A program made the position numbers and the translations under genes. This document shows positions 1-64,000 of a DNA stretch of 64,000 nucleotides, one piece after another. The notes below the pieces were generated by a model. That model saw nothing but the letters and a program-made list of their open reading frames with translations, did not search any database and had not been told where the DNA came from. Each line of letters begins with the position of its first letter. Positions within the stretch are counted from its first letter, which is position 1. Source of the DNA: a virus (taxonomy: Duplodnaviria; Heunggongvirae; Uroviricota; Caudoviricetes); the IMG/VR virus record IMGVR_UViG_3300023174_000034. One strand, given 5' to 3'.

Positions 1-823
1 TATTGCTGCCAACCACGCGGTTGCAAGCACAAGCAAAACAACCGGGGCCATTGTTATTCCAGGCGGCGGCATGGGTGTTTCTGGCGGTATCACTGCTGGT
101 AACCTTGCACTGGACGGCGGTACAACATCACAAGAACCATTGTTAATTGCAACCGGCTCATTGTTAACCGTTCCACGTGTGGGTGCTGTTGAACATGCTA
201 GCGGTGTTTGGTATGCTACTCCTGCCGCAACAAGTCGTGCAGTGGTGCCAGTATCACATTTCTTTGCATTGGGCGCCAATTCAAGCCTGAACGGTGGTAC
301 TACTATTACTGCCACTAACACTGGTTATAGTGTGTTTGGCGGACCAAGCAACAACGTTGGTCAACTAGTGGTGCTTGCAAATACTGTGTACGAATTTGAA
401 CTCAAAGTCCTACTAGGATTTAGCGTAACACCCGGTTCCTCAACCATGCAGTTTGCATTTGGTGGCAACATTGCAACTGCTTGGTATCACTATGATACCA
501 CAGTAACTGGCATTGCGTATGTAAGTGGTACAGGGGCATCTGCTCCAACCACATCCGCATCAATACAAAACTTTGCAGGTACAACTACCTTGCCAACAGT
601 AACCAGTGGTGTTATTTTGGCAGCAGGTACTACCGTCAACCGAAGCATCATGGTCAAAGGCATGTTTGCAGTCGGTGCTACCACTAGTACCATTGTTCCG
701 CAAGTTGCGTTTGGTAGCGCCCTAAATGCTATAGTACAGGGAGTATCGGGCAGTTATTGGAGAGTTACTCCAGTCTCTGGAACAACGCCTACATTCGGTA
801 CTGGTAACTTTGTAACATCATAA
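1..823 (+). CDS. Tail fibre/structural protein, C-terminal part (5'-truncated by the window)
   Basis: Frame open from position 2. STSKTTGAIVIPGGGMGVSGG matches the STTTGAL-xGGxG fibre repeat; G/T/S/A-rich. Confidence 0.65.
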   Translation, partial: IAANHAVASTSKTTGAIVIPGGGMGVSGGITAGNLALDGGTTSQEPLLIATGSLLTVPRVGAVEHASGVWYATPAATSRAVVPVSHFFALGANSSLNGGTTITATNTGYSVFGGPSNNVGQLVVLANTVYEFELKVLLGFSVTPGSSTMQFAFGGNIATAWYHYDTTVTGIAYVSGTGASAPTTSASIQNFAGTTTLPTVTSGVILAAGTTVNRSIMVKGMFAVGATTSTIVPQVAFGSALNAIVQGVSGSYWRVTPVSGTTPTFGTGNFVTS

Positions 824-826
824 TCA

Positions 827-862
827 TTGACTTCTTGATTGGGCTAGTGTACACTAGCTCAA
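827..862 (+). promoter_or_regulatory. Sigma70-type promoter with palindrome over the -10
   Basis: TTGACT(827)-17-TACACT(850); perfect palindrome GCTAGTGTACACTAGC 843-858. Confidence 0.65.
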
Positions 863-875
863 CTAAGGAGTGATC

Positions 876-1289
876 ATGAACGTTGACCTAAACCGTTATT
901 CAAAATTCGTAGCAGGTGTGACTTCAAAAGAGTCCATGAACTACGATTTCCTACACAAGCGTATCCAAGAGCTACGCAATCAAGAATCTCCAGTGTTCAA
1001 CCCAGCCCTGTTGTTGACAGCAAGTACTGGCCTGGGTTCAGAATCTGGCGAATTCCAGGAGATCGTTAAAAAGGTCTTCTTCCAAGGCAAACCAATGAAT
1101 GACGAAACCCTGTTCCATGCCAAACGTGAATTGGGCGATATCATTTGGTACTGGACTAATGCTTGCACAGCATTGGGTCTAGATCCAAACGAGGTCATTG
1201 AAGAGAACGTAAATAAACTACAGTCGCGCTACCCAGGTGGGCAGTTCGACGTACACCACAGTGAACATAGACAACCAGGAGATCTATAA
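876..1289 (+). CDS. mazG: MazG-like NTP pyrophosphohydrolase
   Basis: ESGEFQE...KRELGDIIWY...NVNKLQSRYP motifs; SD AAGGAG. Confidence 0.85.
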   Translation: MNVDLNRYSKFVAGVTSKESMNYDFLHKRIQELRNQESPVFNPALLLTASTGLGSESGEFQEIVKKVFFQGKPMNDETLFHAKRELGDIIWYWTNACTALGLDPNEVIEENVNKLQSRYPGGQFDVHHSEHRQPGDL

Positions 1290-1480
1290 TGAGCGATACT
1301 ACAACATCAATTGCAACTTTCATGGAAGAGTTCTTAGCAGAGAACAAAAAATTTGAAAGCGGTAATTCAGCCGCTGGCACTCGTGCTCGCAAGGCACTGG
1401 GCGAAATGGCCAAGCTGATCAAAGCTCGCCGTAACGAAATTACTGCTGAGAAAAACGCACGTAAAGAAGCCAAGGCTTAA
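1289..1480 (+). CDS. Histone H1-like (Hc1-type) small basic protein
   Basis: KFESGNSAAGTRARKAL...RNEI signature. Confidence 0.65.
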   Translation: MSDTTTSIATFMEEFLAENKKFESGNSAAGTRARKALGEMAKLIKARRNEITAEKNARKEAKA

Positions 1481-1482
1481 CT

Positions 1483-1722
1483 GTGTTCCATCCACTGGCA
1501 CCCGACATCAGCGGTCTCAAGGACGACGAGTTGTACAACAAGATCAACGAGTTGACCAACAAGATGAACGCGGCCTATCGATTAGGCAGTCGCGATGCCG
1601 CTCGCCAGATGCAAATGCTTATGACTCACTATCAAGCAGAAGTGGGTAATCGTAATGCCAAGCGTATGGAAGAGATGGAAAAGAACAGCAAGAGCTTTAA
1701 CAAAATCATTGACATCAAATGA
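1483..1722 (+). CDS. Hypothetical protein
   Basis: 79-aa ORF tightly packed between neighbours. Confidence 0.6.
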   Translation: MFHPLAPDISGLKDDELYNKINELTNKMNAAYRLGSRDAARQMQMLMTHYQAEVGNRNAKRMEEMEKNSKSFNKIIDIK

Positions 1723-2228
1723 AATACGACCAATGCGGCATAGCTTATACAGATAGCACAGAACTGTGTGATATGTTATATCGCAATCCTGCACTTGACT
1801 TATCGCGTTTCAAAATAACAGACCCAACGCAATACAATTCGTCAGTTAAGAAATTGTTTGCCGCAATGCCTGTTATAGATGCGTACACTGCTAACTTTGA
1901 TGTTGATGAATTTGATCGAACACTACAAGCCAATTGGCACATGCCAAATGAATATTATATATTAGATATAGCGGCTTGGGTATTGGAGCAATGTAAAGAC
2001 GAAGCTGAATTACAACGAGCAGGAGAAGAACTATTGTTGTTTCAAGAACGTGATGCTTTCATGCTACTACGTTACATGAAATATCTAGTAGATACTATGC
2101 GAGCAAACAATGTGGTTTGGGGCGTAGGTCGTGGTTCAAGCGTGAGTAGTTTTGTATTGTTCAAATTGGGCGTACATAAAATTAACAGCTTGTATTATGA
2201 TTTAGATCCACGTGAGTTCCTCAAATAA
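1719..2228 (+). CDS. Short DNA polymerase III alpha (DnaE)-like fragment
   Basis: GVGRGSSVSSFVLFKLGVHKINSLYYDLDPREFL resembles DnaE GPGRGSAAGSLVAYALGITxIDPxxxDLLFERFL. Confidence 0.8.
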   Translation: MKYDQCGIAYTDSTELCDMLYRNPALDLSRFKITDPTQYNSSVKKLFAAMPVIDAYTANFDVDEFDRTLQANWHMPNEYYILDIAAWVLEQCKDEAELQRAGEELLLFQERDAFMLLRYMKYLVDTMRANNVVWGVGRGSSVSSFVLFKLGVHKINSLYYDLDPREFLK

Positions 2229-2250
2229 ATACCACATACAGGAGAATGCA

Positions 2251-2682
2251 ATGACCAGACAAACATATAAAACAGCACAAGGTAAACCAATTGATATGGA
2301 CGCATTACGTGTTCGTAACGAAGGTACGGTTGCTGTAGGCAACATGAAAACAAACGCACGTGGTGACGAACTAGGCCCAGGTGGCATTGTTGTTCGCACA
2401 CGTGATCAAGTCATGAAAGAATACTATTCTAGCAATGCAGTTTACACCAAAGAGCGTGTGGACCAGGCTCAGCAGGATAGTCGTGCAGTCCGTACTCAAA
2501 CCACACCAGTGGCAGAAGCGGCTGCTATCCCAGACGACATCCTGGCGCAGGATGCAATGATGGATGAAGTTGAACCGCCAAAGATGCGTGGCGCACTGGC
2601 TGATGCTGTGGCCAAGAGCGCCAAGGTAGAGCAGAAACTATTAACCCCCAAAAAGTCCGGCAACGGACCATCGAGAATCTAA
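2251..2682 (+). CDS. Hypothetical protein (likely late/virion)
   Basis: TAAATA and GGAG upstream; AVGNMKTNARGDELGPGG. Confidence 0.6.
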   Translation: MTRQTYKTAQGKPIDMDALRVRNEGTVAVGNMKTNARGDELGPGGIVVRTRDQVMKEYYSSNAVYTKERVDQAQQDSRAVRTQTTPVAEAAAIPDDILAQDAMMDEVEPPKMRGALADAVAKSAKVEQKLLTPKKSGNGPSRI

Positions 2683-3105
2683 ATGAGTGAAATGCTACCA
2701 CTAGGCGAAGGCCTGTTCCCGGCCATGGGTTCTATGCGAATAAGGCACAAAATCAGCAAACTGGCTCCGTTAAAAGACAAAGTACTTGTTCGTGACATGA
2801 ACTTTGGCGGACGCAAATTATCAAGTGGTATCGTATTGCTTGGTGACGATTCAACCACAGCCGGTATACGCCCTCGTTGGGCACAGGTGTATGCTGTGGG
2901 ACCAGAGCAAACAGAAGTCACTTCCGGACAATGGGTCATGGTTGAACATGGCCGGTGGAGTCGAGGTATTGACATAGAGATCAGTGATGAGCAATTCACA
3001 CTGCGTCTTGTTGATCCCAAAGCTATCATGTTTGTCAGTGACGAGGAACCAGACATTGACGATACCTTGTCCTCTGCGGTACAAGCGGAATCTAAATTCA
3101 GGTAA
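2683..3105 (+). CDS. groES: GroES-like co-chaperonin
   Basis: LAPLKDKVLV...SGIVL...VYAVGP motifs. Confidence 0.8.
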   Translation: MSEMLPLGEGLFPAMGSMRIRHKISKLAPLKDKVLVRDMNFGGRKLSSGIVLLGDDSTTAGIRPRWAQVYAVGPEQTEVTSGQWVMVEHGRWSRGIDIEISDEQFTLRLVDPKAIMFVSDEEPDIDDTLSSAVQAESKFR

Positions 3106-3107
3106 GC

Positions 3108-3347
3108 ATGGGTTTTCGTAAACCAAATCTTGAAGATGCTTACTCAGCAGTGCGTACAGCATTGACGGAAATAAATTCTCCATACAATGACGGTTTCACC
3201 GGATTTGCTTGCAAACAAGAACTATATCAGTTAAAATGCTGGTTAGAAGATGCTTATGATAATCTACCAAATTTTCAAGGAGAAGACAAATGGGAACAGG
3301 ATCGAATGATACAGATCTTAAAACGGAAGCCAATCGATCATATGTAA
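3108..3347 (+). CDS. Hypothetical protein
   Basis: 79-aa ORF in operon-like packing. Confidence 0.6.
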   Translation: MGFRKPNLEDAYSAVRTALTEINSPYNDGFTGFACKQELYQLKCWLEDAYDNLPNFQGEDKWEQDRMIQILKRKPIDHM

Positions 3348-3757
3348 TGGCTCGGTTGTTTAGAGGTTTGCTGGATATACTACGTGCCAGAAATGACACG
3401 CTGGTCAAAGAGGTACTTGCTCACATTCGTAGCTTTGATCGTCCGGTTGATGAAACTGAAGTTCCATATCAAGACGTGCTAGGTTTTTGGCGCATGTTGG
3501 TTGAAATTATTTTTCACATCTATGCACAGATCAGTTTGTTTGCTGGCCTCCTGATTGTATCTGTATTGGTTGTTGTAGCGTGGCCATTGAAATTTCTCAT
3601 TGAGTTATTTGCCAGTAGCTGGGTTATGAAAAACAATCAATATCGCTATCCGTACCCCGATGAAGCTCCTCCAATGGAAGAGCCCAAGATGGATGACAAA
3701 GACAGCAAGGTTGTACGCCGTGTTGTTTACGAAGAAACAAAGGTACCTAAAAAATGA
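3347..3757 (+). CDS. Hypothetical membrane protein
   Basis: Hydrophobic stretch SLFAGLLIVSVLVVVAW; TAATG overlap with previous stop. Confidence 0.6.
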   Translation: MARLFRGLLDILRARNDTLVKEVLAHIRSFDRPVDETEVPYQDVLGFWRMLVEIIFHIYAQISLFAGLLIVSVLVVVAWPLKFLIELFASSWVMKNNQYRYPYPDEAPPMEEPKMDDKDSKVVRRVVYEETKVPKK

Positions 3758-3975
3758 GATTCAAACTAGACATTACTGCTAATCCAGTACAGGGCGACAC
3801 CACGCCATGGAAACCAGTTTTCTTGCTATTTCCTAAACAAGTTGAAAACCAAATTGTTTGGCTTGAGACCGTGATGTGTCGTAAAATATTCTTAGTCAAA
3901 CAACGTTCTACCAAAGCTGGTCCTGTGCTGGGCGGCGGGTGGGACAAAGAATTCAAACTACCGGAGAATGTATGA
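3754..3975 (+). CDS. Hypothetical protein
   Basis: ATGA overlaps at both ends. Confidence 0.5.
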   Translation: MRFKLDITANPVQGDTTPWKPVFLLFPKQVENQIVWLETVMCRKIFLVKQRSTKAGPVLGGGWDKEFKLPENV

Positions 3976-4889
3976 AAGAATTGTGGGTTGAAAAATATCG
4001 TCCTAGCAAGATGGACGAGTATGTGTTTATTGATGACAACCAACGTGACCAAGTTGCGGCATGGATCAAAGATGGACACATCCCACATCTGTTGTTGAGT
4101 GGTGGACCCGGCACAGGTAAAACCACACTGGCACGTATGCTTATAAATGAGCTTGGAGTCGACGATTACGATGTGCTACAAGTCAATGCCAGTAATGAAA
4201 CCAAAGTGGAAATCATGCGTGACAAAGTGATTGGCTTTGCTAGCACCATGCCATTTGGTGAATTCAAAATTATCCTATTAGATGAAGCCGACTACCTAAG
4301 CCATAACTCACAAGCATTGTTGCGTAATGCAATGGAAACATATCACGCCAGTGTGCGTTTTATCTTTACCTGCAATGCACCACACAAGATTATTCCTGCG
4401 CTACATTCACGTTGCCAGGGTTTCCACATTGCCAAACAGGACCATACTGAGTTTACTGCCAGAGTGGCCACTGTGTTGGTAACAGAGGGCATTGAGTTTG
4501 ACATTGACACACTAGACAGCTATGTCAAAGCAACATATCCTGACCTGCGTAAATGCTTGAACTTGGTGCAACTGAACAGCCAAGATGGCGCCCTTAAGAA
4601 ACCCCGTGAAGGAGACAAATCCGTGAGTGACTGGAAACTTGATACAGTAGAATTATTCAAATCTGGCAAAATTCGCGAAGCACGTCAATTGCTATGCACA
4701 CAGGCGGCTCCAGAAGAAATGGAAGATGTGTTTCGCTGGATGTATGACAATATTGATCTGTGGGGCAAAACAGATGAACAGCAAGATGCGGCAATCCTGG
4801 TCATCCGCAAGGGCCTGGTTAACCACACCGCATGTGCAGATGCAGAAATCAACTTGAGTGCAACCATCATTGAACTTACACAGATTTAA
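3972..4889 (+). CDS. Clamp loader subunit (gp44/RFC-small like)
   Basis: WVEKYRP, GPGTGKT, LDEAD, SRC motifs. Confidence 0.92.
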   Translation: MKELWVEKYRPSKMDEYVFIDDNQRDQVAAWIKDGHIPHLLLSGGPGTGKTTLARMLINELGVDDYDVLQVNASNETKVEIMRDKVIGFASTMPFGEFKIILLDEADYLSHNSQALLRNAMETYHASVRFIFTCNAPHKIIPALHSRCQGFHIAKQDHTEFTARVATVLVTEGIEFDIDTLDSYVKATYPDLRKCLNLVQLNSQDGALKKPREGDKSVSDWKLDTVELFKSGKIREARQLLCTQAAPEEMEDVFRWMYDNIDLWGKTDEQQDAAILVIRKGLVNHTACADAEINLSATIIELTQI

Positions 4890-6007
4890 TGGTAAAATTC
4901 CAGTCCTTAGAGCCGTTGGCTGATCCAGCCAACCCAATTTCGTTTTTACTTGATTGGGAGTTGACCATGAAGTGCAATCTAGATTGCACCTATTGCGGCA
5001 CTGGGCTCTACGCCGGACACGATAACTCAACGCAACATCCTCCGCTAGATGAATGTTTACGTACCCTGGATTTCATGTACGAGTACGCAGATCTTTATCT
5101 AGCACGTAAGACTGCTAGTCTACGCAAGGTCGTATTAAACGTATACGGCGGAGAAAGTTTGCATCACCCTAACATTGTTACCATCTTGGAAGCGGCTCAT
5201 GAACGACACAAAAAATACAGTTGGCCTCTTACAATCACAACCACTACCAATGCCATCGTCACGCCAGCAAAACTTTCTCAGGTGTTGCCGTTTATTGACC
5301 ATTGGACCGTTAGTTACCATACCGAATGTACTACCAAGCAAAAACAACAATTCAAAGACAACTTGTTGGCTATTAAGACCGCAGGCAAGTCAATAAAATG
5401 TGTTGTGCTCATGCACAGTGAACCAGACTTGTTTGCTGATGCAGAGAATATGATCACTTGGTTAAAGAATAACAATATTGAAATAAGTCCGCGGGCACTG
5501 GATCATCCCAAAGAGTGGGATCAATTTAACTACAATTCGCAACAGATCAAATGGTTTAACAAGTTGCACAACAACGACCTGGCGGCAGTGGAACAATCTA
5601 CTGACCTAAGTGATGTTGGCCGTGCCTGTTGTGGAGGGCGTAGCCTGTGCCAGAACAGCAATTACAAAACCAAACTGGGATTTGTAAGCAACAAGTTCAC
5701 AGGCTGGAGTTGCTCTGTCAACTGGTTTTTTCTATACGTAAAACAGGTAAACGGCGAAGTCTACACCAACAAAGATTGTATGATGAACTTTGAAGGTGGA
5801 GTAGGACCAATTGGCAATCTTTCTGATTGCAATTCAGTGTTGACTAAATTAAAATATCAACTGGACACAGGCACGTTGCCTGTTATAGAATGCGCCAAGT
5901 CTAGTTGTTGGTGCGGGCTGTGTGCGCCAAAAGCACGAACAAGATCCATGTATGATAGCATGATCGAAAAGTATCAAACGAGTTATATACCAGAGGAACA
6001 ATTATGA
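4889..6007 (+). CDS. Radical SAM protein
   Basis: CNLDCTYC (CxxxCxxC), YGGE, Cys-rich C-terminus CWCGLC. Confidence 0.85.
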   Translation: MVKFQSLEPLADPANPISFLLDWELTMKCNLDCTYCGTGLYAGHDNSTQHPPLDECLRTLDFMYEYADLYLARKTASLRKVVLNVYGGESLHHPNIVTILEAAHERHKKYSWPLTITTTTNAIVTPAKLSQVLPFIDHWTVSYHTECTTKQKQQFKDNLLAIKTAGKSIKCVVLMHSEPDLFADAENMITWLKNNNIEISPRALDHPKEWDQFNYNSQQIKWFNKLHNNDLAAVEQSTDLSDVGRACCGGRSLCQNSNYKTKLGFVSNKFTGWSCSVNWFFLYVKQVNGEVYTNKDCMMNFEGGVGPIGNLSDCNSVLTKLKYQLDTGTLPVIECAKSSCWCGLCAPKARTRSMYDSMIEKYQTSYIPEEQL

Positions 6008-6453
6008 GTAAAACTAAAGGAATCTTCTTAGTGGCACAGTACTACAAGAAACCACAACCACATGTGAACACCAGTAAAAAAGGTTGGATGGATAATCCAG
6101 ACAACATTCGCTGGGACGAACAGATGCTGGTCACTCGCGGTCTAAAACCCAAAGATTCCAATGCACAAGTTATCTTGAATCTAGGTGAAAAAACTGTTGT
6201 GCGTAATACTTTTTCACAGGGCAAAACATTTGACGAAGTGTTTATCTATTTCCTAAATGGCTACAGCCAATATCTAGTTCCAGTTATGGGGCAATTGGAT
6301 CGCGCATACCTCGAAGCTATTGCCGCAGAACTGCAATCTCAACTGCCACCAGAAACAATGACTGATGCCGAAATGAAGGCTGCTCAAGCCGCACAAACTA
6401 TTCAACCAGCAGATGTTGTTGATGTAAAGTATGAAGAAATTAAAGCTGAGTGA
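6004..6453 (+). CDS. Hypothetical protein
   Basis: 149-aa ORF with GAGGA SD. Confidence 0.6.
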   Translation: MSKTKGIFLVAQYYKKPQPHVNTSKKGWMDNPDNIRWDEQMLVTRGLKPKDSNAQVILNLGEKTVVRNTFSQGKTFDEVFIYFLNGYSQYLVPVMGQLDRAYLEAIAAELQSQLPPETMTDAEMKAAQAAQTIQPADVVDVKYEEIKAE

Positions 6454-6751
6454 AAGCGGACAGCGGGGATGGTTTGTGGGTGACTTTCCTGAAGCTGTTC
6501 ACCGCACCAAGGACTTTGAGGTAAACTGGCAGACCAACGCTCGCCAGTACAGTCCCACACACTATCACAAAGTTGTGACAGAAATACAATTGGTCACTCG
6601 TGGACGCATGATGGTGAATGGTGTGATATTTGAAGCTGGGGATATCTGTGTGCTGGAGCCAGGTGACATGAGCCAGATTCATATTCTAGAAGAAACTGAC
6701 ACCGTAGCAATCAAGTTCCCATCTGTGCCAGACGATAAATATTTGTTATAA
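6431..6751 (+). CDS. Cupin-fold protein
   Basis: HYHKVVTE...GDICVLEPG cupin-like pattern. Confidence 0.65.
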   Translation: MKKLKLSESGQRGWFVGDFPEAVHRTKDFEVNWQTNARQYSPTHYHKVVTEIQLVTRGRMMVNGVIFEAGDICVLEPGDMSQIHILEETDTVAIKFPSVPDDKYLL

Positions 6752-6993
6752 TGCACCCACAATTTCTAAAGTCAATGAAGGTCAAAGTCAAGCGTCCAGT
6801 GGACCCAAATGCTCCGCCACGCCCAAACCTGCTGTCACAAGACAAAGAAATCCGCGGAATGAAAAGCACCAATGAGCTTGCTATGCAACAGATCATGCAG
6901 TTACAAGATCAGGTGCGTAAGCTAGAGCGCAAACTAGCACGTCAAACAGACTACCTGGGTGCGCTACACGCACAAATCCCACGAAAAAGGTAG
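6751..6993 (+). CDS. Hypothetical coiled-coil protein
   Basis: 80-aa ORF, heptad-like C-terminal half. Confidence 0.55.
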   Translation: MHPQFLKSMKVKVKRPVDPNAPPRPNLLSQDKEIRGMKSTNELAMQQIMQLQDQVRKLERKLARQTDYLGALHAQIPRKR

Positions 6994-7076
6994 TACCCTA
7001 GTACTATTTTGAGCTAAAATTCTCAAAAAACCCTGCAAAATCAACGACTTATAACGCCAGAAATTTGGTAAAAAAC

Positions 7077-7107
7077 GGTTGACCATAAATGCTCGTTTTG
7101 CTATACT
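7077..7107 (+). promoter_or_regulatory. Strong early promoter (repeat family)
   Basis: GG-TTGACC-17-TATACT with TG extension; spacer AAATGCTCGTTTTG resembles those at 59824, 60028 and 62054. Confidence 0.85.
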
Positions 7108-7138
7108 ATGTACATAGATTAGTTAATAAGGAGCTGAA

Positions 7139-7375
7139 ATGACTGAATTTGAAAAAAACTGCTACGGTATGAGCCAAGAAGATATCCGTGAACAATACAT
7201 GCAGAGCATCACTGCTCGCTTCACAGGACTGGAAATGGTTGCAATGGGTGTGCTGAGCGATGCACAAGAACTGCTGGCAATGGATCACAAAGAAGCCGCT
7301 CGCAAGCACATGAACATTGCCAAGTTCATTCTTAGCGAAATGATGGACGCTCGTCTTACTGCTCAGGAGGCTTAA
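7139..7375 (+). CDS. Early hypothetical protein
   Basis: AAGGAG SD; follows early promoter. Confidence 0.7.
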   Translation: MTEFEKNCYGMSQEDIREQYMQSITARFTGLEMVAMGVLSDAQELLAMDHKEAARKHMNIAKFILSEMMDARLTAQEA

Positions 7376-7376
7376 T

Positions 7377-7658
7377 ATGAAACAGTCACATACCATGTAC
7401 ATCTACAAAACAGACCGTCGTTGCAAAACTGGAGAGCGTCTGTTCAGCACCACAGTGTGGCAACATCGTGATGCGGCCGAAATGCGCCGTGAAGTGCGTG
7501 AACTTCAGTACCAACTGTACCCTACCAGCCAGTTCCGCATTGAGTTCCACCCTACTACTGTGACTGTGAAGAACTTGATGACTGGCAAAGATGTAGAAAT
7601 TGACCGTGACACCCCATGGTGTTGCAACCCTGCAAGCGAAACCTACTGGAGTATGTAA
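7377..7658 (+). CDS. Early hypothetical protein
   Basis: GGAGG SD; C-terminal TPWCCNPASETYWSM. Confidence 0.7.
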   Translation: MKQSHTMYIYKTDRRCKTGERLFSTTVWQHRDAAEMRREVRELQYQLYPTSQFRIEFHPTTVTVKNLMTGKDVEIDRDTPWCCNPASETYWSM

Positions 7659-7659
7659 G

Positions 7660-8049
7660 ATGGAATTTAATAAACAAGTAAACTGGCAGACCCACACAGA
7701 CGGAAATGGACTGTGGAGTCAGGCCGCAAAGTCTGTTACTGTGCTTTGTGTAGAACTTGCAGACAGTTATGAAAACGGTGAATATGGAGAGCTCCGTGCT
7801 TACTTTGATACCAAAACTTGGGACTGCAACGAAGTAGGACTGATCTACACTGACCCACGCTGGATTGGTGAGTTCCGTGCGCTCATGCGTAGTCTGGGTT
7901 TCACTAGCAAAGCCTGCGAGGACATTACCTACAGCGAACAAGGCATGCAAAGCGACAACTTTGTGAGCATGGATGTGGGCCCTGACTTCATGCGTGAAGT
8001 TGAACCCATGTACCGTTTTGTAATCAACAAGGAGCCGGTTAATGCTTGA
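7660..8049 (+). CDS. Early hypothetical protein
   Basis: GGAG SD; YSEQGMQ motif. Confidence 0.65.
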   Translation: MEFNKQVNWQTHTDGNGLWSQAAKSVTVLCVELADSYENGEYGELRAYFDTKTWDCNEVGLIYTDPRWIGEFRALMRSLGFTSKACEDITYSEQGMQSDNFVSMDVGPDFMREVEPMYRFVINKEPVNA

Positions 8050-8326
8050 TTTCAAACATTACAACATCCCTGCCCATACACAAGAAGCGTTGATCAACTA
8101 TACCGAGCGCGGCTACGAGCCTGGTGATTTTTTATACTGCGTGTTAGGTAACAATTTGCTGGGTGCTGTTAACATGGCAGATGCACAAAATTTGCCTGTA
8201 TTAAAAGATATTGTGCAATTTGTACACAACGAACTGCCCGAAAACTGCCGTGGTAATGAAGCTGTGGTCATACGGTTTTTACAAGAGCATCTAGGCCAAC
8301 GAAAAGGCCCAAAAGATATTGTGTAA
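8042..8326 (+). CDS. Early hypothetical protein
   Basis: AAGGAG SD; PGDFL...NNL..AV..AD. Confidence 0.65.
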   Translation: MLDFKHYNIPAHTQEALINYTERGYEPGDFLYCVLGNNLLGAVNMADAQNLPVLKDIVQFVHNELPENCRGNEAVVIRFLQEHLGQRKGPKDIV

Positions 8327-8350
8327 ACTGCGAATCTCTGTTACACTTGG

Positions 8351-8389
8351 TATAAATATTTGTATGCGGTGCCAACCGGGCCGCATACA
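8351..8389 (+). promoter_or_regulatory. T4-type late promoter plus leader hairpin
   Basis: TATAAATA 8351-8358, then TGTATGCGG-N11-CCGCATACA. Confidence 0.7.
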
Positions 8390-8416
8390 CAAACCATTTG
8401 TTTAAGGAGATAAAAA

Positions 8417-10339
8417 ATGGCTAAAATCATCGGTATCGATCTGGGTACCACAAACTCGTGTGTTGCCGTAATGGAAGGCAACGTTCCAAAAGTAATCGAA
8501 AACAGCGAAGGCGCACGTACTACCCCTAGTATCGTGGCATACGCCAATGACGAAGTTCTTGTTGGTGCAAGTGCAAAACGTCAGGCTGTTACAAATTCAA
8601 AAAATACCATCTACGCTGCCAAGCGATTGATTGGTCGTAAGTTCAAAGAAGACGCTGTACAAAAAGACATCGACATGATGCCTTTCAAAATTGTTGAAGC
8701 CAAGAATGGCGATGCCTGGATCAGTGCAAACAACAGCGAGCTAGCACCACCGCAAATCTCAGCTGAGGTATTGCGTAAAATGAAACAGACTGCTGAAGCA
8801 TACCTTGGCACAGAAGTGACCCAGGCAGTTATCACAGTACCTGCTTACTTCAACGACAGCCAACGTCAAGCAACCAAGGATGCAGGTAAGATTGCAGGCC
8901 TAGAAGTACTGCGTATTATCAACGAGCCCACAGCGGCCGCATTGGCATACGGCATGGACAAGGCTACCAAGAAGGATGCCAAGATTGTGGTTTACGATCT
9001 GGGCGGTGGCACATTTGACATTTCTGTTATTGAAATTGCCAACCTGGACGGTGACAAACAGTTTGAAGTTCTTGCCACCAATGGTGATACATTCCTGGGC
9101 GGTGAAGACTTTGACCAGCGTATCATGGACTACCTGGTTGACGAGTTTCAAAAGGAATCTGGTGTGGATCTAAGCAAGGACACACTGGCACTGCAACGTC
9201 TCAAAGACGCCGCAGAAAAAGCCAAGATTGAACTGTCTAGCAACACACAGACAGAAGTCAACTTGCCTTATATCACTGCTGATGCAAACGGCCCCAAGCA
9301 CATGGCAGTTAAACTAAGCCGTAGCAAACTAGAAGCTCTAGTAACCGACTTGGTAGAACGCTCAATCGAACCATGCCGTACTGCTCTTAAAGATGCAGGA
9401 CTAACTGCCGCAGACATCGACGACATTATCCTGGTTGGCGGACAAACTCGCATGCCAATGGTGCAAGGTTATGTGGAAAGCTTCTTTGGCAAGGCTCCAC
9501 GTAAAGACGTTAACCCAGACGAAGCAGTTGCCGCTGGCGCTGCCATCCAAGGTGCTGTGCTAGGTGGTGAACGCACGGACGTTCTGCTACTGGATGTCAC
9601 ACCACTCTCACTGGGTATTGAAACCATGGGCGGTGTAATGGCCAAGGTCATCACAAAGAACACAACCATTCCTACCAAGGGCAAAGAAACATTCTCTACT
9701 GCACAGGACAACCAACCCGCGGTGACCATCAAGGTATACCAAGGCGAGCGCGAAATGGCCACAGGTAACAAGCTGTTGGGTGAGTTCAACCTAGAAGGCA
9801 TTCCACCTGCCGCACGTGGTACTCCGCAGATTGAAGTTGCGTTTGATATTGATGCAAACGGTATCTTGAAAGTAAGTGCCAAGGACAAAGCAACTGGCAA
9901 GGAAAACAACATCACCATCAAGGCCAACTCAGGTTTAACAGAAGCTGAGATTGAACAGATGGTCAAGGATGCTGAACTCAATGCCGAGTCAGACAAAAAA
10001 GCCAAGGAACTGGCAGAAGCAAGGAATGCCGCAGAACATCAGATCTGGGGTGTTGAAAAGAACCTGGCCGAACATGGTGACAAACTTGACGAAGATCAAC
10101 GCGAAGCCATCAACACTGGCTTGCATGATCTCAAGAAGCTGGTTGCTGAAGAAAAGGACGTTGATAAAATCAATGAAGCTTTGCAGACATTTGTTCCCAA
10201 GTGCATGCCATTGTTTGACCTAGCAGGTGCAACTGAAGAAGCCAAGCAACGAGCAGATGCAGAAGAAGTCAAGATCAAGAAAGACAGCAAAGACGACAAT
10301 GTAGTTGATGCACAGTTTACTGAAGTCAAAGACAAATAA
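8417..10339 (+). CDS. dnaK: Hsp70 chaperone DnaK
   Basis: [33 protein letters not shown]; full length. Confidence 0.98.
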
Positions 10340-10345
10340 ACAAAC

Positions 10346-10366
10346 AGGGGGCTTGGGCCCCCTTAT
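10346..10366 (+). terminator. GC hairpin after dnaK (possible terminator)
   Basis: AGGGGGC-TTGG-GCCCCCT; weak U tract. Confidence 0.5.
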
Positions 10367-10368
10367 CA

Positions 10369-10731
10369 ATGAAACCTTTTTTTCCTATATTTGAACTAGT
10401 CGATCGTTACACTATTGCCAAACTCAAGTACGAGCTGACCAACGATAATTTGCCAGAGTGGGAATTTTATCAAGCACAGTTGGCCGACTATGATACCAGC
10501 AGTGTTGCTACACAACTGGAACAGCTTTACCAGATACATAAAAAAATCTGGACCCTAGAAAGTGAACTGAAGTCTGGCGTGGAAGCACAGTTAGAGTTAG
10601 CAGAAATTGGACGTCGGGCCATAGAGATACGAGACTGGAATCACAAGCGTATTTCTCTTAAAAATCACATGGCTGATTTACTAGGGCAAGGACACATACA
10701 TGAAATCAAACACAACCATTTAAGCGAGTAA
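10369..10731 (+). CDS. Hypothetical protein
   Basis: ELVDRYTIAKLK...N.KR..LKN helical protein. Confidence 0.55.
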   Translation: MKPFFPIFELVDRYTIAKLKYELTNDNLPEWEFYQAQLADYDTSSVATQLEQLYQIHKKIWTLESELKSGVEAQLELAEIGRRAIEIRDWNHKRISLKNHMADLLGQGHIHEIKHNHLSE

Positions 10732-10734
10732 CAT

Positions 10735-11331
10735 ATGAAACAAAGAATCATGCTAGTAGATTGTGATGGCGTACTGTTGGATTGGGAATGGGCATTCAGT
10801 ATCTGGATGCAAGAACGTGGCTATGTGCAACGACCCAATGCCAAAGACTACTATACAATACATGACCAATTCGAAGACTTGACCTGGGCCGAAGCCAAGA
10901 AGTTTACCAAGTTGTTCAATGAATCAGCCGCTATAGGATTCCTTCCTCCACTACGTGATAGCGTGTACTGGGTACGGAGACTAAACGAAGAACTTGGCTA
11001 CAGGTTTATCTGCATTACCAGCCTCTCAACTGACATAAATGCACAAAAACTACGCCGCATGAACCTAGAGAAATACTACGGTGATGTGTTTGATGATGTG
11101 GTATGCTTGCCAACTGGTAGTGACAAACACGAAGCCCTGGACAAGTTTGTTGGCACAGAATACTTCTGGGTAGAGGACAAACCCGAAAATGCTGATGTTG
11201 GATTCGAACGTGGTCTTAGAAGTATCTTGATTGAGCATGGGCATAACATGAATCACAAATGTCCGTATCCCATTGCCAAGAACTGGCGCGAGATATTTGA
11301 TATAGTCTCTACCGCTGACCGCACTCTCTAG
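10735..11331 (+). CDS. HAD-superfamily phosphatase (5'-nucleotidase-like)
   Basis: DCDGVL motif I, WVEDK motif IV. Confidence 0.85.
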   Translation: MKQRIMLVDCDGVLLDWEWAFSIWMQERGYVQRPNAKDYYTIHDQFEDLTWAEAKKFTKLFNESAAIGFLPPLRDSVYWVRRLNEELGYRFICITSLSTDINAQKLRRMNLEKYYGDVFDDVVCLPTGSDKHEALDKFVGTEYFWVEDKPENADVGFERGLRSILIEHGHNMNHKCPYPIAKNWREIFDIVSTADRTL

Positions 11332-12313
11332 AGCATATAAAAGGCAGGTCTTGCTTGCGAGCATGTGCCTGTTCTATTTTGTTGAACCAAGACAAGCATT
11401 CTTCCAGTGGACGGTGTAGTGCATTGTTGTCAAAACTGCCAAGTAGTTCTTTGATACGATCAATACCATAGTGTAGATTGGGATCAAATGTGCGTGGATA
11501 AAATCCTGTCCAGCAACATGGATACACTTCTCCGTTGGCCGCGACGTAGATAGTCTTGCGTGGGCCTTTGGTAACACAGTTTACAGCAACAGGGTCAGAT
11601 ATTTCATTTAGATACATCTTCTTGCTACCATAGTACTCTTGCCGCTTCATGTAGAACAACACATTCTCTTGGGGCTTGGGCCATCGAGATCCAATGGTAT
11701 GCGTAAGTGTGCCGTTCTTGTCAAACACCGGGCCATCGTCTCTGCCATGCTCAACTAGTTCAAATTCAGCAAAGCCCAGCTCTTGGCTCATTGCTCGAGC
11801 TGTTTCAACTTGATGCTGGTTGTGATCAAACAATATCATCTTCCAGCTGGCTATTCCACCAGCATCAATGAATGTCTTGGCATTTTTTAATACAGTTTGG
11901 AATTGTGTGTTTTGTCTATACAGATGATGTGTGTCGTCTAGCCCATCTAATGCAAATCTGACTATGGGAGCGGACTGCGCCAGGTCTATCCAGAACTGAC
12001 TGTTTCTTGCACCACCATTGGTGCTGATGTCTATTAGGGCTGTGGGATTGTGTTGTCGAAAATAAGCCGCAATGGCAAGCCCATCACGTGCTAACATAAA
12101 ATCGCCCAGGTTACCGTTGAAACGGATTAAACGAAGTTGGGCCACAAACTCCGGACTGAAGATGGTCTTTATGTTATCGAGTGATAGTTCTGCGTCGGGA
12201 TATCCTGCATTATGCGGATAGCCAAAGTAATTTCTAGGGCAGAGAGGACAACTGGCGTTACAATTAGTAGACAGTTCCAGATGTACCTCTCGCACCTGCT
12301 CGATGCTGATCAT
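11309..12313 (-). CDS. Radical SAM protein with SPASM/twitch-like domain
   Basis: CNASCPLC; GEVYPCC; C-terminal CSREC; TAAATA upstream on minus strand. Confidence 0.88.
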   Translation of the reverse strand: MISIEQVREVHLELSTNCNASCPLCPRNYFGYPHNAGYPDAELSLDNIKTIFSPEFVAQLRLIRFNGNLGDFMLARDGLAIAAYFRQHNPTALIDISTNGGARNSQFWIDLAQSAPIVRFALDGLDDTHHLYRQNTQFQTVLKNAKTFIDAGGIASWKMILFDHNQHQVETARAMSQELGFAEFELVEHGRDDGPVFDKNGTLTHTIGSRWPKPQENVLFYMKRQEYYGSKKMYLNEISDPVAVNCVTKGPRKTIYVAANGEVYPCCWTGFYPRTFDPNLHYGIDRIKELLGSFDNNALHRPLEECLSWFNKIEQAHARKQDLPFICSRECGQR

Positions 12314-12330
12314 CCAGTATTTAAGTAGAG

Positions 12331-13059
12331 TTAGACTTCCTTATAAATCTTTAGCACCTCCAGCACAGCAGGGTGTCGGTGGACATCCTTGCCAGTCAAT
12401 TCGCATCCAGCAACGTACTGGCTCTTTTTGTACTCTTCAACCAAGTGCCTGAATCCCAGTAATCCGTTGTCTGGGTCGGCACGGTCGGCCTGGCGAGTGT
12501 CGCCTGTTACCACCATCTTGGAACCTTCACCTAAACGAGTCAACAGCATTTTCATTTGCCCGGGTGTGGCGTTTTGCATCTCATCAGCGATGATAAATGC
12601 GTTCTTAAATGTCCGTCCTCGCATGTACGCTAGTGGAGAAATCTCAATTTGTTGGTCTTCTAGCATACGGGTGATTTCCTGAGGTCTGTAGTACTCCTTC
12701 ATGATATCAAAAATTGGTCTAGTCCATGGTTCCATCTTTTGGTTGATGTCCCCTGGTAAAAACCCGTGTTGTTCGTCGTCTACCCCCACTGCTGGGCGGG
12801 TGACTATAATTTTACTAATGCTTCCATTACGCATGGCACGAACTGCGGCCACAACTGCTAGCATGGTTTTACCCGTACCTGCAGGTCCTGTAGCAAAAAC
12901 AATCATCTTGCTTTCGTCTTTTAATAGGTCTATGTAGATTTCCTGGTTTCGGCTCTTGGGAACTAGAACTGGTTCCTTGCGTTGATGTGAATACTCTTTG
13001 AAGCTGATAGTGTTGTCCTGGGTTGGTTGTACCGCAAGACGTGGTTTACGTTTAGACAA
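12331..13059 (-). CDS. phoH: PhoH-like ATPase
   Basis: GPAGTGKT, GFLPG, YMRGRTF, DEMQN, GDTRQAD; probable TTG start at 13059 after GGGAGAG. Confidence 0.93.
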   Translation of the reverse strand: MSKRKPRLAVQPTQDNTISFKEYSHQRKEPVLVPKSRNQEIYIDLLKDESKMIVFATGPAGTGKTMLAVVAAVRAMRNGSISKIIVTRPAVGVDDEQHGFLPGDINQKMEPWTRPIFDIMKEYYRPQEITRMLEDQQIEISPLAYMRGRTFKNAFIIADEMQNATPGQMKMLLTRLGEGSKMVVTGDTRQADRADPDNGLLGFRHLVEEYKKSQYVAGCELTGKDVHRHPAVLEVLKIYKEV

Positions 13060-13277
13060 ATCTGACTCTCCCGTAGTTGATTTAATGTAGATGTTTTTCA
13101 TGTTTGCCCTGACTAGACTTGGCAAACAAGTCTACATGAATATTTACAGACAATGCCCTGGCCAGATAAGTGTAATGTTAAGAATAAAAAACAAGTCATA
13201 AGTATTAGGCTACGACGAAACTTGTTCAGAAGTTCAGCTAGGCTCAACTAGCATAAATACATGATAGGAATACTACC

Positions 13278-14021
13278 ATGTCCGTAGACAATACACCCAT
13301 CATTATTAGTGCGCCAGCAGGCGGTTTAGGCCGTCATTTGGCTGCTCTTGTTGACTATGCGGTAAATGCACAAACTCTTGCACTTGAGCTGACTAAACCA
13401 GCCACAAGTGATATAGCAGTGACCGTGCAAGAATTTGTAACACCCACAGCGCAACCACTCAGCCCATTGCAATTTTGGCATTGGGATTATGCTCCTGAAG
13501 ACAAGATCCCGGTATTTTATACCACACAAGATCCAGCAGATATTGCAAAAGACTACCCAACTGGTCGCATAATTCAAATCACCACAGAAGTAAATGATGC
13601 TGTACAGCTGGCATACAATTACCTGGTAATCGAGCAATGGCGAGCAACTGGTCAAATTTCAGATCTACAATACATAAATGAAGTCAAAGCCATGCTGGGC
13701 GAAACACAGGTATCACTTGCGGATACGTTCAGTGACTCACAGTTTATGGACGACCCTTTTGTACAGTTACTGATACAACGAGTGGCATCATCAAGAGTTG
13801 TCACGGCATCTGGTCCAAAATCACGTGCAAACCTAACACTGGCATTCCAAGATATTTGCTACCCAGCAAACACAGCAGATAACACAAATATCCAATCGTT
13901 ACTGGATTTTTTGGACAGTGATGTCCGTTCCAGTGAAGAAATATACAAACTTTGGCATACCTTCGTGAGAAGCTTGCACCATGCAAAACGCAACATACTA
14001 AATACAGCAAATTGGAGTTAA
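13278..14021 (+). CDS. Hypothetical protein
   Basis: 247-aa ORF after TAAATA; N-terminal IISAPAGGLG loosely P-loop-like. Confidence 0.55.
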   Translation: MSVDNTPIIISAPAGGLGRHLAALVDYAVNAQTLALELTKPATSDIAVTVQEFVTPTAQPLSPLQFWHWDYAPEDKIPVFYTTQDPADIAKDYPTGRIIQITTEVNDAVQLAYNYLVIEQWRATGQISDLQYINEVKAMLGETQVSLADTFSDSQFMDDPFVQLLIQRVASSRVVTASGPKSRANLTLAFQDICYPANTADNTNIQSLLDFLDSDVRSSEEIYKLWHTFVRSLHHAKRNILNTANWS

Positions 14022-14022
14022 A

Positions 14023-14592
14023 ATGGCAGCTTCGCTAGCAGACGTAATTCAGAATACAAAAGACATATACATGACCGACAGTTCGTTGGATGTGTTGCTA
14101 GACTTTGAGCGTGTGCTCGACGAGCTGGATTTGTATGCTTTTGACAACTGGAAAAAGGGCGAACTAGTCGAAGGCCCTACAGTTGAAAAATACTTTGTGA
14201 CATGTATCTTTATGTGGCCTTACAAACTAATGCCTGACCCACGTGGTGCAGAACGACTGGCCGAGTACGACATCGAGATACGTTACAAACGTGATCACTT
14301 GGAAACACCTACCAAAGTCAAAGAACCCAAAGACTTTGAGCCAGGCGGCAAATATCCTAAAATGGATCTAAAGCCTGTGTGGTTGGTTGAACTAGTCATG
14401 CCCAAGAAGTTGATCACAGAAATCAACCAAGGGTCAATTGAACTAGAAGGCGATACCATTGACATGGAAGACGTTGACCAAGCATACGAAACAGGTGCAG
14501 ACGATGATGTCAACCGTACACAAGAAGCACAAGGTGGTGATGCGGCGGCTGCAGGCGCACCAGCTCCTGAACAACAGATGGGAACCATGTAA
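14023..14592 (+). CDS. Hypothetical phage protein
   Basis: TAAATA and GGAG upstream; DFERVLD, MPDPRGA. Confidence 0.65.
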   Translation: MAASLADVIQNTKDIYMTDSSLDVLLDFERVLDELDLYAFDNWKKGELVEGPTVEKYFVTCIFMWPYKLMPDPRGAERLAEYDIEIRYKRDHLETPTKVKEPKDFEPGGKYPKMDLKPVWLVELVMPKKLITEINQGSIELEGDTIDMEDVDQAYETGADDDVNRTQEAQGGDAAAAGAPAPEQQMGTM

Positions 14593-15143
14593 TGAGTATT
14601 GAAAAAGGCGATCTAAAACGTCTAGTTCACGACGAACTACACATCGACGAGTTTGAAAGTAAACTGGGTGAAAACAAAGATGTCTGCGTGGTCAGCTTCA
14701 AAGTTGCAGGCAAAGAGCCAAGTCAAGACATTTGTTCATTTATTGAAAAAGGCTACGAGTGGGTGCTGGATGCAGATATCAGTCCAGGAGAGATGGATGA
14801 CGGTGATTATCTAGTGTTCATCGAAATGCCACGCGATGAACAACTAGCCGCGCATGTTATGGAAATCATGGACGACCTTATGAACCTGACAGATCAAAAA
14901 TTAACTGATTGGCGACTGAAATATCGTCATGAGCCAGGAGAACATTCGCTCGACGAAGAAAGTATCAATGGCATGGTACCCAACAATCCACACGAGTACA
15001 TGAACAAGTTTGGCAAGCACGAACAAGAAGATATTCATGTTGAGCTTGATAAACTTAAGGCAGTCGCAGGAGTCAAGGTCAATACCAAGGCACCCAAGAA
15101 TGAATACACTGAAAGCCTGCGGGTCGCAGCCGGTATACTATAA
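14592..15143 (+). CDS. Hypothetical phage protein
   Basis: 183-aa ORF; ends SLRVAAGI. Confidence 0.65.
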   Translation: MSIEKGDLKRLVHDELHIDEFESKLGENKDVCVVSFKVAGKEPSQDICSFIEKGYEWVLDADISPGEMDDGDYLVFIEMPRDEQLAAHVMEIMDDLMNLTDQKLTDWRLKYRHEPGEHSLDEESINGMVPNNPHEYMNKFGKHEQEDIHVELDKLKAVAGVKVNTKAPKNEYTESLRVAAGIL

Positions 15144-15153
15144 GGAGCAGATC

Positions 15154-15273
15154 ATGTTAGATACACTATTATGGATAGCAGTAGGAGCATTTGTAGGATG
15201 GAATTTTCCGCAGCCTTTCTGGGCCAAGATTATCCAAGAAAAAATTCAAACTATGATTGCCAAAAAGCAATAA
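15154..15273 (+). CDS. Small membrane protein (39 aa)
   Basis: AAGGAG SD; MLDTLLWIAVGAFVGWNFPQPFWAK. Confidence 0.6.
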   Translation: MLDTLLWIAVGAFVGWNFPQPFWAKIIQEKIQTMIAKKQ

Positions 15274-15289
15274 CAACAAGGAGCATGAC

Positions 15290-15919
15290 ATGAGTTTCAA
15301 ATTCGATTTTACAGAATCAAAGCTAAAACAAATCCTAGTGGGAGCACCACATGTGGACCAGTGGTTCCTGGCACTGGCAGAAATTTTACCTGACTACGAA
15401 ATTGACACCGCAGAGCGTGTGGCTTGTTTTCTAGGTCAGACTGCACATGAGTCCGGTGGCTATCGTGCGCTACGTGAGAACCTAAATTATTCAGACAAAG
15501 GCCTAATGGGCACATTCAAGAAGTATTTTCCCACACAAGAAAGCACAGTGGGATATGTTCGTCAGCCTGAAAAAATTGCCAACAAGATATATGCCAACCG
15601 TATGGGCAATGGACCCGAGGCCAGCGGCGATGGTTTCAAGCACCGTGGACGTGGCCTAATCCAACTAACAGGCAAAAGCAATTATCAATCATTTGCTGAC
15701 AGCATCGAGTGTTCCGTTGAAGAAACAATTGAGTTCCTGGAAACCTATGAAGGCGCTGTGCAATCAGCCTGCTGGTTCTGGGAAAACAACAATTTGAATG
15801 CCACCGCAGATGCCATGGATGTGAAAAAGCAAACCAAGATCATCAATGGCGGTTACATTGGCCTAGAAGATCGTATCAAACACATTGAACATGCTTGCCA
15901 TGTGTTGATTGGACACTGA
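15290..15919 (+). CDS. Endolysin, glycoside hydrolase family 19
   Basis: FLGQTAHESG, ENLNYS, RGRGLIQLTG, INGG..GLEDR. Confidence 0.92.
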   Translation: MSFKFDFTESKLKQILVGAPHVDQWFLALAEILPDYEIDTAERVACFLGQTAHESGGYRALRENLNYSDKGLMGTFKKYFPTQESTVGYVRQPEKIANKIYANRMGNGPEASGDGFKHRGRGLIQLTGKSNYQSFADSIECSVEETIEFLETYEGAVQSACWFWENNNLNATADAMDVKKQTKIINGGYIGLEDRIKHIEHACHVLIGH

Positions 15920-15921
15920 TC

Positions 15922-16380
15922 ATGCTAAGTTGGTTCATGGCCATTCTACCAGACAGTTTTTTACTGTTCGTTTTCTATACATTGTTCTTTGCAGGCATGG
16001 CCTTGATTGTGGCCAGCTGGTGGATAACATTTATTCCGCTGATCAGCAGGTATAGATTTCCTACACAAGTGATTGGTATTCTTGTGTTTGCAGGCGGATC
16101 ATACCTGCTGGGTGGCTTTGGTATTGAACAGGTCTGGCGCGAACGTGTGAAAGAACTAGAAGCCAAAGTCCAGGCAGCTGAAGAAAAAAGCCAGCAGGTC
16201 AACACAGTTGTGAAAGAAAAGATTGTGTACAAGACCAAAATTATCAAGCAACAAGAAACAGTATACCGAGATCGCATCAAAGAAGTAGCTGTGCAAATTG
16301 ATGCCAAATGTGATGTAGACGCATCTGCAATAGACATACTCAACAAGGCAGCAACTGATCCTGCCAAGGTGGCCAAATGA
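15922..16380 (+). CDS. Rz/i-spanin-like membrane protein
   Basis: N-terminal TM helices then coiled coil; follows endolysin. Confidence 0.6.
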   Translation: MLSWFMAILPDSFLLFVFYTLFFAGMALIVASWWITFIPLISRYRFPTQVIGILVFAGGSYLLGGFGIEQVWRERVKELEAKVQAAEEKSQQVNTVVKEKIVYKTKIIKQQETVYRDRIKEVAVQIDAKCDVDASAIDILNKAATDPAKVAK

Positions 16381-16664
16381 ATTTACTTAAATTTTTTATA
16401 CTAATAATTTTTATTGTAGTAGCATTTTTGGCCACAGGATGTTCAACAGTTGTACCAGTGGCAATGAAGTTCCCCGATGTGCCTGTTGAGCTAACAGCCG
16501 CATGTGCAGACCTAGACCAAACACCAGCTGGTACTACCAAGCTGAGTGAAACTCTAGATGTAGTGGTCAAAAACTACAGCAAGTATCATGAGTGTCGTGC
16601 AAAGGTGGAAGCGTGGAAAGAATGGCACAAGAGCCAAAAACAAATATTTGAAAGTGTAAAATAA
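16377..16664 (+). CDS. Rz1/o-spanin-like lipoprotein
   Basis: Signal peptide with lipobox LATGC; Pro-rich, two further Cys. Confidence 0.7.
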   Translation: MNLLKFFILIIFIVVAFLATGCSTVVPVAMKFPDVPVELTAACADLDQTPAGTTKLSETLDVVVKNYSKYHECRAKVEAWKEWHKSQKQIFESVK

Positions 16665-16665
16665 A

Positions 16666-16920
16666 ATGATCCAAGATCTAAACAAAAACAACCTAGAACC
16701 ATTCGTTGCACAAGGCGGCTGGTTGGGCGATATTGCTTACAAGACCAAACATCTTGTGCGCCTGTATGAAGAAAATGCAATGCCTGCAGAAGCACTGATT
16801 CATATGTGTACAGAAATGATGAAAATGACTTCTGCAACAGCAACGCCAGAAGAAATCTTACGCAAAGACGAATTGAATGGTGTGGTTGAGCTGATCCTGC
16901 AAGACGCCAAAGCCGCATAG
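16666..16920 (+). CDS. Hypothetical protein
   Basis: 84-aa ORF in packed operon. Confidence 0.55.
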   Translation: MIQDLNKNNLEPFVAQGGWLGDIAYKTKHLVRLYEENAMPAEALIHMCTEMMKMTSATATPEEILRKDELNGVVELILQDAKAA

Positions 16921-16937
16921 TAATAGGGGGTACAGTT

Positions 16938-17501
16938 ATGGCACTAATAGATTCAGTATTGAACTTGGTTACCAAACAACCAAAAGATGCAGATGCAGTC
17001 AAGCATCCAGTGGGCTCACGTTCAGAACGCGAAGCAAAGATCAAAGACAAAGCAGGCATGGTTATCTCTGTGTTTGCTTTATTACTAGCAGTCAACGCCT
17101 GGTATGGCGGCAAGTTAGGTAGCACAGTGTTGAGCAATACGCTGGGTGCCAACAACAAGTGGGCACAGTATCAAGCCAAAGCAGGTCGTGGCGTCAGCTA
17201 TGAGCTTGCGGCCCTGACCACTAGTGATCCAAAACTCAAAGCAAAGTTTGCGGCTGAAAAAGAACGCATGGATGCAGACAAAAAAGCCATTGCAGAAGAA
17301 GCCAGGGCACTGGAAGCGATTCGCGAAGAAGCCAAGAAGTCCAGTCCATGGATTGGCTATGCGTCAACTGCATACCAATTGGCCATTGTTGTGTTATCAG
17401 CCAGTATCCTGGCAGTGAGCATGCCTATGTTCTGGGGCAGTTTTGTAGTAGCAGGATTTGGATTACTACTAAGCCTCAATGGCTTATTTCTCTGGTTCTA
17501 A
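16938..17501 (+). CDS. DUF4337-like membrane protein
   Basis: TM - WAQYQAK - coiled coil - QLAIVVLSASIL TM layout. Confidence 0.6.
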   Translation: MALIDSVLNLVTKQPKDADAVKHPVGSRSEREAKIKDKAGMVISVFALLLAVNAWYGGKLGSTVLSNTLGANNKWAQYQAKAGRGVSYELAALTTSDPKLKAKFAAEKERMDADKKAIAEEARALEAIREEAKKSSPWIGYASTAYQLAIVVLSASILAVSMPMFWGSFVVAGFGLLLSLNGLFLWF

Positions 17502-17522
17502 TCAAATTAAAGGAGCATTCAA

Positions 17523-17993
17523 ATGCCAATCGGAAAACCAATTGCAGACCTAGGTGACACTGGTGATGCAGATCAAAAAACAAGTGGCTTTAGTTTAACA
17601 GCCGCAGTAACACCAACCTTTGGTAGTGCCGCTGTCAATAACTTTGCAACAGCACCAACAGCACCTGCCAGCTATGCACCAGACCGCACAGCAGGAGCCG
17701 CAGAAGCTGTCAAAGGTGGTGCAGAGTCTACCATTGAGAATACCAACACAGACTGGATCAACAACAAGTGGCGCCCTGTCATGGGCTGGATGTACATGTT
17801 GGTATGCACATGTGATTTTGTGGTATTCCCTGTGCTGTGGAGTGTGCTACAAGCTCTAACACATGGTAATGTGACTAGCCAATGGCAACCACTCACCCTA
17901 CAAGGTGCAGGATTGTTCCACTTAGCAATGGGTGCTGTGCTTGGTGTTGCCGCATATGGTCGCACAAAAGAAAAGCTAGAGTCCAAACAGTAA
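17523..17993 (+). CDS. Holin (3TM GTA-type)
   Basis: KWRPVMGW...LGVAAYGRTKEK; near endolysin. Confidence 0.75.
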   Translation: MPIGKPIADLGDTGDADQKTSGFSLTAAVTPTFGSAAVNNFATAPTAPASYAPDRTAGAAEAVKGGAESTIENTNTDWINNKWRPVMGWMYMLVCTCDFVVFPVLWSVLQALTHGNVTSQWQPLTLQGAGLFHLAMGAVLGVAAYGRTKEKLESKQ

Positions 17994-18011
17994 TAAATAT
18001 TTGCATAACAA

Positions 18012-18073
18012 GTCAGCGGAAATTGCCTATCCAGGGATTTCCGCTTGACACATGGTTGAAAGACATGTAAACT
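18012..18073 (+). promoter_or_regulatory. Hairpin and sigma70 promoter upstream of dnaJ
   Basis: AGCGGAAAT-N13-ATTTCCGCT (18015-18045); TTGACA(18045)-17-TAAACT(18068). Confidence 0.7.
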
Positions 18074-18079
18074 ATGCGA

Positions 18080-18901
18080 ATGGACTACTACTCTATATTA
18101 GGTGTACCCAAGGGTGCATCAGAAGACGACATCAAAAAAGCATACCGAAAACTGGCTATGCAACATCACCCTGATCGTGGTGGTGATCAAGCGCAATTCC
18201 AAAAGATACAAGAAGCCTATAACACACTAGGCGATGCCGGAAAGCGCCAAGAATACGATCATCCGCAACCACAAGGCTTTCCGGGTGGATTCCAATTCCA
18301 CTTCAATGGTGGCGGCGGGCTTGAAGATATCTTTGCACAATTTGGATTTGGCGGACCATTTCAACAACAGCAACAACGCAAGAACAAAGACCTGCGTATT
18401 GAGATACAGTTGGAATTGTCCAGCACACTAAAAGATCAGGTCAAAACAGTCAACGTGAGAACCACATCCGGCGAAACACAAACTGTACAAGTTAACATTC
18501 CAAAAGGCATACGGTCAGGACATCAGATGCGTTACCCAAGCCTGGGCGACAACATGTTTAGTACTATTGCACGTGGAGACTTGTATGTGCATTTTGCAGT
18601 GCTCGAAGATCCGCAGTTTCGAGTAGACGGTGATAACATTCTTTACCCATTGGAAATCAACTGCTTGGACGCCATGACTGGTGCTGACGTAGATATTCCA
18701 AATCTGGAAGGTACTGTGTTTCGTATCAGTGTGCCGCCAGGAACCGAATCTGGATCCAAAATGCGTATTGCCAACCATGGGTTGTATCAATTGAATTCTC
18801 CCCAGAGAGGTAGCTTGATCGTACATGTACATGTTACAATACCTAAAATAAGTTCTCCTGAGGGGATTGAACTTATTCGCCAACTTAAACAAGCCCACTA
18901 A
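18080..18901 (+). CDS. dnaJ: DnaJ/CbpA-like co-chaperone (no zinc finger)
   Basis: DYYSILG, HHPDRGG (HPD), G/F-rich region, C-terminal domain. Confidence 0.92.
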   Translation: MDYYSILGVPKGASEDDIKKAYRKLAMQHHPDRGGDQAQFQKIQEAYNTLGDAGKRQEYDHPQPQGFPGGFQFHFNGGGGLEDIFAQFGFGGPFQQQQQRKNKDLRIEIQLELSSTLKDQVKTVNVRTTSGETQTVQVNIPKGIRSGHQMRYPSLGDNMFSTIARGDLYVHFAVLEDPQFRVDGDNILYPLEINCLDAMTGADVDIPNLEGTVFRISVPPGTESGSKMRIANHGLYQLNSPQRGSLIVHVHVTIPKISSPEGIELIRQLKQAH

Positions 18902-18923
18902 ATACTTTTGATAAAGGGAAGTA

Positions 18924-21224
18924 ATGATACAAGCCAATCCTGAGATCGAACTAATTATCGCCGCCGCAGGCGATAATGCCAAACGTTACAAGCATGAGTA
19001 CGTGACGCTAGAACATCTTCTATACGCCATACTCAACTACAAACCATTTGGAGATCTACTTAGAAGTTTTGGCACCAACGTTGATCAAATGCTCGACGAT
19101 GTGGACCAGTACAACAATCGCCCAGACGCAGGTAATGCCATCGACGATGATGAACACCAGCCAAAGAAAACACATGCACTGGAACGTGTGTTCAACCGTG
19201 CGCTAACACAAGTTTTATTTTCCGGACGCAATCACATGCAGGTCATGGATCTGTTCCTGAGCCTGACTGGAGAAAGCAACAGTCATGCTGGTTACTTCAT
19301 CACACGCTACGGTATTGACCGTGCCAAGTTTATCGAATACTACAACGAAAACTACAAAGAAGGTTCTAGTCGCAAGAATGCTACCAAGCAACGTGCAACA
19401 GAAGTACTCAAAGAATACTGTGAAGACTTGAACGAAGAAGCCAAGCAAGGCAAGATTGATCCTGTTATTGGACGTGAGCACGAACTAGAAGAAATCAGTC
19501 ATGTGCTGGCCAAGCGCAACAAGAGCAACATCCTCATGGTTGGTGATGCTGGTGTGGGCAAGACTGCCATTGCAGAAGGACTTGCCAAGAAGATCGTGGA
19601 CGGCGATGTGCCAGACTACTTGCGTGACTACACTGTGTTTAACTTAGACATCGGCTCATTGCTGGCCGGTAGCAAGTACCGCGGTGAGTTTGAAGAAAAA
19701 CTTAAGGACGTTATCAAAGCATTGAACGTTCGTGGCAAGGCCATTTTGTTCATTGACGAAGCACACCAGATGCGTGGTGCCGGCAGTGGCAGTGGTAGCA
19801 ACGTTGACTTCGCTAACATGATCAAGCCTGCCCTGACCAAGGGCCGCATTAAAGTTATTGCGTCAACCACATGGGAAGAATACACACAATCATTTGAAAA
19901 AGATCGTGCGCTCATGCGCCGATTCTATAGGCTTACCGTTGATGAGCCCACCCCTGCTGTTGCTAAAGATATCTTGCGTGGACTGCGTGTTCACTTTGAA
20001 GAGTTTCACGGTGGCGTGATTGATGACTCTGCGATTGAAGCCGCAGTTGATCTAAGTGTACGCTATCAAACAGACAAGAAGTTGCCAGACAAGGCAATTG
20101 ACTTGATTGATACTGCTTGTGCAAAAACCAAACTGTATCAAACCAATTGGACTGTGAGTCGCCGTAACATCATTGATTCACTGAGCAAGTTTACCAAGAT
20201 TCCTGTTGAACAATTGAGCAGTGAAGCTGATGGAGATACCAGTACGATACAAAATCTAGAACCCAAAATCAAGACTCGTTTATTCGGACAAGACTCTGCT
20301 ATTGAAACTGTACTAGAAAAAATCTATGTCAGTCGTGCAGGATTGAAAGCATTGAACAAACCAGTTGGTAGCTTTTTGTTCTTGGGCCCAACAGGCACAG
20401 GTAAAACTGAACTTGCCAAACTGCTAGCAGAAAACCTGGGCATGAAGATGCTACGCTATGACATGAGCGAGTATCAAGAAAAGCACAGTGTAGCCAAGCT
20501 GATTGGTGCGCCTCCTGGATATGTTGGCTATGACGACAGCAACCTAGGTGGTGGCTTGCTGATTAGTGATATTGAAAAAAATCCCAACTGTGTTATTTTG
20601 TTTGATGAGATTGAAAAGGCTCACCCAGACGTTAGCAATATTTTGCTGACTGTGATGGACGAAGGTATTATCACAGCCAGCAACGGTAAGAAAGCAGACT
20701 GTCGCAACGCTATCTTGATCATGACATCCAACCTGGGTGCCGCAGATAACGAACGCAACAACATTGGTTTTGGCCGTGAATTACAAAAGACCGACGAAGA
20801 CGACAAAGCCGTCAAGGACTTTTTCAAGCCAGAATTCCGCAACCGTCTGGATGCAATTTGTAAATTCGCAAAACTAGAAAAGTCTAGTATGCGTATGATC
20901 GTCAGCAAGTTTGTGATTGAAATGAATGACTTGCTGGGCGAAAAAGGTGTACGAGTCAAACTAACTGACACAGCAATTGACCATATCATTGATCAAGGAT
21001 TTGATCCCAAGATGGGTGCTAGACCACTGGGACGCAAGATCAATGATCTGGTCAAAGTTCCGCTGAGTAAGAAGATTTTGTTTGAGCGTCTTGCCCCCAA
21101 CACTACTGTTACTGTTGATTATCGTGATAGCAAGCTAGAATTTGATATCGCAGACACGCAACTTAACGTAGTACCATCGATTGATAGTAATGGATATATT
21201 GTTCTGGACGGCGTTAAATCCTGA
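18924..21224 (+). CDS. clpA: ClpA-like Hsp100 ATPase
   Basis: Two AAA modules (GVGKT/FIDE, GTGKT/FDEIEKAH), IGF loop, no ClpB middle domain. Confidence 0.9.
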   Translation: MIQANPEIELIIAAAGDNAKRYKHEYVTLEHLLYAILNYKPFGDLLRSFGTNVDQMLDDVDQYNNRPDAGNAIDDDEHQPKKTHALERVFNRALTQVLFSGRNHMQVMDLFLSLTGESNSHAGYFITRYGIDRAKFIEYYNENYKEGSSRKNATKQRATEVLKEYCEDLNEEAKQGKIDPVIGREHELEEISHVLAKRNKSNILMVGDAGVGKTAIAEGLAKKIVDGDVPDYLRDYTVFNLDIGSLLAGSKYRGEFEEKLKDVIKALNVRGKAILFIDEAHQMRGAGSGSGSNVDFANMIKPALTKGRIKVIASTTWEEYTQSFEKDRALMRRFYRLTVDEPTPAVAKDILRGLRVHFEEFHGGVIDDSAIEAAVDLSVRYQTDKKLPDKAIDLIDTACAKTKLYQTNWTVSRRNIIDSLSKFTKIPVEQLSSEADGDTSTIQNLEPKIKTRLFGQDSAIETVLEKIYVSRAGLKALNKPVGSFLFLGPTGTGKTELAKLLAENLGMKMLRYDMSEYQEKHSVAKLIGAPPGYVGYDDSNLGGGLLISDIEKNPNCVILFDEIEKAHPDVSNILLTVMDEGIITASNGKKADCRNAILIMTSNLGAADNERNNIGFGRELQKTDEDDKAVKDFFKPEFRNRLDAICKFAKLEKSSMRMIVSKFVIEMNDLLGEKGVRVKLTDTAIDHIIDQGFDPKMGARPLGRKINDLVKVPLSKKILFERLAPNTTVTVDYRDSKLEFDIADTQLNVVPSIDSNGYIVLDGVKS

Positions 21225-21927
21225 GATCAAGCAACTAGAGACCGTCAAGGTCATGCATCGTCACTTCCTTCACAGGCTGGCGATACATGCACCTGGCGCT
21301 AGTATGCTACGTCATGACGGTGACATTGATCAACTGGTTGAAAAGCGCAACAACGTGTATAACTATGGTGGTAGTTGGCATAGGAAAACAATGACTTCTG
21401 AAAATATAGACTTTCTTAAATTTGTTAAATCTCATATCCAGGATCATGAAACCGTTGCACCGCGCACACCAATGATCACTGGCGATATACGTATGCGTAT
21501 TGAAGATCCCACAATACAGTTTTATTCTCGTAGCGACATTGCACTCAGGGCCTTGGCTAACAATCTGCGATGGAAAGACAACAGGCATTTTGTTAGTATC
21601 ATGTCTCCAGCCAGTGCATCCAATGAAAAATTTCTACTTGATGGATTTATTTTACGTAAAAAAGAAATTGAATGGCCTTACCGATTGATATTTCGTGATG
21701 GTCGGTACAGTTCCGAAACCAAACAACAACTGCTAAATTATCTCACCGCACTAGGGGATCAAGTTCGAGTTCCAAAAGGACTGACTGAACAATTATCCAA
21801 AGGCGGATGGATTTGGGGAGGGTATGTATATGTACACGATCCACAGTTACGAGCAGTGCTGACCTTGATTGAGCCCAGGTTAGTTTCTAAGATAGAAGAA
21901 TTTAAGTCACTTGCAACGGATGAATAA
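21190..21927 (+). CDS. Hypothetical protein
   Basis: ~245-aa ORF. Confidence 0.6.
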   Translation: MDILFWTALNPEIKQLETVKVMHRHFLHRLAIHAPGASMLRHDGDIDQLVEKRNNVYNYGGSWHRKTMTSENIDFLKFVKSHIQDHETVAPRTPMITGDIRMRIEDPTIQFYSRSDIALRALANNLRWKDNRHFVSIMSPASASNEKFLLDGFILRKKEIEWPYRLIFRDGRYSSETKQQLLNYLTALGDQVRVPKGLTEQLSKGGWIWGGYVYVHDPQLRAVLTLIEPRLVSKIEEFKSLATDE

Positions 21928-21953
21928 ATACTACTATTATTCCGGAGGCAATC

Positions 21954-22121
21954 ATGGCCAAAATACACGAAGAGATTGTTGTAATTAAATTGAGCAAACT
22001 TGTAAAAGATAAAGACAGCGGCGAACAGTACATTGCCAGCGACGAGCTATGCGAAAGTCTTCAGTCAGTGATTGAAGAACTAGCAGGCGCAGGCGTTGTG
22101 GTAGAAGTTGAACGAGCCTGA
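21954..22121 (+). CDS. Small hypothetical protein (55 aa, not in ORF track)
   Basis: TAAATA, GGAGG SD; MAKIHEEIVVIKLSKLVKD...VVVEVERA. Confidence 0.7.
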   Translation: MAKIHEEIVVIKLSKLVKDKDSGEQYIASDELCESLQSVIEELAGAGVVVEVERA

Positions 22122-22180
22122 ATTTCTACCAGCTGAACTGTTAGAATTAAATACTTAAACTGATTTCAAAGAGGACCTAA

Positions 22181-23122
22181 ATGTCAGATCAAAACACACC
22201 CCGTAAGGGCAAAAAAATCGTTATTCCTGGCCCAGCCACCGGGGCACAGCCAGCATTTACACCAGGCACAAGTGGTCCTAACCAGACACCAATGGCTGCA
22301 CAAGAACAACGCCGGGTACTAGACGAAATTGCTAGAGTTCAGCAAAATCAAACTGTTGCTGGGCAAATTCCACAAGGTCAACAATATGACTTTAGCAAGG
22401 TACACTTGCACATTGGCATTCCCTGCTACGGCGGCATGGTGTCAGAGCCAACCATGACCAGCTTCTTGCGTTTTGTGCTACTGGCACAGCAATGCGGATT
22501 AAACTGGAGCCTGGACACAATGGTCAACGAATCATTGATTCCACGTGGGCGCAACAACTTGATGGCAAAGATGATGACAAATCAAAATGCCACTCACTTC
22601 ATGTTCATTGACGCTGACATTCGTTTCCAGCCAGAAAGCATCATGCAAATGATTGCATACGACAAAGAAGTCATTGGTGGCTTGTATCCCAAGAAAGCCC
22701 TGCCAATCAACTATGTTATTAACTTGAAGCCACAGGTTACTGTGCAAGGTGATATCTACACAGTTGATACCATGGGCACAGGTTTCTTGTTGTTCAAGCG
22801 CAGTGTGTACGAAAAACTAATCCAAGCTCACCCAGAGACCAAGTATGTGGATGACATTGGACTAGGCAAGCAGTACGAACCCATGATGTATGCTATTTTT
22901 GATTGCATGATTGATCACCGCGGTCACTACCTGAGCGAGGACTGGACATTCTGCCGTCGCTGGCAAGCACTAGGTGGCGACATCTGGGCACACAGCAAGA
23001 CACTGTTGAATCACGTGGGCCACTACGAGTTCATGGGCGATGTCAGCAAGTTGGACATCAACACAATGGCTCAACAAGCACACGCCGCTACCAATCCAAC
23101 AGCCTCTGAAGTCAAAGCCTGA
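22181..23122 (+). CDS. GT-A fold glycosyltransferase
   Basis: IGIPCYGG, FMFIDADI (DxD), GTGFLL, YLSEDW. Confidence 0.8.
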   Translation: MSDQNTPRKGKKIVIPGPATGAQPAFTPGTSGPNQTPMAAQEQRRVLDEIARVQQNQTVAGQIPQGQQYDFSKVHLHIGIPCYGGMVSEPTMTSFLRFVLLAQQCGLNWSLDTMVNESLIPRGRNNLMAKMMTNQNATHFMFIDADIRFQPESIMQMIAYDKEVIGGLYPKKALPINYVINLKPQVTVQGDIYTVDTMGTGFLLFKRSVYEKLIQAHPETKYVDDIGLGKQYEPMMYAIFDCMIDHRGHYLSEDWTFCRRWQALGGDIWAHSKTLLNHVGHYEFMGDVSKLDINTMAQQAHAATNPTASEVKA

Positions 23123-23129
23123 GGTACCA

Positions 23130-23648
23130 ATGGATCAAGACATTGAAAATCTTGATTTTGAAGTAACACTCAGTGGAACTTATTGGGGTACTCGCTACCC
23201 CGAGTTTGATATCCTAGTAGATGATACGGTTGTCAACAGCGACCGTATCACTGCTAGTCCAAGCAAAAAAGGCCTGCTACACGACGACTTCATGAGTTCA
23301 GGGCGTGAACAAGCCACATACCAAACTGTTAAATTTACACATGCTGTTGCTCCTGGAGATCATGTGCTGGGCATACGTTTCAAGAACAAGCAGCCAGGTG
23401 ATACCTGTGAGTTTGTTGACGGACAATGGCGTAAAGATGTACTGCTAACGGTTGAAAAGATAGTGATTGATGGTGTGGATTTGCGTTCACTCATATACAA
23501 TGAAAGCACATACACCCTTGATCAAGAACAAACCGTAGACGGTGTTACAACACGCACCTTGGAAAACTGCATACACCTGGGATTTAACGGGGTGTATGAG
23601 CTTAAATTCATCAGTCCATTCTATATTTGGCTTCTTGAACGTCTTTAA
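23130..23648 (+). CDS. Hypothetical protein
   Basis: GAGG SD; LGFNG...F.SP.YIWLLE. Confidence 0.6.
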   Translation: MDQDIENLDFEVTLSGTYWGTRYPEFDILVDDTVVNSDRITASPSKKGLLHDDFMSSGREQATYQTVKFTHAVAPGDHVLGIRFKNKQPGDTCEFVDGQWRKDVLLTVEKIVIDGVDLRSLIYNESTYTLDQEQTVDGVTTRTLENCIHLGFNGVYELKFISPFYIWLLERL

Positions 23649-23696
23649 GCCAAACTATAAAACAGCATAAATAAGTGATCTAGGGTAAGATCACAC

Positions 23697-26600
23697 ATGT
23701 TTATACAGCAATTATTTGAAGACAGCGCAAAGCGGATAATCGTCACATATCCCGGACGCTTCCAGCCTTTCCACAAAGGTCATGCAGAAGTTTTTGCTAA
23801 TCTACAACGCCAATTTGGCAGTGAAAATGTATTCATTGTGACCGGCAACAAAACTGACGCAGTCAAAAGTCCATTTAATTTCAGTGACAAGGTTCGCTTC
23901 ATGCATGCCATGGGCATACCAAATCATCAGATCATCGAAACAGACAAAGTATACGACCTCCCTGGTCGCTTTGAGCCTGTGCGTGATCAAGTGGTTTTTA
24001 TCACTGTGGTCGGTGCACCAGATGCTAGCCGACTGAACCCCGGTGCTACCAAAAAAGACGGCAGTCAAAGCTACTTCCAAAACATTCCCCAAAGTAAAAA
24101 TGAATTCGAAACAGCTGATAAACACGGCTATGTTATTGTAGAACCAGAGCATCCAGAAACTATTGTTCTTGGTGGTAGAAGATATGATGTCAGCCACGGT
24201 ACTCCCACTCGCGAGTTATGGAATACTATTCGCGACAACCCAGGACAGCGTAGTGAGTTTGTGACTCAACTGTATGGTCGCGCAGACAGCGACCTTGCCA
24301 ACACACTAGATAAAATTCCTACCGGTGCCGCGCCTGCACCAGAACCAGCTAAAAAAATGAAAAATGTTAAAAAAGATCTCACAAAAGTACAACATGATCC
24401 CAATGCTGAACAACCAGTTGCTGAAGCAGGCAACCGTGGATACAATCATGGTTTTGCAAGTCCAACCGCACCCAGCCTAGGCGGGCTGCGCCGCAGAGAA
24501 GATGACGAATATCATGTGCCGGATCCTGCTCCGTCAATCTGGTACATACGTGCCGATGGCAAGATCATCAAAGACAAAATGGGCACACCATTCCAGTTCC
24601 GTGATAAAGAAGCCGCACGTAAGTCTGCAATGACCATGATGGCCAAGCCTTTTAACGCTGGCAAGAAGTTTGTGCTGACTACCAAGCCCGAGGACGAAGC
24701 ACCTGTTACGGAAGGTACTGGTCCGGCCACGCACCGCATTGGACTTACAGTAACAGATCCCAATCATCCAATGGTGAGCAAGCGCGGCGATACGTATCAC
24801 AAGACAGTTCGTATCACACAGAATGTGTCTGATCGTGAAGCAGCCATTAACCAAGCTATTGCACACTATCGACGCAAGGGCTACAAGGTACACGACCATC
24901 ACTATATTGGCACAGTAGACGACGAGCCAATCAATGAGCTAAGTCCAAAGACTCTTGGCAGTTATGCAAAGAAAGCAGCCATTGATGCCAAGTTCCTAGG
25001 ACATCAAGCTGGCGCACAACAAGGTGATGCAATGGCACATGCCAAGCGTCCAGGTGACGGTGCCGATGCAGGAGTTGACTTGGACGACCGAGCACACAAG
25101 CGCCTTAAAGGTGTTAACCGTGCAGTGGACAAACTAAGCGGGGTCAACGAATTTGCGCCACCCGGTGGAGATGATGGCAATGATGGATTCAGTGATGACA
25201 CACTCAAGCGCATGGCCGCACAATGGTATCAAGGTGACGAAGATCCTAGAGTAGAAAAAACACTTGCGGCCGCAGGTTGGGAAATTGGGCAAGACGAAGG
25301 CTATGATGATGAGCCCGGCGTGTTTGTAGTACAAGCAGGCGACGTAAATGGCAACAGCTATATGAGCTGGCCAGCACACGAATTGCAAGGTTTGTCGGAA
25401 GGCACAGAACTAAAACAAGCCAAACGCAAGTATAACCAAGCTGCCAAAGATGCTAACTTGGACCAAGTGGGTGCAGGCAAGAAGATTGACACAATGAAAA
25501 ACAGTCTGCGTCAACGAGATCTAAACAAGCAAGACATGACTGAAAGCATGGCTGGCAAGGTTGTGTTCTCTGGCACTGGTGACGATGGCAGCACGTATGA
25601 AATCATCCAATCTGGGGATGGTTTCATGATCCACGCCAACGGTAAGCACATTGACACTTATGGTAGTCTACAGCGAGCCATGAGTGTGCTCAAAAATGAA
25701 GTGCCAGGATTGCAGCCAGGTGTGGCAAAAGGCTTGAATGAATTTGCACCACCTGATGACGATGACGACTATGATGATGACGAGGAGGAGGATGACTTCC
25801 CGGAGATGTTTGAGGCGCCATTTACTGTTAAAGTTAACGGTAGAAAACAAACTGGCACAGTGACATTTATGCAATCAGAACCATCTAGCACGGCAATATG
25901 GGATCTCAAAGGCACACGCTATATCAAATTTGGTATGGATAAAGCACACGATCCCAGTGACTTTGTTACACATGCGGCAGAATACATTCAAGAAATCATC
26001 CGATTGGATGGCCGCGGTCATCATCGCGTTCTGCGTCCAAAAAATCGTCAAGGTGGAATGAACAATGATGTTCAAATTGGTGAAGGTGTAGCGGAAGGCT
26101 CGGAATTGAAACAAGCCAAACGCAAATATAACCAGGCTGCTAAAGATGCCAACACCGACCAAGTGGGTGCAGGCAAAACTATCGATAACATGAAAAAAGG
26201 TCTGCGTCAAAAAGACGTAGACAATAAAAAACAAGATATAAACGAAAACGCAGAAGAACTAAACGTGGGTGATCCTGTTATCATCTCAGGTCGAGGCATT
26301 GAGTTCGAAGGCAAGACAGGAGACATTGACAGCTTTGGTGACATGAAACGTTTTGTAGTTGTGAACTTGTACAATCACGGCAAACACAGTTTCCATTCCA
26401 GCGACGTCAGCTACAATGACTATGCCGATCAGGAAGATGATCTAGACGAAGACCTTTATCAATACAACAAAGAAGATCCATACAACAGCGAGTTTGCTCC
26501 TAGAGCAGGCATGGGCCGCATGACCTTGCGTGGCTGGAAACAACAGATGATCCGACGCACAGCAGAGCTGGCACAACAAATGGCCGCTGCCGGACAAGAC

Positions 26601-26750
26601 ATTGACAAAAGCGCACTCTGGGACAATGTACATGCCAAATTAAAAAGCATGAACATGGATCCTATTGCACAAGAAATTGAACAAGCACAAGCAGAACTAG
26701 AAAAGATTCGCCAGCGTGGCGGTGTGCGTAGCAGGGCATTTAACAAGTGA
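23697..26750 (+). CDS. Large modular (likely virion) protein with N-terminal cytidylyltransferase-like HxGH domain
   Basis: YPGRFQPFHKGH; repeated hydrophobic-x-E linkers; internal duplication; TAAATA upstream. Confidence 0.75.
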   Translation: MFIQQLFEDSAKRIIVTYPGRFQPFHKGHAEVFANLQRQFGSENVFIVTGNKTDAVKSPFNFSDKVRFMHAMGIPNHQIIETDKVYDLPGRFEPVRDQVVFITVVGAPDASRLNPGATKKDGSQSYFQNIPQSKNEFETADKHGYVIVEPEHPETIVLGGRRYDVSHGTPTRELWNTIRDNPGQRSEFVTQLYGRADSDLANTLDKIPTGAAPAPEPAKKMKNVKKDLTKVQHDPNAEQPVAEAGNRGYNHGFASPTAPSLGGLRRREDDEYHVPDPAPSIWYIRADGKIIKDKMGTPFQFRDKEAARKSAMTMMAKPFNAGKKFVLTTKPEDEAPVTEGTGPATHRIGLTVTDPNHPMVSKRGDTYHKTVRITQNVSDREAAINQAIAHYRRKGYKVHDHHYIGTVDDEPINELSPKTLGSYAKKAAIDAKFLGHQAGAQQGDAMAHAKRPGDGADAGVDLDDRAHKRLKGVNRAVDKLSGVNEFAPPGGDDGNDGFSDDTLKRMAAQWYQGDEDPRVEKTLAAAGWEIGQDEGYDDEPGVFVVQAGDVNGNSYMSWPAHELQGLSEGTELKQAKRKYNQAAKDANLDQVGAGKKIDTMKNSLRQRDLNKQDMTESMAGKVVFSGTGDDGSTYEIIQSGDGFMIHANGKHIDTYGSLQRAMSVLKNEVPGLQPGVAKGLNEFAPPDDDDDYDDDEEEDDFPEMFEAPFTVKVNGRKQTGTVTFMQSEPSSTAIWDLKGTRYIKFGMDKAHDPSDFVTHAAEYIQEIIRLDGRGHHRVLRPKNRQGGMNNDVQIGEGVAEGSELKQAKRKYNQAAKDANTDQVGAGKTIDNMKKGLRQKDVDNKKQDINENAEELNVGDPVIISGRGIEFEGKTGDIDSFGDMKRFVVVNLYNHGKHSFHSSDVSYNDYADQEDDLDEDLYQYNKEDPYNSEFAPRAGMGRMTLRGWKQQMIRRTAELAQQMAAAGQDIDKSALWDNVHAKLKSMNMDPIAQEIEQAQAELEKIRQRGGVRSRAFNK
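25389..26250 (+). repeat. Two diverged copies (~160 bp) of one module
   Basis: ELKQAKRKYNQAAKDANxDQVGAGKxIDxMKxxLRQ at ~25389-25545 and ~26085-26250. Confidence 0.85.
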
Positions 26751-27073
26751 AGCATCGTGTGAGATTGGATTTTGAAGTTAGTTGGATGCTGAGTACATCT
26801 AAATTACTCGATGATCCAATGGGTCGGCAAATCAAACACCTGGGACGAGAACTGCCTTATCGTGTGTATTTGGTTCCAACAAACGAGCTACTGAGCGATC
26901 GTATGTTTGAATTATATGACCAGTACTATGTGCTAGAAACACATCATTTAGAACTGGACCCCGGGCAATGGACCATTGCTGTAGAAGATGTAACAGGATG
27001 GTTAGACTTAGAAATTAAAAATGTAAAATTAAACTCAGTTAGCATTCCAACTCCAGTTTTTACACTTGATTAA
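26747..27073 (+). CDS. Hypothetical protein
   Basis: GTGA overlap with upstream stop. Confidence 0.55.
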   Translation: MKHRVRLDFEVSWMLSTSKLLDDPMGRQIKHLGRELPYRVYLVPTNELLSDRMFELYDQYYVLETHHLELDPGQWTIAVEDVTGWLDLEIKNVKLNSVSIPTPVFTLD

Positions 27074-27093
27074 ATATAGTAAATGGAACAGAT

Positions 27094-27261
27094 ATGAAGA
27101 TTAGTGAAATTATTAAAAAGCCAGTTACCGAAACTAGTTCTAGCGGAGTCGCTAGTGCAATGGTGGGCGGCAACGGTAGCCCAAATGTAGGCACGTTGTT
27201 TGGCGGCAGCTTCAAACCAAAGACTCCGTTTACTGCTAAAAAGAAAGCTGGTAAAAAATGA
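27094..27261 (+). CDS. Small putative head protein (55 aa, not in ORF track)
   Basis: TAAATA upstream; MKISEIIKKPVTETSSSGVA. Confidence 0.65.
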   Translation: MKISEIIKKPVTETSSSGVASAMVGGNGSPNVGTLFGGSFKPKTPFTAKKKAGKK

Positions 27262-27938
27262 GTGACATGCGTAAGCTCTTAGAGAGCATGGACAAGTTCG
27301 CAGGGGAGCCAGAACAAAAGTCAGGCGACCAAGTGCGCGGCACAGACAACCCAAAGAAGTCGGGTAAGAAGCATGGCTTCGGTGATCGACTGGTCGGCGA
27401 GGATGTTGAACAATTTGCACAAGAGCTCATGCTAGAATATCGTATGTTTGTTGAACAGCCGCTTGTGGGCAATGTTGCACCAGGCAATCCAACCAGTCCT
27501 GTTGCCAACATCAACCCAGCAGGCCAAGGTACCGCAGTAACAAATCCACAGCTGGGTGCAGGACAAACAGGACAGGTAGGACAACAACCTGCTCAACAAC
27601 CTGCTCAAGCAGGACAACAACCTGCTCAACCCGGACAACAACCTGCTCAAGCAGGACAAACTACCAATCCCAACCAACAACAGCAAACACCTCAACAGCA
27701 GGCCGCACAGGACACAGTGGCCAAACAAGATTTAACTAGCAATCTAGGCAATCTAAAATCAATGAATCCAAACTTGAATGTGCCAAAAACTGTAGCGGCA
27801 CTACAAAAAGATCCAGCCACGTTGGGTGCGGCAGATGCACAGGCACTGGGCCAAATGGCCACCACTCTAGAACCAATTCTTCAAGACAAAGCGGCAGCTG
27901 GCTCATTGAAAAGCACAGTACAGAGATTGGTAAAATGA
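27258..27938 (+). CDS. Gln/Pro-rich putative virion protein
   Basis: MSDMRKLLES leader; GQQPAQ repeats. Confidence 0.7.
   Translation: MSDMRKLLESMDKFAGEPEQKSGDQVRGTDNPKKSGKKHGFGDRLVGEDVEQFAQELMLEYRMFVEQPLVGNVAPGNPTSPVANINPAGQGTAVTNPQLGAGQTGQVGQQPAQQPAQAGQQPAQPGQQPAQAGQTTNPNQQQQTPQQQAAQDTVAKQDLTSNLGNLKSMNPNLNVPKTVAALQKDPATLGAADAQALGQMATTLEPILQDKAAAGSLKSTVQRLVK
27579..27660 (+). repeat. Coding tandem repeat (GGA)CAACAACCTGCTCAA
   Basis: Four QQPAQ units. Confidence 0.8.
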
Positions 27939-27939
27939 C

Positions 27940-28107
27940 ATGTTTGTATACGAGTTGTTTGAATCTGCATTGCAGAACAAAAAAGATTATACTGCCAAGA
28001 GCAAAGCTCTGCAAGACTTGTCAATGAATAAAGATGTTGATCAGAAAGCTGTTCAACAACGTAAACTAGATTTAGAAAAAGAAGCAAAAACAAAGGGTAT
28101 TAAGTAA
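27940..28107 (+). CDS. Small putative head protein (55 aa, not in ORF track)
   Basis: MFVYELFESALQNKKDY...; fills gap, TAATG overlap with next gene. Confidence 0.65.
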   Translation: MFVYELFESALQNKKDYTAKSKALQDLSMNKDVDQKAVQQRKLDLEKEAKTKGIK

Positions 28108-29114
28108 TGATAGAACTTATTACTGCTATTACCACAGGTGGTGCAACAAACCGTATTATTATACCAGCTGGACTTAAAATGCCAGTGGTTGCATACATCT
28201 GGGGCGCCGGTGGGGGCGGTGGCGGGCGAGACGCTGGTGATGTTGGCGGCTTTGGCTCAGGCGGTGCTGGTTATAAAGTAACGTTCAACGCCAACGTGGG
28301 CGATATTGTTGACATTGCTGTTGGTACAGCAGGGCAACCTGGTGCCAGCAGTGCCAGCAGTGCCGCAGGCGGTGCAGGCGGAAGCGGATATGTTGATGGC
28401 AGCGGTAATAGATTTGGTGGCGGCCGTGGCGGTAATGCTGGGGCTCGTGGTAGTTCTGGTGGCGGTGGCGGTGGCGGTGGTGCAACTGTGATTGCGATCA
28501 ACGGTACTGTTGTTGCTGTGGCAGGCGGTGGTGCAGGTGGCGGTGGTGCTGGCAATCGAGGCACAACAACTGGAGACAGTGCGGGCAATACACCAACTGT
28601 GGTCGGAACAAATACCACAGGACAAAACGGTACAGACAAAACTGAAGACGGTGGCGGAGCAGGTGGTGGAGGTGGTGGCCGCTACGGCGGTAGTACACTG
28701 GGTGTTCGTAGTGGTGATACAGGTGGTTACGCTGGATCGCCTGGTCAAAGTTACAGAAACACAAGCGCAACGTTATCGGGCACTGAGACTCGTGCAGCCG
28801 GTGTTGCTCCAGCAGACCTAGATAGGTTCTCTGTTGGCCCAGCATATGCACAAGGTGGTGCAAGAGCAGATGCAGGAACAAACGGTTATGCTGTGTTGAT
28901 ATTTCAAAAATACAGTCTACCTTATCTCAAAGTAAGTGACGCTTGGCAAGCACTTCATCAAATGTATGCCAAAATAGGTGGTACGTGGAGGTCAGTAGAT
29001 ACAGTTTATGTAAAACAAAATGGCGCCTGGAAACTTCTAACTCAAGGGTCAGCACTTACCTCAACTGCATTATCGCCCGGAGTGAATTATGGATCAGGTG
29101 GCACACGCTCATAA
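28107..29114 (+). CDS. Glycine-rich structural/fibre protein
   Basis: WGAGGGGG and many poly-G runs; C-terminal YxKxxGxW repeats. Confidence 0.7.
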   Translation: MIELITAITTGGATNRIIIPAGLKMPVVAYIWGAGGGGGGRDAGDVGGFGSGGAGYKVTFNANVGDIVDIAVGTAGQPGASSASSAAGGAGGSGYVDGSGNRFGGGRGGNAGARGSSGGGGGGGGATVIAINGTVVAVAGGGAGGGGAGNRGTTTGDSAGNTPTVVGTNTTGQNGTDKTEDGGGAGGGGGGRYGGSTLGVRSGDTGGYAGSPGQSYRNTSATLSGTETRAAGVAPADLDRFSVGPAYAQGGARADAGTNGYAVLIFQKYSLPYLKVSDAWQALHQMYAKIGGTWRSVDTVYVKQNGAWKLLTQGSALTSTALSPGVNYGSGGTRS

Positions 29115-29126
29115 GGTAAATAGACA

Positions 29127-29564
29127 ATGGATGAACTACAAAAATCACTGAAGATTGCATTTGCAAGCGAGTTTAGCTTTTATCTGAAAGCACACAACTT
29201 CCATTGGAATGTGACCGGACCTTTCTTTACACAATTACATCAATTGTTTGGGGGTATATACGAAGAAGTATATGGTAGCATCGATCAGTTTGCTGAAGAG
29301 ATTCGCAGTGCTGGTGCATTTGTTCCTGCCAGTTACACAAGATTTTCCATGTTGAGCGAAATTGATGATGAGACCAACATACCCGATGATGCTGATATGA
29401 TTGCAATACTGTTGGAAGACAGCGACAAGATGGTCAAGATACTTAAATTTGTATTCGACATTGCCACTGCCCAAGGTGAAGATGGCCTAGCCAACTTCCT
29501 GGCAGAACGCATGGATGCACATCGCAAGCATTCATGGATGCTAAGAGCTACAATAACCAAATGA
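29127..29564 (+). CDS. dps: Dps/ferritin-like protein
   Basis: KAHNFHWNVTG..F..LH..F, D..AEEIR, H.KH.WML. Confidence 0.92.
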   Translation: MDELQKSLKIAFASEFSFYLKAHNFHWNVTGPFFTQLHQLFGGIYEEVYGSIDQFAEEIRSAGAFVPASYTRFSMLSEIDDETNIPDDADMIAILLEDSDKMVKILKFVFDIATAQGEDGLANFLAERMDAHRKHSWMLRATITK

Positions 29565-29863
29565 AACTTGCCTGTCCTAAGCAAAAACAATTGAAATGCC
29601 TGCTATGGGAAAAAGCCATAGTATTGTTGGTCATATTCTGTGCAGTATACGCAACAGTCAGCCACTCGTTCAACCATGCCGGAATCATTGAAGTGATACT
29701 CAGTATTACTGCCACTGCCAGTGTGTTCTGGTGCTTGTGGGTGGTAAAAACATTCCACGACATGATGGCCTGGTGGGTCGACATACAACACAAAGTCAAT
29801 GCAGTGAGCACGTTACTGGGCGAAACCAAAAAAGACCTCAAAGAAATTAAAAATACTTTGTGA
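29561..29863 (+). CDS. Hypothetical membrane protein
   Basis: Two TM helices then coiled coil. Confidence 0.6.
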   Translation: MKLACPKQKQLKCLLWEKAIVLLVIFCAVYATVSHSFNHAGIIEVILSITATASVFWCLWVVKTFHDMMAWWVDIQHKVNAVSTLLGETKKDLKEIKNTL

Positions 29864-29870
29864 GGCTAAC

Positions 29871-30512
29871 ATGCAGGATATACTGCTAACCGACAATCAA
29901 CTAGATCCCAATGGTTACTGGGACAAACCCTTAGACAAATTATTATTCCTTCCTATAGTGTCAGACCTAGCACTGTTTGATCAGAACGGCTACGACCTTA
30001 CTGAACTAGAAAAACACTTTGCCGACGTCAACTGTACTGAAATCAAATCACATCGCAGTCATCGCACTGCTATCAAGCACAACTGGTTCACACAACCAGA
30101 GTGCGGGACCGGCGCACATCTCAATCACAGTCTGTTGTTTGAACGCAAAGGTTACACAGGTGAAGCACGAGTACAACTAATCAATTGGACTAAACAGATG
30201 CCATTGGTTCACAAGTTGTTGGCTATCAAACCCAAGTGGGGCCTAGACTTCAGTATGGATTATGTGGATAACGACGGCAATGCATTTGAAGTATTGCACT
30301 GGGAATATGATGGCTTTGACTATGAAGAAGTGCAGGTGCGTAAACTGCAAGTGCAGGCCAAGTTTGCCACTATAGACTGGGAGGATGCTGCCGCCCAAAT
30401 ACTCAAGCACAAAGATGAGTGGCATCATCTGGAATTTTTTGAGCAAAGCGATTGGAAATGCAATTATTTTGGCATACCAAAAGAACGATTCAAGATGGTA
30501 GCCTGGGAATAA
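29871..30512 (+). CDS. Hypothetical protein
   Basis: GAGG SD; FDQNGYDL, KWGLDFSMDY. Confidence 0.65.
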   Translation: MQDILLTDNQLDPNGYWDKPLDKLLFLPIVSDLALFDQNGYDLTELEKHFADVNCTEIKSHRSHRTAIKHNWFTQPECGTGAHLNHSLLFERKGYTGEARVQLINWTKQMPLVHKLLAIKPKWGLDFSMDYVDNDGNAFEVLHWEYDGFDYEEVQVRKLQVQAKFATIDWEDAAAQILKHKDEWHHLEFFEQSDWKCNYFGIPKERFKMVAWE

Positions 30513-30520
30513 ATACTTCC

Positions 30521-31222
30521 ATGACTGAACTAATCTATGTCCTAGTGATGACACATATCACTATTGCGTGTGTCACTCTATATTTGCATAGAAGCCAAGC
30601 ACACCGAGCAGTAACATTCCACCCGGTAATAGCACAATTCATGCGCTTTTGGTTATGGCTAACCACAGGTATGGTCACCAAGCAATGGGTAGCCATACAT
30701 CGCAAGCATCACAGATACAGTGATGAGCCAGGCGATCCACACAGTCCTCATGTGTACGGGCTAAAAAGAGTTTTCTTTACAGGAGCAGTATTATATCATG
30801 CGGCATCAAAAGATAAAGATATGGTTGATTCATACGGTGTTGGTACTCCTGCTGATTGGATGGAGCACAACGTATACACTGCTCACTCCCGACTTGGCAT
30901 TGGCATTCTCCTTTTGCTCAACCTCATCCTCTTTGGCTGGATTGGCGCCTTGATATGGGGCATACAAATGATCTGGATCCCGTTCTGGGCCGCGGGAGTT
31001 ATAAACGGTGTTGCACACTGGTGGGGGTATCGTAATGGGGAAACTAGAGATAGAAGTAGAAATTTGGTTCCTATTGGCATTGTCGTTGGCGGCGAAGAGC
31101 TTCATAATAATCATCATCTGGACCCTGCTAGCGCAAAGCTATCATTGAAGCCATGGGAATTTGATATAGGATGGTTCTATATCCGAACTCTCAGTTTACT
31201 GGGTCTAGCAAGACTACGTTAG
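30521..31222 (+). CDS. Acyl-CoA delta-9-type fatty acid desaturase
   Basis: His boxes HRSQAH, HRKHH, HNNHH; DPHSP. Confidence 0.92.
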   Translation: MTELIYVLVMTHITIACVTLYLHRSQAHRAVTFHPVIAQFMRFWLWLTTGMVTKQWVAIHRKHHRYSDEPGDPHSPHVYGLKRVFFTGAVLYHAASKDKDMVDSYGVGTPADWMEHNVYTAHSRLGIGILLLLNLILFGWIGALIWGIQMIWIPFWAAGVINGVAHWWGYRNGETRDRSRNLVPIGIVVGGEELHNNHHLDPASAKLSLKPWEFDIGWFYIRTLSLLGLARLR

Positions 31223-31303
31223 TTACTTTGCTTGCCACTCAAGCCATATCAAGAACGTGGTAGCTAGCAATGTCAATATCAGAACAATTTGTGCTAGTCT
31301 CAT
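31223..31303 (-). CDS. 26-aa single-TM peptide (not in ORF track)
   Basis: MRLAQIVLILTLLATTFLIWLEWQAK; ATGA overlap with upstream gene. Confidence 0.5.
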   Translation of the reverse strand: MRLAQIVLILTLLATTFLIWLEWQAK

Positions 31304-31731
31304 AATTTGTATAATTTAAGAAAATATGTAATCAATGCGCCGGCAGTAAAACACCAGCACAGCACATCAACCTGCTTTTGCCTGTCGTGATCCATTGCAG
31401 ATAGTTCAGCTTGGTGTTCTTTTTCTATTAGAGCTTTTTCAGCTTCAACCTTGGTCCATGCATCTTTACCATGCTTGCGAATAGTATCAGCTTTTAGCTT
31501 GGCTATTTCTTGCTCGTATTTTACCTTGGACTCAAACTTTTCAAGAGCCCGAAGTTCCAATGTTGATGCGCGATGTTGCTCTGCTAGCTTGGATTTTACA
31601 CGAGCCTGGTGCTCGCGCTGAATGGTATCTTCCATGTCAGCTTGTTGGCTGGATACAACTGCCCCCAATTCCTTGCCTGCAGATTGTGCAGTTTTAAGGG
31701 TAGTTGTGGCGGATTTGATTCCGTCTATCAT
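31300..31731 (-). CDS. Coiled-coil protein with C-terminal TM
   Basis: TAAATA upstream on minus strand; hydrophobic C-terminus. Confidence 0.65.
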   Translation of the reverse strand: MIDGIKSATTTLKTAQSAGKELGAVVSSQQADMEDTIQREHQARVKSKLAEQHRASTLELRALEKFESKVKYEQEIAKLKADTIRKHGKDAWTKVEAEKALIEKEHQAELSAMDHDRQKQVDVLCWCFTAGALITYFLKLYKL

Positions 31732-31833
31732 TTGCTCTCTCGTGTCTACAATGTTATTTATTCTCCGTTTGGTAAAAATAAACTTGCATTGATTGTTGGA
31801 TCATTGTATAATCAATCAACTAAGGAGATTTCA

Positions 31834-32094
31834 ATGTCAGCACGTATGTTCGGCTCTGCCGAAAAAGCAAAACTCACCCAACTTATCAATGAAGGCATGC
31901 AGGTCATGCAAGAAGTAGACACACTCAATGAAGGTCTTAACGACACTGTCAAGGCCATCGCCGAGGAAATGGAAATCAAACCAGCCACACTAAAGAAAGC
32001 AATTAGAATTGCTCACAAAGCCAAGCTAGGTGAAACAAACAAAGATCACGAAGAACTAAACACCATCCTTGAAACAGTGGGCAAAACTCTCTGA
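31834..32094 (+). CDS. dsDNA-binding protein (T4 DsbA/DUF2312-like)
   Basis: AAGGAG SD; VKAIAEEMEIKPATLKKAIRIAHK. Confidence 0.6.
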   Translation: MSARMFGSAEKAKLTQLINEGMQVMQEVDTLNEGLNDTVKAIAEEMEIKPATLKKAIRIAHKAKLGETNKDHEELNTILETVGKTL

Positions 32095-32402
32095 TGCCAA
32101 TTTTTAATGTTGTAAAAGACATCTGGGAGTGGATCAAAGAAGACTTCCAGGAATGGCCCTTGCGGTTTGCACTTGAAGTAACTGCTTGGGCTATGAGTAT
32201 TGGTTGTGCATTTACCATGATGCTCACTGTGCCTAATCCACCGTTTTTGATCCTGTATCCGTTGTTTATCACTCAATGCGTGATCTTTTGCTGGGCCGCT
32301 TGGACAAGAAAGAGCTTCGGAATGATTGGCAACTATGTACTGCTGGTAAGTATAGATAGTGTTGCATTAGTTAGATTAGTAATGCAGGCGTCGTCCACCT
32401 AA
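32094..32402 (+). CDS. Small membrane protein
   Basis: About three TM segments. Confidence 0.6.
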   Translation: MPIFNVVKDIWEWIKEDFQEWPLRFALEVTAWAMSIGCAFTMMLTVPNPPFLILYPLFITQCVIFCWAAWTRKSFGMIGNYVLLVSIDSVALVRLVMQASST

Positions 32403-32448
32403 GGACATGTAGAGTGGTGCCAGCTCAAAGTGGTGCATTGGAGAAATT

Positions 32449-35109
32449 ATGAGTTATGTAGACGCTTTGTTTGACAGAGCAAAAGACAAGATTCACGTGG
32501 TAGAACGTGTGAATGGTATTAGAGAGTACAGAGAATTCCCAGCAGACTTTGTGTTCTATTACGATGATGCCAAGGGCAAATATCGTACAATTTATGGCAC
32601 GTCTGTTTCAAGGTTTTCAAGCCGCAATTCAAAAGAGTATCAAAAAGAACTACGCCTTAACAGCAACAAGCGACTGTGGGAGTCGGATATCAATCCCATC
32701 TTCCGCTGTCTCGAGGCCAACTATCTAGGTGCAACATCACCTCGACTGCAAACATGTTTCTTTGACATTGAGGTAGACTTTGATCCACTACGAGGTTACT
32801 CAAAACCCGAAGATCCATTCAATAAAATTACTGCTATCTCAGTGTATCTAGACTGGCTAGACAAACTGGTCACGCTGGTACTGCCGCCCAAGAGCATGAG
32901 CTGGGCCACCGCAGAAGAGATCTGCGCTCAATATGACAACTGCTTTTTGTTTGACCGTGAAGAAGACCTGCTGGGTACATTCCTAGACTTGATTGGCGAT
33001 GCAGATATTCTGAGTGGTTGGAACTCCGAGGGCTTTGATATTCCTTACACTATCATGCGTATCAACAAGGTACTGAGTCGCGATGACACAAGACGTTTTT
33101 GTTTGTGGAATCAATTGCCCAAGCAACGCATGTTTGAACGCTTTGGTGCAGAGAACCTGACCTTTGACTTGATTGGTCGTGTACACTTAGACTACATGCA
33201 ACTGTATCGCAAGTACACATACGAAGAACGTCACAGCTACAGCCTGGATGCCATTGCTGAATACGAACTTGACGAACACAAGACGCAGTACGAAGGTACG
33301 CTGGATCAGTTGTACAACAAAGACTTTCCAAAGTTTATTGAATACAACCGCCAAGATACCATGCTATTGAGTCGACTGGATAAGAAACTACGTTTCCTAG
33401 ACCTAGCAAACGAACTAGCACATGACAATACTGTGTTGTTGCAAACCACCATGGGTGCTGTGGCAGTGACCGAACAAGCTATTATCAACGAAGCACATCA
33501 GCTGGGCCTGATCGTACCAAACCGCACACACAGAGATGAGCAAGGTGACACACAAGCCGCAGGTGCTTATGTTGCTTTTCCTAAAAAAGGCATGCACGAC
33601 TGGGTAGGTGCCATTGACATCAACTCACTGTATCCTAGTGCTATTCGTGCGCTGAACATGGGCCCGGAAACTATTGTTGGCCAATTGCGGCAAACCATGA
33701 CAGATCATTACATTAAAGAAAAAATGGCAGCTGGTAGCACATTTGCTGATGCATGGGAAAACGTGTTTGGCAGTTTAGAATACACAGCAGTCATGAATGG
33801 CGAAATTGGCACTGAGATCACAATTGACTGGGAGTCAGGAGAAACTACTGTACACTCCGCGGCCGAAGTATGGAAGATCATCTTTGACAGTCATAGCAAC
33901 TGGATTCTCAGTGCTAACGGTACTATCTTCACACACGAGAAAAAGGGCATCATCCCCGGCTTGCTAGAACGCTGGTATGCAGAACGCAAAGAGATGCAGG
34001 CCAAGAAGAAGGATGCAGAAACTGACGAAGACAAAGCCTTCTGGGACAAACGCCAGCTGGTCAAGAAGATTAACCTTAACTCCTTGTATGGTGCCATCTT
34101 GAATCCAGGTTGTAGGTTCTTTGACAAGCGTATTGGACAATCAACTACACTAACAGGACGAGTGATTGCACGACATATGGATGCCTATGTCAATGAGTGC
34201 ATTACTGGAGTATACGATCATGTGGGCGAGGCTATCATCTACGGAGATACTGACTCATGCTACTTTACTGCTTGGCCTGCTATCAAAGACGAAGTTGCCA
34301 CAGGACGTATGGACTGGTCAAAAGATACTTGTGTGCAGTTATATGACACCATTGCTGACCAAGTTAATGCCAGCTTTCCTGCATTCATGGAACGGGCTTG
34401 CCACTGTCCACGCGACATGGGCGGACTTATCAAAGGTGGACGAGAACTGGTTGCTGAAAAAAGTTTGTTCATCAAGAAAAAACGCTATGCACTATTGATC
34501 TACGAACTAGAAGGCAAGCGACTGGACACACACGGCAAGCCAGGCAAGGTCAAGGCCATGGGCCTGGACTTGAAGCGTTCAGATACCCCCAAGGTTGTGC
34601 AAGACTTCTTGAGCGAGCTGTTGCTGGATGTGCTAACAGGAGGACAGAAGGAAGGCATCTATGACAAGGTGCGTGACTTCAAGATTGCGTTCCAGGAGAG
34701 ACCTGCTTGGGAAAAAGGCACACCCAAGCGTGTGAATAACTTGACCAAATACTCTAAAGAAGAAGAGCGTTTGGGTCGTGCCAACATGCCAGGACATGTT
34801 CGTGCCGCTATCAATTGGAACAACATGAAACGCATGATGGGCGACAACTACTCAACCAGTATCGTAGACGGCATGAAGACCATTGTGTGCAAGCTCAAAG
34901 ATAATCCATTGGGTTACACCAGCATCGGTTACCCAACAGATGAGTCACATATTCCACAGTGGTTCAAGGACATGCCATTTGATGACAGTCTCATGGAAGC
35001 AACCATCGTGGATCAAAAGGTAGAAAACCTGTTGGGTGTATTGAACTGGAAGATTCCAGAGAATACAGACATCGCAACAACATTTGAAGCATTGTTTACA
35101 TTTGAATAA
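32449..35109 (+). CDS. DNA polymerase, family B
   Basis: Exo FDIEV, GWNSEGFD, YNRQD; pol DINSLYPS, KINLNSLYG, YGDTDS. Confidence 0.97.
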   Translation: MSYVDALFDRAKDKIHVVERVNGIREYREFPADFVFYYDDAKGKYRTIYGTSVSRFSSRNSKEYQKELRLNSNKRLWESDINPIFRCLEANYLGATSPRLQTCFFDIEVDFDPLRGYSKPEDPFNKITAISVYLDWLDKLVTLVLPPKSMSWATAEEICAQYDNCFLFDREEDLLGTFLDLIGDADILSGWNSEGFDIPYTIMRINKVLSRDDTRRFCLWNQLPKQRMFERFGAENLTFDLIGRVHLDYMQLYRKYTYEERHSYSLDAIAEYELDEHKTQYEGTLDQLYNKDFPKFIEYNRQDTMLLSRLDKKLRFLDLANELAHDNTVLLQTTMGAVAVTEQAIINEAHQLGLIVPNRTHRDEQGDTQAAGAYVAFPKKGMHDWVGAIDINSLYPSAIRALNMGPETIVGQLRQTMTDHYIKEKMAAGSTFADAWENVFGSLEYTAVMNGEIGTEITIDWESGETTVHSAAEVWKIIFDSHSNWILSANGTIFTHEKKGIIPGLLERWYAERKEMQAKKKDAETDEDKAFWDKRQLVKKINLNSLYGAILNPGCRFFDKRIGQSTTLTGRVIARHMDAYVNECITGVYDHVGEAIIYGDTDSCYFTAWPAIKDEVATGRMDWSKDTCVQLYDTIADQVNASFPAFMERACHCPRDMGGLIKGGRELVAEKSLFIKKKRYALLIYELEGKRLDTHGKPGKVKAMGLDLKRSDTPKVVQDFLSELLLDVLTGGQKEGIYDKVRDFKIAFQERPAWEKGTPKRVNNLTKYSKEEERLGRANMPGHVRAAINWNNMKRMMGDNYSTSIVDGMKTIVCKLKDNPLGYTSIGYPTDESHIPQWFKDMPFDDSLMEATIVDQKVENLLGVLNWKIPENTDIATTFEALFTFE

Positions 35110-35110
35110 C

Positions 35111-36070
35111 ATGGATATCACTCGTTTTTCATTGCTAGCACAAATGCGCCAGTACATCAACGAAGTGCGACCTCTGCCGGCAATTGGGTCATTGAAACAA
35201 GATGTACAAGGACTCATTGGTCTCATGCCTGAATACAATGCCATGCTCAAAGAGCAGGTAGATATCGTAGACCGTGCCGGCACCGACTTTCACGGTGTCC
35301 AGTCTTGTATTGCTACCATGAAGCAAGAAATCGATGCTGAGTATCATGAGATACTAGCACATCTATCAACGCACGATTATTTTGTTAAAAATTTAGCAAT
35401 TAGTAAAAGCGTACGAGAGCACTGGGTGATGTATCCTTCTGTGCTGGATCATGTGTTGATTGAATCAAGTATGATAAAAGATCAATGGAAGTATCCTGCG
35501 GTGTGTGTGAATGCACAGCATGTTAATCTTGTTAATACTTTACTTTCATTTGATCTACTGTACATGGTTGACCCCGACAGGACTATACTGGATCAACAAT
35601 ACGATGCAGTAGAAGACGGAGTCAAGACCAGACTAAAAAAACATCCAGTGTTTAATTTTGAAGATCTTGACTTTGCAAACCAAACGCTACCGATACCAAA
35701 CGGATTGAAGTTTGGCGTGCCTCTGGGGCAAATGGCCATGGTTGCTGTGCCAAACATCTTTGAACGTTTTCCTGCAGAAACAACCAAACGAGTACTAGAG
35801 CAAATCAAACCATTGCTACGCCCAGGTGGCAAGATTGTGTTCAATTTGTTTGACGCCGAAAGTCCCAGTGTGGCGCAGTTGATGGCAGACAGTGTCTGTG
35901 CAGGCATTACACAAAATCAGTTACACAGCATTGCAAATGAACTAGGCCTTGTTGTGCGTTTATGGCAACGTGTGTTAGCAAACGACTTTGTGGTTGTTGT
36001 GCTGGCCATGCCAGGAGAGTTGCATTCAGCCAAGGTCAAATCCAGCTCTGGATTTAGGCGAAGAAGCTAA
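35111..36070 (+). CDS. Degenerate SAM-methyltransferase-fold protein
   Basis: C-terminal LLRPGGKIVFN; motif I not evident. Confidence 0.45.
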   Translation: MDITRFSLLAQMRQYINEVRPLPAIGSLKQDVQGLIGLMPEYNAMLKEQVDIVDRAGTDFHGVQSCIATMKQEIDAEYHEILAHLSTHDYFVKNLAISKSVREHWVMYPSVLDHVLIESSMIKDQWKYPAVCVNAQHVNLVNTLLSFDLLYMVDPDRTILDQQYDAVEDGVKTRLKKHPVFNFEDLDFANQTLPIPNGLKFGVPLGQMAMVAVPNIFERFPAETTKRVLEQIKPLLRPGGKIVFNLFDAESPSVAQLMADSVCAGITQNQLHSIANELGLVVRLWQRVLANDFVVVVLAMPGELHSAKVKSSSGFRRRS

Positions 36071-36141
36071 GAAATTTTATCAATGTCTATTGACAATCTA
36101 AATAACATCATGTTACACTATTACTAATCACAGGAGAACCC

Positions 36142-36873
36142 ATGAAAGACCACTTACAAGATATCGTACAGCACACACATGCACTAGGCAGTATTGACCT
36201 AGTGAAAATTACAGGTACAGATCAAGAAACTGCAATTGATTCTATTGCAGAGGACCGTTCAATTATTGTTCAGGCCAAGTTCAAGAATCCAGTTCCAGAG
36301 TTTGTTGGTACATTCGGTATGCCTAACCTGGGCAAGCTAAACACAATTATCAACATCCCAGAATACAAGGAAGATGCCAAACTAAGCATCACTAGTCAAG
36401 ACCGTAACGGTGTATCAGTACCAGTTGGTCTTAAGTTTGAAAACAAAGCAGGTGACTTCAAGAACGAGTTCCGCTTTATGGCCACTGAGATCATCAACGA
36501 CAAACTAAAGAGTGTCAAGATGAAACAGGTCAAATGGAATGTGGAAGTTACTCCTACTGTGCAAAATATCCAGCGTTTGAAATATCAAGCAAGTGCCAAT
36601 TCAGAAGAAACAACGTTTATTGCCAAAACAGATGGTAACAAACTAAAGTTCTTCTTTGGCGATCACAGTTCACATGCAGGTGACTTTGTGTTCCAAGATG
36701 GAGTTACTGGCACACTAAACAAAGCCTGGAACTGGCCGGTTAGTGCAGTTATTGGAATCCTAGGACTTGCAGGCGACAAGAGCCTGAAGATCAGCGACGA
36801 AGGCGTTATGCAAATCACCGTTGACAGCGGTATTGCAGAATACAATTATCTACTACCAGCACAACAAAAGTAA
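36142..36873 (+). CDS. Sliding clamp (gp45-like)
   Basis: 243 aa, beta-rich, FGMPNLGKL; near PolB. Confidence 0.7.
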   Translation: MKDHLQDIVQHTHALGSIDLVKITGTDQETAIDSIAEDRSIIVQAKFKNPVPEFVGTFGMPNLGKLNTIINIPEYKEDAKLSITSQDRNGVSVPVGLKFENKAGDFKNEFRFMATEIINDKLKSVKMKQVKWNVEVTPTVQNIQRLKYQASANSEETTFIAKTDGNKLKFFFGDHSSHAGDFVFQDGVTGTLNKAWNWPVSAVIGILGLAGDKSLKISDEGVMQITVDSGIAEYNYLLPAQQK

Positions 36874-36876
36874 TCA

Positions 36877-37083
36877 ATGCCAAACAGCCGAAACACCTCA
36901 GAAGACGCAGTAGCGCAAGTTGGTAATCGTTTTGATCTAGTGTTGATCATGGCAAAACGTGTACGTGAACTCAAGTCCGGACACCGTGCCAAAGTAACAA
37001 ACGCAGGCGGTCCTACCGCTACAGCGCAAATGGAAGTTGAAAAAGGTCATATTGGCCGTGAATATCTCAAGAAAATAAAATGA
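36877..37083 (+). CDS. rpoZ: RNA polymerase omega subunit homologue
   Basis: EDAV..VGNRFDLVLI.AKR.REL; P..TA..E. Confidence 0.85.
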   Translation: MPNSRNTSEDAVAQVGNRFDLVLIMAKRVRELKSGHRAKVTNAGGPTATAQMEVEKGHIGREYLKKIK

Positions 37084-37433
37084 TCAAAGGTCTAATGGGC
37101 AGTCGCGGAGTAGTAGTAGATGGTGGCAACACCTCCGTGCCCTTTGTTAACGCAAATATCAACAATCCCATGACAGGTATGATTCGTATCCATGGAACTG
37201 ACATGCAGGTATTTGACGGATCAGGCTGGCTCAGTATGACTACCAGCTATGCCACAGTAGGACTAGAACCCACTGCCGAAGAAGCCATTAAATGGGTCAG
37301 GCACAAGATGGCAGAAGAGCAAGATCTCAAAGCTCGCATGGAACAACATCCTGGATTAAAGGATGCTTATGAGAAGTTCCGGATCATGGATATCCTAACA
37401 CTAGAAGAAAAGAAGCATGGACAAGAAGCCTGA
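37080..37433 (+). CDS. Hypothetical protein
   Basis: HPGLKDAYEKF; packed operon. Confidence 0.6.
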   Translation: MIKGLMGSRGVVVDGGNTSVPFVNANINNPMTGMIRIHGTDMQVFDGSGWLSMTTSYATVGLEPTAEEAIKWVRHKMAEEQDLKARMEQHPGLKDAYEKFRIMDILTLEEKKHGQEA

Positions 37434-39012
37434 ACAAGATGATCTAACTAGCAAACAGCTAGACTATGCTGTGTTCTTACCAGCTATCTCGGGCTTCTAT
37501 GCTACCTATGTGGGTAAACAACGTGATCCTGTCAACGGACCTTATGTTGATTCTGCACGTATGCCCACAGGCATGCCTAACATGGAATCAATGAACTGGC
37601 TCAACAGCAAGGAAGCATTGTTCCCTTACAAGTGGAGTTTGTATTCAGGTGGTCATGCCAACCTAGATCTCAACAAGCAAGACTGGTCAGAAGACATGGT
37701 TCGCTCGCGTGAGCCAGGTACGTTCATGCTAGGCGACTCTGGTGGATTCCAGATCGCTAAAGGCCTGTGGGAAGGCGACTGGAAGGCCAACTCGGGTTGC
37801 CCCAAGGCACAAAAGAAACGTGATGCTATTCTCAAATGGTTAGATGGCATTGCTGATTATGGTATGATCCTTGATATTCCAACCTGGGTCATCCACGATA
37901 AGAAAGCGAGCAAGGCATGTCAGATCACCACTTTGCAAGAAGCCGTAGACGCCACAAAGTTCAACAACGAGTACTTCATGAAGCACCGTCAAGGCAAAAA
38001 CAATGGCGGCGCAAAATTTCTAAACGTATTACAAGGCGATAATCATACATCCGCAGAGGATTGGTATCAGATTATGAAAGTCTATTGCGACCCTAGTGTG
38101 TACCCAGACACGCACTTTGATGGCTGGGCCATGGGTGGTCAGAACATGTGTGACATACACTTGGTTCTAAAGAGGTTGGTAGCATTGCGCTACGACAACT
38201 TGTTACAAGAAGGAGTTCATGACTGGATGCACTTCTTGGGTACAAGTAAACTAGAGTGGGCATGTTTGCTCACTGATATTCAACGTGCTGTGCGTAAGTA
38301 TGTGAACCCTAACTTCACAATATCATTTGACTGTGCTAGTCCTTTTCTAGCCACTGCCAATGGACAAATGTACCACCACATTGATTTGCCACACAATGAA
38401 AAGTGGTGTTATCGCATGAGTCCTAGTGCAGACGATAAAAAGTATGCCGTTGATACACGTATGTTCCGCGATGTAGTACTACAGGATGGAATATTTCCGC
38501 ATTTTGACGAGAGCCCAATAAGCCAGCATTTACAGATCAAAGATGTGTGCATTTATAAACCCGGCGATCTAAACAAGATCAAGAAAGAGGGCAAGACCAG
38601 CTGGGATAGCTTTAGCTATGCCCTCATGATGGGTCACAACGTATGGACGCACATTGAAGCAGTGCAACGTGCCAATCGTGAATACGATGCAGGCAAGTTT
38701 CCGACCATGATGTGGAACGAAAAAGGCGACCATGCCCGGTTCCGTGACATCGTGGATGCAATCTTTGCCGCACCAGACAAACAATCTGCACTGGACATTA
38801 TTGAATATTACAACAAGTACTGGATGGACATTATTGGTACTCGCGGATTCAAAGGTAAAAAGACTATGAATTCGCACAGCCAGTTCAATGTGCTATTCGA
38901 ATTTGTTGAAGAAACAGAACCTGAGGAGACAGAACGCGATGAGAAAATGGCAGAAGATTCAGCAGAAACTAGACTTGGAAATCTTGTTAGAGACGAACAC
39001 GGAGGAGATTAA
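37417..39012 (+). CDS. dpdA: TGT-fold transglycosylase, DpdA-like
   Basis: GDSGGFQ, MILDIP, LNVLQG, GWAMGG, MHFLG, SFDCASP; clustered with folE/queD/queE. Confidence 0.85.
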   Translation: MDKKPEQDDLTSKQLDYAVFLPAISGFYATYVGKQRDPVNGPYVDSARMPTGMPNMESMNWLNSKEALFPYKWSLYSGGHANLDLNKQDWSEDMVRSREPGTFMLGDSGGFQIAKGLWEGDWKANSGCPKAQKKRDAILKWLDGIADYGMILDIPTWVIHDKKASKACQITTLQEAVDATKFNNEYFMKHRQGKNNGGAKFLNVLQGDNHTSAEDWYQIMKVYCDPSVYPDTHFDGWAMGGQNMCDIHLVLKRLVALRYDNLLQEGVHDWMHFLGTSKLEWACLLTDIQRAVRKYVNPNFTISFDCASPFLATANGQMYHHIDLPHNEKWCYRMSPSADDKKYAVDTRMFRDVVLQDGIFPHFDESPISQHLQIKDVCIYKPGDLNKIKKEGKTSWDSFSYALMMGHNVWTHIEAVQRANREYDAGKFPTMMWNEKGDHARFRDIVDAIFAAPDKQSALDIIEYYNKYWMDIIGTRGFKGKKTMNSHSQFNVLFEFVEETEPEETERDEKMAEDSAETRLGNLVRDEHGGD

Positions 39013-39013
39013 A

Positions 39014-39199
39014 ATGGGCGATTGGCACAATCATGTCAAGCATTTGGAAGAATCACATAGAGTTTTGTCTTTGAAAATTGACGAAATGGAACGACATCCT
39101 CATGTGGACGAATTAAAGGTTGCGGAACTCAAGCGTCAGAAGTTAAAATACAAAGACGAGATACAACGATTAGAACAGCAATACAAGGAACACAAATGA
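39014..39199 (+). CDS. DUF465/YdcH-like coiled coil
   Basis: H..L...I...E....ELKRQKLKYKDEI. Confidence 0.7.
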   Translation: MGDWHNHVKHLEESHRVLSLKIDEMERHPHVDELKVAELKRQKLKYKDEIQRLEQQYKEHK

Positions 39200-39498
39200 T
39201 TTGGCTTGACAAATGGATAGCTAAAAAAGTACGCGAGGCCTGGGAAAAACCTGAACAGTTTCATAACATAGTAGGATCCAAAACTGCCGAGCTAGTGTCA
39301 AGAGATCGAATCCTTGATCATGATGCCAATTTGAACTTCCGCATGTTCCGTGCAGAAAACGGATATGTGATGGAAGTGAGACAGTATGATCGACGAACAG
39401 ATCGTCACTCTGTTAACCTGCATCTAATCACTGATGATGCAGATCTAGGCCAATCTATCAGTCATATCGTAACTGTTGAATCACTAAAGGTATCATAA
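39196..39498 (+). CDS. Hypothetical protein
   Basis: 100-aa ORF with overlapping junctions. Confidence 0.6.
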   Translation: MIWLDKWIAKKVREAWEKPEQFHNIVGSKTAELVSRDRILDHDANLNFRMFRAENGYVMEVRQYDRRTDRHSVNLHLITDDADLGQSISHIVTVESLKVS

Positions 39499-40013
39499 TG
39501 GATCGTCCAGAACACAACGGTGCTCATATGTTTGTTGGCACTGAAGTAGAACATTCACCAGCACATGGCATGCGTACACTATTTGTAATTGGATTACAAG
39601 ATGCAACCAACGTGGTAGCAGCCGCTCAAGAACACAACTGTGAACACATCTACTTTGGCGCTAACATGAGCTTTCCTAATCCGTCGGTTAACAACAGCGG
39701 CGTTTGGAATCAGTGGGAAAACATGATTGGCTCATGTTTGATGCACGGCGCTTGGTGTACACTAGATATTGATGTCACCGCCGCAGAAGGTCTATTAGAA
39801 AGCACACTGATTGACCACGATCGCTTTATTCCAATGATCAGTGTAAAATTGCCCTATGCCAAACTATACAACTACAACACAACAATCAAGATCGACGACC
39901 GAGACTTCCAGGCAACCAACCCAGGTGTTTGGTGCCACAGTTTACACGAACTAAGAAATCGTGCAGTGTTTACTGACTGGTCTAAATATACTCAAGACAA
40001 GGTAATCAAATGA
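39498..40013 (+). CDS. Hypothetical protein in deazaguanine locus
   Basis: G.EVEH, HIYFGAN, DD.DF.ATNPGVWCH. Confidence 0.65.
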   Translation: MDRPEHNGAHMFVGTEVEHSPAHGMRTLFVIGLQDATNVVAAAQEHNCEHIYFGANMSFPNPSVNNSGVWNQWENMIGSCLMHGAWCTLDIDVTAAEGLLESTLIDHDRFIPMISVKLPYAKLYNYNTTIKIDDRDFQATNPGVWCHSLHELRNRAVFTDWSKYTQDKVIK

Positions 40014-40450
40014 CAGTACAAGCATACAGAGAACAAACAGAAGTAAACCGCGAAGTAGCGGATAGAATGATCTGGGTTAAGTTTCAAAAGGAAGGTATCC
40101 ATTGCTATCCAGCGGCGGCAACTGAGCCCTTGCTAGCAGATGTATCTTTTTTGGCCAACCCGCATCGACACATATTTCATTTCAGAGTTTCGATCAGCGT
40201 GTTCCATAATGATCGCGATATTGAATTCATCCAATTCAAGCGTTGGTGTGAAGGCCTTTATTCAGGTGGCACACTGGCACTCGATTATAAGTCATGCGAG
40301 ATGATTGCAGACGACTTATATATCCAAATTAACTTGCGCTATCCAGGTAGACATGTTATTATAGAGGTAAGCGAAGATAACGAAAACGGTTGTAGTATCG
40401 TTTACGAAGATCCTCGCACACCCGAAACAACCTTCCATCACCCAGTCTAA
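40010..40450 (+). CDS. dpdL: T-fold QueD paralogue, DpdL-like (putative CDG decarboxylase)
   Basis: LANPHRHIF (LxxxHRHxF), DRDIEFI, SCEMIA, VSEDNENG. Confidence 0.7.
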   Translation: MTVQAYREQTEVNREVADRMIWVKFQKEGIHCYPAAATEPLLADVSFLANPHRHIFHFRVSISVFHNDRDIEFIQFKRWCEGLYSGGTLALDYKSCEMIADDLYIQINLRYPGRHVIIEVSEDNENGCSIVYEDPRTPETTFHHPV

Positions 40451-40461
40451 GGAGATATACG

Positions 40462-40785
40462 ATGGCAAATCCAAAGTGGCTCGAAAAGTATTTTCGCATG
40501 AAGCCCGAAGTTACACAGATCTATGACGATCTGGAAAAATTCAAACAATTCTGCGTGGATCACGGCAGATTGTTCAACGAGGCCGCATTGTACAACGAAC
40601 GAGATCGTGACTACTTTGACTTCCTGAGATTCAAGGAACGTGGCTATGCAAAGAACGCATGGAACTGGGCACACAAAGACCCCAATGAAGTACGCAAGCC
40701 GTACACAGGTCCACGTCGCGAAGGCGGTGGTGGCTACAAAGGCAACAACTATCGCCCAGGCGGAGGCTACAACCGCAATGCGTAA
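40462..40785 (+). CDS. Hypothetical protein with RG/G-rich tail
   Basis: AAGGAG SD. Confidence 0.65.
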   Translation: MANPKWLEKYFRMKPEVTQIYDDLEKFKQFCVDHGRLFNEAALYNERDRDYFDFLRFKERGYAKNAWNWAHKDPNEVRKPYTGPRREGGGGYKGNNYRPGGGYNRNA

Positions 40786-41968
40786 GCTATACTACATGGG
40801 CTTGGAGTCTTACAAGGCTCGTTATACTCTGCAACTCACAGAGTGGAACAAGCGTGTGTTTGATGCACGTGGACTAGATGTTGTCTACGTGCCAGGCTTG
40901 ACACTAGACAACAGTCAGCAGATTGTTGTGGGTCAAGTGCTAGACGCACACGGTCGCAGTTACTTTGGTATGAGTCAGATGATGAATCTGGTTCGTATGA
41001 TGCAACAAGGTGAAGTAACCGCAGATGATGTGATCTACTTTGAAGACATGTTCCAGCCCGGCTTTGAAAGTCTTGGCTACATCATCAACCAAGTTCCTGA
41101 AGAACTGCGCCCACGCATCTTTGTGCGCTGTCTAGCACAGGCCATTGATCCAGATGACTTTGTTCATGTATGGGGCATGGGCAAGTGGATGATGGACTAT
41201 GAACGCATGGTCAATGACATTGTGACCACTTCCGGTGGTGCTGTGTTAGCTACCAACGAAGAGATGGTCATGCACATGAAGGTAGCAGGTTGGACTGCTC
41301 CTATCTACAACATCTCCGGCTTGGCATTCGGCAAGAGCGAAGTACGTGAACGTGTGCCGGGTGAGCTCAAGCCATTTGACAAACGAGCATTCCGTGTGGG
41401 TTTTGCCGCACGTTGGGATCAAGAGAAACAACCAGACTTTTACATGGACTTGATTGAACTGTGGGCAGAGCGTCATCCAGGTGAACGTTTGGAGTTTGCA
41501 CTGTTCAGTGGTGCTAAACTAAAAAGCAACAACGACAGCTACATGGCTCGTACAAGAGATCTCGAAGCACGTGGCTTGCTCACAATCTATGAAGACCTAG
41601 AAAAGAACGATTACTATGCTCTCGTTAATGATACTCGTGTGCTTTTTAATTGTGCGTTACAAGACTGGGTGTCTAACACTGTCAGCGAAGCAGATACTTT
41701 GGGCTGTAATGTTCTCTATCCTGCTTACCGTAGTTTTCCTGAAAGTTTTAGTAATGACCACACCAGGCTCTACATCCCTTGGAGCCTAGAGGATGCTATT
41801 ACCAAGTTGGAAAAGTTGATTCGCAAGCCACATGCTAATCAAGGCCGGATCTCAGACTGGACCAATGGCACAGTTGATCGTATTGTGGACATCCTTGAAG
41901 GCAAAGGCGAATCTTGGTTGCGTATGAGCACAGACTACCGTAAGCACACTCACGAAAGCAAGTTCTAA
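40778..41968 (+). CDS. GT-B fold glycosyltransferase
   Basis: ARWDQEKQP; ALQDWVSNTVSEA...GC..LYP (Ex7E-like region). Confidence 0.8.
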   Translation: MRKLYYMGLESYKARYTLQLTEWNKRVFDARGLDVVYVPGLTLDNSQQIVVGQVLDAHGRSYFGMSQMMNLVRMMQQGEVTADDVIYFEDMFQPGFESLGYIINQVPEELRPRIFVRCLAQAIDPDDFVHVWGMGKWMMDYERMVNDIVTTSGGAVLATNEEMVMHMKVAGWTAPIYNISGLAFGKSEVRERVPGELKPFDKRAFRVGFAARWDQEKQPDFYMDLIELWAERHPGERLEFALFSGAKLKSNNDSYMARTRDLEARGLLTIYEDLEKNDYYALVNDTRVLFNCALQDWVSNTVSEADTLGCNVLYPAYRSFPESFSNDHTRLYIPWSLEDAITKLEKLIRKPHANQGRISDWTNGTVDRIVDILEGKGESWLRMSTDYRKHTHESKF

Positions 41969-42225
41969 TGTTTGACCAAGATCAATACCAAAATTTTGAT
42001 CTTGGTCTTTGGACCCGGGTGCTCAATGAAGAATTACCATGGCTGGGCCAAGGAAGACCAATAAGCGTTTTTCAAGCGGCTGAAATCTATCAACGCACGG
42101 TGGTAGCCTGGGGTGAGGGTCGCACACACTATGCTCAGGATGGCGTGGGTGGTGCAGTAGACTTGACAAAACTCTACGAACAATGTAAACTAGTATCATT
42201 ACTGAAACTTAAACAGGAGAATTAA
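41968..42225 (+). CDS. Hypothetical protein
   Basis: 85-aa ORF; contains promoter TTGACA(42163)-17-TAAACT. Confidence 0.55.
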   Translation: MFDQDQYQNFDLGLWTRVLNEELPWLGQGRPISVFQAAEIYQRTVVAWGEGRTHYAQDGVGGAVDLTKLYEQCKLVSLLKLKQEN

Positions 42226-42226
42226 C

Positions 42227-42922
42227 ATGTTTGGAACCGGTTACACAGGCGGCATGAGCACCTATCGTTCTGCCGCAGAAATCAATTCTGCCATGGCTCG
42301 TGTGTACAATCACATGATGCTGGCTGTGCTAAACAGCATGGTGGTCAGTTACTTTGTAGGCACCTCGCCAGAACTGCTGGCATTTTTCTTTACTGGCGTA
42401 CTAAAGTGGATTGTGATCTTTGCGCCATTGGTGGCAATCTTTGCCTTGACTTTTGCCATGGATCGTATGAACAAGTCGCAGGCCACACTAGCCCTGCATG
42501 GATTTGCCGCACTCATGGGACTGAGCTTTGCCACAATCTTTGCTGTGTTTACCATGAGCAGTATTTTTAGTGCGTTCATGGGTGCAGGCATTTTGTTTGG
42601 TACGCTGAGTGCATACGGATACTTTACTAAAAAGAATCTAGACAGTCTGGGCCAGTTTATGTTTGTGGGCTTGATTGCCATCGTGATTGCCAGCATTGTA
42701 AACATCTTTATTGGTTCTAGTGTGATGGCCACAGTTATCAGTGCCTTGGCTATCATTATCTTTCTAGGCCTCACTGCCTACGACACACAAAAGATTCGCG
42801 AAATGGTCAGTTACGATGAGCCCAGTGGCAACGTTGAAATTGTTGGCGCACTTACCTTGTATCTTGACTTTATCAACCTATTCCTAAACCTACTGCAACT
42901 ATTTGGTGGCAAGAAAGACTAA
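42227..42922 (+). CDS. Bax inhibitor-1/YccA family membrane protein
   Basis: 7 TM; TAYDTQ; ALTLYLDFINLF. Confidence 0.92.
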   Translation: MFGTGYTGGMSTYRSAAEINSAMARVYNHMMLAVLNSMVVSYFVGTSPELLAFFFTGVLKWIVIFAPLVAIFALTFAMDRMNKSQATLALHGFAALMGLSFATIFAVFTMSSIFSAFMGAGILFGTLSAYGYFTKKNLDSLGQFMFVGLIAIVIASIVNIFIGSSVMATVISALAIIIFLGLTAYDTQKIREMVSYDEPSGNVEIVGALTLYLDFINLFLNLLQLFGGKKD

Positions 42923-42923
42923 C

Positions 42924-43898
42924 ATGGCAAAAAAGAAAGCACAACCAGCTGAAGTTATCAATCCCGAACACGAGCGCCTGATTGAAGTGCTCAAGTTTAC
43001 TCCACGCACCTACAGCATCTGCATGTGGGGCTATGGTGGCGAAAAAGTCATGGGCACTGTGGATCGCAAGATCTACGATTACTTCCGGCAACGTAGACTA
43101 GACCTAAGCGACTTTGCCTGGGATAGTGACTATGCAGAAGAGAACAACATTCCAGAAGACATGTGGCCGTTTCCACCAGGCAGCTGGTACGAATGTGATG
43201 ACATGGGGCATGTGCATGGTGTTAGCCGCAATGCCGGCACACTACAGATCACGGACGAGAATGGTGATACTGTGTACGAACGTAGCTTCGACGATATCAC
43301 AGGTGGCGGAGATGATGGTGAACCAGACTGGTCATGTGGTGATGAAGTGTTCATTGGTGAAAAATCAGATGGCACAGTTGTGTTCATTGGCAGTAGCAAT
43401 GAAAAAGGCACATTCTTTGAAGGCGAGATTGAATTGACAGAACCGTTTGATATCACTAAGCTGTGCCTAGGCTATGACGAAGTTGATGGCGAAGAGATCA
43501 TCAACACCGTGACCTACGACGATGAAGACATTGACAACAACGGTGGCAACACAGATGGCAAGAGTTCAGACTTTGGCATGTATATCGCAGGTTCAAAGGA
43601 AGCGACTGGCAAGTGGGAAAAGTACACAACCATGGATGATATCGAATACGAAATGACCGATTGGTTCCCTAAGAAGATCAAGCCAGCATACCCTGGCGTG
43701 TACAATATCCGAACCGCTGGCAAGAACTCGTGGGAACGGCAAGCCAGGTGGACTGGCAGTCGTTGGATCATGAGTTGGGGTGAAGATGTTCCAGAAACTG
43801 AAGAACTCAAGATCAAAGAGTGGCAGGGTATTGCATATGATCCAGATGAGCAACACCTACGTGAAGAACTAGACAATCTTATTCTAGAGGCACAATGA
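42924..43898 (+). CDS. Acidic hypothetical protein
   Basis: GYGGE, EKGTFF; C-terminal TDWFP..KP...GVY module. Confidence 0.65.
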   Translation: MAKKKAQPAEVINPEHERLIEVLKFTPRTYSICMWGYGGEKVMGTVDRKIYDYFRQRRLDLSDFAWDSDYAEENNIPEDMWPFPPGSWYECDDMGHVHGVSRNAGTLQITDENGDTVYERSFDDITGGGDDGEPDWSCGDEVFIGEKSDGTVVFIGSSNEKGTFFEGEIELTEPFDITKLCLGYDEVDGEEIINTVTYDDEDIDNNGGNTDGKSSDFGMYIAGSKEATGKWEKYTTMDDIEYEMTDWFPKKIKPAYPGVYNIRTAGKNSWERQARWTGSRWIMSWGEDVPETEELKIKEWQGIAYDPDEQHLREELDNLILEAQ

Positions 43899-44902
43899 GC
43901 ACAGTATTCGTAACAGGTGCAACAGGCTACATTGGTAGTCATGTTTGCAAAGCATTGAAACAAGCAGGCTACGAAGTTGTCGGGCTTGATCGTGTGCATA
44001 GAGAGCACACAATGAAGCACATGGATCGTTTTATTGAAGCCGACTATCATAGTTCCATGTGCTTTGATGCACTAGCAAAAGAACAACCAGATGCTGTTAT
44101 TCATCTAGCAGGTACCAGCCTGGTTGGCCCAAGCATGGCAGACCCTGGCGAATACTACACCAACAACGTGGCCAAATCTGCGGCATTTTTAGATGTTGTA
44201 CGTTGGTTGGAAAAAATGCCTGTGGTTGTGTTTTCAAGTTCAGCCGCTGTGTATGGCAATCCAGAAGTAGATGTCATTTACGAAAATCAGCCATACAATC
44301 CAACCAGCCCATATGGTCAGACCAAGGCCATGATTGAAATCATACTAGTGGATTTTAACAAAGCATACGGTTTGAAAAGTGCAAGCCTGCGCTACTTCAA
44401 TGCCTGTGGTGCTGATCTAGATGGTGAACTAGGACAAGAGCCGGGCGCCACACACATCATTGCTAGACTACTAGAATCAAAACAAGCAGGTGTTCCATTC
44501 ACGCTGTATGGTGAAGATTATGACACACCAGATGGCTCTTGCATTCGTGACTATGTGCATGTGGTTGACCTAGCAGATGCACATGTAAAGGCTGTGAGCT
44601 ACTTGTTGAGTGACATGGAAGAGTGCATTGCAGTCAACCTGGGTGGTACATCTGGATTGACAAAAGGCCAAGGACACAGCAACAAAGAGATCATATCCGC
44701 AGTAGCAGATATAGTAGGCAACATTGATGTTGAGCCGGGTCCACGCAGGCCAGGTGATCCTGCTAGATTGGTTGCAGGCACCCTGACTTCTGTTACCAAG
44801 CTAGGATGGAGTCCCAAACATTCAGATCTTAAGACCATCATCGAGTCAGCATGGAAGTGGTATAATAACCCGCCACAATCCATTGACAATTCATCTAAAT
44901 AA
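43895..44902 (+). CDS. galE: UDP-glucose 4-epimerase
   Basis: GATGYIGSH, FSSSAAVYG, YGQTK, LRYFNA, RDYVHV.DLA.AH. Confidence 0.92.
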   Translation: MSTVFVTGATGYIGSHVCKALKQAGYEVVGLDRVHREHTMKHMDRFIEADYHSSMCFDALAKEQPDAVIHLAGTSLVGPSMADPGEYYTNNVAKSAAFLDVVRWLEKMPVVVFSSSAAVYGNPEVDVIYENQPYNPTSPYGQTKAMIEIILVDFNKAYGLKSASLRYFNACGADLDGELGQEPGATHIIARLLESKQAGVPFTLYGEDYDTPDGSCIRDYVHVVDLADAHVKAVSYLLSDMEECIAVNLGGTSGLTKGQGHSNKEIISAVADIVGNIDVEPGPRRPGDPARLVAGTLTSVTKLGWSPKHSDLKTIIESAWKWYNNPPQSIDNSSK

Positions 44903-44952
44903 CTTTACAATACAAACAAAGTCATCCACGACTATTAACTCGGAGAAATAAA
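44883..44952 (+). promoter_or_regulatory. folE promoter and structured leader
   Basis: TTGACA(44883)-17-TACAAT with internal TAAATA; leader AGTC-ATCCAC-GACT-ATTAACTC-GGAG. Confidence 0.65.
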
Positions 44953-45696
44953 TTGGTAGATACACAAACAGCATTAGACGCCATGGCCGGAGACGGCGGC
45001 TACGAACTAGGCACAGCACACAAACACATCGCATTCAAACTGCGCCGCGATAACAAGCGTTTCTGGGCAGGCGACAACATCAGCGATTACGTCGACGAAC
45101 AGGCCAAAGAACAGTTAATCGATGAAGCAACAGCGGCATTTGAACTTGTGCTAGATACGCTACTAATTGATCGCCAAACAGATCCCAACAGCCGAGGCAC
45201 AGCTCGACGCCTGGCCAAGATGTACTTTAATGAAATAATGGCAGGAAGATATGATCCAGCACCAGATGCAACAGCGTTCCCAAATGATTCGGCAGACCGT
45301 TACGAAGGCATGCTTGTGGTTAGAAGTGAACTACGCTCAATGTGTAGTCACCATCACCAGCCTGTATCTGGTGTCGCTTATATTGGGATTATCGCCGCAG
45401 AAAAGCTCATTGGTTTGTCTAAGTACACTCGCATTGCTCAGTGGTGCGCTCGTCGCGGCACTTTGCAAGAAGAACTGGCCAATGACATTGCACGAGAAAT
45501 ACAAAAAGCCACAGGAGCCACAGACCTAGGTGTGTACATTCAAGCTGTACACGGATGCTGTGAGAATCGTGGTATCATGGCACACTCCAGTCTAACGCAG
45601 ACTACTGTGCTCAAAGGTGCATTCAAGGACGATGGCAATACAAAGAAGGAATTCTTTGATAACATTAAACTACAACAGGAGTTTGCACCAAGATGA
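44953..45696 (+). CDS. folE: GTP cyclohydrolase I
   Basis: SMCSHH, IGLSK..R, LQE, HGCC..RG; TTG start. Confidence 0.96.
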   Translation: MVDTQTALDAMAGDGGYELGTAHKHIAFKLRRDNKRFWAGDNISDYVDEQAKEQLIDEATAAFELVLDTLLIDRQTDPNSRGTARRLAKMYFNEIMAGRYDPAPDATAFPNDSADRYEGMLVVRSELRSMCSHHHQPVSGVAYIGIIAAEKLIGLSKYTRIAQWCARRGTLQEELANDIAREIQKATGATDLGVYIQAVHGCCENRGIMAHSSLTQTTVLKGAFKDDGNTKKEFFDNIKLQQEFAPR

Positions 45697-45935
45697 CAAC
45701 TGCCAAAGAACTATGTGAGAATTTAATTGCTCGTGCTAAATCAATGCAGACATTTCAAATCACACGCCAGCTGGATGACGCCGATGTTATCTTCAGTGCA
45801 GGTGTTGTGCCATTTGATCTTAAAATGAATCGTGAAGGTCGACTCACTGCCACAGTACATGCCATGACACTGGCCGAAGCAGAAGAGCAAGTTGATGCCT
45901 GGATCCAGCATTTACAAGAAGGTGACGACCTATGA
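45693..45935 (+). CDS. Hypothetical protein
   Basis: 80-aa ORF, ATGA overlaps. Confidence 0.6.
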   Translation: MTTAKELCENLIARAKSMQTFQITRQLDDADVIFSAGVVPFDLKMNREGRLTATVHAMTLAEAEEQVDAWIQHLQEGDDL

Positions 45936-46492
45936 TTGCCGTAAGAGAAAAAGATTCTGCAGACTTTGATCTAGAAGCATTCATTGACCTGTTTGATGAA
46001 GCACTTACCAGTGATGATCCTAGTGTACAAAAGACTCTACAGCACCTAATGGTCATTGCGGCCCTGGCACGTAATCATGCTAGACACGATCAGCGCAACG
46101 GTCCTTTGCGTCGACTATTTGATGATCAGAAAAATATCATTCGGAGGTTGGAAAGACTTGAGTCAGATCAACAAAACAAACAAGTCTACCCAGGTGGAGG
46201 CTTGGGAGGCGGAAACGTTCCGCTTGGCCCTTATGTGCCAGTTACCCCTTGGCCAGGCACAGGTGGAGGCACAAGTTGGCCGCCACAACCTGGAACTTAT
46301 CCCCCAGGAACCATCTGGGGCCAAAGTGGCACAGCCACAAGCATGACCCTAGATCCAGGATTTGGAGCAGTTCCTCCAGTGGTTGCCAAACAAACTACTG
46401 CATCCGAAGCGGTTGCAGAACGTATAGAAGATCTGTTAAAATCTGACTATAAAGGTTCATCTGTAGGAACAAAGAATGTTAAAATTACTTGA
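45932..46492 (+). CDS. Hypothetical protein with P/G-rich region
   Basis: 186-aa ORF. Confidence 0.6.
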   Translation: MIAVREKDSADFDLEAFIDLFDEALTSDDPSVQKTLQHLMVIAALARNHARHDQRNGPLRRLFDDQKNIIRRLERLESDQQNKQVYPGGGLGGGNVPLGPYVPVTPWPGTGGGTSWPPQPGTYPPGTIWGQSGTATSMTLDPGFGAVPPVVAKQTTASEAVAERIEDLLKSDYKGSSVGTKNVKIT

Positions 46493-46946
46493 ACAGTTGG
46501 GGCGTAAACGTATCATCAATGATCGAATCAACAACGAGCCATATATGGAACGTTACTATTTGTTCTTGAAAGATCGTCAGCGTTTTCCGTTTAATGTTTT
46601 CTTGCACAAGTTCCTTAAGGGTGATCCAGATGATGTACACGATCATCCGTGGCCTTATGCAACACTGATCTTGAAAGGCGGTTACTATGAATGGGTTCCA
46701 GAGTTTAATTCAAAGAATGAAATGGTGGGTCAGCGGCGTTATTGGCGTGGCCCCGGACATTTCCGCATTTGTGCTCCTACTTCTTATCATCGCATTGAGC
46801 TAGAGCCAGGAGTAACTGCATGGACTTTGTTTGTGCCAGGCCCACACAAGCGTGAATGGGGTTTCTTGACAGGCAAGGGTAAAAATCAAAAATGGGAACA
46901 CAATGAAGATTATCTCACCCGGCGTAGTAGCATTAAGGCCGTTTAA
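46476..46946 (+). CDS. Cupin-fold protein
   Basis: HDHPW...GGYYE...HRI...WTLF..GP..R.WGF. Confidence 0.75.
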   Translation: MLKLLEQLGRKRIINDRINNEPYMERYYLFLKDRQRFPFNVFLHKFLKGDPDDVHDHPWPYATLILKGGYYEWVPEFNSKNEMVGQRRYWRGPGHFRICAPTSYHRIELEPGVTAWTLFVPGPHKREWGFLTGKGKNQKWEHNEDYLTRRSSIKAV

Positions 46947-47235
46947 GATTCATACCAATGCTCTTTCTCAAGAGATGGTAGACTTTTGGGTCATGATGGG
47001 AGCAGAAGCACAGGTGATCGGCGACACATATCACAGTCGCAAAGGTCTTGTGCATGAGACAAACTATCGCATACGCATGGGCCGTGGCGACTGGAGTCAC
47101 ATGTTCAATGATGGTAGTGGACACTATATCATTCACCTGCGTGAAGAATTTGCACCCGAAGCTAGTCTTTTTATCATGAAGTACATAGACAATATTATCA
47201 ACCACGACTGTAAGGTACCGGAGCCTCAACTATGA
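46903..47235 (+). CDS. Hypothetical protein
   Basis: 110-aa ORF filling gap. Confidence 0.5.
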   Translation: MKIISPGVVALRPFKIHTNALSQEMVDFWVMMGAEAQVIGDTYHSRKGLVHETNYRIRMGRGDWSHMFNDGSGHYIIHLREEFAPEASLFIMKYIDNIINHDCKVPEPQL

Positions 47236-47792
47236 AACTGATTCACAACAACAAACATCTAAACACCTGGGTGCATAAGATCATCCGCGAAATGGCGCAG
47301 GATAACTGGCGCCCAGACTACATTGTGGGTATCACACGTGGCGGGCTTGTGCCTGCTACCATGCTGAGCCATTATCTTGATGTGCCCATGCACACCTTGA
47401 ACATCAGCTTCCGAGATGCTGATGTTGGACCTGAAAGCAATCTTTGGATGGCAGAAGATGCCTTTGGCTATGTGCCATACGAAGGTACAGAGTTGCCGGC
47501 TCCCTTGGATCGTGAGGTAACTGATCCTGCACAGCGCAAAAAGATTCTAATTGTAGACGACATCAATGATTCAGGCCGCACACTGAACTGGATCAAGGAA
47601 GACTGGCCCAGTGGTTGTTTACCACATGCACCTGCGTGGAAAGCGATTTGGCACGATAGTGTGCGCTTTGCTGTGATGGTAGATAATTTGAGCAGTGGAT
47701 TTCAAGATGTAGACTACTGTGGCACAGAAATTAACAAAGAGGAAACACCATGTTGGATTGTGTTTCCGTGGGAAAATTGGTGGGAGAACTAA
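47232..47792 (+). CDS. Purine phosphoribosyltransferase (Gpt/Hpt-like)
   Basis: GITRGGL, LIVDDINDSGRT, WIVFPWE. Confidence 0.88.
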   Translation: MKLIHNNKHLNTWVHKIIREMAQDNWRPDYIVGITRGGLVPATMLSHYLDVPMHTLNISFRDADVGPESNLWMAEDAFGYVPYEGTELPAPLDREVTDPAQRKKILIVDDINDSGRTLNWIKEDWPSGCLPHAPAWKAIWHDSVRFAVMVDNLSSGFQDVDYCGTEINKEETPCWIVFPWENWWEN

Positions 47793-47793
47793 A

Positions 47794-48285
47794 ATGATAG
47801 AAGGTAAAAAAGTTGGCTTCACAGCCTCAACGTTTGATTTGCTACACGCAGGGCATATTGCCATGCTTCGTGAATCAAAACAAAAATGCGAGTACTTGAT
47901 TTGTGCTTTGCAAAACGATCCAACACTGGATCGTCCTAACAAAAATCGTCCTGTTCAGAGTGTTGTAGAACGACAACTGCAACTGGTAGGTTGCAAGTAT
48001 GTGGATGAAGTATGGGTCTACAACACAGAAAAGGATCTAGAAGATTTGCTTCTAGTGCTTCCAATTGATGTGCGTATCCTTGGTGTTGAATACGAAGGCA
48101 AAGAATTCACAGGTCGTGAAATCTGTCACAAACGAAACATTGATCTATACTTCAATGGGCGTGATCATAGTTTTTCTAGCAGTGAGCTACGCCAGCGTGT
48201 GGCCAATGCAGAAGATTTGAAAAAGAAACTACAGGCCTTTGAGCCAGTGGGTGCAGATGATACAGGTGGTCCTAGCCCACGATAA
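47794..48285 (+). CDS. Cytidylyltransferase (TagD/RfaE-II like)
   Basis: STFDLLHAGH, ER...L...KYVDEV, FSSSELR. Confidence 0.88.
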   Translation: MIEGKKVGFTASTFDLLHAGHIAMLRESKQKCEYLICALQNDPTLDRPNKNRPVQSVVERQLQLVGCKYVDEVWVYNTEKDLEDLLLVLPIDVRILGVEYEGKEFTGREICHKRNIDLYFNGRDHSFSSSELRQRVANAEDLKKKLQAFEPVGADDTGGPSPR

Positions 48286-48371
48286 ATAATTCCCAAGCGG
48301 CCTTTTCTGGCATTCATCCCGCTATACAAACTCTGCAGGCCTATGCTATAATCTAACATAGGAGAAACAGC
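48283..48371 (+). promoter_or_regulatory. Structured queD leader (riboswitch candidate)
   Basis: TAAATA; stem AGCGG/CCGCT; A-rich tail; SD-sequestering CCTATG/CATAGG hairpin. Confidence 0.55.
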
Positions 48372-48878
48372 ATGTCAACACTACACCCAGTGGTATACAA
48401 ATACCAAAGCACCAAAGAGTATCATGACGCATTCCCATGCGCTTATCGTCAATGGAGAAGTGACAGTCATTGTAATCTAATACATGGCTACTCATTCTCA
48501 ATGAAGTTCTATTTTGGAACCAATGACCTAGACGTTCGCAACTGGGCCGCGGACTACGGTGGACTCAAAGAACTCAAGAAGATACTTGAAGATCAATTTG
48601 ATCATACTCTAATTGTAGCACAAGATGATCCAGAAATGGCCACATACAAGCTACTGCAAGAACGGAACATGGCCAAGGTTGTGGTTCTACCACGACTAGG
48701 TTGCGAAGGCCTAAGCGACATGCTGTACAAGTATGTGAATGGTGTGTACATTCCGGACATGTGGGGTCCAAGCGAAGCCGCCCGTTTATGGTGTTATCGT
48801 GTGGAAGTTCGAGAAACCCAAAGTAACATGGCTTTCCGTGAAGGTCATCGCGAATGGAATGAAAATCTACTTGACTAA
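48372..48878 (+). CDS. queD: 6-carboxytetrahydropterin synthase QueD (copy 1)
   Basis: SHCNLIHGY, DYGGLK, FDH, GCE, VRET. Confidence 0.88.
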   Translation: MSTLHPVVYKYQSTKEYHDAFPCAYRQWRSDSHCNLIHGYSFSMKFYFGTNDLDVRNWAADYGGLKELKKILEDQFDHTLIVAQDDPEMATYKLLQERNMAKVVVLPRLGCEGLSDMLYKYVNGVYIPDMWGPSEAARLWCYRVEVRETQSNMAFREGHREWNENLLD

Positions 48879-48930
48879 CATCTAGTGTTGTGTTACACTG
48901 TATTACTTTCAATCACTCTTGGAGTTTTCA

Positions 48931-49476
48931 ATGGCACGTAGATTTAGCACAAAAACTTATGGTAACGAACGTGGTCTAAGCTGTACCTTTCGACAACATG
49001 CCGCAACGCATAGTCATTGCAGTCTGTTACATGGATACAGTTTAGGTTTCAAATTTGTGTTCGAAGCAGAACAACTTGATGCACGTAACTGGGTACAAGA
49101 CTTTGGCGGCCTAGGTGAGCTCAAAGAGTTCCTTGAAAAAACATTTGATCATACCACTATTGTTGCAGAAGACGATCCACTAATCAAGCATTTCCAGAAG
49201 ATGGCTGGCTGGAGTGCAGTCAAAGACATGCATGGCAAGCCTGAAGAAGTTCAAGGCCACCCTGTAGGCAACAAGGGTGTGATCAAACTGATCACAATGC
49301 CTGCTGTGGGTTGCGAAGCGTTTGCTGAGTATGTGTGGCGCTGGACTGATCAATGGTTAAAAGAAGATCCAACCAACAAGTATCAAAACTTGTTGGGAGA
49401 TGACATGCAACGTGTCAAGATTCTAACAGTTGAAGTGTTTGAGCACGGTAGCAATTCAGCAATCTACGAAGGGTAA
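48931..49476 (+). CDS. queD: QueD (copy 2)
   Basis: SHCSLLHGY, DFGGL, FDH, GCE, VFEH; own TTGACT promoter at 48871. Confidence 0.88.
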   Translation: MARRFSTKTYGNERGLSCTFRQHAATHSHCSLLHGYSLGFKFVFEAEQLDARNWVQDFGGLGELKEFLEKTFDHTTIVAEDDPLIKHFQKMAGWSAVKDMHGKPEEVQGHPVGNKGVIKLITMPAVGCEAFAEYVWRWTDQWLKEDPTNKYQNLLGDDMQRVKILTVEVFEHGSNSAIYEG

Positions 49477-49477
49477 T

Positions 49478-49879
49478 ATGCAACAACAAATCTTTGAACA
49501 TCTCCCAGAAACGATTGAAGAAAGCGAAGCACCTTGGAATGACAGCGTAAGGCAGGATTTCCATGTTGCAGTATTTCGTGACAAGTACCCGTGTACACCA
49601 GGACATCTACTGTTTGTACCCAAGTACAATGCTGTGGGTGTGCTCAAGGATGCATTTGAGGATGCATTCAATTATGGAAAAGAGAAAGTAGATGATGGAG
49701 AATGGGACGGTTTCAACATTGGACTTAATTATGGCCAGGCTGCGGGACAGACTGTGTCTTGGCCTCATATACATCTTATTCCCCGTAAAACGGGCGACGT
49801 CGAGGATCCTGTGGGCGGTGTACGACACACGATTCCGGGCAAGGGTAATTATAGAAAGGCACCAGAGGGAACATGGTAA
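49478..49879 (+). CDS. HIT family hydrolase
   Basis: DKYP..PGH.L, FNIG.N.G..AGQTV..PHIHLIPR. Confidence 0.9.
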   Translation: MQQQIFEHLPETIEESEAPWNDSVRQDFHVAVFRDKYPCTPGHLLFVPKYNAVGVLKDAFEDAFNYGKEKVDDGEWDGFNIGLNYGQAAGQTVSWPHIHLIPRKTGDVEDPVGGVRHTIPGKGNYRKAPEGTW

Positions 49880-50739
49880 TAATAACAGGTGATCGCGGCC
49901 TGATTGGCAGCGAACTCAAGGCTCGGCTACTAGCACAAGGCATCCGAGTCCACTCACTAGACTGGAGTGATCGTGGTAAAACATACACCTTGGAAGAGCC
50001 GCTGGAGTGGATTTTCCACATGGGTGCTATCAGCGAAACTATTGCCAGTGACTGGCAAGAGTTGGTCAAGAAGAATATCGAAGACACGCAGAACTGGATT
50101 CAGTTTGCACAACAAAACAACTGCGGCATTACCTACGCAAGTTCAGCAAGCCTATACGGCACTTGGTCAAACAGTCCAGAATGGGGGCCGGTACAACCCA
50201 TGCACATGTATGGGGTGAGCAAGCTGGCAGTGGACAACTGGTGTGCCACACAACAATTCACAGTACCAGTACAAGGTGTGCGTTTCTTCAATGTGTACGG
50301 ACGCAACGAAGGGCACAAACAACAACCAAGTCCCATACGCCGTTACATTGAACAAGGTATTGTGCAACGCAAGCTAACAGTATTCCAGCATGAAGGTAGA
50401 CTAGGCTCACGTGACTTCATAAGTATAGATGACTGTATAAATGCCATGCTTCGTCTAAAGGACGCAGGTGTAAGCGGTGTATACAACGTTGGCACAGGTG
50501 TGCAACTGACATTCAAAGATATTGCAGAATCAATACAAAAACGATTTGGTGTTGAAAATGTACAGGTACTTGTTGTGCCCATGCCTGATCATATGGTCAA
50601 AACATATCAGTGGGAAAGTCAAGCAAACTTAAATAAACTCAAAGCCGCCATTGGCGAGTGGAATCCACTTTCGGTTGATGACTGGCTTGAAGAAAATTTT
50701 GAAACTCTATATAATAAGATACAGAAGGAAATATTATGA
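49873..50739 (+). CDS. ADP-L-glycero-D-manno-heptose 6-epimerase-like SDR
   Basis: TGDRGLIG, IFHMGAISET, YASSASLYG, YGVSK, RFFNVYG, RDFI. Confidence 0.8.
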   Translation: MVIITGDRGLIGSELKARLLAQGIRVHSLDWSDRGKTYTLEEPLEWIFHMGAISETIASDWQELVKKNIEDTQNWIQFAQQNNCGITYASSASLYGTWSNSPEWGPVQPMHMYGVSKLAVDNWCATQQFTVPVQGVRFFNVYGRNEGHKQQPSPIRRYIEQGIVQRKLTVFQHEGRLGSRDFISIDDCINAMLRLKDAGVSGVYNVGTGVQLTFKDIAESIQKRFGVENVQVLVVPMPDHMVKTYQWESQANLNKLKAAIGEWNPLSVDDWLEENFETLYNKIQKEIL

Positions 50740-51629
50740 AACTAAAAGTAAGTGAAATGTTCTACAGCCTACAAGGTGAAGGTCGCTTTGTAGGCGTGCC
50801 TAGCGTGTTCTTGCGTACATTTGGTTGTAACTTCAAATGCGAAGGGTTTGGCATGCCACGTGGTGAGGCCAGTCAAGAACGCAATCTAGTAGATGCTACC
50901 AAGTATGAAAAGTTTACAGACCTACCACTTGTACACACCGGTTGCGACAGCTATGCTTCATGGGATCCCAAGTTCAAAGATCTAAGTCCTGCAAAAGACA
51001 TCGACGCTATTGTTACTGAAATGCTGGCAATGACTCCGAATGGTCGTTGGCAACAATACAATGGTAACCCAGTACACTTGGTTATCACAGGTGGTGAGCC
51101 ACTGTTGGGTTGGCAAAAGGTGTATCCTGACTTGCTAGAACACCCAGCCATGATTGGGCTAGATAACATCACGTTTGAGACCAATGGCACCCAGCCGCTG
51201 ACGGATGAGTTCCAGGACTACATTGAACACTGGCATACACAATGGCGTGGTACCCATGAAGATGATCATCAAGAGTACATTGGTCGTTTCCGTGAAATGC
51301 AATTCTCTGTTAGTCCCAAGCTGAGTGCGTCGGGCGAAAAGTGGGAAGAAGCTATCTGTCCAGAGATCATTGCTGAGTATCAGCGTGTGGGAGTCACATA
51401 CTTGAAGTTTGTGGTTGAAAAGCCAGAAGACTTTGCAGAAATTAACCAAGCCGTGGGAGAATACCGCTTGGCAGGCTTCTTAGGGCAAGTGTATGTTATG
51501 CCAGTTGGTGGTACCACACAAGGTTACGATGCCAACAAACTTGCCATCGCCAATGAATGTTTGCGCCAAGGTTATGCCTATAGTCCACGTCTACATGTAG
51601 ACTTGTGGGGCAATGGCTGGGGCAAGTGA
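50736..51629 (+). CDS. queE: 7-carboxy-7-deazaguanine synthase QueE
   Basis: SEMFYSLQGEG...FLRTFGCNFKC, CDS, VITGGEP, ETNG, SPK, PRLH. Confidence 0.92.
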   Translation: MKLKVSEMFYSLQGEGRFVGVPSVFLRTFGCNFKCEGFGMPRGEASQERNLVDATKYEKFTDLPLVHTGCDSYASWDPKFKDLSPAKDIDAIVTEMLAMTPNGRWQQYNGNPVHLVITGGEPLLGWQKVYPDLLEHPAMIGLDNITFETNGTQPLTDEFQDYIEHWHTQWRGTHEDDHQEYIGRFREMQFSVSPKLSASGEKWEEAICPEIIAEYQRVGVTYLKFVVEKPEDFAEINQAVGEYRLAGFLGQVYVMPVGGTTQGYDANKLAIANECLRQGYAYSPRLHVDLWGNGWGK

Positions 51630-52051
51630 TGGCTACTAAAAAACCGCCAGCCAAGAAGGTTGTTGCCAAAAAAGTTGTAGCAAAGCCGGTGCCTGCTAAA
51701 AAAGTCGTAACTCCCAAAGCGGAACCTAAATTAAAAGTCAAAGCTACTGCACCAAAAGAGGCCGCTACCAAACGTGGAGAGCCTTATGTTGCTATCATTG
51801 GTATAGAGCTAGACGAGGACAATGTAGGCAATGGCGCATTTGAACTAGACTGGAATGATGCGTTCTTGGCCAAGTTGGTCAAGGCTGGTTACGAAGGCAA
51901 AACAGATGCAGACATTGTGGATCGGTGGTTCCAAACCATTTGCCGCAATGTTCTGCAAGAAAACTTTGAACAATGGGCGGCCAACCAAACCGAAAGTCCT
52001 AGAGTTATCAACCGCAAGGATATTGGAAACGGGCGCACAGAAGTATCGTAA
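51629..52051 (+). CDS. Hypothetical protein with Lys-rich N-terminus
   Basis: AKKVV repeats; FELDWN motif. Confidence 0.65.
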   Translation: MATKKPPAKKVVAKKVVAKPVPAKKVVTPKAEPKLKVKATAPKEAATKRGEPYVAIIGIELDEDNVGNGAFELDWNDAFLAKLVKAGYEGKTDADIVDRWFQTICRNVLQENFEQWAANQTESPRVINRKDIGNGRTEVS

Positions 52052-52102
52052 AACGGACTGATCCTGCTTGACACAGGGATAAATATATGCTATTATATCT
52101 CT

Positions 52103-53104
52103 ATGAACTATCTAATCGTCGATACCGCAAATACATTCTTTCGTGCCCGCCATGCCGCGCACAGAGCCGCAAGCCTTGATGAAAAAGTAGGCTTTGCTAT
52201 CCATGTGACCTTAGCCAGCATCAACAAAGCCTGGCGTGACCAAAAGGGTAGTCATGTGGTAATCTGTTTAGAGGGGCGTTCATGGCGCAAGGATTTCTAT
52301 GCTCCATACAAAGCAAACCGTGCGGTTGCCCGTGCGGCACTTACTGACGCACAACAAGAAGAAGACACAGCTTTTTGGGAAGCCTTTGACGACCTTAAAA
52401 CGTTCTTTAACGAGAAGTCCAATTGTACTGTGCTCCAGCACAAAGAGCTTGAAGCAGATGATTTGGTGGCAGGATGGATACAGAGTCACCCTCATGACCA
52501 CCACACAATCGTGAGCACAGACACAGACTTCCACCAGCTACTGGCACACAATGTGAATCAGTACAACGGTGTTGCAGATGAACTACACACACTGAAAGGT
52601 ATCTTTGACAAGAATGGCAAGCCTGTCAAAGACAACAAGACCAAGGAACCCAAGGTAATACCTGATCCCAAGTGGATCTTGTTTGAGAAGTGTATGCGTG
52701 GTGATCCCACTGACAACGTGTTTTCTGCTTATCCAGGTGTGCGTACCAAAGGGTCAAGCAAGAAAGTTGGCTTGCAAGAAGCATTTGCTGACAAGGATAA
52801 AAAAGGCTACTCGTGGAACAATCTCATGCTCCAACGGTGGACCGACCATAATGGAGAAGAGCATCGTGTATTGGATGATTATGAGCGTAACGTACAGTTG
52901 GTGGACCTTACAGCACAGCCTGATGACATTAAAGTCAAAATTGCTGAATGTATTGCTGACAATAGTATACCAAAAACAGTTGGACAAGTTGGCGTCAAAT
53001 TTATGAAGTTTTGTGGCAAGCACAACTTGGTCAAGATTGGCGAGCAGGCCACATCCTATGCTGATTGGTTGAGTGCCGAATATCCTGAGGCAGTTGCAGT
53101 ATGA
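52103..53104 (+). CDS. rnh: T4-type RNase H / 5'-3' exonuclease
   Basis: LIVD, SWRK...YKANR, EADD, STDTDF.QL, GD..DNV. Confidence 0.92.
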   Translation: MNYLIVDTANTFFRARHAAHRAASLDEKVGFAIHVTLASINKAWRDQKGSHVVICLEGRSWRKDFYAPYKANRAVARAALTDAQQEEDTAFWEAFDDLKTFFNEKSNCTVLQHKELEADDLVAGWIQSHPHDHHTIVSTDTDFHQLLAHNVNQYNGVADELHTLKGIFDKNGKPVKDNKTKEPKVIPDPKWILFEKCMRGDPTDNVFSAYPGVRTKGSSKKVGLQEAFADKDKKGYSWNNLMLQRWTDHNGEEHRVLDDYERNVQLVDLTAQPDDIKVKIAECIADNSIPKTVGQVGVKFMKFCGKHNLVKIGEQATSYADWLSAEYPEAVAV

Positions 53105-53277
53105 CACCATGTAAATATCAAGAGCTTGAATCAACACCCAAGGACCTTTATGAAGGTCGACGGGTAATTATACCCCATGACATTGATCATGCTCACCAAA
53201 TGTTGCACGTGGCCATGTGTTACATCAATCAAGACCAGCAAGATGTACTGGATGCTCTAAAGAAGGATTACGCATGA
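53101..53277 (+). CDS. Small hypothetical protein (58 aa, not in ORF track)
   Basis: ATGA overlaps at both ends. Confidence 0.55.
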   Translation: MTPCKYQELESTPKDLYEGRRVIIPHDIDHAHQMLHVAMCYINQDQQDVLDALKKDYA

Positions 53278-53462
53278 GTAAAATGAAAAACTCTAAATTT
53301 TTTGATATCGCACTAGCAGTGGGTGGATCACACTATCCTGATGTGAATAGCGAGCTGTTGGAAAAGTTTGCCACTGAACTGGTCAAACAATGTGCAGAAA
53401 TTGCACTGCGTGAAGACCACGACCCTAGTGAATGTATCCTTTCTCACTTTGGGATCAAATGA
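53274..53462 (+). CDS. Hypothetical protein
   Basis: LEKFA.ELVKQC...ILSHFG. Confidence 0.6.
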   Translation: MSKMKNSKFFDIALAVGGSHYPDVNSELLEKFATELVKQCAEIALREDHDPSECILSHFGIK

Positions 53463-54457
53463 GAAAAATAGCCATTGTTACCAATGCCGCTGTACATTGT
53501 GGAATACATCAGTACGGCCAAGCAGTGTATCGTGTGTTGTCTGGCTCAAACAAATACAAGTATGAGTTTGTGACCACTCCGCACGAATATGTTAACCCAT
53601 TTCTTCCTAGCGAAAAAGTCGAGTGGACTGCATGGCTAAACACAATTGACTGTGATGCTATCTTGTACAATCATTGTCCTGGTACCATGGGCTGGTTGGA
53701 TGATGAAATAGTTGGTGCTGTGAACAAGCCACAATGGTTGATAACCGGACACGACGAACTCAAAATACTCAAAAACATCCAGCATCATTTTGTGACAAAT
53801 CCCTTGTTTGAAAACACCAGCACACATTCAGCTTTACTGCGTCCGTTGTTGCTGGGCCAAACATTGGATCATGCTCCGCCTAGCAATGTGATCAAAGTAG
53901 GTACCTTTGGACTGGTATACAATTCAAAGAACTTGCCACTGTTGGTGAAATATGTCAATGACAGTTTTCCTCCAGATCAACTCATTGAGTTGAACATACA
54001 CGCAACTGTTGGTCGATATATCATTGATGGGCATCATCATTTGAACCGTGCTGTCATGACTTGTCGTGCATTTGCCAATCCCAATGTCACAGTCAATATC
54101 ACTACGGATTTTATTGAATCGTTGGATGAGGTTGTGGTCAAGTTGCACAACAACGATATCAACGTATTCCTTTACAATGACGAGCCCAACCGTTTTGCTG
54201 TGAGTAGTGCTCTGGACCTGGCACTGAGCGCACGTAAGCCTGTTGCTATCAGCAGATCCAGCATGTTTGCACATGCTAGACATGTGGAAGATATTGTTGT
54301 TGACCTAGATGAATTACAGCACTATACTGGTAAACGGTTCAATTGGTTACCGGATATACTCAAGCTAGGTATGGCTCCGTTGGAACAATTCTATGTAGAT
54401 TGGGCGCCAGATAAATTTTGTAAAGTAGTTGAGGAGAAATTTGATGAGTTTTGTTGA
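53459..54457 (+). CDS. Glycosyltransferase-like protein (GT-B)
   Basis: CGIHQYG, VGTFG...KN, SSALDLALSARKPVAIS. Confidence 0.6.
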   Translation: MRKIAIVTNAAVHCGIHQYGQAVYRVLSGSNKYKYEFVTTPHEYVNPFLPSEKVEWTAWLNTIDCDAILYNHCPGTMGWLDDEIVGAVNKPQWLITGHDELKILKNIQHHFVTNPLFENTSTHSALLRPLLLGQTLDHAPPSNVIKVGTFGLVYNSKNLPLLVKYVNDSFPPDQLIELNIHATVGRYIIDGHHHLNRAVMTCRAFANPNVTVNITTDFIESLDEVVVKLHNNDINVFLYNDEPNRFAVSSALDLALSARKPVAISRSSMFAHARHVEDIVVDLDELQHYTGKRFNWLPDILKLGMAPLEQFYVDWAPDKFCKVVEEKFDEFC

Positions 54458-54671
54458 GCACAAGAGCCTGGTCCGCAAGATCCGCGCAGGCGAACCTGAC
54501 TTTACCATTGTGGATGGCTTGACTGTGCATCCTCGTGCTTCATTGGAAGTCACACCAGGTGCGCCGTCTAATATTGCTAGCACACTGGACTGGGCCATTG
54601 CACAAGGTTATATTCGTTGTGTGGCACATGTCAAAGACTATGAACTAATGATGGACAAGTTAACAGCATGA
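54444..54671 (+). CDS. Hypothetical protein
   Basis: GAGGAG SD. Confidence 0.6.
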   Translation: MSFVEHKSLVRKIRAGEPDFTIVDGLTVHPRASLEVTPGAPSNIASTLDWAIAQGYIRCVAHVKDYELMMDKLTA

Positions 54672-55237
54672 AAGAACTAGCATCCAGCCCAGATCGTGGC
54701 ACCTTTCAAAGAGACGCTTATATCCAGCGAGCATTAGAAGCTGGTAAAAGCATGGACGATCCTGATGTGCAACGCATGGTCAAGTTCTACAACGACTGGG
54801 CAGAGAATGCCAAACAGCGTGAAGTAGACCCAGAATGGCAACAACAAAATCTAGAGTGGGACCTACGTACCACTCCATGGATAATTGAAAAGTGTGGTGC
54901 AGACTACTATGCACAAAATCTCTATGCTGCCATGTGTAACATACGCTGGCAGAAGCGCGAAGTAATTCCTATCCTCAAGGACGAACATTGGTCATGTTCA
55001 TGGCGTTCAGCAGGCGGAATCGTTGCAGATCTGCAAGGCAAGGGTGACTATATTGACTGGTACTGCTCTGGTATAGGCAACTACATGAGTGACGACGATA
55101 CTAGTGATGGCAGTGAAAATCTGCTTGCAAAAGGATTTGTACCGGAAGGCACGGTAACAGAAGAGATCGAGAACGACTTGTATGTGCTCGGTTGGGTACA
55201 CAGCGGGTGGCCAGACGATTGCAAGGATACTGTATGA
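54668..55237 (+). CDS. Hypothetical phage protein
   Basis: YAQNLYAAMCN, SCSWRSAGG, DYIDWYCSG. Confidence 0.65.
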   Translation: MKELASSPDRGTFQRDAYIQRALEAGKSMDDPDVQRMVKFYNDWAENAKQREVDPEWQQQNLEWDLRTTPWIIEKCGADYYAQNLYAAMCNIRWQKREVIPILKDEHWSCSWRSAGGIVADLQGKGDYIDWYCSGIGNYMSDDDTSDGSENLLAKGFVPEGTVTEEIENDLYVLGWVHSGWPDDCKDTV

Positions 55238-55458
55238 CTAAAGGTTTAGAAATTCCATTTGAGGTCGCTGACGGCATTGTACTTGCATCACTACAAGAAC
55301 ATCGTGCGTATCTGAAGAAAGAACTTAAATCATGGGAGAAAAATCCCAAGACTGATAACAATCCTGACGGTGTCTGGTTACATCCTGAAGATGTGGTCAA
55401 GAACACAGTGCTGATCAGAGCCATGACTGAGATTATAAAGTACTACGGTGCAGAATGA
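55234..55458 (+). CDS. Hypothetical protein
   Basis: WLHPEDV; overlapping junctions. Confidence 0.6.
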   Translation: MTKGLEIPFEVADGIVLASLQEHRAYLKKELKSWEKNPKTDNNPDGVWLHPEDVVKNTVLIRAMTEIIKYYGAE

Positions 55459-55478
55459 AAAACAAAAAGGAATCAAAT

Positions 55479-55946
55479 ATGACTGAACTCAAAGCAACAC
55501 CTGTTGTCAAGAATAAATTTTGGATTGTCGAACGTGATGGCGAAAAGGTTGCCACTATACAAACCACAGACGACGGAATTGTTTGGGTAGACGATGCACG
55601 TCGTGAAAAGTATCCAACTATCAAGATGCTCAAGGACCGACACAATGTTGACTTTGTCAAAGCAGCCAAGGCCAAACTATTGTCTGGGCATGAGGTAAGT
55701 GGATTTCCCACCAGTGGTAAGCCACACAATCCCTTGTATGATGTCAGCCGTCGACTGCCAATCTACACAAAAGATGAAAAGAGCAAGAGCTTTTACTGTG
55801 CTGGTTACTACCTGGTCAAGCTGGGCAACAACTGGAGCAAGGCCTACTGTCCTAAACTTATCACACTACAGCGTTATGAGTTCCGTGGTCCATTCAAGAC
55901 CACAGAGGACCAGCTGGTACAGCAAAAGGTTGCCAATGGACTATAA
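55479..55946 (+). CDS. Hypothetical phage protein
   Basis: KSKSFYCAGYY, CPKLITL.RY...GPF. Confidence 0.65.
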   Translation: MTELKATPVVKNKFWIVERDGEKVATIQTTDDGIVWVDDARREKYPTIKMLKDRHNVDFVKAAKAKLLSGHEVSGFPTSGKPHNPLYDVSRRLPIYTKDEKSKSFYCAGYYLVKLGNNWSKAYCPKLITLQRYEFRGPFKTTEDQLVQQKVANGL

Positions 55947-56157
55947 ACCAACATTGCACATCACTAGTTTTAGTGATCGTGTGCGTGGCCTTAACCAATT
56001 GAAGAGTCAAGAGCTACGACTGACAGCGCAGGACGCCAACAACCTACTGAGCGATATCACTACCATGCTGGCAGAAATTGCACGCCTTAGTATTGAATTG
56101 CATGATCAAAATAATCAATCTGTCCAAATTGAAGTAGATGGCGGTGGCTTTAAGTAA
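55936..56157 (+). CDS. Hypothetical protein
   Basis: Ends EVDGGGFK. Confidence 0.55.
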   Translation: MDYKPTLHITSFSDRVRGLNQLKSQELRLTAQDANNLLSDITTMLAEIARLSIELHDQNNQSVQIEVDGGGFK

Positions 56158-56203
56158 TATACCCAGATATTATTGATAAATATTATGTGAGGAAATATCA
56201 ACC

Positions 56204-56491
56204 ATGAGTAGACCAAAGCCAGTTGTGCTACTTGAACATGTCAACAAATCCACGTTCAAGAGCGATCAAGTTCTAAATTCAGAAGGCATCTGGGCGGTGT
56301 TCTACGACTCAAAGCCCATCAACCTTAAGAACCAATCTTTATTGGTTGCTTACCCAGGACCCAAATACAAAAAGGTCAGTTTTTCTAATCCAGGCCATGC
56401 TATCAACTTGGCCAAGAAACTAAACAGTCTTTTCAAGACTGACAAATTCTCAGTGGCAATCCTAAAACAAGGTGATCAGATCTACCCGTAA
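56204..56491 (+). CDS. Hypothetical phage protein
   Basis: TAAATA, GAGG; MSRPKP, GPKYKKVSFSNPGHA. Confidence 0.7.
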   Translation: MSRPKPVVLLEHVNKSTFKSDQVLNSEGIWAVFYDSKPINLKNQSLLVAYPGPKYKKVSFSNPGHAINLAKKLNSLFKTDKFSVAILKQGDQIYP

Positions 56492-56822
56492 ATCAGGACT
56501 ACAACGTGAATGGGAACAACGCCTGTTTCCAAATGAAACACACTCTCCTGATACCATATGGCGTAACATACTAAATCCTGATAGCCTACGACTCACTGTT
56601 GGCGCATACAATAAATTACGTGGAGTCAAGGGTACCACGTTCTACCAATTCAAATTAGATGAAATGACCAACTTACAATTATTACAGTTGGATCATTTGT
56701 TCAAGTCTCCTTACTTTGTTAAGAACCGTAAACAAATTCTCCTCATGGGAGAGCAGGACGCAATCATGCTACAACTAAATGGTAGCAATTTGAAACAATA
56801 CCTGGAACACCTGGATGACTGA
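56472..56822 (+). CDS. Hypothetical protein
   Basis: SLRLT..., LL.LD....PY. Confidence 0.55.
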   Translation: MIRSTRKSGLQREWEQRLFPNETHSPDTIWRNILNPDSLRLTVGAYNKLRGVKGTTFYQFKLDEMTNLQLLQLDHLFKSPYFVKNRKQILLMGEQDAIMLQLNGSNLKQYLEHLDD

Positions 56823-57105
56823 TAGATATACATTAGATGGGCGGGTGGCAGTACTGTGCCATCCTGACGGATGGTATACCAAACACGGCAATGAGTCCAT
56901 GGTATTCAGTCCACGACTGGTAGACCAAGTGCTGAAAGGCCAAAGTTCCGTCCCAGGACTGTGTGTAGAATGGGTCATGCCCGGAGATCTTTTCCGTCCA
57001 GAATTATTTCGTGGCAAAGAAGTTATCACAGTATTGATCCTAGGGTCTAGTCCTATTCAAGGATCCACAATGGTTGAACGACATGGTAATTGGTTGACAG
57101 CTTAA
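56815..57105 (+). CDS. Hypothetical protein
   Basis: DGRVAVL...GW. Confidence 0.55.
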   Translation: MTDRYTLDGRVAVLCHPDGWYTKHGNESMVFSPRLVDQVLKGQSSVPGLCVEWVMPGDLFRPELFRGKEVITVLILGSSPIQGSTMVERHGNWLTA

Positions 57106-57145
57106 ATCATTTCATGCTATAATTTCCTTAACTAGGAGAATTTAC

Positions 57146-57637
57146 ATGAAAATTGGTTTCAGCTTTGGTCGGTGTCTTGGTAGCATTGTGCGTGGCGAAG
57201 TGGCTCTAGAAGATGTGTTAGTTATCATTGCACGTACACGCATGGCAACAGAAGATCATGTGCGTGGCGTAATTTCAGAATACATGCATCGCCCAGGATA
57301 CCTGCAGGGACTAGATCAAGACGAATGCGAGCGTGTGGGCATTGACTTGTTCAATACAGGGCGCATCCTGGAACCACGTGCCAACAATGTAGGTGCTGGT
57401 ATGAGCGTTCCACGTGATTACATCTGGATGGATCTGTTTCCTACTGCACCACATGGTGTGCAGTCTGATTCTGTAAAACTAGCATGGGAACAATATCGAC
57501 TGTTGATCACACTGACTGAACAACTGCCCGAAGAAGGCTTTGTCCCTGAGCATGGAGTAAAAGCAGTTCCGCTCTCTCCCGAAGAACTTGAAGCACAGAA
57601 AAAAGCATTTGACATGCTGGGTGCATTCGTTATCTAG
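57146..57637 (+). CDS. Hypothetical protein
   Basis: Promoter TTGACA(57094)-18-TATAAT; AGGAG SD. Confidence 0.7.
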   Translation: MKIGFSFGRCLGSIVRGEVALEDVLVIIARTRMATEDHVRGVISEYMHRPGYLQGLDQDECERVGIDLFNTGRILEPRANNVGAGMSVPRDYIWMDLFPTAPHGVQSDSVKLAWEQYRLLITLTEQLPEEGFVPEHGVKAVPLSPEELEAQKKAFDMLGAFVI

Positions 57638-57645
57638 GAGTTGAC

Positions 57646-57807
57646 ATGAGCTTTAGATATTGGTTAAGACAAAAATGGTACGAGTACACAGCTGAATGCG
57701 AAGCATACGGACAGGCGCCTGTGCTGGATCCCAATCAATATTTTCAAATGTACAAGTACTGGCTCAAGCGTGAATACCGGCATTACCATGGCAAAACAAA
57801 AACATAA
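57646..57807 (+). CDS. Small aromatic-rich protein (53 aa, not in ORF track)
   Basis: AGGAG SD; MSFRYWLRQKWYE...YKYWLKREY. Confidence 0.65.
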   Translation: MSFRYWLRQKWYEYTAECEAYGQAPVLDPNQYFQMYKYWLKREYRHYHGKTKT

Positions 57808-58177
57808 TGTGTTCTTGCTCAGTTGGGACATGACTGGCCTAGAGTCTCTCATTGATCTCACAACCTTGGAAAAGCTACACGAGCAAGAAGAGAAAGTGCG
57901 TATGATGGCAATCCTTAGTGATCCAGATGCACGTGATCCAGGAGATCAAACAGGGTCTTTGCTGAACCAGATTGTGCAGAATATCCTGCTACGGGCTCGT
58001 GTTAACCAACAACGCCACTACGAAGTTTACACCATTCAAACCACCCCAGGCATAACCGAAAAAGATCTGTGGGATATGTTCAACAACGATCCGCAGTACG
58101 CCGCTGAACTGATCCGAGAACGTGGTAATCAGCTGTACAGTGATCGTGTGAACAAGCGTACACAAGTAATTGTATGA
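57788..58177 (+). CDS. Hypothetical protein
   Basis: WD..GLE, LRAR.N.QRHYE.Y. Confidence 0.65.
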   Translation: MAKQKHNVFLLSWDMTGLESLIDLTTLEKLHEQEEKVRMMAILSDPDARDPGDQTGSLLNQIVQNILLRARVNQQRHYEVYTIQTTPGITEKDLWDMFNNDPQYAAELIRERGNQLYSDRVNKRTQVIV

Positions 58178-58710
58178 CGCCCGAAGAACTACGTGATGGC
58201 ATCTTTGCCCTGAACACTCGGCGCTTTGGTACTGTGGCCGAGATCATGGTCAAGAAGCTGAAAGGCCTGGGCAAGGCACAGAGCATGTTTCATGACTTGT
58301 TTGATGCCGCAGACAACCAGCGTGTGGAAGTGAAATTCAGCAGGGTTGGCCAGAACCTGGACCGGCTCACAGAGCACAATCTACTGGAATGCATACTCAA
58401 AGAACAAGGCACAGATCGTCGTGTGCGGTTTGCAGACTGGACCAATCATAAATTCCTGTGCAACATCCAGCAGGTCAAACGGTCAGAGTTTGAAGTGCTC
58501 TACTACGGCATGTTCTTTGATGACTGCATCAAGATCTTTCGCATTGAGCCCCAGGACATTGATGCCAGCATTGGCTACGGTGACAAACAGCACAAGGGCA
58601 ATGTGGGCGAAGGACAGTTCCATATCACAGAAAAGACCCTGCAGGTGCACCTGGATAGATTCTTAATACAAACGTTAACATATAGTGAATTGTTGATACT
58701 TTTGCAGTAG
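58174..58710 (+). CDS. Putative PD-(D/E)XK nuclease
   Basis: G..AE...HDL......RVEVKFS. Confidence 0.55.
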   Translation: MTPEELRDGIFALNTRRFGTVAEIMVKKLKGLGKAQSMFHDLFDAADNQRVEVKFSRVGQNLDRLTEHNLLECILKEQGTDRRVRFADWTNHKFLCNIQQVKRSEFEVLYYGMFFDDCIKIFRIEPQDIDASIGYGDKQHKGNVGEGQFHITEKTLQVHLDRFLIQTLTYSELLILLQ

Positions 58711-58849
58711 TGTTGTGTTTCTGTAACATTGTTCTTTGATTGCTACAATGCATTGACAGGAAATACCTTTTCCGCATACAATGGTCCAACCGTTGCAGAT
58801 TTGCATGGTTGGACACTGGATAAACATTATCAACATTTTGGAGTTTGAA

Positions 58850-59380
58850 ATGACTAACGATCTTACTGTATCTGTATTCGGCCACAAGTGGCTAAAAACT
58901 ACAATGACAGCGGGCGAGGTATTGTCTCATTTGAATAAACTGAATTTATTGCACTTAGGAAATCTTGGAGAACAGGCTCTTGAGAAAAAAGGTGTTAAAC
59001 TATGTGCTGTAAATGAACCTGGTATTGACACCACAAATGGTGTACAAATCAAAACGGCGCAAACACATCGACGTCAGTTAGATAAAGATCCTAACACGCT
59101 CAAGGCACATATTTCAGTAAAAAATGCGTGTGGACCAATTGCCGCGCAAGTGCTAGAGGAAACAACAGGCAAGACTTATTATTTCTGGATTCCAGAGGCA
59201 GTACATGAATATGTTCAGGCCAATACTTTCTGTATTCCATTTGAATCAAGCGGTGCGCCAAGAACCATACCTAAGAGAAATACTGGTATAAATCCAAATT
59301 GGTGGAACTACGAAATTAAAAATTATACAGAATTTTCTAAACTTGTAAAAGAACACAAGGCACGACATGGATCTAAATAG
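58850..59380 (+). CDS. Putative PD-(D/E)XK-like nuclease (AT-rich gene)
   Basis: G.LGE...PGID....QIKTA; own TTGACA promoter. Confidence 0.5.
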   Translation: MTNDLTVSVFGHKWLKTTMTAGEVLSHLNKLNLLHLGNLGEQALEKKGVKLCAVNEPGIDTTNGVQIKTAQTHRRQLDKDPNTLKAHISVKNACGPIAAQVLEETTGKTYYFWIPEAVHEYVQANTFCIPFESSGAPRTIPKRNTGINPNWWNYEIKNYTEFSKLVKEHKARHGSK

Positions 59381-59789
59381 ATTAAAACGATTTGACAAAG
59401 CCAAGCACGACCAATTGGAAGGTCTACTAGAGTGGTGCCAACTAATGGGCCTGACAGGCAAAGACCTGGTCAGCTTGGGTGGCCACATTGAACGTTCCCA
59501 GCAGGCCGCTGAGGCCAAGAGCAACCGCACACTTGCAGAAACTATCACGTTTGATACAGTAGGCGGCGATAGCGACATGAGCAACAAGTGGAGCTATCTC
59601 ACTCCCAATGGTCGCTACACATTCCAGGACGCCAGGTGGGGGCAGGTCACTGTGGTCAGCAACAAGACCAAGGTACGTAAAAGCTTCAGGACAGAAATGT
59701 ACCAGCTGGGTCGAATGCACTGGGGCAAGCGAGATCGCTTGCAGTGTGCCTTGAACATCATCAACGGCCGAATTGTGCTGGATTTTTAA
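59367..59789 (+). CDS. Hypothetical protein
   Basis: 140-aa ORF. Confidence 0.6.
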   Translation: MDLNRLKRFDKAKHDQLEGLLEWCQLMGLTGKDLVSLGGHIERSQQAAEAKSNRTLAETITFDTVGGDSDMSNKWSYLTPNGRYTFQDARWGQVTVVSNKTKVRKSFRTEMYQLGRMHWGKRDRLQCALNIINGRIVLDF

Positions 59790-59798
59790 GCAGAAAAG

Positions 59799-59822
59799 TG
59801 TTGCAGAAATGCAACATTTTTT
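59799..59822 (+). terminator. Intrinsic terminator
   Basis: TGTTGCA-GAAA-TGCAACA then TTTTTT. Confidence 0.7.
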
Positions 59823-59823
59823 C

Positions 59824-59854
59824 GGTTGACTAGAAATGCCCGTTTTGCTACAAT
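59824..59854 (+). promoter_or_regulatory. Early promoter (repeat family)
   Basis: GG-TTGACT-17-TACAAT; spacer AAATGCCCGTTTTG. Confidence 0.85.
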
Positions 59855-59860
59855 AATGGC

Positions 59861-60037
59861 ATGGTTAAAGAAATAAACGAATTTGAAGCAATGCTGGTGA
59901 TTGAGGATCTGCGTAAGCAGGGCATCACCCACTACACCATGCGCCCAGGCAACGACTGCATTTGGGTCAGTTTTGGTGTAGTAGATTTGTATTACATTTT
60001 TAACCATGGCAAGATTGTGGATATTCAGGTTGACTGA
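59861..60037 (+). CDS. Small early protein (58 aa, not in ORF track), probably leaderless
   Basis: MVKEINEFEAMLVIEDL...KIVDIQVD; ATG begins 7 nt after -10. Confidence 0.6.
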   Translation: MVKEINEFEAMLVIEDLRKQGITHYTMRPGNDCIWVSFGVVDLYYIFNHGKIVDIQVD

Positions 60038-60058
60038 AAATGCCCGTTTTGCTATACT
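60028..60058 (+). promoter_or_regulatory. Early promoter (repeat family)
   Basis: GG-TTGACT-17-TATACT; spacer AAATGCCCGTTTTG. Confidence 0.85.
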
Positions 60059-60089
60059 AGAGGCTAAGTTAAACAAAAAGGAGCTCAAG

Positions 60090-60371
60090 ATGTCATACGC
60101 AACCATTCAAGAAGTTAACACTTCTATCATGTTCAGCAACTTCACCAACGAACAACTGACCAGCATCAGCGATGCTGTGAACTATGCTCGTGCCCAGCTT
60201 CGTGCAACCAAAATCCGTCAGTTCACCAAAGGTGATGCAGTCAAGTTCCACAGCACCAAACGTGGTGTCACAATGACTGGTACCGTGAACAAGGTTGCTA
60301 TCAAATACGTCACAGTGGCCACACAACAAGGCCTGTGGAAGGTGCCTGCTAACATGTTGGAGGCAGTATGA
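60090..60371 (+). CDS. Early protein, SH3/KOW-like C-terminus
   Basis: AAGGAG SD; GD.V.F...G.V.KV..K...W.VP. Confidence 0.65.
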   Translation: MSYATIQEVNTSIMFSNFTNEQLTSISDAVNYARAQLRATKIRQFTKGDAVKFHSTKRGVTMTGTVNKVAIKYVTVATQQGLWKVPANMLEAV

Positions 60372-60520
60372 GCAAGAACGTTCGTGCCCTGAGCACCACC
60401 GAGCTCCGCAAGCAACTGGCTTTGTACCGTTCATTGAAGAGCCGTGGTGTGTATGATGAGATCATGATTTCGATCATGGAACATGAACTTGAAGCTCGTA
60501 AAGAACTGGAGGCCGCATAA
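60368..60520 (+). CDS. Small early protein (50 aa, not in ORF track)
   Basis: GGAGG SD; MSKNVRALSTTELRKQL. Confidence 0.65.
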   Translation: MSKNVRALSTTELRKQLALYRSLKSRGVYDEIMISIMEHELEARKELEAA

Positions 60521-60780
60521 TGAGATACGGTAACATGCCTTACAAATACCGAGTGGTCACCGAGGTGTCTTCCAAGGAAGATGCAGATGTTGACTTCTTG
60601 GGTCGACAAGTGTTGTTGACTACCAACAACTTTCAAACAGCTCGCAAAGAGTGCATTGAGTGGGCCGCTTATGATGACATCCTTGTGCATGTTATCAACC
60701 AGTTTGGCTCTAGTAAATTTTCCTGCGACGGTGCCAGCGAGGCTTACGATCGTTTTCCTAAAACAGCGGAGGCAGTATGA
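60520..60780 (+). CDS. Early hypothetical protein
   Basis: GGAGG SD; TAATG overlap. Confidence 0.65.
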   Translation: MRYGNMPYKYRVVTEVSSKEDADVDFLGRQVLLTTNNFQTARKECIEWAAYDDILVHVINQFGSSKFSCDGASEAYDRFPKTAEAV

Positions 60781-60914
60781 AAGTGGTGTATAATGCTATA
60801 CTAGGTGGTTGGTACATTGTGCGTGGCGCACATCAGACACCCATCTCGGGTCGCTTTGACAGCAAAGAATCCGCACTTGCACATCTGCGCCGTCGCAACC
60901 CATTACACGTTTGA
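60777..60914 (+). CDS. Small early protein (45 aa, not in ORF track)
   Basis: GGAGG SD; MKVVYNAILGGWYIVRGAHQTPISGRFDS. Confidence 0.65.
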   Translation: MKVVYNAILGGWYIVRGAHQTPISGRFDSKESALAHLRRRNPLHV

Positions 60915-60922
60915 GAAACACC

Positions 60923-61198
60923 ATGGCGAACATGTACCTAGATCCAACTTCATACTTTGACGAGAAGCACGTGAGAGGTGTGTTGGCCTTGCACCCTGCT
61001 GAATGTATATTTGAACTGGACGCACCCAGAAAGATTGCACAACGCCTGTCAAGTAAAACAGTGAGTTGGTGGACCAAACCAGAAAATGGCAAAGAATTCA
61101 GAGCGTGTTGGACAGCCAGCGAAATCTACTGCCCGCATGAGAACATTGACAGACTGGCCGAGTGTGGCGTACGAACATTAGATTGGGAGATGATATGA
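60923..61198 (+). CDS. Hypothetical protein
   Basis: ORF in packed early operon. Confidence 0.55.
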   Translation: MANMYLDPTSYFDEKHVRGVLALHPAECIFELDAPRKIAQRLSSKTVSWWTKPENGKEFRACWTASEIYCPHENIDRLAECGVRTLDWEMI

Positions 61199-61410
61199 AC
61201 GCATGGGTCTTGGTTATTGCAATGTCGGCTCCGTCCGGCGACTTCATTGGCAAGCGGGAAATAGAATTCAAAACCCACAAGGAATGCCAAGCAGTTCGAG
61301 CTCAGTTGCCGGTACTGAATTCACCGTTTGGTATAAAACATGAAGGAGTCTGTGTTACAATGGCTCATTGGACAGGCAAGAAAGTTGACAAAGGTGTAGC
61401 CCTTGATTAA
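61195..61410 (+). CDS. Small exported protein
   Basis: GGGAG SD; hydrophobic N-terminus; F....C...C. Confidence 0.55.
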   Translation: MNAWVLVIAMSAPSGDFIGKREIEFKTHKECQAVRAQLPVLNSPFGIKHEGVCVTMAHWTGKKVDKGVALD

Positions 61411-61627
61411 CAATGTGCTACAATGGACAGGTACTGCCTGCTTCATCACCATGTACTCTATAATGAGTTTCTTTCCACACTTGCATCCGTGGAACATTGT
61501 GATGGGCTGTGCCGGCGGTGCGCTGTTTTTTGTATGGAGTATTAGGGTAGCCAATCGCCCGCAACTGATTGTGAACTCAGTTGGTGTGTTGGTTTGTGTG
61601 GCAGGTTTAGTAAAAGCATGGAGTTGA
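61403..61627 (+). CDS. Small 3-TM membrane protein
   Basis: Hydrophobic; PWNI, W....N.PQ..VN. Confidence 0.55.
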   Translation: MINNVLQWTGTACFITMYSIMSFFPHLHPWNIVMGCAGGALFFVWSIRVANRPQLIVNSVGVLVCVAGLVKAWS

Positions 61628-61628
61628 T

Positions 61629-62024
61629 ATGGGACTAGATATGTATGCGTATGTGGCCAAGAAAAAAGGCCAAATGAGAGACTACTATGAAAGCTATGAC
61701 TACAAAACGGACTCTGGTCCTGTGGTCAAGCCACGTGAGATAGCCTACTGGCGCAAGCATCCTAACCTGCATGGTTGGATGCACCGTCTGTGGAACGAAA
61801 AAGGCCACTTAGGTGACTTCAACGGCGATGAGCTGGAGCTCACAACAGAAGATCTAGACAGACTAGAGTTTGTGGTGGAAAAAGGCAAGCTACCTGGAAC
61901 ATCAGGATTCTTTTTTGGCAACGATGCTGATGAACACTACAGGGCCGACGACTTGAAGTTTATCCAAGATGCCAGGGCTGAGCTTGCGGCAGGTAATCTA
62001 GTGTTTTACAATTCCAGCTGGTAA
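61629..62024 (+). CDS. Hypothetical phage protein
   Basis: MGLDMY, YWRKHPNLHGW, GFFFG, YNSSW. Confidence 0.75.
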   Translation: MGLDMYAYVAKKKGQMRDYYESYDYKTDSGPVVKPREIAYWRKHPNLHGWMHRLWNEKGHLGDFNGDELELTTEDLDRLEFVVEKGKLPGTSGFFFGNDADEHYRADDLKFIQDARAELAAGNLVFYNSSW

Positions 62025-62053
62025 CAATACCCTGGCTAGCGGTGTGGGTATTT

Positions 62054-62084
62054 GGTTGACTCGAAAGTCCGTTTTTGCTATACT
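62054..62084 (+). promoter_or_regulatory. Early promoter (repeat family)
   Basis: GG-TTGACT-17-TATACT; spacer AAAGTCCGTTTTTG. Confidence 0.8.
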
Positions 62085-62115
62085 ATGTATTCAATAGTAA
62101 AAAAGGAGCTTAAAA

Positions 62116-62400
62116 ATGCAATTCAATACTGCGCCCGCAAACACTCTGTTTGCCAAAGTAACTGTAAAAACAAAACCCTACAGTTCCGAGCCTGTTAGCA
62201 TACGCATCATTGCCGATGTGTTTGCCGATGTAACTTCAAACAAAGCCTTGTATTATACGGAGCTCCCTTTGCAAAACACCAGTCTCATGTGCATAGAATC
62301 TGCAATCTCAGATCTGCAAGCTCTTGCCAACGCCGACAACGTCAGCGTCAAAATGCAACCCAAAGTTCTCAAAGTGCTTGCAGATTTTGAGGTCGCATAA
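62116..62400 (+). CDS. Early hypothetical protein
   Basis: AAGGAG SD. Confidence 0.65.
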   Translation: MQFNTAPANTLFAKVTVKTKPYSSEPVSIRIIADVFADVTSNKALYYTELPLQNTSLMCIESAISDLQALANADNVSVKMQPKVLKVLADFEVA

Positions 62401-62423
62401 AAGCAACAAAGCAAAAAAAGTAT

Positions 62424-62452
62424 TTGACGGAAAAGACATTCCGTCTTATACT
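62424..62452 (+). promoter_or_regulatory. Sigma70 promoter with internal inverted repeat
   Basis: TTGACG-17-TATACT; GACGGAA-N6-TTCCGTC. Confidence 0.7.
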
Positions 62453-62495
62453 AAACACTCATTAAACAAATTTCTTTTTTTATCAGGAGTATTTT

Positions 62496-63617
62496 ATGGT
62501 CGCAAAGACAAGTGAAAATCGTACGATCACAGCAACAGAAGCTCGCAAAAGTATTCTGCGCTGTTTCAAGAAACAACGCCCAGTTTTTCTTTGGGGCCCT
62601 CCTGGTATCGGCAAGAGTGAACTGGTTGAAGGCATTACCAATGAGCTGGGTGGCTTCATGATTGATATGCGGTTGGGGCAATGCGAGCCCACTGACATCC
62701 GAGGCATTCCTTTTTACAACAAAGACCGAGGCGTGATGGATTGGGCGGCTCCAGTCGAACTGCCAGACGCAGAACTGGCCAGCCAGTATCCTATCATCGT
62801 CCTGTTCCTGGACGAGATGAACTCTGCGCCACCTGCTGTACAGAGTGCGGCATATCAGCTGATCTTGAACCGTCGTGTGGGCAAGTATGTGCTACCTAAG
62901 AACGTGGTAATGGTTGCCGCTGGTAACCGCGAAAGCGACAAGGGTGTGACCTTCCGCATGCCTACTCCGCTTGCAAACCGTTTTGTTCACCAAGAGATCC
63001 GTGTGGATCATGCCGCATGGGAGAACTGGGCTGTCAACCGCAAGATCCACAAAGACGTGGTAGGTTACATTGGCTTTGCCAAACAAGACTTGTTTGACTT
63101 TGATGCACGTTCAACCAGCCGTGCATTTGCTACTCCACGCTCTTGGAGCTTCGTAAGTGACTTCTGCGAAGATGACGACTGTACAGATGCAGAGTTGACC
63201 AACCTGATTGCAGGCACTGTGGGCGAAGGTATTGCCATCAAGTTCATGGCACACCGTAAGGTTGCTGGCAAAATGCCCAAGCCCGGCGATGTGTTGAGCG
63301 GCAAGGTTACTACACTGGACACCAAAGAAGTCAGTGCTCAGTACTCGCTTGCAGTCAGCCTGTGCTACAGTTTGCAAGAGGTCTACCAAAACTGCAAAGG
63401 TGACAAAGCAGAGTTGGACAAGTACCACCCAATGGCTGATAACTTCCTCAAGTACATGATGGATAATTTCAACACTGAGTTGGTTGTTATGGGTGCTCGT
63501 GTTGCACTTACCACCTACAACTTGCCACTGATTCCAAACAAGCTCAAACACTTTGATGAGTTCCACAAGCGTTTTGGCAAGTACATTTTGGCAGCAAGTG
63601 CCAAAGACAGCCGTTAA
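62496..63617 (+). CDS. MoxR-type AAA+ ATPase
   Basis: GPPGIGKS, LFLDEMN, AAGN, LANRF, TPRSW. Confidence 0.9.
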   Translation: MVAKTSENRTITATEARKSILRCFKKQRPVFLWGPPGIGKSELVEGITNELGGFMIDMRLGQCEPTDIRGIPFYNKDRGVMDWAAPVELPDAELASQYPIIVLFLDEMNSAPPAVQSAAYQLILNRRVGKYVLPKNVVMVAAGNRESDKGVTFRMPTPLANRFVHQEIRVDHAAWENWAVNRKIHKDVVGYIGFAKQDLFDFDARSTSRAFATPRSWSFVSDFCEDDDCTDAELTNLIAGTVGEGIAIKFMAHRKVAGKMPKPGDVLSGKVTTLDTKEVSAQYSLAVSLCYSLQEVYQNCKGDKAELDKYHPMADNFLKYMMDNFNTELVVMGARVALTTYNLPLIPNKLKHFDEFHKRFGKYILAASAKDSR

Positions 63618-63625
63618 ACGGTAAT

Positions 63626-63662
63626 GGATGGGTTTGACAACAAACCCATCCTGTCTTATAAT
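63626..63662 (+). promoter_or_regulatory. Consensus sigma70 promoter with -35 inside an 11-bp hairpin
   Basis: GGATGGGTTTG-ACAA-CAAACCCATCC; TTGACA(63634)-17-TATAAT. Confidence 0.75.
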
Positions 63663-63685
63663 TATTGCATACACAAGGAGCCCGA

Positions 63686-64000
63686 ATGTCTACTGCAAAA
63701 ACAACTACCTTAAACGAAAAAGTTAAAAAGAAAGACTTGCCTGTTATTGAGTTTGATCAAAAGCGAGACAATGCTGTTCGCGAAAAACTCATTACTGCAC
63801 GTATTTCACTCTTGCTCAAGGCACCGTTCTTTGGCAATCTAGCCACCCGCATGAAGTTGATCAACGCCGATGACTGGTGTCCTACTGCGGCTACAGATGG
63901 TCGTAATTTTTACTACAATACCCTGTTCGTCGAGAAGCTTCCGCCCAAGCAGTTGGAATTCTTGGTTGGGCATGAAGTGCTTCATGCTGTATACGACCAT
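63686..64000 (+). CDS. Metallopeptidase/VWA partner of MoxR ATPase (DUF2201-like), 3'-truncated
   Basis: AAGGAG SD; PFFG, TAATDG, HEVLH (HExxH). Confidence 0.8.
   Translation, partial: MSTAKTTTLNEKVKKKDLPVIEFDQKRDNAVREKLITARISLLLKAPFFGNLATRMKLINADDWCPTAATDGRNFYYNTLFVEKLPPKQLEFLVGHEVLHAVYDH

Follow-up and report, generated by a model that had tools for sequence, protein, structure and literature searches.

The 1017-residue protein P0001, encoded by a single open reading frame (ORF) on the + strand at positions 23697-26750 of the analysed DNA (a viral stretch of 64,000 nucleotides, hereafter the window; taken from its ORF list and translation), is rather probably a head-targeted cargo polyprotein, whose joints would all be cut as the head matures and whose pieces would be injected along with the DNA. 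This reading draws on sequence analysis and on analogy: given the protease motif at every joint and the T4-like head-loading tag, the chain is probably packed, cut and delivered with the DNA. The original prediction on this gene is supported in all its computationally testable parts. No published account of such a phage polyprotein was found in a literature search.

Module chain and joints

The predicted composition, a nucleotidyltransferase with some ten small modules, was borne out, as a PF01467 domain is followed by ten modules within the one 1017-aa ORF (Table 1). The modules measure 48-118 aa each and are mostly of no assigned family. They align end to end with homologues, yet order and combination differ; around 370 segment families were discerned in 233 related proteins, P0001 itself comprising eleven units, and the superfamily is large, a search with the single protein P0001 matching 2971 representative clusters (50% identity). 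A module-by-module search for other arrangements recovered different orders and combinations in the relatives. Given that the modules are non-collinear in homologues, the constant collinearity that the original prediction had named as its own refutation is not what is found. As judged from these alignments, the differences between related phages (exchange, loss, duplication and reordering of modules) fall exactly at the joints.

The individual families illustrate this. M1 aligns over 1-96 of its 96 residues in relatives, and its segment family (n=44 members) has 22 different downstream neighbours. The M4 family (n=71) is followed by 50 different families and the M6 family (n=19) by 16, the M9 family (n=72) nearly always occupies the penultimate position in the chain, and the M10 family (n=63) is almost always C-terminal. 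The M2 segment family (n=45) also has copies in the polyproteins of two related contigs, G001 and G004, and M2 has a tblastn match in the cultured Synechococcus phage BUCT-ZZ01. M7 is rare; P0099 and P0103 have copies of it at 95% identity. Among cultured phages, the gene at 23697-26750 gave no blastn match and only three partial tblastn matches, and the syntenic site in Phosso holds fibre- and collagen-like genes and no polyproteins. Sister proteins carry GNAT, nucleotidyltransferase, methyltransferase, HD, zincin-like and GP88 domains, and an 862-aa G001 polyprotein contains a HELTH (HExxH) motif.

Table 1. Features of the polyprotein gene and its surroundings; positions refer to the window, and a slash marks the end of a leader or joint.
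Feature	Position	Strand	Description
ATAAATA box	23667..23673	+	T4-type late-promoter-like motif, 30 nt 5' of the start codon
Leader MFIQQLFE	23697..23720	+	aa 1-8; candidate capsid targeting sequence closing with an L-F-E site
M0	23721..24425	+	aa 9-243; HxGH nucleotidyltransferase domain (~aa 10-210, predicted) and disordered tail ending PVAE/
M1	24426..24713	+	aa 244-339; 10.7 kDa, pI 9.3; ends PVTE/
M2	24714..24938	+	aa 340-414; 8.5 kDa alpha/beta module; ends PINE/
M3	24939..25151	+	aa 415-485; helical, low-confidence model; ends GVNE/
M4	25152..25400	+	aa 486-568; acidic (net -14), starts FAPPGG, ends GLSE/
M5	25401..25544	+	aa 569-616; basic helical; duplicated block copy 1 (D1 repeat, 74% identical to M8); ends DMTE/
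M6	25545..25742	+	aa 617-682; ends GLNE/
M7	25743..26096	+	aa 683-800; starts FAPP and an Asp/Glu run; ends GVAE/
M8	26097..26246	+	aa 801-850; duplicated block copy 2; ends DINE/
M9	26247..26450	+	aa 851-918; acidic KOW/SH3-like small beta-barrel; ends DLDE/
M10	26451..26750	+	aa 919-1017 plus stop; basic helical C-terminal module
55-aa gene	27094..27261	+	starts MKISEIIKKPVTE/; candidate leader-bearing small cargo protein
226-aa gene	27258..27938	+	Gln/Pro-rich; starts MSDMRKLLE/S
55-aa gene	27940..28107	+	MFVYELFE/SALQNKKDY...; stand-alone polyprotein module, leader type as in the 1017-aa protein

The claimed duplicated block is real (aa 569-616 versus 801-850), and behind it lies a DNA repeat, D1, of 142 nt (25387-25528 versus 26083-26224, 80% identical). 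In a lake-metagenome contig, 25493 is joined to 26190, so that 696 nt are missing in frame, M6-M7 are gone and M5 and M8 are fused. Likewise, the recurrence of NEFAPP was recovered as E-FAP(P) at residues 485, 682 and 932. With respect to structure, the folded core of M1 is modelled at aa 278-335, M4 reaches a pLDDT of ~90 (model mf75728213dfc) and M9 one of 75-94. M9 gave weak Foldseek matches to NusG/Spt5 KOW and L24 (E ~1e-3) as well as to numerous small phage proteins; for M4, M9 and M10 Foldseek against the PDB returned nothing beyond these weak KOW/SH3-type matches for M9, and ESM Atlas look-ups of M4 and M10 returned no usable match.

All ten protease-like sites of the original prediction are present, with Glu at 243, 339, 414, 485, 568, 616, 682, 800, 850 and 918, and all ten end in [LVIM]-x-Glu, the T4 gp21-type motif that had been proposed; T4 gp21 cleaves after I/L-x-E (PMC12991175, PMC9026906). 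The 116 non-collinear contexts that precede modules in relatives have Glu at P1 in 99% of cases (background 6.6%) and one of L/V/I/M at P3 in 97% (background for I/L/V/M/F 23%), with P2 and P4-P8 variable. BLAST breakpoints over the 233 relatives peak exactly at the joint Glu (653 versus 125 at random positions), and a segmentation from only those motif sites with homology-breakpoint support returned the same ten sites plus 796. A raw excess of [ILVM]xE was rejected as evidence, P0001 having 16 such triplets, which is about the background rate; the joint signal lies in the placement of the triplets, not in their number. Structure prediction of the chain put ten out of ten joints in exposed, low-confidence linkers (pLDDT <50, AlphaFold model). 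Four other hxE triplets lie within strands or helices (IIE 79-81, IVE 147-149, MFE 704-706 and IQE 764-766), and of those that remain, LFE 6-8 closes the leader and IGE 794-796 is found in the linker beside joint 800. Inside modules [ILVM]xE is depleted (21 versus 30.4 expected, P = 0.02), a modest effect in one of several tests, and [ILVM]xQ is enriched (z = 3.9).

The codon spelling of nine of the ten joints in the P0001 gene is unlike that of the GVAEG joints and unlike each other; since these nine share no DNA spelling, the constraint acts on the peptide. In the GVAEG joints even the silent positions are fixed, with GGTGTGGCGGAAGGC in 15 of 31 distinct sites and GCG as the Ala codon in 25 of 31 (background 10%), and the joint that closes M7 is spelled GGTGTAGCGGAAGGC, one letter from the commonest GVAEG spelling among the loci compared. 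This subset, fixed in DNA too, probably serves as an in-frame crossover point. The suggestion that the linkers act as module-shuffling points is supported at the protein level, and for the GVAEG subclass at the DNA level as well.

Leader, enzyme domain and gene setting

The pattern M[FY][IV]x[QED][LMI]FE is recurrent at the N-termini of relatives, and 192 of 229 relatives have an hxE inside the first 14 residues. The leader motif is also found on relatives that lack the enzyme domain, such as P0208, in which MIVDDLFE/ is directly followed by an M9-type module. In the model, the leader is not part of the folded domain (helix 2-7, mean pLDDT 53 for residues 1-10). MFIQQLFE resembles the T4 capsid targeting sequence (CTS), MKTYQEFIAE (PMC8442874), making it a candidate head-targeting leader; like the T4 type it ends in a gp21 site (L-F-E, 6-8), but it counts 8 residues versus about 10-19. 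The looser leader pattern M-x(2-9)-hxE was dropped as too permissive, matching 21 of 109 ORFs in the window.

The window holds 12 copies of ATAAATA, 11 of which are on the + strand and several just 5' of start codons. In G001, 47 boxes were counted, and 38 genes, including the first of the head-gene block, have one within 80 nt upstream. We infer that the box upstream of the polyprotein gene is a promoter. It was rejected as a specific mark of virion genes, given that boxes also precede the Hsp70, DnaJ and queD genes.

Three small genes follow downstream. The product of 27094-27261 is tentatively considered leader-bearing cargo from its own sequence, homology giving no support. A look-alike of the start of the 226-aa product (MSDLKDILAKLDKIAE/) occurs in G001, directly 5' of one polyprotein gene. 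The product of 27940-28107 matches a stretch within P0012, P0017 and P0025 (71% identity over 41 aa); in these proteins NVTE/ and GVAE/ flank the stretch, and the stop codon of the stand-alone gene coincides with the downstream joint. On the basis of this alignment, leader and joint are interchangeable, the one module being found either as a leader-borne gene or between two joints.

Residues 18-84 of M0 match PF01467 (CTP_transf_like) in a Pfam profile search (30.3 bits versus a cut-off of 21), and the HxGH and ISxTxxR-type motifs are found as FHKGH at 25-29 and SHGTPTR at 165-171. The profile, both motifs and a confident Rossmann-type model (pLDDT >90 over aa 11-210) qualify M0 as a predicted member of the HxGH nucleotidyltransferase family. 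The closest solved folds are NaMN/NMN adenylyltransferases, through weak matches (Foldseek E 4e-4, TM 0.5-0.59); the best sequence neighbour, 1f9a, is weak as well (phmmer E 0.0026), and a PPAT gives a comparable score. The enzyme might contribute to NAD-related chemistry. Pfam and PHROGs scans of P0001 gave matches to cytidylyltransferase families only, and profile searches of P0001 recovered neither a recognisable protease domain nor an embedded zincin-like metallopeptidase or other signature polyvalent domain.

Of five related contigs searched, three, among them the two with a completeness of at least 90%, encode an S77 (gp21-type) prohead protease and a Gp23 capsid protein; in G001 the protease gene lies at 225700-226326. 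The G001 capsid protein has four [IL]-x-E sites before its conserved core (LLE-7, LLE-19, ILE-34 and LKE-42), and the scaffold-like protein of G001 has 25 hxE sites. Within the window, the neighbours of the P0001 gene are chaperone, lysis-like and replication genes, and head genes are not among them. A ClpA/B-like ATPase gene lies 2.5 kb upstream; in G001 a leader-bearing polyprotein array is found at the same place, from the Clp ATPase gene to the DNA polymerase gene, next to a 197-aa ORF that is ClpP-like by eye. The phage that carries the gene at 23697-26750 is a giant freshwater phage.

Proposed route, known systems and alternatives

The proposed route starts with late transcription, which would proceed from the ATAAATA box. 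The leader would then bring the whole chain into the prohead scaffolding core, as the T4 CTS does for IPI-III and Alt, where the S77 gp21-type prohead protease would cut after each joint Glu and set free some eleven individual proteins of 5-26 kDa, acidic ones as well as basic ones. These pieces would remain in the head, exit with the DNA into the next cell and act early, perhaps against host defences by analogy with Ip1-3, which T4 injects and which inhibit restriction enzymes of the GmrSD type (PMC12373910).

T4 IPI, IPII, IPIII and Alt (PMC9026906, PMC8442874, PMC3012670) have, like P0001, a short N-terminal leader ending in hydrophobic-x-Glu, and both lineages have a gp21-type protease (here, in the related contigs). 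Furthermore, the T4 cargo is a very variable set of small non-homologous proteins, as are the P0001 modules, and in both cases includes an enzyme, Alt in T4 and the HxGH transferase in P0001. In T4, however, each cargo protein has its own gene and leader and is cut once (Alt at both ends), whereas in P0001 about eleven putative cargo units stand under one leader with internal sites between them. PHROGs and Pfam scans gave no sequence similarity of P0001 to IPI, IPII, IPIII or Alt, so that our claim is limited: judging from its sequence, P0001 would work like T4 head cargo, and we do not call it a homologue. A further parallel is provided by the T4-like cyanophage S-CREM2, the virions of which contain an HxGH 'cytidylyltransferase', gp154, as detected by mass spectrometry (PMC10665884). 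It starts MKNFSSFLTE/A, a 10-residue leader ending in L-T-E, and so places an HxGH enzyme behind a leader like P0001 does. Its resemblance to M0 is no more than distant (29% identity over 73 aa, pairwise E 8e-4), and, unlike P0001, it is a single 286-aa protein without a module chain. In the jumbo phages phiKZ, 201phi2-1 and SPN3US (PMC10052503, PMC9026906), a gp21-related prohead protease cuts one head protein after Glu at several sites. The motif there is A/S/G-x-E, versus [LVIM]-x-E in P0001, and the cuts remove or fragment long propeptides in front of a single mature protein rather than parting independent, shuffled modules from one another.

The polyvalent proteins (Iyer, Burroughs, Anand, de Souza, Aravind 2017; PMC5512222) combine many unrelated shuffled domains per polypeptide and are predicted to travel with the DNA, as proposed for P0001, which likewise holds many unrelated domains that are extensively rearranged among relatives. 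That account puts forward embedded zincin peptidases as processors and, in its passages on cleavage, linkers and capsids, describes no conserved joint motif, head-protease sites or targeting leader; the P0001 modules differ further in being mostly tiny (48-118 aa) and of no assigned family. It is conceivable, though improbable, that P0001 is such a protein left uncleaved, a single multidomain effector or enzyme scaffold in which the [LVIM]-x-E linkers are flexible spacers and in-frame recombination joints. Polyvalent proteins of phages with 2-15 shuffled domains exist, some of them packaged uncut (PMC5512222), the silent-position fixation of the GVAEG joints suggests a role of the DNA sequence itself, and the in-frame deletion between the repeated modules M5 and M8 is a natural event. 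Neither spacers nor microhomology account for a Glu that is 99% invariant next to a P2 that varies, however, and the nine joints without a common DNA spelling all keep the hydrophobic P3 and the Glu at P1. The leader closes with the same motif although nothing is joined there, one module occurs as a separate leader-bearing gene, and hxE is somewhat avoided within modules.

Cleavage by the prohead protease without injection seems about equally unlikely: the pieces would act late in the producing cell, or would be scaffold or filler that leaves the head at maturation. T4 gp21, when expressed by itself, suffices to trigger a cytoplasmic sensor via a disordered loop (PMC12991175); as gp21 can cut a cytoplasmic protein too, cleavage alone would not prove packaging. 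Most T4 scaffold fragments exit the capsid (PMC8442874), and the P0001 gene lies outside any head-gene cluster. Against this stand the CTS-like leader, since T4 proteins so tagged stay in the head (PMC9026906, PMC8442874), the nature of the modules, which are folded domains highly variable between phages, as is typical of conflict proteins and not of scaffold, and the presence of a related enzyme class in S-CREM2 virions (PMC10665884). That some other protease processes the chain, be it a host Glu-specific enzyme, a phage Clp system or the zincin domain of sister polyproteins, is very improbable. The nearby Clp ATPase gene and the ClpP-like ORF beside the G001 array would fit a Clp system, but Clp proteases are not known as sequence-specific endoproteases. 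The HELTH motif in G001 agrees with the self-processing by zincin domains that Iyer et al. propose (PMC5512222); P0001, however, has no recognisable protease domain, and its joints carry precisely the motif documented for proteases of the gp21 type, such as those encoded by relatives.

Taking the cargo polyprotein reading beyond this gene, the balance is about even as to whether T4-related lake and sea phages share a general plug-in virion cargo, in which one leader carries a chain of interchangeable mini-proteins into the head, the head protease cuts it into pieces that may exit with the DNA, and joints double as in-frame crossovers, giving lineage-specific, rapidly reshuffled kits of injected effectors. 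If true, the pool of phage proteins that are injected ahead of gene expression would be far larger and more modular than the few T4 internal proteins suggest, and hundreds of modules of 50-120 aa would be candidates for early effector or anti-defence roles, with module boundaries that can be read straight from the sequence. It would also provide a design rule, the loading of several proteins per capsid via one leader and protease joints between cargo units, and a case of a protein-level operon, in which one short sequence would be the processing site and, partly, the recombination joint.

The polyprotein gene and its surroundings

The polyprotein P0001 is encoded, as the original prediction had it, by one open reading frame; this lies on the + strand, in an uncultured jumbo phage whose ancestry is T4-related. 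Sinorhizobium phage Phosso and Agrobacterium phage Atu_ph07 have the family-B DNA polymerases most similar to that of this phage (47-51% identity), and at least five lake and freshwater metagenome studies contain a near-complete P0001 gene. Upstream lie Hsp70, DnaJ and ClpA/B-like chaperone genes together with lysis-like, glycosyltransferase- and CBM-like genes; downstream follow three small genes and those for a glycine-rich protein, a Dps/ferritin-like protein and the DNA polymerase. The phage encodes a complete chaperone set, and the Dps/ferritin-like, desaturase and Bax1-I genes are unusual auxiliary genes, the first of which is also conserved beside the polyprotein array of the related contig G001. 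The glycine-rich gene lies immediately 3' of small leader-bearing genes.

An ATAAATA box is located 30 nt upstream of the P0001 start codon. Several of the 12 copies in the window (11 on the + strand) directly precede start codons, and both in the window and in G001 the box shows a strong association with gene starts, including that of the leading gene in the G001 head-gene block. This lineage probably uses it as its late-promoter box (NATAAATA-like), but since chaperone and queD genes have it upstream too, it is weak evidence on the timing of the P0001 gene. Just 5' of the start codon an inverted repeat surrounds the purine-rich stretch AGGGTAAG, and could either mask the ribosome-binding site or expose it.

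Coordinates of features in the window and in related DNA
Feature	Location	Remarks
Polyprotein gene (P0001)	23697-26750 (+)	1017 aa
ATAAATA boxes (examples)	8352, 13253, 17993, 21924, 23667, 52079	
Inverted repeat	23675-23694	GTGATC ... GATCAC
Hsp70/DnaK	8417-10339	
DnaJ	18074-18901	
ClpA/B-type ATPase	18924-21224	double AAA+
Leader-bearing small gene	27940-28107	55 aa; 1.2 kb downstream of P0001 gene
Glycine-rich protein	28107-29114	335 aa; GGGGG runs; weak match to PHROG virion structural protein
Dps/ferritin-like protein	29127-29564	
Fatty-acid desaturase	30452-31222	
Bax1-I membrane protein	42227-42922	BI-1/YccA-type
Small ORF	60526-60744	
Sister polyprotein	L044:2184-4769; G001 78184-80772	862 aa
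ClpP-like ORF (by eye)	G001 90787-91380	197 aa; adjoins DNA polymerase gene
S-CREM2 gp154	L059:2109-2966	

Module boundaries and shuffling

All ten of the predicted protease-like sites are present in P0001, as linkers (joints) that end in [LVIM]-x-Glu and follow the enzyme unit M0 and the small modules M1 to M9. The [ILVM]xE triplets are in no excess in P0001; their position, not their number, is the signal, as four lines of evidence make clear. When P0001 was cut at the ten joint Glu residues and the pieces were searched by BLAST against ~230 relatives, pieces aligned over their whole length (1-83/83, 1-68/68, 1-99/99), and module order and combination varied: P0008 reads M0-M4-M1-M2-M3-M5-M9-M10, P0050 M4-M9-M1 and P0051 M9-M1-M6-M4. 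The separate module searches that had been proposed thus revealed arrangements that are not collinear. In all-against-all alignments of the relatives, breakpoints peak exactly at the Glu (653 vs 125 at random positions), and a segmentation using only breakpoint-supported motif sites recovers the same ten sites. Among 116 distinct contexts with differing sequence upstream of a P0001 module, 99% have Glu at P1 and 97% have L/V/I/M at P3, with P2 and P4-P8 variable, which agrees with the anticipated T4 gp21-type motif (documented specificity I/L-x-E; PMC9026906, PMC12991175). In the AlphaFold model of P0001 every joint falls in a segment with pLDDT <50, and four non-joint hydrophobic-x-Glu triplets sit in strands or helices; LFE 6-8 is the leader end, and the linker next to joint 800 contains IGE 794-796. 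Well-defined modules contain modestly fewer internal copies of the motif than expected (21 vs 30.4, P = 0.02), and [ILVM]xQ is enriched in them.

No DNA repeat marks the joints of the P0001 gene, and at nine of the ten the codons differ from the common GVAEG spelling and from one another; joint 800 is one letter off that spelling. Within the loci examined, GVAEG joints are fixed at silent positions: of 31 distinct sites, 15 have GGTGTGGCGGAAGGC and 25 use GCG as the Ala codon (background 10%). Given this variety of spelling beside a fixed GVAEG subclass, the peptide motif is the common denominator, and some joints probably double as crossover points. A lake-metagenome contig (run X11) joins window position 25493 to 26190, an exact in-frame loss of 696 nt that fuses the duplicated M5 and M8 blocks and removes M6-M7, and so is a natural variant differing by whole modules. 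Other metagenome contigs diverge from the window at joints 243 and 682, beyond which they carry other modules; together with the reordering in relatives, this supports the proposal that the linkers are shuffling points.

Leaders, enzyme unit and head genes

P0001 starts with MFIQQLFE, a leader of the type M[FY][IV]x[QED][LMI]FE that recurs among relatives, also those lacking the enzyme domain: in P0208, MIVDDLFE/ (slash, presumed cut) is directly followed by an M9-type module. In the T4 capsid targeting sequence, MKTYQEFIAE, targeting depends on residues 4 and 7 and processing on residues 8 and 10 (PMC9026906, PMC8442874). The most telling leader case is the 55-aa gene, MFVYELFE/SALQNKKDYTAKSKALQDL..., whose product shows 71% identity over 41 aa to an internal segment of P0012, P0017 and P0025 that is flanked by ...NVTE/ and ...GVAE/, and whose stop codon coincides with the downstream-joint position of these homologues. 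Because the gene matches a segment between joints, leader plus module and module between joints are interchangeable encodings of what would be nearly the same mature peptide. The small ORF MRYGNMPYKYRVVTE/VSS..., with 42% identity over 74 aa to an internal P0205 segment that lies between GVAE/ and YLDE/, is possibly another module with a gene of its own.

The predicted nucleotidyltransferase domain was confirmed: residues 18-84 score above the curated PF01467 cut-off, both HxGH-family signatures (FHKGH and SHGTPTR) are present, and residues 11-210 are modelled with pLDDT >90. Among solved structures the nearest are NaMN/NMN adenylyltransferases, the matches being weak, and we call M0 an NMNAT-like HxGH nucleotidyltransferase.

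Five IMG/VR contigs carrying module homologues were searched for head genes. A Peptidase_S77 (gp21-type) protease occurs together with a Gp23 capsid protein in three of them, among which are both contigs with a completeness of 90% or more (G001, 342 kb, and G004, 163 kb). The head-gene order in G001 is an acidic protein (MSKFEQLIE/), the protease, a scaffold-like protein with 25 hydrophobic-x-Glu sites, and the capsid protein, which has LLE-7, LLE-19, ILE-34 and LKE-42 ahead of its conserved core. The window is syntenic with G001, which has a leader-bearing polyprotein array between its Clp ATPase and DNA polymerase genes. In G001 the array leaders are MRATEFIVE/, MRYREILE/, MRFNELQE/ and MNLNNLFE/, the domains include GNAT, GP88 and M1-, M2- and M4-like modules, and three array genes hold 9 of the 16 strict linker motifs of the whole genome. 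The T4-sized phage G004 encodes a 710-aa chain of the P0001 kind.

Fate of the chain

We consider it reasonably likely that P0001 is a head-targeted cargo chain, cut at its joints and delivered with the DNA; packaging, cutting and ejection are all steps that we infer. One leader would carry the whole chain into the prohead core, and the S77 protease would cut after each joint Glu, releasing about eleven proteins of 5-26 kDa. The modules differ in charge, M4, M7 and M9 being very acidic and some others basic. The released proteins would exit with the DNA and act early, for which T4 Ip1-3, inhibitors of GmrSD restriction enzymes (PMC12373910), offer an analogy.

The 862-aa sister polyprotein matches DUF6934 and, weakly, NTP_transf_2; its HELTH (HExxH) zincin-like motif connects the family with polyvalent proteins that bear metallopeptidases (Iyer et al.), and polyvalent phage proteins are already known (passages of PMC5512222). 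P0001 could itself be such a protein, left uncut, with linkers that serve recombination only; we hold this to be unlikely, the joints sharing a peptide motif of head-protease type. Just as doubtful in our judgement is a chain that is cut into pieces that are not delivered. Cutting by a protease other than S77 seems very improbable, an S77 gene accompanying module homologues in both of the most complete contigs.

Among known systems that resemble the favoured cargo chain, T4 has internal proteins that bear a capsid targeting sequence, and giant phages have head proteins cut at multiple sites (PMC10052503, PMC9026906). Our literature searches found no description of shuffled small-module chains with head-protease sites behind one targeting leader. 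A 'cytidylyltransferase' was detected by mass spectrometry in virions of the T4-like cyanophage S-CREM2, according to passages of PMC10665884. This S-CREM2 protein, gp154, which has only distant similarity to M0, starts with MKNFSSFLTE/A followed by GRYNPPHKGH. This leader is a T4-CTS-like decapeptide, of which those passages make no mention. S-CREM2 is a convenient cultured system to test leader-dependent packaging of an HxGH enzyme.

Follow-up and report, generated by a model that had tools for sequence, protein, structure and literature searches.

A conserved preQ1-I-like RNA element in the folE leader of large uncultured phages, probably a translation switch

How might a phage control folE, the gene for the first step of its 7-deazaguanine pathway, through a leader of only about 26 bases? 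The question is raised by the window, by which we mean the whole stretch of 64,000 nt of phage DNA that was analysed (IMG/VR record IMGVR_UViG_3300023174_000034). Here, a sequence-only reading had placed a miniature preQ1-I-like pseudoknot between a transcription start near 44918 and a weak UUG start codon of folE. Our comparative analysis indicates that essentially the whole 5' leader of folE is a cis-regulatory RNA, probably a riboswitch-like translation switch. All letters on which the sequence-only reading relied were found where it had placed them, and the RNA start that we predict from the promoter position, about 44917-44919, fits the one it claimed. The leader and its gene have the following features:

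44883..44911, + strand: sigma-70-type promoter TTGACA-17-TACAAT, matching at 11 of 12 positions and the best of the region (TTGACA at 44883-88, TACAAT at 44906-11, 17-nt spacer)
44920..44923, + strand: 5' arm of P1, AGUC, pairing with 44930-44933; these four pairs covary among 93 distinct sequences
44924..44929, + strand: hairpin loop AUCCAC, with UCC at 44925-27 and an unpaired C at 44929
44930..44933, + strand: 3' arm of P1, GACU, covarying with the 5' arm
44934..44941, + strand: linker and candidate L3, AUUAACUC, whose UAAC plus UC block abuts the Shine-Dalgarno (SD) sequence
44942..44945, + strand: SD sequence GGAG, in which GG (44942-43) complements the loop CC and A (44944) complements the loop U
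44953..45696, + strand: folE (GTP cyclohydrolase I) with a UUG start; Pfam PF01227 at 1.1e-37, with PHROG and NCBIfam in agreement

The folE product has 247 aa, and a 7-nt spacer separates GGAG from the UUG at 44953. This start codon, which had been chosen from the window's letters, is backed by the ATG that orthologues carry at the aligned position; of 146 distinct copies of the motif, 82 are followed by a UUG start and 63 by AUG. From P1 through the SD sequence, the element spans about 24-26 nt. As the -10 box of the relatives' promoters ends 2-14 nt (mode 8) upstream of P1, the hairpin lies at the extreme 5' end of the RNA. Two conserved promoter types are found upstream of the motif in the relatives (L002, L004, L008 and other loci). 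The first, TTGACA...CTAAATAA...TACAAT, is that of the window (44883-44911), and the CTAAATAA block that lies between its -35 and -10 boxes has the look of a promoter element peculiar to phages; the second is TAGTTGCAATAAACTATTAGAGATGTTAAAAT.

Since the single-sequence fold of the leader is ordinary (MFE -3.5 kcal/mol, z = +0.47 relative to shuffles), the sequence of the window alone proves nothing, and the case has to be made by comparison. Searching viral contigs at the protein level yielded 80 FolE loci of 79-89% identity. Many of their contigs are 100-356 kb long, one being a complete genome of 355 kb, so the carriers are large phages. The leaders of most of these loci, found by protein alone, carry the element, with the consensus stem-AUCCNC-stem'-(N)UAAC(A)UC-GGAG-5..10 nt-start. 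In total, well above a hundred uncultured phages carry the motif ahead of folE, with one copy per folE locus. When the whole viral collection was scanned with the pattern, an ORF for FolE (37-88% identity) lay directly 3' in 106 of the 120 matches listed, the remaining ones being mostly truncated loci or misassigned starts, together with five stemless chance matches. In contrast, the same pattern run against 596 Gb of bacterial and archaeal genomes was followed by FolE in none of the 120 matches listed, whose stems are at chance level, 75 being without any pair. In two of the listed viral matches, a 129-aa ORF sits between the motif and folE. An ORF of 129-132 aa occupies this place in three lineages (L028 2597-2986, L053 548-934 and L005 2510-2908); it has no Pfam or PHROG match and no homologue in the window, and it would come first under the control of the motif.

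The covariation analysis that the sequence-only reading had proposed for homologous leaders was carried out on 93 distinct sequences of relatives, in which P1 (AGUC/GACU in the window) is both conserved and covarying. Its four inner pairs covary, each being unpaired in only 0-14 of the 93 sequences, and the P1 covariation score is 0.449, whereas shuffles give 0.102 (0/500) and slid controls no more than 0.07. Among the pair types are C-G/A-U/G-C, A-U/C-G/U-A and G-C/A-U/U-A/C-G, and the stems observed include GUC/GAC, GAC/GUC, GCC/GGC, GGCA/UGCC, CCCA/UGGG and GGG/CCC, while a fifth, outer pair of P1 shows no covariation support in these 93 sequences. The covariance model built from the 93 relatives scores the window copy at 42.1 bits (E = 3e-11) and detects no second copy in the 64-kb window. 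Chance, which had been raised as a possibility because the stems are short, is ruled against by the covariation score and this E-value. The covariation, the folE linkage and the model score together show that the feature is real, acts at the RNA level and is specific to folE. The motif is absent from the closest cultured phages (Phosso, RHph_I1_18, Vibrio 2.275.O and Cellulophaga phiST), and its covariance model gave no match in the folE regions of cultured phages; in Cellulophaga phiST, folE follows directly after queE without a leader.

Because several letters had been fixed in the first pattern, we ran further scans over the entire viral collection, each with a pattern from which the canonical base at one loop position was excluded. 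The first loop A (44924) is fixed. The loop U (44925) is usual, with A in AACCAC (four contigs) and C in ACCCAC (two contigs). The first loop C (44926) yielded a single intact variant, AUUCAC, in which a G-U pair is still possible, and the second (44927) is unchanged in every intact motif. At the fifth position (44928), canonical AUCCNC loops have A in 85 cases, U in 49 and C in three, and never G. The C before the P1 3' arm (44929), which the sequence-only reading had picked out as unpaired, is indeed there and is invariant in intact motifs, the whole-collection scan finding no non-C at this position upstream of folE. As for the pairing proposed between the loop UCC and the GGA of the SD sequence, its CC and GG are near-invariant and complementary, whereas its U-A pair is dispensable, since the loop U can be A or C. 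With both CC and GG invariant, this candidate helix, P2, draws no support from covariation. In one lineage, a 7-nt loop, AUACCUC, occurs with the SD sequence UAGGAA, where CCU can pair with AGG just as it does in the E. coli preQ1-I riboswitch of type III.

The linker is less uniform. It is UAACUC, UAACAUC or, in one lineage, the 13-nt A-rich CAACAAAUAACUC; other variants have AAAC for UAAC, or the linker UCAUCAUC. The window has one extra base between P1 and UAAC compared with most relatives, and the hairpin lies 9, 10, 12, 16 or 21 nt from the SD sequence. Two main forms can be distinguished, one with a closing C-G or G-C pair and UAACUC, the other with a closing A-U pair and UAACAUC. The closing A-U always accompanies the extra linker A, and the forms are unmixed in 167 instances and interspersed on the FolE tree, which requires no fewer than 22 changes; branches with good support impose no fewer than 8 of these. 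This linkage could arise because the linker touches the top of P1, or because leader alleles have recombined; since such recombination may take place between phages, we do not count the linkage as independent co-evolution. About 12% of the FolE loci have lost the hairpin altogether and show the same promoter followed by ...ACAUAGGAGUAAUAAUG, so the element is dispensable. These hairpin-less folE leaders read AUAGGAG where motif leaders read UCGGAG, and the C before GG therefore belongs to the motif. However, UAAC(A)U(A)GGAGAA occurs also in the hairpin-less leaders of queD and of ORF 57146, so the conservation of the linker may be partly a generic feature of leaders or ribosome-binding sites.

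How would such a leader work? The reading that we favour, and to which we give about even chances, is a mini-pseudoknot that is closed by a ligand and hides the SD sequence. We infer its P2 pairing, ligand binding and OFF logic along the following lines. Transcription would begin a few bases before the 4-bp P1, and the loop CC would pair with the GG of GGAG, 12-14 nt downstream, giving a minimal H-type pseudoknot in which the invariant last loop C would lie between both helices. P2 alone would be too weak to hold. A small planar ligand would stack between P1 and P2 and pair with the invariant C, in the manner of preQ1 in its class I riboswitches, and would thus lock the SD sequence away, so that less protein would be translated from the often-weak UUG start. 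The outcome would be feedback on the first step of the phage 7-deazaguanine pathway. The candidate ligand ranked first would be a 7-deazaguanine-type base from FolE-QueD-QueE(-DpdL), namely 7-deazaguanine, CDG or possibly preQ0, and a pterin intermediate such as dihydroneopterin triphosphate would rank second.

The pattern of constraint seems to favour a pseudoknot: the fixed bases are precisely the SD-complementary CC, the junction C, and C plus GG at the SD sequence, while the fifth loop base is free, the motif is linked to a single metabolic gene, and a second, larger, putative preQ1-I-like pseudoknot precedes queD in the same phages. The lack of covariation support for P2, the replaceable loop U, the size of the element, the silence of Rfam, the A at the first loop position, the possibly generic part of the linker and the dispensability weigh against it.

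The nearest known RNAs are the preQ1-I riboswitches. In those of types II and III, P1 is short and conserved, L1 is a single base, and a short loop rich in pyrimidines pairs with the SD sequence; an AC, whose C is the specificity base, immediately precedes the P1 3' strand, and L3 is A-rich, with adenines in the minor groove of P1. They still function as a 30-mer (PMC10622847, PMC11625349). The base before the specificity C is A in types II and III and U in type I (PMC11625349). The structure and function of the E. coli type III riboswitch (yhhQ) have been published (PDB 8FZA; PMC10622847), and the K-12 yhhQ leader (L414 9165-9215) reads UUGGG-UUCCCUCAC-CCCAA-UGGUUAAUCAAAAAGG, the published element being UUGGGUUCCCUCACCCCAAUGGUUAAUCAAAAAGG.

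The folE motif shares with type III the order of its parts (short G/C-rich P1, one-base L1, pyrimidine loop with a CC complementary to the SD GG, (A)C, A-containing L3, SD). By its layout it would, like type III, be a translational element whose aptamer doubles as the expression platform, and both are tied to 7-deazaguanine metabolism. The computed helix energies are comparable, at -3.3 to -6.3 kcal/mol for P1 and -3.4 kcal/mol for the loop-SD pairing in the folE motif, compared with -4.3 and -2.5 kcal/mol, respectively, in E. coli type III. However, the loop of the folE motif has 6 nt (AUCCAC; 7 in one variant), whereas that of type III has 9 nt (UUCCCUCAC), and L2 is reduced to two bases. 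Its first loop base is an invariant A, in contrast to the conserved, ligand-contacting U of the preQ1-I types. Its L3 of 6-8 nt (13 in one variant) has two fixed adenines where that of preQ1-I is A-rich, and its SD sequence is GGAG after an invariant C rather than AAGG. Moreover, it was found only in phages and on folE, whereas type III sits on a transporter gene, and the phages that carry it apparently do not make preQ1. To our knowledge, the element is smaller than any validated aptamer, its 6-nt loop comparing with 9-12 nt in preQ1-I. The preQ1-I riboswitch of T. tengcongensis has a UUAAC-like transition from P1 to L3. Types I and II (B. subtilis queC, T. tengcongensis; RF00522) share with it the C before the P1 3' strand and the H-type pseudoknot logic proposed for the folE motif; their loop, however, measures 10-12 nt, and they end in a long A-rich tail.

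At E <= 10, a scan of 44700-45100 against Rfam found neither preQ1 nor THF-II nor any other relevant family, so the comparison with the Rfam preQ1 models that the sequence-only reading had suggested came out negative. However, the same scan (Rfam 15, E <= 10) also misses the validated type III preQ1-I riboswitch in the E. coli K-12 yhhQ leader, and Rfam negatives are therefore weak evidence for very short pseudoknots. The covariance model of the motif does not match E. coli type III, and the Rfam preQ1 model misses the motif too. In our analysis, the motif appears to work like a trimmed type III preQ1-I riboswitch. We do not file it as a member of that family because of its 6-nt loop, the A in place of U, the few adenines in L3, the fixed C and the blindness of the two models to each other. 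The likeness to class I preQ1 riboswitches that had been claimed from the sequence thus holds for the layout and the junction C, and does not extend to an Rfam match, the first-loop U or the loop length. Likewise, a conserved RNA structure at the 5' end that includes the SD sequence has come through from the original interpretation, while the Rfam match and the U-A pair have not.

Another riboswitch of folE leaders is known, THF-II (folE motif, RF02977; PMC9881143), which likewise controls translation. It recognises a guanine-like 2-amino-4-oxo face, a property that the phage element would share only as a proposal. THF-II is a long hairpin with internal loops found in bacteria, whereas the phage element consists of a 4-bp hairpin and the SD sequence (RF02977; PMC9881143). 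Our literature search found no paper on a riboswitch-like element at a phage folE. The cultured Vibrio phage 2.275.O (349 kb), which encodes QueF, a queuosine biosynthesis protein and a YhhQ-like transporter, has in its folE leader (L213 3744-3774) a canonical-looking preQ1-I hairpin with an A-rich tail, UGCGG-UAAGUAAUC-CCGCA-UUAAAAAAACUA. This leader scores 12.5 bits against RF00522, which is below the gathering score of 39 bits. The folE leader of Sinorhizobium phage Phosso gave nothing relevant in Rfam (E <= 10).

Which compound might be sensed depends on the pathway that folE serves. Here folE stands among further genes of the same route, the window encoding two QueD-like proteins, one QueE-like and one DpdL-like protein:

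48372..49476, + strand: two QueD-like (PTPS) genes, with starts at 48372 and 48919
50736..51629, + strand: QueE-like radical SAM gene (phrog_2076, 2.4e-53), with the QueE N-terminal signature
40010..40450, + strand: DpdL-like T-fold gene, with LANPHRHIF in its translation

LxxxHRHxF has been proposed by Cui et al. as the signature of the CDG decarboxylase DpdL, which they found in phages that have FolE, QueD and QueE and lack QueC (PMC10516641), and LANPHRHIF in the T-fold gene of the window fits it. Of the 21 records searched, 16, which are large contigs, encode QueE close to folE (169-197 bits), the five records without a QueE match including four partial contigs and one chance-hit record. 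QueC gave only weak partial matches (<=35 bits), none of them confident in the complete relatives, and Pfam TGT had no match in five large relatives. The 531-aa ORF at 37417-39012 has no match in NCBIfam, PHROGs or a PDB sequence search. The route is probably a 7-deazaguanine pathway that ends in CDG or 7-deazaguanine rather than in preQ1, and the DpdL-like gene together with the lack of a confident QueC suggests 7-deazaguanine or CDG as the modified base. As the phage appears to be without QueC, preQ1 is not the obvious ligand; the likeliest candidate would be 7-deazaguanine or CDG, acting by end-product feedback.

A conserved downstream module of a cupin, a PRTase and a HIT protein travels with folE (46476-47792 in the window; L005, L028). 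The cupin bears the PHROG label 'cysteine dioxygenase', and the PRTase, which is small and xanthine/HGPRT-like, might have a deazapurine base as its substrate. A 170-kb partial phage contig (G005, the contig of L137) has about 20 radical-SAM-domain ORFs at about 60-117 kb, and G002 has about 10.

A second conserved structured leader, present in more than 50 related contigs, precedes the QueD-like gene 48372-48878 at 48294-48371 of the window. Its P1, AGCGG/CCGCU, covaries (GAGG/CCUC, CCGG/CCGG, GUGG/CCAC). The loop ends in UCAUC, and the tail AUACAAACUC is followed by a loop-complementary segment, the loop/tail complement being, for example, GGCAU/AUGUC and changing to GACGC/GCGUGUC. We read this leader as a putative larger preQ1-I-like pseudoknot with a candidate P2 register. 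A hairpin, CCUAUG/CAUAGG in the window, covers the SD sequence, and its 5' arm overlaps the 3' strand of the candidate P2, an arrangement compatible with a queD element wired to open its SD sequence. Rfam gave no relevant match for it at E <= 10.

Among the other explanations of the folE element, the one that survives best is a protein-binding translational operator, in which a phage or host protein, possibly FolE itself, would bind the AUCCNC hairpin and UCGGAG and block the ribosome, as the operators of phage T4 and of RNA-phage coat proteins do. We consider it unlikely, though well worth weighing. Protein-bound operators known from phages include the T4 gene 32 leader pseudoknot, the T4 RegA sites and the MS2 coat-protein hairpin. 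Like the folE motif, these are small, lie at or over the ribosome-binding site of a phage gene and have fixed loop bases; however, they are defined by a known protein partner, and none is evident for the folE motif. A small hairpin with a covarying stem and a fixed loop has the look of a classic operator, and strict conservation of the loop is just as much a mark of protein operators. In addition, the element falls below validated aptamers in size, and a protein that covers both parts could tolerate the variable distance between the hairpin and the SD sequence. What tells against this explanation is that the presence of no neighbouring gene within 3 kb on either side tracks the motif (a trans factor could be encoded anywhere), that the fixed loop bases are precisely the ones that complement the SD sequence, joined by a C at the preQ1-I specificity position, and that the free fifth loop position fits a flipped-out base. 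Furthermore, the same phages have a second, pseudoknotted preQ1-I-like leader on queD.

Somewhat more doubtful is a leader that needs no ligand, in which the hairpin would guard the mRNA from 5'-end-dependent decay and the loop-SD pairing would lower the translation of folE, either constitutively or in response to temperature or ions. The hairpin does start only a few bases past the predicted RNA start, weak UUG starts are frequent, and the hairpin-less leaders of related phages show that folE works without the element. However, a stabiliser needs no set loop, yet the loop A, the CC, the last loop C and the C that precedes GG stay constant even where the FolE proteins have diverged to 37% identity, while the letters of the stem are free. 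Finally, a DNA-level operator for a repressor just past the promoter, or a chance hairpin, is very improbable even though the element occupies positions +1 to +28 behind a strong promoter and its single-sequence fold is no better than shuffles, since the stem letters change with complementarity kept where a protein-bound DNA palindrome would retain them, a few G-U pairs are valid only in the RNA of this strand, and chance is contradicted by the model E-value of 3e-11 and by the linkage to folE in 106/120 of the viral matches listed versus 0/120 of the bacterial ones listed.

The folE motif is thus best described, as judged from its sequence, as a predicted H-type, SD-sequestering, preQ1-I-like element that is uncatalogued in Rfam. 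A bolder version of the ligand-closed pseudoknot, which we put forward tentatively and would sooner doubt than believe, makes it the smallest riboswitch so far seen in nature (about 24-26 nt), a phage-specific offshoot of preQ1-I with a shortened pocket that senses a ligand new to riboswitches; the candidates would then be 7-deazaguanine or CDG, as the base that these QueC-less, DpdL-bearing phages would make, and dihydroneopterin triphosphate, the product of FolE. If this is true, the folE and queD switches would make up an RNA circuit of two switches, which keeps the first two steps of DNA hypermodification in balance during infection, and the ligand would help to identify the DNA modification of abundant large phages of freshwater and marine environments. 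If a ligand is bound, the known size limit for natural aptamers would be lowered and the limit to which the preQ1-I fold can be trimmed would be shown, and viruses would be seen to carry a riboswitch class for controlling the chemistry by which they modify their own DNA, perhaps with a new ligand such as 7-deazaguanine, CDG or a pterin. Owing to its small size, the element is directly testable as a synthetic 30-40-mer and is attractive as a minimal regulatory part. Even with a protein as the effector, it would be a widespread, uncatalogued family of cis-regulatory RNAs with a clear gene association.

Follow-up and report, generated by a model that had tools for sequence, protein, structure and literature searches.

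Among described RNAs, the preQ1-I riboswitches (RF00522; types I–III, for example from C. antarcticum, B. subtilis queC, T. tengcongensis and E. coli) resemble the leaders examined here in being small H-type pseudoknots that stand before genes of the same pathway. In SAM-II and SAM-V riboswitches, too, the fold is H-type; P2 is split, and conserved pyrimidines of L1 cross the major groove. The preQ1-I pocket is defined by an L1 uridine and an L3 adenine, with the C before the P1 3′ strand as the specificity base, and in type III members the Shine–Dalgarno (SD) sequence is buried in P2 (PMC11625349). THF-II riboswitches, known as the folE motif, precede folE and bind reduced pterins, with a KD of ~18 µM for 7,8-dihydroneopterin (PMC6800512). 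In T4 gene 32, the mRNA leader pseudoknot is a protein operator that controls translation and is bound by its own ssDNA-binding product, gp32. Phage pseudoknot operators are thus documented (PMC10690425).

In the phage 7-deazaguanine pathway, FolE converts GTP to 7,8-dihydroneopterin triphosphate (H2NTP), which QueD uses up, and gene sets of the type described here predict 7-deazaguanine in DNA; the study that describes the pathway makes no mention of how the pathway is regulated, and DpdL activity itself is unproven in it (10.1101/2023.04.13.536721).

We analysed a 64,000-nt stretch of viral DNA (the window), which appears to come from the large genome of an uncultured tailed phage; related records are 350–380 kb long. 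Pfam confirmed the folE and queD identities that an earlier note on this DNA had assigned from the letters alone (Table 1). The DpdL-like protein is 60% identical to a protein of Acidovorax phage ACP17 and 35% identical to one of phiST. The 531-residue product of 37417–39012 is read as TGT/DpdA-like from its motifs only; it has no Pfam, PHROG or NCBIfam match and is 36% identical to proteins of the Pseudomonas jumbo phages PA5oct and Paride. Between 40640 and 50739, the deazaguanine genes are interspersed with sugar-handling genes (two NDP-sugar epimerases, a cytidylyltransferase and a probable glycosyltransferase), a phosphoribosyltransferase gene and a cupin gene. A second QueD paralogue at 48919–49476, 34% identical to the first (48372), has its own sigma70-like promoter; its leader lacks the pseudoknot described below, as do those of five close homologues. 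Full-length QueC was found in none of 32 related records (best partial matches 29.7 bits, against 172 bits for a true QueC), and DpdL is present in 25 of the 32, including all four near-complete motif carriers; phage-made preQ0 or preQ1 is therefore unlikely.

Table 1. Leader elements, promoters and pathway genes, numbered from the first letter of the window.
Feature	Position	Strand	Details
DpdL-like T-fold gene, proposed CDG decarboxylase	40010–40450	+	LxxxHRHxF signature (10.1101/2023.04.13.536721)
folE promoter, TTGACA-17-TACAAT	44883–44911	+	nested TAAATA at 44896–44901; same layout in many homologues
folE (minimal) form	44920–44945	+	P1 AGUC 44920–44923 / GACU 44930–44933; loop AUCCAC; L3 44934–44941; SD GGAG 44942–44945
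folE, GTP cyclohydrolase I	44953–45696	+	UUG start; Pfam PF01227, E 1e-37
TAAATA late-type promoter core	48283–48288	+	8 nt before P1; predicted start ~48294–48295; overlaps stop codon of upstream gene
queD form, P1 5′ strand, AGCGG	48296–48300	+	99.7% of cells paired; two-sided changes in 3 of 5 pairs
queD form, loop L1	48301–48308	+	variable base, conserved CU, variable linker; CCU 53, UCU 49, ACU 29 of 131
queD form, P2 5′ strand, GGCAUUCA	48309–48316	+	pairs with 48334–48341
queD form, loop L2	48317–48318	+	C48318, next to the P1 3′ strand, is conserved (invariant column)
queD form, P1 3′ strand, CCGCU	48319–48323	+	pairs with 48296–48300
Nested sigma70-type promoter, TATACA-18-TATAAT	48323–48352	+	TG extension; 10 of 12 match; transcript, predicted to start near 48359, would lack knot and anti-SD strand
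queD form, A-rich loop L3	48324–48333	+	ends A-Y-U-C; invariant A, U and C columns
queD form, P2 3′ strand, UGCAGGCC	48334–48341	+	switching strand, overlaps anti-SD; alternative pairing with SD or start codon in 131 of 131
Anti-SD hairpin, CCUAUG 48340–48345 / CAUAGG 48357–48362	48340–48362	+	covers first bases of SD (AGGAG 48360–48364); 69 of 76 of subtype identical, most variants still pair
queD-like gene (PTPS family), presumed target of leader	48372–48878	+	PF01242, E 3e-14; PHROG 2389
queE-like radical SAM gene	50736–51629	+	PHROG 2076, E 2e-53; leader without either form

The queD pseudoknot and the minimal folE form

The folding energy of the single queD leader is unremarkable relative to shuffled sequences (z 0.17). 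Because single-sequence folding does no better than shuffles, we turned to homologues, and the support presented here is comparative. On that evidence, the queD leader from 48296 to 48341 is a real, conserved H-type RNA pseudoknot, and the presence of a conserved RNA structure is close to certain. P1 and P2 are kept by compensating changes across ~130 distinct phage leaders, a result confirmed on independent metagenome matches. P1 shows 6, 13 and 15 coupled changes on the QueD tree; the extraction patterns required P1 pairing, but anchor-only extraction and pattern scans turned up almost no real leader in which P1 is broken. The outer part of P2 forms at least four of five pairs in 127 of 131 leaders, with a mean of 4.24 of 5 versus 3.72 (maximum 3.86) for permuted partners, above all 2,000 permutations. 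The inner P2 pair (A48316–U48334 in the window), with pairing not forced, is A:U in 136 sequences, G:C in 4 and mismatched in none. When metagenomes were scanned with a pattern that left out A:U and admitted nine other combinations, all 19 queD-linked matches carried G:C and none of 56 mismatch matches preceded queD; pattern scans revealed no long form whose inner pair was C:G or U:A. P2 also contains a conserved U-C mismatch.

The element precedes the gene in 89 of 93 QueD matches; of the other four, three lie at contig ends, and in one the element is present but stands before an inserted gene. Its conserved unpaired bases (the CU of L1, the C that precedes the P1 3′ strand, several adenines in L3 and its closing Y-U-C) are concentrated at the P1/P2 junction, and the L1 CU was already visible in the anchor-only extraction of leaders. 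By analogy with preQ1-I, C48318 is a candidate for the base that reads a guanine-like ligand face (PMC11625349). The earlier note had drawn P1 and the pairing of CCUAUG with CAUAGG over the SD, and both prove conserved in homologues, beyond chance. It placed these strands correctly, as it did GGCCU/AGGCC, the promoter box TGCTATAAT and the folE string at 44922–44941. The competing switch that it proposed between GGCCU (48299–48303) and AGGCC (48337–48341) did not survive comparison, being possible in 5 of 144 homologues; the conserved partner of 48334–48341 is 48309–48316, the pseudoknot pairing that it had missed.

The element in folE leaders is shorter (~26 nt, compared with 46 nt for the queD form) and was matched in 68 of 117 leaders with a first pattern and in 73 of 117 with a wider one. 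We know of no riboswitch this small. Comparison of homologues supports its P1 stem, which is 100% paired over three core pairs, two of them covarying, with 40 and 16 coupled changes on the FolE tree. The loop reads A-U-C-C-N-C, and the tail AAC(A)UC is followed by GGAG, the SD. The loop (U)CC may pair with GG(A) of the SD as P2; this pairing would consist of two or three invariant pairs and so admits no covariation evidence. In variants with one or two extra L1 bases, the distance from CC to the P1 3′ strand is unchanged.

In structural register, the two forms share the core U-C-x-N-C ... Y-U-C-x′-G, where x:x′ is A:U or G:C in the queD form and C:G in the folE form. They differ in L1 (NCU versus AU), in P1 length and in the P1 closing pair, which is G-C in 140 of 140 queD-form sequences versus 3 of 126 folE-form sequences (mostly C-G), and neither form's covariance model detects the other form. 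We infer that both belong to one class with a common ligand. Rather than one motif copied twice, the leaders represent two separate forms whose predicted outputs are opposite. The folE form is absent at 23 of 48 queD-form loci, counts inflated by those loci that had been retrieved through their motif. The literal motif that the earlier note had seen in both leaders stands in part: its 3′ AA-CUC lies in structural register, whereas its 5′ half aligns non-equivalent residues because the 'UC' belongs to the covarying folE stem. Among folE homologues, UCAUCC occurs in 45 of 131 and CUAU in 5 of 131. A pattern made from this motif, and drawn after the fact, occurs at three places in the window versus 0.16 expected.

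The queD form shares with preQ1-I a 5-bp P1 closed by G-C and an A-rich L3, and the C directly before the P1 3′ strand, C48318 in the queD leader and C44929 in the folE leader, is invariant in both of our alignments. The queD form has both P1 and P2 of an H-type pseudoknot; the folE form has P1 and a possible but invariant P2, in which the SD would be buried as in type III. The pocket residues differ. The conserved first L1 uridine of preQ1-I (U6, which reads ligand N9) corresponds to C, U or A in the queD form (53, 49 and 29 of 131) and to A in the folE form, and where preQ1-I has the L3 adenine that ends the A run before P2 (A30), the queD form has Y-U-C and the folE form mostly C-U-C. The G-C pair that serves as the pocket floor is general in the queD form and rare in the folE form, as counted above for the closing pair. 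RF00522 has no match in the window at the gathering threshold or at E<10, and none above cut-off in five phage records. We rejected preQ1-I membership because, despite the similar shape, neither the L1 U nor the L3 A is conserved and RF00522 gives no score.

THF-II resembles the folE form only, in its position before folE, a ribosome-binding site within the structure and a predicted translational OFF output. It is bacterial and ~60 nt long, with two stems around an internal bulge and no pseudoknot, whereas the folE form is a 26-nt hairpin plus tail; membership was rejected because the P1–bulge–P2 architecture is absent and no Rfam match was found. SAM-II and SAM-V are alike in fold features and differ in conserved sequence and genes, again with no Rfam match here. 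The T4 gene 32 operator is likewise a leader pseudoknot that controls translation of a phage mRNA, but the genes here encode metabolic enzymes and the two copies are oppositely wired. Freshwater-2 (RF02980) is found in these phage genomes as well, and it too has a GCGG/CCGC-like stem ahead of an SD; its true copies lie elsewhere in those genomes, before a different gene (73–74 bits), and a queD leader region scores ~18 bits versus a cut-off of 49.9, which led us to reject this identity. In three jumbo-phage records (L464, L465 and L466), freshwater-2 lies ahead of a conserved gene whose product begins MGRP, an indication that phages carry this 'environmental' motif.

Rfam yielded no relevant match in the window at gathering or E<10. 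A full-text literature search found no description of either leader; an unnamed entry is possible in the supplements of the 224-motif paper or of the ten-thousand viral RNA catalogue. The proposal of the earlier note that the queD leader is an uncatalogued cis-regulatory structured RNA of preQ1-I-like architecture, with a related element at folE, is supported.

Gene specificity and phage distribution

Both forms are specific to their genes. In a sequence-only scan of IMG/VR, a QueD-family gene follows directly in 71 of 77 matches to the long form with intact P1, and folE in 69 of 79 matches to the short form; in most of the remaining matches the gene stands in second place or is cut off. Of matches without P1, 1 of 73 precedes a QueD-family gene or folE. 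One strong copy lies directly before QueD in 23 of 25 large QueD-bearing records and one before folE in 16 of 26 records, and this holds even where folE and queD are 50–70 kb apart. The forms are never swapped, the queD form occurring only before QueD genes and the folE form only before folE. Neither was found in the leaders of 159 queE, 77 dpdL or 26 TGT-like genes, a set inflated by motif-fetched loci, so that the comparison suggested earlier, of homologous leaders with those of other genes, came out in favour of the motif: it is present in homologues and absent before queE, dpdL and dpdA.

Both elements are nearly confined to one phage clade. A search of bacterial genomes with one exact variant per form gave 2 and 8 matches, only two of which (L396 and L483) precede queD or folE, both on short phage-like contigs in MAGs. 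The cultured phages ACP17, PA5oct, Phosso and RHph_I1_18 have no strong match to either form's model.

Several individual records deviate from the common arrangement. In seven (L351, L359, L365, L071, L201, L227 and L133), unrelated genes lie between the motif and queD or folE; the leader keeps the head of the unit, and the first gene differs. The folE gene near 10190 on the minus strand of record L223, which has an intact short motif, contains an in-frame TAG ~18 codons in, reflecting a broken gene, an assembly error or a recoded stop.

Vibrio phage 2.275.O (MG592671.1), which carries queC, queF and a YhhQ transporter gene, has at 6845–6886, before queC, a queD-form P1 (AGCGG/CCGCU) and L3 followed directly by the SD. 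This stretch scores 17.7 bits (E 5e-4) with the long-form model and may be an intermediate form or a chance match; a pattern built for it retrieved unrelated matches and no relatives. At 8300–8376 of the same genome, before folE, a UGCGG/CCGCA stem has UC before its 3′ strand and an A6 run, and its loop GUA can pair with the tail UAC. This leader looks like a preQ1-I type I fold and has no RF00522 score. In Sinorhizobium phage Phosso, the region 3850–3914 before folE contains a UGUGG/CCACA stem whose 3′ strand is preceded by C, and a long tail rich in A and C that reaches the SD; both models miss it, and it is possibly a distant variant.

Initiation-site pairing and promoters

As is general for riboswitches, conserved structure in the 5′ leaders of related genes here overlaps an expression platform. 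Every one of the 131 distinct queD leaders offers the P2 3′ strand an alternative partner in the initiation region; for random 6-mers the figure is 51%. Three layouts achieve this: an anti-SD hairpin (76 leaders, including that of the window) and two start-codon pairings (37 and 12 leaders). With the P2 3′ strand blocked, the initiation site opens at a mean cost of 4.2 kcal instead of 7.4 kcal, and the drop exceeds 1 kcal in 116 of 131 leaders, as calculated with a nearest-neighbour model, which cannot score pseudoknots. Since the queD-form P2 captures the strand that hides the initiation site, formation of the knot predicts that translation is ON; the folE-form knot uses up the SD and hence predicts OFF. 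We consider it very probable that these leaders regulate translation. The window copy is an outlier, in which a second pairing (UAUGCU with AGCAUG, at the start codon) persists once P2 forms. Modelling gives it a gain of no more than 0.5 kcal at the SD and no gain over the SD-to-AUG region, unlike 70 of the 76 leaders of its subtype, and the predicted ON effect in this copy is accordingly weak.

TAAATA occurs in 23 copies on the plus strand of the window and 3 on the minus strand, and 17 of the 23 plus-strand copies lie within 110 nt of an ORF start versus 19% expected; within the window it behaves as a putative promoter. It stands at most 14 nt from P1 in 59 of 76 leaders of the window's subtype. 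The nested sigma70-type promoter, with its −10 box TGCTATAAT at 48344–48352, is found in 69 of 76 leaders of the subtype and in 0 of 49 of the other two, and in the transcript that it would yield the SD is nearly open (0.2 kcal). The subtype of the window would thus probably produce an unregulated shorter transcript beside the regulated one. In the other two subtypes, 36 of 49 leaders have a promoter just upstream of P1; because none of the 49 has the internal promoter, the motif must be transcribed there. The earlier note had reasoned that transcription from the internal promoter only would exclude the motif from the RNA, and for the family this is not the case. One RNA run contained contigs of relatives only, mostly <90% alike, and has no bearing on transcription starts or expression.

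Two further candidates at this locus were rejected. An antisense sigma70 site at 48378–48350 recurs in 1 of 131 leaders and is attributed to chance. A stop-codon readthrough or frameshift signal after the upstream gene is not supported, as the frame closes at 48349–48351 and the upstream genes vary.

Candidate ligands and rival explanations

A small-molecule riboswitch of some kind is the likely function of these leaders. Within that, our preferred reading is that both are translational riboswitches of one phage-borne class sensing a shared reduced-pterin signal, a proposal to which we give somewhat less than even chances. A guanine-like small metabolite would bind at the P1/P2 junction, pair with the conserved C and stabilise P2. 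In the queD form, the stabilised P2 would capture the strand that masks the ribosome site or start codon and turn translation ON; in the folE form, P2 would be built with the SD and turn it OFF. Because OFF at folE combined with ON at queD favours one signal lying between the two enzymes and fits an end product poorly, the simplest shared signal would be H2NTP or a related reduced pterin, which fits in offering a guanine-like pairing face for the conserved C; the binding of 7,8-dihydroneopterin by THF-II riboswitches before folE is a precedent (PMC6800512). When H2NTP is plentiful, the phage would halt its synthesis, and only then would it channel H2NTP towards deazaguanines, so that the folate branch is spared. 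In the window's subtype, the nested sigma70 promoter would supply an unregulated transcript and the upstream TAAATA promoter the switched one. We found no dedicated riboswitch for dihydroneopterin triphosphate in the literature. The fullest version of this proposal, a phage-native class that senses H2NTP and is used twice with opposite output at the branch between folate and DNA-modifying deazaguanine, its ~26-nt folE form being the smallest natural riboswitch, is on balance somewhat unlikely.

Both leaders might instead be riboswitches for different or other ligands, the folE form sensing CDG or 7-deazaguanine and the queD form H2NTP, GTP or guanine, or both sensing a deazaguanine. The preQ1-I-like fold with its conserved C would suit such ligands, feedback circuits usually place an OFF switch on the first enzyme, CDG/DG is the end point of the pathway in these phages, and the divergence of L1 and of the P1 closing pair would be natural if the ligands differ. 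However, an end product that turns queD ON would be positive feedback, neither form precedes queE, dpdL or dpdA, and the junction core is common to both forms; we regard this explanation as unlikely. For the queD form in particular, the deazaguanine end product put forward in the earlier note as a ligand is disfavoured, an argument that follows from the inferred ON wiring. Somewhat less favoured again is a protein partner, namely FolE, QueD, DpdL, the TGT-like protein or a regulator, whose binding would repress folE, open the queD site and balance enzyme amounts. The gp32 operator provides a precedent, the elements are nearly confined to one phage clade, the folE form has only ~26 nt, and a conserved hairpin loop beside the SD is typical of operators. 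Against such an operator, the junction residues are fixed while the downstream QueD proteins range from 37 to 94% identity, the two forms occur independently of each other, and the C before the P1 3′ strand, A-rich L3 and marginal P2 together make up the layout of ligand-gated pseudoknots.

A constitutive structure, in which a pseudoknot at the 5′ end stabilises the mRNA or fixes its translation rate without switching, is very improbable. It would account for the position of the element a few bases past the predicted transcription start and for the little switching modelled in the window copy, but three unrelated platform layouts all retain a pairing with the initiation site that excludes the knot, and stability requires neither invariant unpaired bases nor strict gene specificity. 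That the conservation acts on DNA only, through nested promoters or an operator palindrome with no RNA structure, is largely refuted and hardly credible: L3 does double as the −35 box and TGCTATAAT as the −10 box in 69 of 76 leaders of the window's subtype, yet the 49 leaders of the other subtypes keep the whole structure without that promoter, and coupled two-sided changes, G-U pairs and variable spacing are signatures of RNA.

From sequence comparison, these leaders are probably an uncatalogued pair of riboswitches. If this is true, they would represent the first regulatory mechanism for the phage 7-deazaguanine DNA-modification pathway, and if the partner is a protein, they would still constitute an uncatalogued phage system of translational control. 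Validation of the class would bring riboswitch chemistry a further ligand and pocket, and would show that phages keep metabolite-sensing RNAs of their own, not only host-derived ones.
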